A stretch of 24,000 nt of DNA from Infirmifilum sp. NZ (GCF_022693705.1 NZ_CP094288.1:798443-822442); one strand, 5' to 3'. Shown: positions 1 to 24,000, counted from the stretch's first letter. Numbers and translations: made by a program. The notes: generated by a model not told the origin, from the sequence alone.

Positions 1-1144
1 TGTCTCGGCCTTTTGTCATATGGCGCTCAAGAGAATACGTCATCTCACGGACTAACTGTTTGAAAGCTGCCCGGAAAACCTGAGCTATGAGTTCACCTGC
101 ATGGCGCAGACGTTTATTCGCGAGGTGGTCCTTATCGTCGGGACCCCGAAGACCCATCTTTAGCTCCAGTAGCCTGGAAACCATCTGACCAACGAAATAG
201 GCCTTGGCGAGGCGCGCAGACCTAGTGCGCCCGATGTGCGGCAGGAAATTCTCATCCAGTATCTGCTCAGCCCGCTCGATCCTCACGTTCTTAGGTTGAC
301 CTGTGGCAACTCGGGAGCCGATGTAGTCTAGAGCGTCCTCGACTGTCGGTGCTATTTTGGATTGCTCAAGTATTACAGGGAAAAATTCATGCTGAATTTC
401 CTCATCGTTGCTCACGGCGTAAACGATGTCCCTGTCCCTCTGCAGTCCCAGCGCCCGCATCATTACAACGACGGGAATTTTTTGGGGGACCTGAGGGAAA
501 GAAACGTATATCATCCCATCTTTTGTACGCTCAACTGAAACAGGGACCTTGTAGCCAGCGGCCACTGAGAAAACTTTAGCCGTGTGGGTGACAGAGCTTC
601 CAGCGCCACCGTAGTCCACAAGGACCCTGTTCACCGACAAATCTTCCTGCATTACTACAACTCTTTCGGATCCGTTTATGATGAAATAACCACCAGGGTC
701 GTGTGGATCCTCGCCGAGCTTGACGAGCTCTTCCTCAGACGTTATTCTCGATAACACGCATCGGCTGCTGCGAACCATTATAGGAAGCATTCCGATGAAA
801 ACCCTCTCAGTCTTCCTCTCCTCACCGTCCACGTAAAGTGTCATGTTTAGGTATAGGGGGGCAGCGTACGTTATGTTGCGCAGCCTAGCAATCATGGGGG
901 TTAAAGTTATTTCAGAGCCATCCGCCTCTTTAAAGACCGGCTCGCCCACCTCAATTTTTCCGAACTTTATCTCAACTCCGTGAGCCTCTAGTTTTATGCC
1001 CCCTATCTCGTCTACGATCTCCTGCAAGCCCTTTTCGAGAAATATGTTGAAAGAATCCAAGTGCTGGCGTACTAGTCCGAGCTCCTTCACATAAGCCTTC
1101 ACGAGCTCCCAGCGGTCCTCACTGCTTAGCTCCACTTTCGGCAT
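1..1144 (-). CDS. rpoB: DNA-directed RNA polymerase subunit B (Rpo2), N-terminal part; continues beyond the left edge
   Basis: Absent from the ORF track because no stop lies in the window. The reverse-strand ATG at 1144..1142 opens MPKVELSSEDRWELVKAYVKELGLVRQHLDSFNIFLEKGLQEIVDEIGG...VFIGMLPIMVRSSRCVLS...GGYFIINGSERVVVMQEDL. This is a typical N-terminus of the second-largest archaeal/eukaryotic RNAP subunit. It starts 5 nt downstream of rpoH, the usual archaeal rpoH-rpoB order. Confidence 0.85.
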   Translation of the reverse strand, partial: MPKVELSSEDRWELVKAYVKELGLVRQHLDSFNIFLEKGLQEIVDEIGGIKLEAHGVEIKFGKIEVGEPVFKEADGSEITLTPMIARLRNITYAAPLYLNMTLYVDGEERKTERVFIGMLPIMVRSSRCVLSRITSEEELVKLGEDPHDPGGYFIINGSERVVVMQEDLSVNRVLVDYGGAGSSVTHTAKVFSVAAGYKVPVSVERTKDGMIYVSFPQVPQKIPVVVMMRALGLQRDRDIVYAVSNDEEIQHEFFPVILEQSKIAPTVEDALDYIGSRVATGQPKNVRIERAEQILDENFLPHIGRTRSARLAKAYFVGQMVSRLLELKMGLRGPDDKDHLANKRLRHAGELIAQVFRAAFKQLVREMTYSLERHMTKGRD

Positions 1145-1149
1145 GCGGA

Positions 1150-1392
1150 TCACCCAGGAACAACCAACCTCAGAGCGACTGCTTCACCAGCGGTGGGGCT
1201 CTTCCTAATAACCATTATCACATCTCCTGGTTTGGCGCCAAGAGCCTTGGCAGCGGGATCTGTGGCATAGATCCAGGGGAGCTCGGATTTTCGAAGCCCC
1301 ATCAGTTTCAGGATCTTCTTAGCTTCTTCACGCGTAAGCAGTATGTGCTTCGGCACGAGCTCGTGTTCTAGAACGTTTATCTTGCGAGGCAT
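1150..1392 (-). CDS. rpoH: DNA-directed RNA polymerase subunit H (Rpo5)
   Basis: 80-aa ORF MPRKINVLEHELVPKHILLTREEAKKILKLMGLRKSELPWIYATDPAAKALGAKPGDVIMVIRKSPTAGEAVALRLVV. It has the characteristic RpoH/Rpb5 C-terminal domain sequence (HELVPKH...LP.I...DP.A...GAK.GD...I.R.S.TAG) and sits directly upstream of rpoB. Confidence 0.85.
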   Translation of the reverse strand: MPRKINVLEHELVPKHILLTREEAKKILKLMGLRKSELPWIYATDPAAKALGAKPGDVIMVIRKSPTAGEAVALRLVVPG

Positions 1393-1556
1393 AATAACCT
1401 CACTTTCAGACTATCAAGTAGCGATGCAACCATCTTTTTAAGCATTTCGTTATGGATAGTTTCCGCGAGAATCCGGGTAGGCTTATATATCCTCGTGTTT
1501 GTCTCCTAAAAGGCTTGGAGGTGAATTTATTGGCGGAGGTGGGACGAGCGCAGAAG

Positions 1557-3041
1557 ATGGTTACGCTCGACGAAATCACCGAGCTATGCACTAGGAGGGG
1601 TTTTTTCTACCAGACAGGAAAAATCTACGGAGGCCTTAGCGGTTTCTACGATTATGGCCCTCTCGGAGTCGACCTAATGAAAAACATACTTGATGATTGG
1701 TGGTGGTACTTCGTTGAAAGAAGGGACGACATTTACGGTCTCAGCGGTAGTATCATCACACATCCAAAGGTGTGGGAGGCCAGCGGCCACGTTGAAAGCT
1801 TTATTGATTATATAGTCGTGTGTCAGAAGTGCGGTACAGAGTATAGAGCTGATCACTTACTCGAAGATTTAGGCGTGAAGGTCGAGCAGTACACACTGGA
1901 AGGCATTAAAACCCTGCTCCGCTCGCATAACGTTCGTTGTCCAGCCTGCGGCGGCGAGCTCAGCGAGCCTAGAGCTTTTAACCTAATGTTCTCAACTAAC
2001 CTTGGCCCGAAAAAGTCTCCTCCGTTCATAGTTTACCTGCGACCTGAGACGGCACAACTGATATTTGTAAACTTTAAAAATGTTGTTTTCAGTATGGGAG
2101 CAACTCTTCCGTTTGGCATAGCCCAGTACGGCAAAGCCTTCAGAAACGAGATATCTCCCAGGAATTTTCTATTCAGGCTACGAGAGTTCATACAAATGGA
2201 AATAGAGTACTTCGTGAATCCTAAAAAGCTGAACGACTGCCCTTACTTTGACGAGATTAAGGACATAGAGATAAACCTCCTCTCTGCAGAGGATCAAGAG
2301 AAGGGTTTAGAGCAGGCTAGGAAAATAAAAGTGGAGGATGCTGTAACGAGTGGGCTTATTGGTTCTGAGTGGCATGCTTATTGGATAGCAGAGTCTCTTA
2401 GGTGGCTTTGGCGTATCGGTTTATCTCCACAGAATCTTCGAGTGCGAGAACACATCAAATCAGAGCTGGCCCACTACGCCCAACAGACCTTTGACGTCGA
2501 GTACTACTTCCCATACATGGGTTGGAAAGAAATAGAGGGCATTTCGAATAGAACCGACTTCGATCTTAGGAGGCACCAAGAGCACAGTGGTGAACCTCTG
2601 CATATCGTCGACGACGGAGAAAAGGTTATTCCCTACGTCATAGAGCCCTCGTTCGGGCTCGAGCGGATCATCCTAGCTGTACTTACGGAGGCTTACACTA
2701 TCGAGGAAAAGCGAACCTACCTTAGACTCAAGCCTAGGATCGCTCCCTTCAAGGTTGCAGTTTTTCCGCTTGTAAAGCGAGATGGCTTGGATACTTTAGC
2801 TCGGAAAATTTACAACGAGCTGAGAGACCGTTTCCGAGCCTACTACGATGAAGACGGCAGCATCGGTAAACGTTACGCAAAAGCAGATGAGATAGGGGTT
2901 CCTTTCTGCGTAACCGTTGATGGACAGACGGCAACAGACGGCACGGTCACCGTAAGGTACAGAGATACAAGACAACAGGTTCGCGTTCCTCGAGAGCATC
3001 TCGCAGAGCTTCTCCACAACGGGATTGAAGAGAAAAGTTAA
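1557..3041 (+). CDS. glyS: Glycine--tRNA ligase (archaeal/eukaryotic-type class II GlyRS)
   Basis: ORF 1452..3041. The sequence MVTLDEITELCTRRGFFYQTGKIYGGLSGFYDYGPLG, class II motif 2 FRNEISPRNFLFRLREFIQMEIEYF, SFGLERI, and the anticodon-binding end IAPFKVAVFPL...GKRYAKADEIGVPFCVTVD support the call. ATG 1557 is preferred as the start: a GGAGGTG lies about 15 nt upstream, and the 35 upstream codons are not GlyRS-like. In-frame GTG 1521/1539 cannot be excluded. Confidence 0.85.
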   Translation: MVTLDEITELCTRRGFFYQTGKIYGGLSGFYDYGPLGVDLMKNILDDWWWYFVERRDDIYGLSGSIITHPKVWEASGHVESFIDYIVVCQKCGTEYRADHLLEDLGVKVEQYTLEGIKTLLRSHNVRCPACGGELSEPRAFNLMFSTNLGPKKSPPFIVYLRPETAQLIFVNFKNVVFSMGATLPFGIAQYGKAFRNEISPRNFLFRLREFIQMEIEYFVNPKKLNDCPYFDEIKDIEINLLSAEDQEKGLEQARKIKVEDAVTSGLIGSEWHAYWIAESLRWLWRIGLSPQNLRVREHIKSELAHYAQQTFDVEYYFPYMGWKEIEGISNRTDFDLRRHQEHSGEPLHIVDDGEKVIPYVIEPSFGLERIILAVLTEAYTIEEKRTYLRLKPRIAPFKVAVFPLVKRDGLDTLARKIYNELRDRFRAYYDEDGSIGKRYAKADEIGVPFCVTVDGQTATDGTVTVRYRDTRQQVRVPREHLAELLHNGIEEKS

Positions 3042-3077
3042 TATCCGCTCAATTGTGTATGCTAGAAACAGCGGGCG

Positions 3078-3179
3078 GGGCCGGTAGCTCAGCTAGGAAG
3101 AGCGACGGTTTGCCTAGCTCTGCTAGGTGAGTCGAGGCTTTTAACCCGTAGGTCCCGGGTTCAAATCCCGGCCGGCCCG
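3078..3179 (+). tRNA. tRNA-Lys(UUU) with a 28-nt non-canonical intron (3109..3136) in the anticodon stem (position 30/31)
   Basis: Acceptor GGGCCGG/CCGGCCC, D arm GCTC-AGCTAGGAA-GAGC, T arm CCGGG-TTCAAAT-CCCGG. Removing 3109..3136 gives anticodon arm ACGGG-CTTTTAA-CCCGT and a 74-nt mature tRNA. BHB: 4-bp helix CGAC(3103-3106)/GTCG(3131-3134), bulges GGT(3107-3109) and AGG(3135-3137), intron hairpin CCTAG/CTAGG. CCA is not encoded. Confidence 0.8.
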
Positions 3180-3200
3180 CTTCTAGCTAGACGATAGTCA

Positions 3201-3208
3201 ATATATAG
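3201..3208 (+). promoter_or_regulatory. TATA box (ATATATAG) upstream of the C/D box sRNA
   Basis: An AT-rich octamer centred about 26 nt upstream of the first nucleotides of the sRNA C box region (about 3229). This spacing is typical for archaeal promoters. Confidence 0.35.
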
Positions 3209-3228
3209 CGTGACATCACTTCTTCGTT

Positions 3229-3290
3229 GTGATGATGAGTGACTTGCCGACCGAGCTGTAGCTGTGAGGAACGGCAGTCAGCCTGAAAAA
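3229..3290 (+). ncRNA. C/D box sRNA (2'-O-methylation guide)
   Basis: C box ATGATGA (3232-3238). 12-nt guide GTGACTTGCCGA (3239-3250). D' box CCGA (3251-3254). C' box GTGAGGA (3264-3270). 12-nt guide ACGGCAGTCAGC (3271-3282). D box CTGA (3283-3286). The 12-nt spacer lengths and roughly 60-nt size are canonical for archaeal sRNAs. It lies between tRNA-Lys and tRNA-Val. Confidence 0.6.
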
Positions 3291-3292
3291 AC

Positions 3293-3300
3293 TTTTAATT
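3293..3300 (+). promoter_or_regulatory. TATA box (TTTTAATT) upstream of tRNA-Val
   Basis: It ends 26 nt before tRNA position 1 (3326). The same 11-mer AACTTTTAATT recurs at 12590-12600. Confidence 0.35.
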
Positions 3301-3325
3301 CTAGTAGTTTCTATGTTGGTTTTCA

Positions 3326-3423
3326 GGGCCCGTCGTCTAGCGGTTAGGATGTCGCCCTCACAAGGTAAGAGTAAGCACATCTGAGAGCGGCGGAGGTCCC
3401 GGGTTCGAATCCCGGCGGGCCCA
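3326..3423 (+). tRNA. tRNA-Val(CAC) with canonical 25-nt intron (3363..3387, position 37/38)
   Basis: Acceptor GGGCCCG/CGGGCCC, D arm GTCT-AGCGGTTA-GGAT, anticodon arm TCGCC-CTCACAc-GGCGG after splicing, T arm CCGGG-TTCGAAT-CCCGG; mature length 73 nt. BHB: CTCA(3357-3360)/TGAG(3382-3385), bulges CAA and AGC. Confidence 0.85.
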
Positions 3424-3537
3424 CCTTACTGAATGCGAATGATTAGCTGGACTATAAACCTAGCCGAAGCTAGTTGCAAGTAATATGGGGCACGTCTAGC
3501 GAAAAGCTGATAAGATTCCTCTGCATGATGGTGAGCA

Positions 3538-3636
3538 GCCCCGGTAGCTCAGACTGGTGGAGCGTCGGCCTTGTAAGGCCTTAGAGAAAGGGTTCGAGAA
3601 AGCCGAAGGTCCCGGGTTCGAATCCCGGCCGGGGCT
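3538..3636 (+). tRNA. tRNA-Thr(UGU) with canonical 25-nt intron (3576..3600, position 37/38)
   Basis: Acceptor GCCCCGG/CCGGGGC, D arm GCTC-AGACTGGTG-GAGC, anticodon arm TCGGC-CTTGTAA-GCCGA after splicing, T arm CCGGG-TTCGAAT-CCCGG; mature length 74 nt. BHB: CTTG/CGAG (one G-U), 3-nt bulges, intron helix GGCC/GGTT. Confidence 0.85.
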
Positions 3637-3717
3637 TTTCCCAGAATATCACTTGAAGAGAGTTCAAGCATATCTGAAATCTGCTGTGAGGGTTCAAAGC
3701 TCAGAAGGCTTAATAAG

Positions 3718-4086
3718 GTGGGGAAGCTTTATGTGAGCGTGTCTCTGACGAGTGTTCGCTTTAAAGCGAAAGTTACGCTCATACAGACCATCGACGCGCC
3801 TTTTGGTGAAAAGATGGTGAAGATCGAACTCAGTGAGGAAAGAGAAGTGCCCGAACCTCTATTCGTAAGGTCACCGGATAGCGAGATAGGTAGGGAAATA
3901 GCCCCCATAATCACCCAGATAATGAGGATGTTTCCCGGTGCGCCACCGGGCGCTGTAAGAGTGCCTCGAGTGACCATACTGCTATCTGAGGACGAGTGGG
4001 AGAGGTTCGTCACAAAACCGAGTATCGGTGACTTTTTCGAAGTTGTTATAACTAATGAAAAGATAGAGCTTAGGAAGGAGAGCTAG
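3718..4086 (+). CDS. Hypothetical protein (start uncertain: GTG 3718 or ATG 3814)
   Basis: A 122-aa ORF with no motif I recognise. The body MVKIELSEEREVPEPLFVRSPDSEIGREIAPIITQIMRMFPGAPPGAVRVPRVTILLSEDEWERF has protein-like composition. The antisense ORF 3729..4013 is Ser/Gly-rich junk. Confidence 0.45.
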   Translation: MGKLYVSVSLTSVRFKAKVTLIQTIDAPFGEKMVKIELSEEREVPEPLFVRSPDSEIGREIAPIITQIMRMFPGAPPGAVRVPRVTILLSEDEWERFVTKPSIGDFFEVVITNEKIELRKES

Positions 4087-4367
4087 GGGGGACTCAACTT
4101 TAGGTACTTAAGAGGGATCTCCTGGTACTTGCCGTCGGGGGTCCACCTTACTATAATTACTGGTAGTACATGGGCCTCCAGCTCCTTCTCAGCAATTTTC
4201 AGTGAGTCTAAGTTTTCCAAATCTTCTATAGGAATTAAGACGGGCGCGCCGAGAGAGATCTGCAGTGCTCTAATGCCTATAATTCGCGCTTTCTCGAAAC
4301 GTGTCAGCCATGGTGGACCGATCTTTACCTGAAACTGCTTTTGTTGAAGCTTATTATCATCAGACAT
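4083..4367 (-). CDS. rpoK: DNA-directed RNA polymerase subunit K (Rpo6)
   Basis: LTRFEKARIIGIRALQISLGAPVLI is the conserved RpoK/Rpb6 core. ATG 4367 (MSDDNKLQQ...) is preferred over the upstream start at 4391. Confidence 0.8.
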   Translation of the reverse strand: MSDDNKLQQKQFQVKIGPPWLTRFEKARIIGIRALQISLGAPVLIPIEDLENLDSLKIAEKELEAHVLPVIIVRWTPDGKYQEIPLKYLKLSPP

Positions 4368-4424
4368 AAACGAGTTAAGCAAGAGAAACAATATTTAAAT
4401 TTTTTTAGAAAGAAAAGGGGTCTC

Positions 4425-6071
4425 TTAGTCGAATTCCGACTCTCCCTTATGCTCGGATTCTTTCTCTTTGCCCTTTTCTTTGCTCTTAGGAGGCTGTGCG
4501 GCGATGATATCGTCGATTCTAAGTATCATTATCGCCGCTTCGGTTGCGGATTTAAGCACCTGCTTCTTGACGTTAGCCGGTTCGAGCACTCCGGCATTGA
4601 ACATGTTTTCTATTTTCCCTGTGTAGGCGTTGATCCCTGCCCACTTCTCGCCCTTTGCGTGTAGGCGCTTAAGGTCGGCTAACACATCTATCGGCTCCAC
4701 ACCCGAGTTCTGCGCAAGTATCGCCACGAAGTTCTCGAGGGCTTCAGCGTACTTCAGCACGGCTAGCTGCTCTTTGCTTGGCAGGGTTCTGGCAAAGTCT
4801 CTGAGCCTCATGGCGAGCTCGATTTCCACGGCACCTCCTCCAGCCACCACTTTCGGCTCCTGTATGACGTTCCTCACAACGCTAAGAGCGTCGTGTATTG
4901 CCCTCTCAGCCTCGTCCACGATGTGCTCTGCGCCGCCTCTGACGAGGATTGTGACGCTCTTGGGGTTGGGGCAGCCCTCGACGAAGACCATCTTCTCGTC
5001 CGCCACCTTCCTCTCCTCCACGAGCTTCGCGGTGCCCAGGGCCTCGGGCGTGATGTCCTCAACCCTAGTCAGGATCCTCGCCCCAGTAGCCCTAGCAAGC
5101 TTCTCCATATCACTCTTCTTCACACGCCTAACAGCCAGAATCCCAGCCTTAGCCAAGTAGTACTGCGCAACATCATCAATACCCTTCTGGCAGAAAACCA
5201 CATTAGCACCACTCTCCTTGATCTTCTCCACCTTCTTTCGAAGTATCTCGGCTTCCTGATCAAGGAACATCTTCAGCTGCTCGGGTGTGGTGACGTTGAT
5301 CTTTGCCGTCCACTCGGGCTTCTCGATCTCCAATGGGGCGTCGAGCAGGGCGATCTTCGCGTTCTCAACCCTCTTAGGCATAGCAGGGTGGACAACCTCC
5401 TTGTCTAGCACAATCCCTTTCACGAGCACGGTTTCCGTGATGCTTTCGCCTCTCTTTTTCTCGACCTTAATGTCGTCAAGACTCAGCTTGTAGCCGCCAT
5501 CTTTCTTCTCTACAACCTGTAACGCCGCATCGACAATTATCTTAGATAGGAACTCCTTGAACTCTGCAACAACCTTACTCGATAGAGCGGTTTGAGAGAT
5601 TTTCTCGAGCACGTTTCTATCAAGAGGATCAACCTTCTCAGCTATTTCATCAACTATCCGAGTTGCTTCGACGAGAGCTTTCTCAAAGCCCTCGGTGATA
5701 ACCGTCGGGTGGACGTCTTGATCGATGAGTTCCTCTGCCGCAGTGAGGAGCTGCCCTGCCAGGACCACGACGCTCGTGGTTCCGTCTCCGACTTCGTCAT
5801 CCTGAGCCTTAGCTACTTCTACAAGCATTTTAGCCGCTGGATGCTGCACCTCCATCTCTTTTAGGATGGTGGCTCCGTCACCGGTAATCGTAGCATTGCC
5901 AAATGAGTCGACAAGAAGCTTATCCATGCCTCTTGGCCCTAGAGAGCTAGCCAGAGCCTCGGCAATTACTCTAGCTGCATAGATGTTTGCCTTGCGCGCG
6001 TCTCTCCCAGTCGTTCTCTGAGTTCCCTCTTTCAGTATTAAAACAGGTATTTGACCCGCCGGCTGTGCCAT
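4425..6071 (-). CDS. ths: Thermosome subunit (group II chaperonin)
   Basis: MAQPAGQIPVLILKEGTQRTTGRDA..., GPRGMDKLL, ITGDGATIL, GDGTTSVVVLAG and VAGGGAVE are hallmark group II chaperonin motifs. It has a charged KEKGKEKESEHK tail. ATG 6071 is preferred over GTG 6089. A TTTATAG TATA-like element lies about 40 nt upstream on the reverse strand. Confidence 0.9.
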   Translation of the reverse strand: MAQPAGQIPVLILKEGTQRTTGRDARKANIYAARVIAEALASSLGPRGMDKLLVDSFGNATITGDGATILKEMEVQHPAAKMLVEVAKAQDDEVGDGTTSVVVLAGQLLTAAEELIDQDVHPTVITEGFEKALVEATRIVDEIAEKVDPLDRNVLEKISQTALSSKVVAEFKEFLSKIIVDAALQVVEKKDGGYKLSLDDIKVEKKRGESITETVLVKGIVLDKEVVHPAMPKRVENAKIALLDAPLEIEKPEWTAKINVTTPEQLKMFLDQEAEILRKKVEKIKESGANVVFCQKGIDDVAQYYLAKAGILAVRRVKKSDMEKLARATGARILTRVEDITPEALGTAKLVEERKVADEKMVFVEGCPNPKSVTILVRGGAEHIVDEAERAIHDALSVVRNVIQEPKVVAGGGAVEIELAMRLRDFARTLPSKEQLAVLKYAEALENFVAILAQNSGVEPIDVLADLKRLHAKGEKWAGINAYTGKIENMFNAGVLEPANVKKQVLKSATEAAIMILRIDDIIAAQPPKSKEKGKEKESEHKGESEFD

Positions 6072-6165
6072 CCCGTTCACCTTCAGCACCTCAAGAAAAA
6101 CATCGCTTCTATAAATACTTTACGCTTAGGAAGAGATAAATATCCTAGATGGTTTGTTGATAGCC

Positions 6166-6579
6166 ATGCCCAGTCGCGCCAATGATGGCCATGCGAAAGA
6201 AAGCGTTGTTTTTATACTAGTTCTCCTAATCTCTGTACTCTTAATTTTCTCGCTTAGTTACATTCTGCGAACGCAGGTTCCCTTAGCCGTCGTCTCGAGC
6301 TGGTCAATGGAGCCGACACTTCACGTAGGAGATATCGTAGTTGTAGTAGGCTCAGAGTCCTATTCGGTAGGTGACATCGTTGTATACGAGTCTCCTTCTG
6401 GTCTAATCGTGCATCGGATCGTGCTAATAGCAGGTAATACGTACGTGACAAAGGGCGACGCAAATCCCTACCCTGACAGCCTTCATCCTTCTTTCTCATC
6501 GATAAAGGGCAAAGTGGTTCTCGTAATACCTTACATTGGCACGATAAAGCTTGCCTTCGAGTCTCTCATTAGAGGTTAG
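6166..6579 (+). CDS. Signal peptidase I, archaeal Sec11/S26B type
   Basis: N-terminal TM segment VVFILVLLISVLLIF, then SWSMEPTLHVGD (catalytic Ser box), HRI (His box) and TKGDAN. ATAAATAT at 6136-6143 would give a near-leaderless transcript starting at ATG 6166. TTG 6154 is the alternative start. Confidence 0.75.
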   Translation: MPSRANDGHAKESVVFILVLLISVLLIFSLSYILRTQVPLAVVSSWSMEPTLHVGDIVVVVGSESYSVGDIVVYESPSGLIVHRIVLIAGNTYVTKGDANPYPDSLHPSFSSIKGKVVLVIPYIGTIKLAFESLIRG

Positions 6580-6630
6580 AGCCTACTAATTTTCTACAAG
6601 ATTTTTCTCGAGGCAGTTTATAAACTAAGC

Positions 6631-6640
6631 ATTTATATAC
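6631..6640 (+). promoter_or_regulatory. Candidate TATA box (ATTTATATAC) for the TBP gene
   Basis: It lies about 35 nt upstream of GTG 6673 and is followed by GGAGG (6669-6673 region). Other AT-rich candidates are at 6617-6626 and 6651-6660. Confidence 0.3.
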
Positions 6641-6672
6641 CCCTATTATGTATTTTTAAAGCGTCACAGGAG

Positions 6673-7271
6673 GTGGTCACAATTACAAAACAGCCGGTTT
6701 ACGAGATACAAAATGTGGTAGCCTCTGTAACTCTAAACCAACGTTTAGACCTAGAGAGAATAGCAGAGCGCATACCCCATGCTGAGTATAGCCCGGAACA
6801 TCCCAGGTCCCCGGACCTGGGATCCGAGAGTTCCCGGGGTTAGTGCTACGTCTGAACAGGCCTAAAACCGCTACGCTAATATTCTCTAGCGGGAAGATGG
6901 TTTGCACTGGAGCAAAGTCGGAGTCAGAGGTTAAAAAGGCAGTTAACAGCATAATAAAGCTCCTGAAGCAACACGGTATCGACATAAAGAACGAGCCGAT
7001 AGTTGAGATCCAAAACATAGTTGCAAGTGCAAACCTGAAGGCGGGAGTTGATCTCGAGAGAGCCGCGTTCTTGCTTGAAAACGCAATGTATGAGCCAGAG
7101 CAGTTTCCGGGGCTGATCTACAGGATGAGAGAGCCAAAAGTAGTTCTACTGATTTTCAGTAGCGGAAAAGTCGTGTGCACAGGCGCTAAAAGAGAGGAAG
7201 AGGTCAAAGAGGCTGTCGACAAGATATACAATATCCTCAAGGAACACGGTGTCCTGCTCGAGGAGGAGTAG
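6673..7271 (+). CDS. tbp: TATA-box-binding protein, interrupted by a 29-nt intron-like insert: join(6673..6799,6829..7271), 189 aa
   Basis: Segment 1 (frame of 6673) reads [42 protein letters not shown]. Segment 2 (the frame of track ORF 6843..7271, open from 6792) reads (Q)[34 protein letters not shown]. The second TBP repeat then follows: [66 protein letters not shown]. Removing 6800..6828 makes repeat 1 colinear with repeat 2 (EYSPEQFPGLV vs [11 protein letters not shown]). Without removal, segment 1 terminates at TAG 6841. Confidence 0.8.
6800..6828 (+). other. Candidate BHB (tRNA-type) intron within the TBP mRNA
   Basis: Central 4-bp helix CGGA(6794-6797)/TCCG(6823-6826). 3-nt bulges ACA(6798-6800) and AGA(6827-6829). 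Intron hairpin TCCCAGGTCC(6801-6810)/GGACCTGGGA(6813-6822). Cutting after the second nucleotide of each bulge removes exactly 29 nt and joins GAAC|AGTTC into GAA CAG TTC, which is in frame. Confidence 0.7.
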
Positions 7272-7332
7272 CCTAAACAGCAAAAGTTAAGATTACCTTT
7301 TTATCTCTCTGAGCCTGGGTGCACCCACTACG

Positions 7333-7812
7333 GTGGAAAAAGCGTACATAGTCAGGGAGGCACGTCGCGAAGACCTTGACGAGGTTATAAGGATCAATAG
7401 GGAAGTCTTACCCGAGAATTACCCTGCCTTCTATTTTGAAATGCACTTGAAAAACTTCGGGAAGGCGTTCCTCGTAGCGGAGATGAATGGAAAGATCGTC
7501 GGGTATGTAATGTGCAGAGTTGAGTATGACACTCTGTACACAAACCCCAACAAGGTTGGAAAAAGGGGACACATCATTTCGATAGCCGTGATCCCTGAGG
7601 CACAAGGAAAGGGTATCGGGACCGAGTTAATGACCAGGGCGTTGGAAAGCATGAAAAAGTACTACGGAGCAGAAGAGTACTACCTGGAGGTGCGTGTCAG
7701 CAACGAGATCGCTATTCGAGTTTACAAAAAACTGGGGTTTAACGTTGTTAAAGTTCTACCCAAATACTACCTTGACGGTGAAGATGCATATTTAATGGCT
7801 CGGCCTGCTTAG
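7333..7812 (+). CDS. rimI: GNAT N-acetyltransferase, RimI/Ard1 (Naa10-like) family
   Basis: 159-aa ORF with a GTG start. IAVIPEAQGKGIGTELM is the Q/RxxGxG acetyl-CoA binding motif. The overall layout (IR.A...DL..V..I....LPENYP) matches archaeal Ard1/RimI proteins. Confidence 0.7.
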   Translation: MEKAYIVREARREDLDEVIRINREVLPENYPAFYFEMHLKNFGKAFLVAEMNGKIVGYVMCRVEYDTLYTNPNKVGKRGHIISIAVIPEAQGKGIGTELMTRALESMKKYYGAEEYYLEVRVSNEIAIRVYKKLGFNVVKVLPKYYLDGEDAYLMARPA

Positions 7813-9083
7813 ACTTTGACAACAGTATCTGCCTGCGAGTCATAGAGCGCGATTTGCGTCCAGTTGTACCCGCTTGGCGTCCTGATCACTGCCCAAACTG
7901 CGTAGTCTCCCGCTGACCTGTCTCCTGTTTGGTCTAGTGCTGTGTTTCCTGTTACTCCGTAGTAGTGCTGCGCCACTGTGGGGAGGGCTTTGGCGATGGC
8001 TTCCCCGCTGTACTGGCCTGCAGCCATCACCGAGAGGGCCACAAGCCAAGCAGCATCGTAAGCGTTCATTGCATAAGAGTGCGGGTATTCGCCAAACCTA
8101 CTTCTAAACCTTTCAATAAACTCCTGTTGCTGAGGGTTACCAGCGGGCTGGAAGATCGTGCACGGAAACCCTCCGAGCATCACCAGCTGTCCGCCAACTT
8201 GGTCAGAGAGCTTTGTCGATAAAGCTACGCCGTCTGTTCCGAACCACTTGAGCTTTGAGAGTGTGGGGTTTTGGGCGGCTGCCTGGATTACTTTTATGCC
8301 GTCGTCCTCGAAGCTGATGAGCACTACTGCGGTGGAGGGGCCGAGCTTGGAGGCGGCTTCGGCGAGCCTAGCGACCTCGCCCGAGACGTCCTGGGCGTTG
8401 GGGTCGAAGGCGACGGCCTCGACGCTGCCGCCGAGCTCCCGGAACCTGGCGGCGAACGCCTCGAACAGCCCCTTACCCCACGCGTCGTTCCTGTAGATCA
8501 CCGCAGCCCCCCGGAAGCCGCTGCTGAACACCAGCCTAGCCAGCGCCCGCCCCTGGTACACGTCGCTAGGCACAACCCTAAACACGTAGTCACCAGCAAC
8601 AGCAAGCGAAATCGCAGTGGAGCCTACGCTTACTACTACGACTTTGTTTGCGTCTGCGAACTGCTTGACTTGGCTTACTTCGCTGCTCGCTTCAAGCCCT
8701 ATGACGGCTTGTACTCCTTGGGCTGCGAGGGCCTGTATCTTGGCTCTAGCCTGCTCGGGGTTCGTGCCGGTGTCCTCGACGAGGAGCCTGAACCTGAAAG
8801 GCGACCCAACCTGCTCCGCGAAAGCATTAATATCCTCCACAGCAAGCTCGAGCGCGTGCATATCTCGCTTACCGTACGATTCCAAGTCTCCTGTGAGTTC
8901 GACTAACGCTCCTATGGGGACCACAACTGCCTGCACTCGAGTTGTATTTTGCTGTAGTGACGTGAGTGACGTGAAGTAAGAAAGCCCCAGAGCTACTCCA
9001 AGAAGCAGACCCACTATCATAGCGGCGGAGATTTTTATCGCGGCTCTAACGCTTTTTCTTTGGCTGGATTGATTCGCCTGCAC
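7809..9083 (-). CDS. ABC transporter substrate-binding protein, type-1 periplasmic-binding fold (branched-chain amino acid/LivJ-like), membrane-anchored
   Basis: 424 aa. N-terminal anchor AAMIVGLLLGVALGLSYF is followed by a Leu/Ile/Val-binding-protein-like body (GALVELTGDLESYGK...DTGTNPEQA...GVQAVIG...VVSVGST...FRVVPSD...). No permease or ATPase genes are adjacent in this window. Confidence 0.6.
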   Translation of the reverse strand: MQANQSSQRKSVRAAIKISAAMIVGLLLGVALGLSYFTSLTSLQQNTTRVQAVVVPIGALVELTGDLESYGKRDMHALELAVEDINAFAEQVGSPFRFRLLVEDTGTNPEQARAKIQALAAQGVQAVIGLEASSEVSQVKQFADANKVVVVSVGSTAISLAVAGDYVFRVVPSDVYQGRALARLVFSSGFRGAAVIYRNDAWGKGLFEAFAARFRELGGSVEAVAFDPNAQDVSGEVARLAEAASKLGPSTAVVLISFEDDGIKVIQAAAQNPTLSKLKWFGTDGVALSTKLSDQVGGQLVMLGGFPCTIFQPAGNPQQQEFIERFRSRFGEYPHSYAMNAYDAAWLVALSVMAAGQYSGEAIAKALPTVAQHYYGVTGNTALDQTGDRSAGDYAVWAVIRTPSGYNWTQIALYDSQADTVVKV

Positions 9084-9257
9084 GGTCAGTGTTGAAAAAT
9101 CTAGCTTTTTAAGGATGGTGATACTTATAATTCTTCAACGAGTATTTGGCATATATCATATTGATTAATGTTTTGTTGTCAGATATAATAAGCTCAAAGG
9201 ACATCCGTGAGGCAAAAAAGTTATAATCGTTCTTTTCCATGAGGAGTGGGGATATCT

Positions 9258-9413
9258 ATGCCCATTAGGGACCCTGAAAAACTGCAACTGGCCCTAGATC
9301 ACCACTTTAAAGTGAAGATCTGCAGAAGGTGTAATGCTCGTAATCCTTGGGAGGCCGAAAGGTGCCGTAGGTGCCACAGCAGGGATCTTCGGCCTAAGAG
9401 GTACAAGAAGTAG
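9258..9413 (+). CDS. rpl40e: 50S ribosomal protein L40e
   Basis: Below the ORF-track size cutoff. ATG 9258 to TAG 9411-9413 encodes [51 protein letters not shown], the L40e zinc-ribbon sequence (CRRC...CRRC). Confidence 0.85.
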
Positions 9414-9464
9414 AAACGTTTTCTTTTTATCAAGCTTTTACTATGATAATCTTTGTGCAGAACT

Positions 9465-9677
9465 ATGGGACGCATAGATAAGGGGGCCAAGTGCTCCGTA
9501 GAGGGGTGCGAAAGAGACGCTATCAGATCCATATCGCTCGAGAATTTCAAGAAGAGTGGTGTTTCCCTTAAGCTAAAGGAAGGTGTAAGACGGGTGTACC
9601 TCTGTCGAGAACACTACAAGGAATACAAGAAGAGCTATCGAAAAAACGTTTGGAGGATTGAGCGCTTTAACTGGTGA
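9465..9677 (+). CDS. Small Cys/His-containing basic protein, function unknown
   Basis: MGRIDKGAKCSVEGCERDAIRSISLENFKKSGVSLKLKEGVRRVYLCREHYKEYKK... has C-x4-C ... C-x2-H spacing, which suggests zinc binding. Its stop overlaps the polB GTG start (GTGA at 9674-9677). ATG 9465 is preferred over TTG 9453. Confidence 0.45.
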   Translation: MGRIDKGAKCSVEGCERDAIRSISLENFKKSGVSLKLKEGVRRVYLCREHYKEYKKSYRKNVWRIERFNW

Positions 9678-12202
9678 CATCCGTGCTTTACCTTTTCTCG
9701 GTCAGGTACTCCGGTCCCGACGGAAAAGCTGTGATGTACTTCTACGACGATGAGACCGGCACTCTCAAAGCAGTGCCGGACTACAGCGGCCACAAGCCTT
9801 ACCTGCTTACAGATTACACGCCTGAAGAGCTTATTGAGAAGTTCCCAGAAGTTTTACGGCACCCAGGTTTTAACAAAATTGAAGTTGTCGAGAAGTACGA
9901 CGCTCTCAACGACCGATGGGTTATTATGACTAAGGTCGAGGCGCTTGACCCATTGTCTATCGGAGGTTCGTCTAAGAGCATAAGGGAAGTTCTCAAGGGG
10001 CACGCCTGGGAGGCTAAGATAAAGTACCATCACTGCTACATCTATGACAAGCATTTGATCCCTGGTATGCCCTACACTTTGACCAACGGTGAACCTAAAC
10101 TGGCTGAAGTGGAGGTTCCGCAGGGCATAAGAGAGCTCGTTAAGACCTTAAGCGAGGATAAAGTGCAGGAAACTGAGATGCTTGAGTGGGCTAAACTTCT
10201 CAACGCTCCTATCCCGAAGATTCGACGAATAGCGATCGACATTGAAGTTGAGTCTGAGGCACTCCGCGTACCCAGCCCTAAATTAGCAGAAGACAGAGTA
10301 ATCGCAGTCTCCTTTTATTCCTCCGACGGTCGGAAAGGCGTCTTCCTCCTAAAGAGGCGGAACATGAATGCAAGGGAGGCTCCAAAAATACCGAATGCCG
10401 ATGTCAGGTTTTTTGAAGACGAGAAAGATCTCCTCCAGGCTGTTTTCTCATTACTCGACAGCTACCCGGTCGTTCTTACTTTTAACGGCGATAACTTCGA
10501 CCTTCCTTACCTATACAACAGGGCTCTCAAGCTCGGCTTTAGGAAAGAAAACATCCCTATAGTGTGGAGCGAGAAGTCGGAGTACGCTGATCTCCGCAAC
10601 TCGATTCACATAGACCTGTACAAGTTCTTCACTAATAAATCAATGAAAGTCTATGCCTTTGGCAACAAATACAGGGAGGGGCAGACCCTAGACGAGATAG
10701 CTTCAGCGCTGATAGGTAAGGGAAAAGTTAAACACGAGGACCTGATATCGGAGATGAGCTACGAAAGACTGGCTGAGTACAGTTTTCGTGACGCAGAGCT
10801 GACTTATGAGCTAACCGCCTTCAACGACGACCTTGTAATGAAGCTGATTATCCTCATGATGAGGATCTCGAAGTTGCCTATGGAGGACCTTACGCGCCAC
10901 AATATCTCTGCATGGATTCGGAACATGTTCTACTTTGAACACAGACAGCGAGGGTGGCTAATCCCCAACCCAGAGGAGATCGTACAGCTAAAGGGAGAAA
11001 CTTCGACTAGAGCTATAATAAAAGGCAAGAAATACCTTGGAGCGATAGTCATAGACCCCATACCTGGAGTCTACTTTAACGTGCTCGTAGTGGACTTTGC
11101 CAGCCTGTATCCCAGCGTGATAAAGACGGGTAATCTTAGCTATGAGACTGTCCGCTGCCCGCACGAGGAGTGCAAGAAGAACATTATACCCGGCACAACA
11201 CACTGGGTGTGTACAAGGAAACGAGGTATGATGTCGTCGCTCATAGGCGTTCTGAGAGACCTGCGCGTCTACGTGTACAAAAAAGTGGCAAAAGAAAGCA
11301 AGGACAGCGCTGAAAAACAGCAGTACGAAGTTATCCAATCTGCTCTCAAGGTCTTCCTGAATGCAAGCTACGGAGTCTTCGGCTCTGAGGCCTTCCCATT
11401 GTATTGTCCCCCTGTGGCCGAGGGCACGACGGCTTTGGGTAGGTACGCGATTCTAAAGACTATGCGCAAAGCCGTTGATCTAGGTATCCCTGTTCTTTAT
11501 GGTGACACAGACAGCCTCTTTCTGTGGAACCCCTCACGTGAACAGCTCGATAAACTTCTCCAATCAGTTTTAGACGAGCTGAAAATCGACCTAAGCATAG
11601 ATAAGGAGTACAAGTGGGTCGTGTTCAGTGAGAGAAAGAAGAACTACCTAGGAGCACTCAAAGACGGGAAAGTGGATGTGAAGGGACTTGTTGGCAAGAA
11701 GCGAAACACTCCGGACTTCGTAAAGAACCTCTTTACAGAGATCACTTCACTACTCTCTAAGGCCGAGAACATAACCTCTTTCGAGGAAAGCATAGAGAAG
11801 GTTAGGGAGATCATCAGGCAGGCTATAAAGGAGCTTAAAAGTGGTGAAGTACCGCTCGACCAGCTTGCTTTCAATGTCGTGCTAACGAAAGACATCCAGG
11901 AGTACAACAAGACAACACCTCAGCACAAGAAAGCCGCTCAGCAACTTTTGTCAGAGTACCGTAAGCTCTACGGAAGCGTCCCGGTGAATATTACACGTGG
12001 TAGCATAGTCAGCTACGTTAAAACAAGGGATAAGCATGGCGTGAAACATCTCCAGCTGGCGAGGATCGACGAGGTAGATACTGAAAAATACTTAGAAGTG
12101 ATGAAAACCACGCTGGAGCAAGTCCTGGACGCGCTTGAAATAAGCTTCGACGAGCTGCTCGGAGTCTCTTCCATCGATGAGTTCCTAAAAATCAAACAAT
12201 GA
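9674..12202 (+). CDS. polB: DNA polymerase, family B
   Basis: Exo I IAIDIEV, Exo II FNGDNFDLPYL, Exo III YSFRDAELTYEL, motif A DFASLYPSVI, motif B KVFLNASYGVFG, motif C YGDTDSLF. The Cys/His insert after motif A (RCPHEECKK...HWVC) resembles the layout of Pfu-type/PolB3-like enzymes. That subtype assignment is an inference. Confidence 0.9.
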   Translation: MTSVLYLFSVRYSGPDGKAVMYFYDDETGTLKAVPDYSGHKPYLLTDYTPEELIEKFPEVLRHPGFNKIEVVEKYDALNDRWVIMTKVEALDPLSIGGSSKSIREVLKGHAWEAKIKYHHCYIYDKHLIPGMPYTLTNGEPKLAEVEVPQGIRELVKTLSEDKVQETEMLEWAKLLNAPIPKIRRIAIDIEVESEALRVPSPKLAEDRVIAVSFYSSDGRKGVFLLKRRNMNAREAPKIPNADVRFFEDEKDLLQAVFSLLDSYPVVLTFNGDNFDLPYLYNRALKLGFRKENIPIVWSEKSEYADLRNSIHIDLYKFFTNKSMKVYAFGNKYREGQTLDEIASALIGKGKVKHEDLISEMSYERLAEYSFRDAELTYELTAFNDDLVMKLIILMMRISKLPMEDLTRHNISAWIRNMFYFEHRQRGWLIPNPEEIVQLKGETSTRAIIKGKKYLGAIVIDPIPGVYFNVLVVDFASLYPSVIKTGNLSYETVRCPHEECKKNIIPGTTHWVCTRKRGMMSSLIGVLRDLRVYVYKKVAKESKDSAEKQQYEVIQSALKVFLNASYGVFGSEAFPLYCPPVAEGTTALGRYAILKTMRKAVDLGIPVLYGDTDSLFLWNPSREQLDKLLQSVLDELKIDLSIDKEYKWVVFSERKKNYLGALKDGKVDVKGLVGKKRNTPDFVKNLFTEITSLLSKAENITSFEESIEKVREIIRQAIKELKSGEVPLDQLAFNVVLTKDIQEYNKTTPQHKKAAQQLLSEYRKLYGSVPVNITRGSIVSYVKTRDKHGVKHLQLARIDEVDTEKYLEVMKTTLEQVLDALEISFDELLGVSSIDEFLKIKQ

Positions 12203-12215
12203 GAAAAGAAATGCT

Positions 12216-12521
12216 CTATACTGAAACAGCTTCCTCTATTTTCTTCCTAGCCGCCTCAAAATCGGGCTGAGTCCCGATCACTGGAACCTTCGTTAATATA
12301 TGCCTTACTTGCCCATCATCATATACCACGAAGACTTGAGGAATATCTGCGCCCCCCAACTCGTCCTTCTCACCGTACTTAGTCAGAAACACATAGTCTT
12401 CTTCCCTTTCCTCGAACTCTAGCCCCCTGCTCGCAGCAATCTCCTGACATATCTTCTTCAGCTTGTCATTAAAGCTAGCCCAAGAGGCTCCAACAAACAC
12501 TATTTTCACAGGTTTTCCCAT
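12216..12521 (-). CDS. Hypothetical protein (101 aa)
   Basis: A clean ORF with an ATG start and ATATAAATAG about 40 nt upstream on the reverse strand. I recognise no diagnostic motif. Confidence 0.5.
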   Translation of the reverse strand: MGKPVKIVFVGASWASFNDKLKKICQEIAASRGLEFEEREEDYVFLTKYGEKDELGGADIPQVFVVYDDGQVRHILTKVPVIGTQPDFEAARKKIEEAVSV

Positions 12522-12659
12522 CGCGGCTCACCGCAAGCACTGAAAGGCTCTCCAATCCTCTATTTATATCCTCCGCTAGTACTCACAGGAACTTTTAATT
12601 TTCAGCAGCAATGCTACTATTTGATTCCCCTCACTTTTTTGTTTATTTCATGCTTATGC

Positions 12660-13020
12660 GCTTAGCTTCATCTGCCCCCGGTAGGGTAAGACCTTGGCAA
12701 TGTGGCTGCATATCCTCGCCTTCTCGCTGTACCAGGGGTAGGTGTGGCCTAACTTGGGACCCCCTCGACGAGCCAGTGCTCCCCGCCAACCCTCTCCACC
12801 CTCCCAGCCAAAGCCTGTACGTGGCCCCGTAAATCCACTCCGCGGGCTTATCGAGGAAATAGAACTGCAGCTCCCCTAAGGCCTCGAGCAGGTCCCCCGC
12901 GCTCCTCGACTACCCTATCGCCGCACTGGCCGTAGAAGGCGAGCCCCATCAGCACCCAGGGCACTCTGCTCTCGCTACTCCTAGCCTTCAAGCGAGAGCA
13001 CCCGCAGAGCCTTCTTAGTC
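12660..13020. other. G+C-rich ORF-free segment: candidate structured ncRNA or decayed gene (family and strand unresolved)
   Basis: No credible ORF on either strand. The composition is visibly G+C-rich (39/60 G+C in 12781-12840 by my count), whereas other intergenic DNA here is AT-rich. Perfect hairpin 12968-12976/12991-12999. Long-range complements 12679-12688/12911-12920, 12715-12724/12934-12943 and 12772-12779/12923-12930. Confidence 0.25.
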
Positions 13021-13039
13021 AGCGATATAGTATGAGTTA

Positions 13040-13408
13040 CTACTCTTCTTTCAGCATGTCGCTGATGCTTTTCACCTCTCCCCCTTTCTTGTAAACGATT
13101 TTTGTCTCAAGTCTTATAGGGAGACCTATCTCGCTGAAAACCCAGTATACTGTCTCTGCATTCATGTTGCCTTTTAGTCTTCCAGAGTAGTACAGTCTCC
13201 CCAACTTCTCCCCTATTTTCCTAGCCGTATCTCCATACTGTTCAACCGCTTTTTCAAACATCATCTTACCGTCATCTGTTAGATGCTCCAGAAATACTGC
13301 GTAGTAATCGGGCTCAGTTTTCTTGGCGTCTTTTTTTCCCAGCAACTCTTTCTGCATTCTTTGGAGCATTCTTCGTTTAATGATCTCAAGATCTATATCT
13401 CCACTCAT
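13040..13408 (-). CDS. PDCD5/TFAR19-like DNA-binding protein (COG2118 family)
   Basis: 122 aa. The N-terminal LEIIKRRMLQRMQKEL helix and the C-terminal ...YYSGRLKGNMNAETVYWVFSEI...ETKIVYKK match the pattern of archaeal PDCD5 homologues. Confidence 0.6.
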   Translation of the reverse strand: MSGDIDLEIIKRRMLQRMQKELLGKKDAKKTEPDYYAVFLEHLTDDGKMMFEKAVEQYGDTARKIGEKLGRLYYSGRLKGNMNAETVYWVFSEIGLPIRLETKIVYKKGGEVKSISDMLKEE

Positions 13409-13468
13409 CCTGCCTCACCCTTTCTCAATGAAGTTAACAATATAATGCTTGCACTAATATTTCATACA

Positions 13469-13543
13469 GGCCGGGTGGTAATAAGGTCGCCGCTCGAGGC
13501 GCTTCGCGCACGCGATGAAAAGCGGCAACCCACACCCGGTACA
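13469..13543 (+). ncRNA. Candidate H/ACA box guide sRNA (single hairpin)
   Basis: Lower stem CCGGGTG(13471-13477)/CACCCGG(13533-13539). Internal pocket (5' side 13478-13488, 3' side 13527-13532). 6-bp upper stem GCCGCT(13489-13494)/AGCGGC(13521-13526). Possible K-turn/K-loop tandem G-A pairs (GA 13496-13497 with GA 13517-13518). ACA at 13541-13543 lies 15 nt after the base of the upper stem. TATA-like AATATAAT (13439-13446) is about 25 nt upstream, and a T6 run at 13551-13556 follows. Confidence 0.35.
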
Positions 13544-13694
13544 AACTAGCTTTTTTCTAGGGAAAATAGAGGGTGAGCCAATTCGCCAGGCTATACCCGT
13601 ATATACATTCAACGATTCAGTAACTTTAACTGCTTTAACCCCGCTGAAGATCGGGCTATAGAACGTATTTCCTAAATGTTCCCAACACGAGAAG

Positions 13695-13768
13695 TGGGCC
13701 GGCCGGGATTTGAACCCGGGACCCCCCGGTTATCAGCCGGATGCTCTACCTGGCTGAGCCACCGGCCC
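13695..13768 (-). tRNA. tRNA-Ile(GAU), intron-less
   Basis: The reverse complement reads GGGCCGG-TG-GCTC-AGCCAGGTA-GAGC-A-TCCGG-CTGATAA-CCGGG-GGGTC-CCGGG-TTCAAAT-CCCGG-CCGGCCC-A, a perfect 74-nt cloverleaf. Confidence 0.9.
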
Positions 13769-13907
13769 TAGGCGCTGCGACTAATTCAATTACCTAGCTC
13801 AGTTATTTAATCTTTTGGTCCGCACGTGATTAGTTTTCCGTATACGAGAAGATTGTGCAAGCCTTACTCGCGCTTTTAGGTTCAGGCAATAAGTGTACTG
13901 TTTAAGG

Positions 13908-14015
13908 CGCCCCGGCCGGGATTCGAACCCGGGTTCTGCGGCTCTCTGCCGGAGCTACCGGCGACAGGCCGCCACTCCAGGACAGGGTCTTCCTGGGCCA
14001 CTAGACGACCGGGGC
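13908..14015 (-). tRNA. tRNA-Asp(GUC) with two introns: 16 nt in the D-stem 3' strand (13975..13990) and 18 nt canonical 37/38 (13944..13961)
   Basis: The 108-nt precursor on the reverse strand is GCCCCGG-TC-GTCT-AGTGGCCCA-GGA[AGACCCTGTCCTGGAG]T-G-GCGGC-CTGTCG[CCGGTAGCTCCGGCAGAG]A-GCCGC-AGAAC-CCGGG-TTCGAAT-CCCGG-CCGGGGC-G. Removing both inserts gives a 74-nt cloverleaf whose D stem GTCT/GGAT is identical to that of tRNA-Val. Both inserts have 4-bp central helices (CCAG/CTGG and CTGT/GCAG) flanked by 3-nt bulges, with the cleavage sites in register. Confidence 0.8.
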
Positions 14016-14143
14016 TAATCGCAGTTACCTAAAAGGGGTTATTAAATTTTTACCCTAAGGAAGCTCAGCCTCACAACCCCCCTTTCGGCCAACTTCTTCC
14101 CGGAGAGAAAGATTTATGATACCTTTATCCCCTGTTTGTGTGG

Positions 14144-14236
14144 GGGCCGGTAGCTCAGCTAGGTAGAGCGGCGGTCGCTCAGAACAGGCCGAGGCTCCAG
14201 ACCCGTAGGTCGGGGGTTCAAGTCCCTCCCGGCCCA
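14144..14236 (+). tRNA. tRNA-Trp(CCA) with a 19-nt non-canonical intron (14175..14193, position 30/31); 3' CCA encoded (14237-14239)
   Basis: Acceptor GGGCCGG/CCGGCCC, D arm GCTC-AGCTAGGTA-GAGC. After intron removal the anticodon arm is GCGGG-CTCCAGA-CCCGT; T arm GGGGG-TTCAAGT-CCCTC. BHB: CGGC(14169-14172)/GCCG(14188-14191), bulges GGT and AGG. Mature length 74 nt. Confidence 0.8.
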
Positions 14237-14254
14237 CCACTCCCTTTTTGGGAG

Positions 14255-14767
14255 TTAGGGCTTAGACGGCGATTTTTGCAGAAATTTTGCTAGAAGGAGT
14301 CTGATTATAGAGTCATTTAATTCAATCTGGCTTGATACTGCGATTAAAGTTACATCAAGCTGCACACAGGGGTTTCTAAGCATGCTAATAATCTCCCTTT
14401 TGATGTCTTTCGCAGCTTTAGTGGATTTCACAGCTATTGTTCTGCCGTCAATGTAATCACTTTTCCTAACGACGAGAGACCTCCTATCGGTGAACGTTAG
14501 GCTGCACGACCCCCTAGCGATCATGTAGTCGTACAGATCTGTGTCCGGAATTGCCAATATCATCACTAACCAGTCTCCTCTACGAAGTGAGTCCTTAAGA
14601 TCCTTAGACAGATCGAAAGCCGATTTAGTCGCTGAAACAGCCAATATGCAGTCCCCTCGAGGAGTAAGATCATTATCTCTTGTGATCTCCAGCGTAGTTG
14701 CATGAAAGGCTTTTACATTAGGGTGCCCGAACGCTTTCAACTTTTCAACAGCAACTATTGCCTGCAT
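14255..14767 (-). CDS. DUF371 domain protein
   Basis: MQAIVAVEKLKAFGHPNVKAFHATTLEITRDNDLTPRGDCILAV matches the conserved DUF371 signature (GH.N..A.H.TT.E.T.D..LT.RGDCI). ATG 14767 is preferred because the longer track ORF would overlap the FEN1 3' end by 92 nt. Confidence 0.65.
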   Translation of the reverse strand: MQAIVAVEKLKAFGHPNVKAFHATTLEITRDNDLTPRGDCILAVSATKSAFDLSKDLKDSLRRGDWLVMILAIPDTDLYDYMIARGSCSLTFTDRRSLVVRKSDYIDGRTIAVKSTKAAKDIKREIISMLRNPCVQLDVTLIAVSSQIELNDSIIRLLLAKFLQKSPSKP

Positions 14768-14774
14768 CGAAGAC

Positions 14775-15815
14775 TTAGAACCCAAACCAGCTTTCAAGGG
14801 ATGTCTGCTTAAAGTAAGTCTTGTACGCTTTCTCGAGTCTTTCAAGCGCGTTCTCGACTCTCTCAACGGAGAATTGATGTTCGTCCACGAGAAGCTTTAT
14901 CACCTTTTCTCGGTCAGGTTCCCTCCACTGCAAGACGTATTTATCTGATACATCGGGTTTGAGGAAAATCTGCATGATCACATCGGGAGGAGTGTCGAAA
15001 TCCCACGGCACAGCCCTAAAAACCTTCTCAGGGTCTTGAAGCTCCTTTACAAGCTTTAAGGCTTTTTTGACCCCATAGCCCTTGACTCCTCCTGGGTTGT
15101 AATCCGTACCCACCAGGATGCCTAAAACCACTAGCTGTTCGCGAGTAATGCTGTGGAATGATAGGAGCTCTCCAAGCTCTATAATCTCCGGTTTGACCTC
15201 TACGTACACTTCCTTTCTAGGCAACTTCCTCCTTCCCGTAATGGCCAGATTACGGACAAGCCTCACCGCCCCGAATAAGAGCGAGTCATAGTCTTGGCTA
15301 CCCGATGCCCACGCGTCGCCTCTTTGCGTCATGTACGCGGCCTGAGCTTCACCCTCGCTCGGTGCCTGGACAAAGGGCACCCCCATGTATGTCAGAAGCC
15401 TTTTTGCGTCCTCAACCATGCTGCTTGTTAGCCGGCTTGTCTGCTGGGCGTAAACACGAGCCTCCTCTAAATCGCCTCTCTCGATAGCCGCAAGGTACTT
15501 CCTCTCAGCTTCAACCTTTATCTGCTGCCGCCTCTCCAGCTCCTTTAGCTTTACCTCCGGTGGTCTGCCGTCGAAAACATAAACGGGCTTGATCCCGTTT
15601 TCAATGAAGTTGATCGTCCTGTAGAAGAGACCGTTAAGATGACTCGTTACGTTCCCGTGAGCATCCATGAGAGGAGTCCCGTCCTTCTGCCTTATAGTAG
15701 CCAGGAACTGGTAAAGGCTGTTGTAAGCATCAATAGCAACAACCTTACCCGAAAGTGAACTTAATTCAACTTCCTTGGCGACCGGCTCAACAAGTTCCTT
15801 AAGGTCAACTCCCAT
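14775..15815 (-). CDS. fen: Flap endonuclease 1
   Basis: MGVDLKELV..., [39 protein letters not shown], and a C-terminal PIP-like QTSLESWF. Confidence 0.9.
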
Positions 15816-16071
15816 TATCCTCGCCCCGATAATTTCTATTTGTACTGCTCTGAATTAATTGGACAGATCTCAAGTTTCTCCTCACGAATGTGACTCTCAC
15901 CATCCCACGAGTCTCGAGAATTAAAAGCAACTTGTTAAACTCCTTTGGGGTGATCTCTAAGCCATCCTCAGATCTGAGAAGCTTAGAGACGCTTTCAAAT
16001 AACTCTTTATCACTTGCTTGCCCGCCTCTTCGCTGTAGCTCGGAAAGTATGAGGGATATAACGACGCTCAT
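15805..16071 (-). CDS. Small hypothetical protein (88 aa), possibly winged-helix-like
   Basis: ATG 16071 ([32 protein letters not shown]...) lies 5 nt after the cdc48 stop, and the ORF's 3' end overlaps the fen start by 11 nt. The function is a guess from size and composition only. Confidence 0.4.
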
Positions 16072-16076
16072 CGCGC

Positions 16077-18281
<2,205 letters not shown>

Positions 18282-18524
18282 TCACCAGAAGCTATACTTA
18301 CCAACACGTAGGGGCATATAAAAACTCTGCCACACTCTCGTGTACGCCAAGGTGTTCCTTAGAGAGCTCTCTCAGACTAGCTAGACGAAAGCAGGTCTTA
18401 TAAAAACAAGGCCCCCACTACTCCCCATCTCCTTGCAAATCACATGGGAAAAACTAAGAGTTGAGTGTTGGGATCAAAAGCAAAGCTTATAGCTAAGGAA
18501 CCTATCCCCTCTCCAGGTGCTGGC

Positions 18525-19313
18525 ATGAGTTCGGATAACAGACAATTCGTGTTAGTGAACTACACGATAAGCGTAGTCGACGAGAGCGGAGAAAAAGTCG
18601 TAGACACCACAATTGAGGAAGTAGCAAGAGAGCACAACCTCTCAACGCAAAACATTTTCGAGCCCGAGCTGGTTATTGTAGGTGAGGGTCTCCTCTTTAA
18701 GCCTATTGAAGACGCTCTACGGGAAATGAAAGAGGGAGAAACCAAAGAAGTCATCCTCGAGCCATCTCAGGCGTTCGGTGAAAGAGATCCAAAGAATATC
18801 AGGGTGATACCCGCGCGCGAGTTCACTCGGCAGGGAGTTATACCCCGGGTAGGCGAAGAGGTCGAGATTGGGGGTCAAAGAGGTAGGATCATCAGAGTCG
18901 GAGGGGGGCGTGTAACCGTAGACTTCAACCACCCGTTTGCTGGCAAGAAGGTAAAAGCAACGCTTAAACTTGAGAAAGTTCTCAGTAGCGACGAGGAGAA
19001 AATCCGAGAGCTTTTCCACAGGTGGTTTAGAGGTGTTCCTAGAGAACAGATAACCGTTGAGAAAAAAGATGCCGAGGTTACAGTGGGCATCCCCACTACG
19101 GCTCTGCTTCACGACAATGCCTACCAACTATTAAACGCGTTCATTAGAGACGTCCAGAAGTACCTTCCCAGCGTCCATTCAGTGAACGTAGTGTTCACGT
19201 TTAAGCTGGAACGAGAGCCAGCTAAAGAACCTACCCAGGCTCCTGCTGCGCAACCCTCCCAAGAAGCTTCCGCCTCGCAAGAAGCCAAATCCGCGGAGAA
19301 GGAGGATCAATAA
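18525..19313 (+). CDS. FKBP-type peptidyl-prolyl cis-trans isomerase, long archaeal type
   Basis: VLVNYTISVVDESGEKVVDTT..., the IF-insert region, then GGRVTVDFNHPFAGKKVKATLKLEKV (FKBP signature), followed by a C-terminal domain and a low-complexity acidic/Ala-Gln tail. ATG 18525 is preferred over TTG 18465. Confidence 0.8.
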   Translation: MSSDNRQFVLVNYTISVVDESGEKVVDTTIEEVAREHNLSTQNIFEPELVIVGEGLLFKPIEDALREMKEGETKEVILEPSQAFGERDPKNIRVIPAREFTRQGVIPRVGEEVEIGGQRGRIIRVGGGRVTVDFNHPFAGKKVKATLKLEKVLSSDEEKIRELFHRWFRGVPREQITVEKKDAEVTVGIPTTALLHDNAYQLLNAFIRDVQKYLPSVHSVNVVFTFKLEREPAKEPTQAPAAQPSQEASASQEAKSAEKEDQ

Positions 19314-19698
19314 ACTCTACTTCCACAAGCGAAAAACCACTCCCCACTTTTTCGATCTCCCTTAGGATTCGTATACGCTCTCCTTCTTCAATAAAGACGG
19401 GGGTGCACTCTTCGACGCCCTTATCGCAGCCAGGTCTCCGGTAGTAAACCACAGCACCCGGCATGACGTCTCTAGAGCTTAAAACCAGCTTAGCAGGCAG
19501 CTCTTCGACCTCAACTGTTATCAGGTCTTCAGCAAGAGCAGGGCAATGTACCACGTGTTTACGCACACCTACAACCCTGTAGCTTACAAGTGGTCGTAGA
19601 TTCCCCAAGCACGCATTGAAAAAGGGGCACTCTAGACACTTAGACGTGACCAATGGCTGAAAGACTATTCCAGGCTTGGCGAAGAGCGACGTCACCAT
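19231..19698 (-). CDS. UPF0179-family Cys-rich protein
   Basis: MVTSLFAKPGIVFQPLVTSKCLECPFFNACLGNLRPLVSYRVVGVRKHVVHCPALAEDLITVEVEE follows the UPF0179 pattern (C..C....C ... HxCP). The start is at ATG 19698 or 19719. Confidence 0.55.
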   Translation of the reverse strand: MVTSLFAKPGIVFQPLVTSKCLECPFFNACLGNLRPLVSYRVVGVRKHVVHCPALAEDLITVEVEELPAKLVLSSRDVMPGAVVYYRRPGCDKGVEECTPVFIEEGERIRILREIEKVGSGFSLVEVEFIDPPSPRIWLLARRKLLGRVAQQEPG

Positions 19699-19767
19699 TG
19701 AAACTGCGCGACGCGGCATAGTGCTCTTTTTATACCTGCTTTAATCATTTTACTTTTGCGCTTTGGT

Positions 19768-20373
19768 ATGTCTGACGGAAAACTCCCTCCAGGTGTCCTC
19801 AAAGGAACGACCACGGTAGGGATAACTGGGAAAGATTTCGTCGTCCTGGCGGCTGACAGAAGAGCCACTAGTGGGTACTTCATCGCAAGCAAGCAAGTTT
19901 GGAAGATACTCGAAGTAGACTCGCACATCGCAGTCACTATAGCTGGTGCGGTGGGAGATGCTCAACAGCTCGTTGAACGGTTAAGGGCGGAGGCAAGGTA
20001 CTATAGAGCAACCAACGGCGAGGGCATTTCCGTGAGAAGTTTGGCGACACTCGCTTCGGTGATCCTCTTCAACTACAGACCAATACTATCAGTTCAGATG
20101 CTCATCGGTGGAATTGACAGTGAAGGTCCTTCACTATACTCGCTGGACTGGCTTGGAACTCTCACGCGTGAAAAGTTCACCGCGACGGGTTCAGGATCAC
20201 CCTTCGCAGTATCCATGCTAGAGCACGAGTACAGGGATGACTTATCGCTGGACGAGGCAGTCCAGCTTGCTGTAAAGGCCGTCAGGATAGCGCTTGCCAG
20301 AGACCCTGGTAGCGGTGAAGGTGTAGATGTTGCTACTATAACGAGAAGCGGCATTTCGTTCAAACGCACGTAG
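19768..20373 (+). CDS. psmB: Proteasome subunit beta
   Basis: A short propeptide is followed by the catalytic Thr in LKG|[23 protein letters not shown], then GSGS..A. ATG 19768 is preferred over TTG 19756. Confidence 0.9.
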
Positions 20374-20426
20374 AAAAGTATTTAAAGACGTCTGGAATTA
20401 GGACACACACTTCTGTTCTCTGCAAG

Positions 20427-22355
20427 GTGAAGATTTTGGAAGTTGTAACGTCAGTAGCTCGGGAAGTCAGGGAGGCGATATTCAGCAATCTCCCACCCGG
20501 TGCGGAGATCACAAAGGTGGATTTCGAAGGACCACGAATAGCCATCTACACTAGGAGACCCCAGGTCTTTCTCGAGAATGACAGCGAGCTCGTTAAGAGA
20601 ATAGCTAAAACTGTCCGAAAGAGAGTCATCGTGAGGGGAGATGACGCATCTAGACTAGACGAGAAGACTGCACGAGATATAATACTCTCACTGATACCGA
20701 AAGAGGCTGGTCTAAAAGATCTCTACTTCAACGAAGCGATAGGTGAAGTCGAGATAGAGCTTCTCTACCCTGAGAAGGTTAGTCAAGAGACTTTGAACAG
20801 AATTTTCATCGACACTCTTTGGTATCCGCGCGTCCTTCGCAGACCCCCCATTGTTAGCAGAAGCGTACGCGAGATACGCGAGATCTATCGTGCCGAAGTC
20901 GAAAGCAGGAGAAAGTTCCTGAAAGAGCTCGGCAATAGAGTTTACCGAAAGCCCGTTTTTGAGACGGATCGAGTAAGAGTTGTCGCGCTCGGAGCTTTCC
21001 AGGAAGTAGGCAGAAGCGCTATTCTGGTTCAAACGCCAGAGGCGAATATACTCCTAGATGCTGGGCTAAAACCCACAGGAAACTCTGACGAGCTACCGAT
21101 GTTTGACTTGCCTGAGTTCGATGTCGACTCTCTCGATGCTGTTGTCATAACGCATGCCCATCTCGACCACGTCGGAGCACTACCAGTACTGTTCAAGTAT
21201 GGATACAAGGGACCTGTGTACATGACTGAGCCTACGCTCCACTTGTCTAAGCTACTCTTCGAGGATTACATAAAGGTCTCTGAGCGCGAAGGCAGGCCTC
21301 AACTTTTCTCAGCAAGGGAAATATCGTCGATAATACTCCACACGTACGCTCTTGGCTACGGAGAAGTTACGGATATAGCCCCAGAGGTAAAGCTCACTCT
21401 CTACCGAGCTGGGCACATCCTAGGCTCAGCTCTGGTTCACCTCCACATAGGTGAGGGCCTTATTAACCTCGTCTACACTGGCGACATGAAGTTCGCGAGA
21501 ACCATGCTGCTCGACCCAGCACACACCAAGTTTCCAAGAGCAGAGGTTCTGATAATGGAATCCACCTACGGTAGCAGGAGCGATGTTTTGCCGAGCGAGG
21601 AGGAAGCCCGTCTCGAGCTAGCTAAGATCATCCTCGAAACCATAGAGAAGAAGGGGATTGTGCTTATACCTGTCCTGGCCGTTGGGAGAGCCCAGGAGGT
21701 CCTCCTTGCAATACTCGACCTTATTCGAAATAAAATCATTCCACCTCTTCCAATTTACATCGAAGGTATGATAGACGAGGTTTCCGCGGTGCATATGACC
21801 TTCCCAGAGTACCTTTCCGTAACCGTTAGAAACCTGATATACAACGACCAGAATCCTTTCACTTCCGAAAACATACACATCTACCGCGGTGAAAACAAGG
21901 AAGAGGTGGCCAGCACAAGACCAGCGGTAATCCTAGCAACTTCCGGTATGCTCACGGGTGGTCCTGTGCTCGAATACCTGAAGATACTTTCAGACGACGC
22001 CAACAGTAGCTTGGTATTTGTGAGCTACCAAGTTGAGGGTACACTTGGAAGAAAGATACTTCAGGGACTGCGGAAATTGACGTTCCTTGATGAGGGGGGC
22101 AGAGTTGTCACAAAGGAGTTGAAGATGGGCGTGTACAGAGTTGAAGGTTTCTCAGGCCACAGCGACAGAAGGCAGCTAGAGGCCTACCTAAGAAGAGTTG
22201 AGCCTACCCCGCGAACGGTGATACTGAATCACGGCGAGAGAAGCAAGATTGAAGAGTTTCGATCCTATCTTCTCAGCGACTGGTTCAGGAAGAAAACCCA
22301 TTTGAACTTCAATGTGTTGACTCCGCAGAATGCGGAGAGCGTTAGGATAGTTTAA
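20427..22355 (+). CDS. aCPSF1-type beta-CASP ribonuclease (N-terminal KH domains + metallo-beta-lactamase/beta-CASP)
   Basis: The 642-aa size and architecture are typical of archaeal CPSF1. The N-terminus has a KH-like region, followed by VITHAHLDHVGALP (HxHxDH), ESTYG and GFSGHSD. GTG start. Confidence 0.85.
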   Translation: MKILEVVTSVAREVREAIFSNLPPGAEITKVDFEGPRIAIYTRRPQVFLENDSELVKRIAKTVRKRVIVRGDDASRLDEKTARDIILSLIPKEAGLKDLYFNEAIGEVEIELLYPEKVSQETLNRIFIDTLWYPRVLRRPPIVSRSVREIREIYRAEVESRRKFLKELGNRVYRKPVFETDRVRVVALGAFQEVGRSAILVQTPEANILLDAGLKPTGNSDELPMFDLPEFDVDSLDAVVITHAHLDHVGALPVLFKYGYKGPVYMTEPTLHLSKLLFEDYIKVSEREGRPQLFSAREISSIILHTYALGYGEVTDIAPEVKLTLYRAGHILGSALVHLHIGEGLINLVYTGDMKFARTMLLDPAHTKFPRAEVLIMESTYGSRSDVLPSEEEARLELAKIILETIEKKGIVLIPVLAVGRAQEVLLAILDLIRNKIIPPLPIYIEGMIDEVSAVHMTFPEYLSVTVRNLIYNDQNPFTSENIHIYRGENKEEVASTRPAVILATSGMLTGGPVLEYLKILSDDANSSLVFVSYQVEGTLGRKILQGLRKLTFLDEGGRVVTKELKMGVYRVEGFSGHSDRRQLEAYLRRVEPTPRTVILNHGERSKIEEFRSYLLSDWFRKKTHLNFNVLTPQNAESVRIV

Positions 22356-22864
22356 GACAGGGAAAGCTGCCATATATCGTCATTGAGGTAGTGCAGGTTT
22401 TTAATGGCTTTACCCTTATGCGCAGCTCTCAACTCTTGTGACGACATCAAGCTGACTCCTATTGCGATTACTCTACCTTTATCGTGATCCCTCACGAGGA
22501 TCTTTGACCCTGCGTCGAATTCGCCCTCGATCATCTTAATGCCCGGAACCATGACATCGGCCCCGTTGAGAATGTGTGGTATGGCCCCTTGGTCAACGTA
22601 GACTGACGGATAGCTGGGAGTAATACCCTTCCGGTATATAAGGTAGAGGCTCGGAACCAGACCCACGTTTTCGAACCTGGCTAAGGTGACCATCCCGTCA
22701 ACGAAATAAAGTTCAGTCAGACTCGCATGCTTTAACTTGGCCACTTCCACGTTCTCACTCGAATCGATCAAGCCTGCTACCTCAGCGCCAACTTCCCTCA
22801 TGGCTTCCTCAAAAAGCGCTTTCTTGTCCTTCTTGCTCAGTTTGTACCTTGTCACGATCTTCAA
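22352..22864 (-). CDS. PUA-domain RNA-binding protein (MCT-1/Tma20-like, COG2016)
   Basis: N-terminal ...RYKLSKKDKKALFEE and a C-terminal PUA-like ILNGADVMVPGI...GSKILVRDHDKGRVIAIGVSLMSSQEL. The start is uncertain (TTG 22864, GTG 22855 or GTG 22891). Every choice overlaps the 3' end of the upstream endonuclease gene. Confidence 0.65.
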   Translation of the reverse strand: MKIVTRYKLSKKDKKALFEEAMREVGAEVAGLIDSSENVEVAKLKHASLTELYFVDGMVTLARFENVGLVPSLYLIYRKGITPSYPSVYVDQGAIPHILNGADVMVPGIKMIEGEFDAGSKILVRDHDKGRVIAIGVSLMSSQELRAAHKGKAIKNLHYLNDDIWQLSLS

Positions 22865-23411
22865 CTTCTGGGAGCTTGCCACGCAACACACCCTCTACGG
22901 TATAGTATGAGATAACCCCCTCTTTATCAACTATTGCCAATACGAGTTCCCGATCGCTCTCAAGCGCTCTTCGAAACATTTCCTCAAACTCCTTAAAACT
23001 AAGCCTAGCTCCTTCCTTCACGACCCTCACAAGGTATCTTCGCACCTTATCCTTCCTCTTCCAGTCAATAAGAAATTCCAAGGGAGCAACACCGGGAAAA
23101 ACCATAAGAGCACGGTTTCTTAGATCCGAGTACACGTTGAGCTTCGTCCAAAAGTCAGGATCAGCCTTGCTCCCCAAAGTTACTATGGAGTCAAAGTGGA
23201 GCTCTTCACCCGAATCATCAACAGCCAGTAGCAACCCTCTATACATAAGGTAAGCAGCCTCTAGGAGCGACAACTTAAGGCACTCAGCCTCTCGTAGACC
23301 ATAACCTCTATCAGCCAGAAAGGAGACCGCCTCCTCGCCGCACACAACCACATAGCCCCCTGCCAATTTTCCTCTAAAGGGTTCTCTTTCAGCGCCCCTT
23401 TCTTGCTCCAC
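22809..23411 (-). CDS. endA: tRNA-splicing endonuclease family subunit, probably the non-catalytic (structural, beta-type) subunit
   Basis: It is colinear with archaeal EndA: GKLAGGYVVVCGEEAVSFLADRGYG...LKLSLLEAAYLMYRGLLLAV...NVYSDLRNRALMV...RYLVRVV...FRRALESDRELVLAIVDKEGVISYYTV. At the positions of the EndA catalytic Tyr/His/Lys (Y115/H125/K156 in the M. jannaschii enzyme as I recall it), this protein has W, R and R/E (FLIDW, VRRYLV, SDRELV). Confidence 0.6.
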   Translation of the reverse strand: MEQERGAEREPFRGKLAGGYVVVCGEEAVSFLADRGYGLREAECLKLSLLEAAYLMYRGLLLAVDDSGEELHFDSIVTLGSKADPDFWTKLNVYSDLRNRALMVFPGVAPLEFLIDWKRKDKVRRYLVRVVKEGARLSFKEFEEMFRRALESDRELVLAIVDKEGVISYYTVEGVLRGKLPEVEDRDKVQTEQEGQESAF

Positions 23412-23490
23412 ATGCGTACTCGATAGCGAACGATATAAAACGTTTCTCTAAGGCTAAATTATTTTAGGCACCCTTGAGAAAGCTCCTACA

Positions 23491-24000
23491 ATGACTACGA
23501 TTGAGGTGCATAAAAAGGAGGCTCCAAGCACTGTAAGATTTGCATTTGTAACTGTGAGCACATCTAGGTATCTCGCCTCGCGGATGGGAGGAAGCGTGGA
23601 AGATGTTTCCTTCATGAAAGCAAGGGAGATAATTGAAAGGAGCGGTCATAAGTTGACGCGTTATGTTCTCGTCCCTGACAACCCTCGTCTTATACTCTTA
23701 GCAATAGATACTCTATTGGATGAGCCGGACGTTGATGAGATCATCGTAAGCGGGGGCACAGGACCCACGCCAGACGATCTAACTGTTCAAACCGTGAGAC
23801 CTTTGTTTGAAAAAGAGCTAGAAGGGTTTGGGGACCTATTCAGGTTTGTGAGCTTTAAGGAAGCCGGCTCATCCAGTTTCCTCTCTAACTCCACCGCCGG
23901 GATTGTACGCGGTAAAATTATCTTCTGTATTCCCGGGTCGCCAGGGGCTGTCGAGACCGCTTTAAGGGAGCTCATCGTCCCGGAGGCTGGCCACGTCTTA
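23491..24000 (+). CDS. moaB: Molybdenum cofactor biosynthesis protein B-like (MoaB/MogA family), C-terminus beyond the window
   Basis: Not in the ORF track because there is no stop in the window. ATG 23491 opens MTTIEVHKKEAPSTVRFAFVTVSTSR...IIVSGGTGPTPDDLTVQTVRPLFEKELEGFGDLFR...FCIPGSPGAVETAL, showing the MoCF-biosynthesis domain signatures GGTG.T..D and PG.P.A. Confidence 0.7.
   Translation, partial: MTTIEVHKKEAPSTVRFAFVTVSTSRYLASRMGGSVEDVSFMKAREIIERSGHKLTRYVLVPDNPRLILLAIDTLLDEPDVDEIIVSGGTGPTPDDLTVQTVRPLFEKELEGFGDLFRFVSFKEAGSSSFLSNSTAGIVRGKIIFCIPGSPGAVETALRELIVPEAGHVL

Follow-up and report, generated by a model that had tools for sequence, protein, structure and literature searches.

The gene for the TATA-binding protein (tbp, protein TBP) of the thermophilic archaeon Infirmifilum sp. 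NZ is interrupted, within a conserved glutamine codon, by 29 nucleotides that are, with a probability of close to nine in ten, a genuine intron spliced from the mRNA by way of a bulge-helix-bulge (BHB) element of the type used for tRNA introns. The interpretation is strongly supported by sequence comparison, because removal of the insert repairs the reading frame, its hairpin covaries among relatives, a non-coding UCCG and the two bulges are conserved, the two codons ahead of it are biased to CCG GAA, both exons are under selection, and some relatives lack the insert precisely. Taken so, tbp is the second host gene, after cbf5, for a BHB intron in coding sequence. The DNA considered, here called the window, is a stretch of 24,000 nt (NZ_CP094288.1:798443-822442), and positions are counted from its first letter with all features on the given (+) strand.

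The TBP coding sequence at 6673-7271 is in two frames, with a break at 6799/6800 and resumption at 6829. Its frame 0 part, the putative exon 1 (6673-6799), has, as judged from the open reading frame (ORF) and its translation, a GTG start, 42 codons and the C of a split Gln codon; it ends with ...AEYSPE plus the base C6799, and represents the first part of TBP repeat 1 (Pfam TBP positions 2-37). The 3' part, the putative exon 2 (6829-7271), is in frame +2, and supplies the AG of the Gln codon, after which FPGLV... leads on to the stop codon TAG at 7269-7271. What separates the two parts is the 29-nt insert at 6800-6828, ATCCCAGGTCCCCGGACCTGGGATCCGAG, a 29-mer that has a single occurrence in the window, where 0 matches are expected. 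That the coding sequence is split by these 29 nt had been claimed in the earlier note, and both the coordinates and the sequence are exactly as given there; its view that unspliced mRNA would yield only a 56-aa N-terminal fragment agrees with the 56-aa ORF (6673-6843) that results from reading straight on from the 5' part.

Deletion of 6800-6828 brings GAAC and AGTTC together as GAA CAG TTC, and the outcome is an intact TBP of 189 aa. This protein has two complete Pfam TBP repeats, of which the 142-aa and 56-aa ORFs are fragments, and its alignment with residues 10-184 of the Sulfolobus acidocaldarius TBP structure (1MP9) is free of gaps across the junction. The position of the insert is phase 1 of the Gln codon (C|AG) in the conserved motif SPE-Q-FPGL of repeat 1. 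The gene order round it, thermosome, S26-type peptidase, tbp, acetyltransferase and periplasmic binding protein, is identical in Infirmifilum lucidum.

A BHB is defined by two 3-nt bulges and a 4-bp helix (PMC4090602), and at the tbp junction two such bulges, on opposite strands and with a 4-bp helix between them, are conserved across 46 distinct sequences. The 5' strand of this central helix H, CGGA at 6794-6797, comes from the Pro and Glu codons CCG GAA, and the 3' strand, UCCG at 6823-6826, is inside the intron and non-coding; the pairs are C6794-G6826, G6795-C6825, G6796-C6824 and A6797-U6823. For the 5' bulge, A-C|A at 6798-6800, cleavage is predicted after C6799, and for the 3' bulge, A-G|A at 6827-6829, after G6828, the middle base of the latter bulge being G, A or U in homologues. 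The 5' bulge is closed by an inner helix h', the intron hairpin at 6801-6822, in which 9 bp are formed by 6801-6809 with 6814-6822 and 6810-6813 are left as the loop. The whole element (6793-6830) includes only one outer pair, C6793-G6830, which is CG in 46/46 sequences, with both bases coding-fixed and the next positions unable to pair, so that helix h, which shuts the 3' bulge in the strict hBHBh' form, is essentially absent.

Because its outer helix h is only 1 bp, the tbp element is of the relaxed class (HBh'-type) and not of the strict form; the hBHBh' and the relaxed hBH and HBh' motifs of tRNAs were reportedly distinguished by Marck and Grosjean in 2003. A relaxed motif with a 1-bp outer helix had been proposed in the earlier note, and only C6793-G6830 can indeed pair there. 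Its other pairings stand for the most part, as they comprise the 4-bp helix, both 3-nt bulges and the complementarity of 6801-6810 to 6813-6822, the exception being the 10-bp arm drawn from the last of these, which is not realistic because a 2-nt loop cannot form, the hairpin being one of 9 bp. The cleavage register was also said to be common to the tRNA introns of the window, and the intron of tRNA-Thr(UGU) (3538-3636), read by hand, agrees. The tRNA genes of the window are intron-rich, with inserts of 25-32 nt in those near tbp.

DNA of relatives was gathered via contigs encoding the closest TBP proteins and by one pattern scan of metagenomes. All that the scan pattern prescribed was CCGGAAC upstream and, downstream, the FPGLV codons, so that the 3' strand of helix H and the 3' bulge were unconstrained; while the 5' strand of the helix was preset by it, seven lineages found through their proteins are unbiased in this regard, and they agree. 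An insert is present at the identical codon (SPE|QFPG) in 62 other loci, 63 with the window, from cultured strains and from contigs of metagenome-assembled genomes (MAGs) and metagenomes. Two of these loci come from cultured strains with complete genomes, Thermofilum pendens Hrk5 (CP000505.1), where the intron is ATCCCGGGTCTCCGGACCCGGGATCCGAG, and I. lucidum (CP062310.1). Comparison with related genomes, which the earlier note had proposed, finds the insert at the same codon in some of them and precisely absent from others. Distinct intron sequences number 37, with lengths of 27, 28, 29, 30, 31 and 32 nt.

When the BHB model is scored on an alignment of the 46 distinct junction sequences (A1), 98.3% of cells form standard pairs, and in a control with the pairing partners slid by 1-3 columns pairing falls to 5-53%. 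Within hairpin h', 97.6% of cells are paired and each of the nine pairs has changes on both sides. Doubly changed (compensatory) cells amount to 97, as against 25 +/- 5 in shuffles, with 0 of 500 shuffles as high. The pairs of helix H are CG, GC and GC in 46/46 sequences and AU in 45/46, so that the CCG of its intronic strand is invariant; the sole deviation is an A.G in one sequence type (L105, and also L133 and L135).

Both 3-nt bulges are retained among the homologous introns, and a cut after the second base of each would give a functional EQF junction, GAA CAG TTY, for 37/37 intron variants. Two variants have U or G as the third base of the 5' bulge, and with these a cut shifted by one base would break the invariant Gln codon. 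Conservation of the non-coding UCCG and of the bulges is seen despite near-saturation of synonymous sites (pS ~0.85). In the exon, every intron-bearing tbp gene has CCG GAA for Pro and Glu, a codon pair used by only 4 of 56 intronless TBPs. The 28 introns that are neither 27 nor 30 nt long allow no in-frame read-through, and the 12 introns of 27 or 30 nt each have an in-frame stop codon; in 23 of the 37 such a stop lies inside the loop. An insert at the identical codon and a covarying hairpin were among the predictions of the BHB reading that could be tested in silico, all of which held.

The 56-nt junction region folds better than its shuffles do (z = -2.8). The BHB conformer is neither the minimum free energy (MFE) structure nor the consensus, as the single-sequence MFE and RNAalifold both choose a competing conformer (6795-6834) in which an exon-exon helix, GGAAC (6795-6799) with GUUCC (6830-6834), is stacked on the hairpin extended by A6800-U6823, with a 6-nt 3' bulge, CCGAGA (6824-6829). 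Nearest-neighbour energies at 37 C make the competitor more stable than the BHB in 46/46 sequences, and at 80 C they come out nearly level, the BHB matching or surpassing the competitor in 25/46. The invariant CCG of the intron is explained by the BHB fold alone; a better fit to the competitor is given by the fixed wobble A (not G) of GAA and by U.G or G.U at 6800/6823 in two lineages. As modelled, both folds may be important.

A decayed or artefactual gene is the explanation that selection addresses most directly. In a set of 49 distinct intron-bearing tbp genes, exon 1, taken as a core of 33 codons, gives a pN/pS of 0.166 and exon 2 one of 0.161, at a pS of 0.83-0.86, which is near saturation, and between the exon 1 of the window and that of I. 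lucidum there are 15 synonymous changes and 0 nonsynonymous ones; all these lineages thus translate exon 1 in the TBP frame. Were the 29 nt a palindromic insertion that inactivated tbp, with another copy doing the work, or an error of sequencing or assembly, the broken frame and the calling of fragments only by annotation pipelines would be accounted for. Equal purifying selection on both exons rules out a pseudogene or artefact for practical purposes, and contradicts the decaying pseudogene that had been envisaged in the earlier note. The exons are open (pN/pS ~0.16 at pS ~0.85), the structure of the insert covaries, 63 independently assembled loci have it, including the window and two complete genomes of cultured strains, and no other Infirmifilum or T. 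pendens protein is among the 120 best TBP hits (to ~60% identity), and with all this the explanation is scarcely credible. Translation in the TBP frame might also be achieved by programmed frameshifting, or by translational bypassing over the hairpin without RNA splicing, phage T4 gene 60 being the precedent. A stable hairpin directly follows a potential take-off codon, GAA at 6796-6798 and GAG at 6828-6830 are readable by one tRNA-Glu, and cbf5 introns were at one time taken for frameshifts (PMC2738675). Yet insert lengths of 27-32 nt would call for a different shift in each lineage, the landing codon is unconserved, with a first base that is mostly G and otherwise A or U, and a hop would remove the invariant Gln; 23 of the 37 introns have the in-frame stop in the loop, and neither the pairing of UCCG with CGGA nor the two 3-nt bulges would be explained. 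Bypassing is accordingly very improbable.

The same low standing is merited by the idea that TBP is made as two assembling polypeptides, of ~50 aa and ~142 aa, in the manner of the split genes of Nanoarchaeum and with the hairpin as intercistronic sequence. Two ORFs are called, each matching Pfam TBP, and the window has a GTG at 6843, but the break is inside a codon in the middle of repeat 1, and the second piece has no conserved start, there being Leu-Val codons, CTC GTC or CTT GTC, in several lineages. The C-terminal tails of the first piece are variable out-of-frame sequence, and BHB geometry and the fixed CCG GAA codons go unexplained, so that two separate products are hardly to be expected. 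A further proposal accepts splicing and adds that the intron is also regulatory, with TBP output tuned by a switch of conformers or by the supply of endonuclease and ligase, and translation of unspliced mRNA limited by the in-frame stop in the loop. The two conformers are mutually exclusive and each is made of invariant bases, the fixed wobble base of GAA and the covariation at 6800/6823 fit the non-BHB conformer, and the intron has long been retained in an essential gene; moreover, all the introns of 27, 28, 30 and 31 nt have the loop stop, its position in the loop varying and its frame not. Against this are the seemingly harmless loss of the intron from T. adornatum and other lineages, the 29-nt class, that of the window included, having no loop stop, and the coding constraint to which the invariant exon bases are also subject. 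A regulatory role over and above splicing is possible, though on balance unlikely.

For splicing through the BHB itself, the following course is proposed. In the pre-mRNA the exonic CGGA would pair with the UCCG at the 3' side of the intron, giving the 4-bp helix and the 3-nt bulges AC|A and AG|A with the 9-bp hairpin inside, and each bulge would be cut behind its second base by the heteromeric splicing endonuclease of Crenarchaeota. RtcB, an RNA ligase, would then join GAAC to AGUU, with GAA CAG UUC and the full 189-aa TBP as the result, and the intron would come free, probably in circular form; from mRNA left unspliced only the 56-aa fragment would be made. We infer which enzymes act, that splicing takes place in the cell, and what becomes of the intron. 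Endonucleases of the alpha2beta2 type, which the Crenarchaeota possess, tolerate relaxed motifs (PMC4090602), a point on which the earlier note is in agreement with the literature, and since the tRNA genes in the window are also intron-rich, the host presumably has an (alpha-beta)2 endonuclease of broad specificity for which such motifs are substrates. In PMC4090602 and PMC5829648, cutting of relaxed motifs is reported only for heteromeric crenarchaeal and for ARMAN epsilon2 endonucleases. On the assumption that there is no second tbp copy, TBP production appears to depend on the tRNA-splicing machinery; a divergent second copy could exist. A general transcription factor would thereby be placed downstream of tRNA splicing, a dependency not known to have been considered in archaeal gene expression.

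An intron in the cbf5 pre-mRNA of Desulfurococcales and Sulfolobales is said to have been described by Watanabe in 2002 and by Yoshinari in 2006. The intron in the pre-mRNA for this pseudouridine synthase is treated by Yokobori in 2009 (PMC2738675), where splicing is given as confirmed for no gene other than cbf5, the introns are 19-31 nt (in a portion of Table 1) with unconventional BHB structures, and cleavage after the second bulge base is the rule quoted. By 2020, reports of BHB introns in archaeal mRNA were confined to cbf5 and the 5'-UTR intron of HVO_1309 (PMC7714728), and the statement of the earlier note that cbf5 is the only established case in a coding region agrees with this source and with PMC2738675. 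No mention of a tbp intron was found in the literature searched, and an earlier mention elsewhere is possible. With cbf5 the sole known coding-sequence case since 2002 (PMC7714728), a second and unrelated essential gene would mean that such introns are not a one-gene curiosity.

The tbp case resembles that of cbf5 in having a short intron in coding sequence, an unconventional or relaxed BHB, a cut predicted after the second bulge base, dependence (for tbp, as far as can be inferred) on a crenarchaeal heteromeric endonuclease, patchy gain and loss among relatives, and routine misannotation as two ORFs or a frameshift. It differs in that its host gene specifies a general transcription factor and not an RNA-modification enzyme, in that the intron sequences are unrelated, and in its lineage, the Thermofilaceae, whose own cbf5 is intronless, Thermofilum cbf5 being so entered in Table 1 of PMC2738675. 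For cbf5, splicing is experimentally confirmed, whereas for tbp it is deduced from sequence. With archaeal tRNA BHB introns (PMC4090602), the tbp intron shares the 4-bp helix, the two 3-nt bulges, the register of tRNA-Thr(UGU) and a similar length; unlike in these, a single pair stands in for the outer helix, which is the anticodon stem in tRNA, codons make up the exon strand of helix H, and the host RNA is translated.

Haloferax volcanii HVO_1309 has a BHB intron in the 5' UTR of its mRNA, the removal of which is linked to efficient expression (PMC7714728). There, as is predicted for tbp, an mRNA is the substrate of the archaeal splicing endonuclease, but the intron is in an untranslated leader and no reading frame is interrupted. 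H. volcanii is a euryarchaeon with a homodimeric splicing endonuclease. More distant is the unconventional eukaryotic splicing of XBP1 and HAC1 mRNA, in which IRE1 cuts and RtcB or Trl1 joins, the XBP1 intron being 26 nt. Common to this and to tbp would be that the mRNA of a transcription factor carries a non-spliceosomal intron, very short and frame-shifting, which a protein endonuclease cuts at structured sites before the tRNA ligase seals the exons. The differences are that EndA acts in place of IRE1 and a BHB in place of two stem-loops, and that there is no homology; splicing of XBP1/HAC1 is stress-regulated, and the likeness of tbp to it would lie in the mode of working. The IRE1/RtcB splicing pathway is mentioned in PMC13149111. 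Were the parallel to extend to control, the tbp intron would be a post-transcriptional control point of global transcription in the Thermofilaceae and an archaeal analogue of XBP1/HAC1 splicing, with TBP synthesis gated both by how active RtcB and the tRNA splicing endonuclease are and by switching from one fold, BHB or exon-exon, to the other, and with the in-frame loop stop disposing of ribosomes on unspliced tbp mRNA. Such a role is rather doubtful.

Absence of the insert is precise in the Thermofilum adornatum lineage (L150, L153 and L155) and in one further locus (L001). The TBP of the T. adornatum lineage falls in a cluster at 90% protein identity with that of T. pendens, yet its gene is uninterrupted, reading TCG CCT GAG CAG TTC, and the Pro and Glu codons at the site in these intronless relatives are CCT GAG and CCA GAG. 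A large TBP group labeled 'Thermofilaceae archaeon' is also uninterrupted. In a neighbour-joining tree of spliced and intact proteins, a rough method applied to a short protein, the intronless groups are nested within a broad intron-bearing clade, and this is most simply read as an early gain and, later, several precise losses, a history also proposed for cbf5. By the same comparison the tbp intron is to be regarded as old within the Thermofilaceae, with many uncultured lineages carrying it, and Infirmifilum uzonense, to judge from its truncated annotation of 141 aa, is probably another bearer. The 37 variants and the precise losses provide a natural data set on recognition of relaxed BHBs and on intron gain and loss.

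The element was also considered as a dispersed or mobile repeat, and rejected as such. A regular-expression scan of 1.02 Mb finds it in tbp only; with a covariance model (R1, 47 sequences) the window, searched without filters, gives no hit besides the tbp intron, which scores 60.8 bits, and in 547 kb of related loci the hits are in tbp only, once per locus. A 189-aa protein with 85% identity (P0001), at one point a candidate for a spliced transcript, is genomic, with neighbouring genes on the same contig, and belongs to the intronless T. adornatum lineage, which has different codons at the site. Three proteins of 272-275 aa (P0002, P0003 and P0037) are three-repeat TBPs of other organisms and irrelevant. 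The split thermosome gene in one scaffold (L083), considered as intron-containing, proved to have a run of N. Among the metagenome matches, the 11 that have a gap of 19 nt belong to other lineages, whose TBPs are intronless and contain CCGGAAC by coincidence in another frame, and two others (L100 and L112) are also due to chance. The contig scan with the spliced protein was dominated by distant TBPs and was informative only for L001, L011, L022 and L029.

In the databases, the closest of the 120 best TBP hits are all N-terminally truncated, at 138-153 aa, their sources being Infirmifilum sp. NZ, I. lucidum, I. uzonense, T. pendens and MAGs termed 'Thermofilum sp.', the closest named one being from Infirmifilum sp. 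NZ at 99% identity. Exon 2 alone is annotated as TBP, with 142 or 149 aa (P0013 and P0045 are such truncated annotations). The exact spliced TBPs of the window (with several starts), I. lucidum, T. pendens and two further loci (L082 and L105) are absent from a collection of 15 billion proteins. Recognition of the intron would correct a systematic misannotation, as TBP is deposited as a fragment of 141-153 aa in T. pendens Hrk5, I. lucidum and Infirmifilum sp. NZ, and in the same way in dozens of MAGs and probably in I. uzonense. The 56-aa unspliced ORF is itself present in the 15-billion-protein collection, and in I. lucidum a 56-aa hypothetical protein, QOJ78335.1, has been deposited next to the TBP fragment.

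A stop codon lies in the apical loop of every one of the 23 distinct introns of 27, 28, 30 or 31 nt at this tbp codon (e.g. at L029:3103-3139, L107:1628-1666, L119:2304-2343 and L116:3552-3587, all of them related loci). The stop is TAG in 17 of them, TAA in five and TGA in one, and is always in the frame of exon 1, yet its position within the loop differs from intron to intron, while the other two frames have stops in only six introns. From the 29-nt introns, i.e. the class to which those of the window, I. lucidum and T. pendens belong, and from the single 32-nt intron, such an in-frame loop stop is absent; the window loop itself, at 6810-6813, is without a stop codon. With these the unspliced frame ends instead in exon 2, 42-78 nt 3′ of the junction. 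Selection for ending translation of unspliced mRNA may account for the loop stops, or the pattern may reflect a loop motif.

In public annotation tbp appears as fragments, at 6822-7271 and 6673-6843 in the window, and at L081:1831-2429 and L151:2501-2929 in two other loci of the gene. The RefSeq models, of 149 aa, start within the intron, at the ATC of window position 6822, and read MREFPGLV...; this intron-internal start is common to the T. pendens, I. lucidum and window genes. In GenBank the 142-aa models take the Val codon of GLVLRL as their first, and exon 1 of the I. lucidum gene is annotated as 'hypothetical protein IG193_06115'.

A different type of consideration is a competing RNA fold at window 6795-6834, in which an exon-exon helix, GGAAC/GUUCC, is joined by the additional pair A6800-U6823 while CCGAGA is left as a 6-nt bulge. 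It is made up of invariant bases, it cannot coexist with the bulge-helix-bulge (BHB) conformer, and RNAalifold chose it over the latter. Its predicted stability is higher than that of the BHB form at 37°C and approximately equal at 80°C. The alternative fold could be a conformational switch, or it could be a mere by-product of the coding sequence.

Four tRNA genes in the window have inserts of ~20-32 nt (3078-3179, 3326-3425, 3538-3636 and 14144-14239), and in the first three Rfam places the insert in the anticodon region. By hand reading, the splice motif of the one at 3538-3636, in tRNA-Thr UGU, is of the canonical hBHBh' form, and its bulges are UA|A and AA|A. For the gene at 14144-14239, of 93-96 nt, ARAGORN gave no anticodon assignment. 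ARAGORN also reports a 78-nt tRNA-Cys(GCA) candidate on the minus strand at 13906-13983, which is below the gathering score of the Rfam tRNA model and whose sequence gives no plain cloverleaf; it may be a tRNA-Cys with a non-canonical intron inside it, or a mis-call.

In the lineage of L082 ('Thermofilum sp.'), where L082:1870-2000 is identical in the MAG loci L083-L089 and L096, the conserved YEIQN motif is preceded by just one canonical start in frame with exon 1, the GTG immediately before it (KRGGSIAREP-V-YEIQN), and the TBP start and N-terminal length there are therefore ambiguous. The thermosome gene of L083 is seemingly broken into two ORFs, but no intron is responsible: the break at L083:272-324 is a stretch of N that fills a gap in the scaffold.

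Three ENA contig proteins from unrelated organisms (P0002, P0003 and P0037), TBP homologues that are 272-275 aa long, contain three TBP repeats rather than two, the middle one being a near-duplicate of an adjacent repeat; these may be real triplications, or assembly artefacts of the internal repeat.
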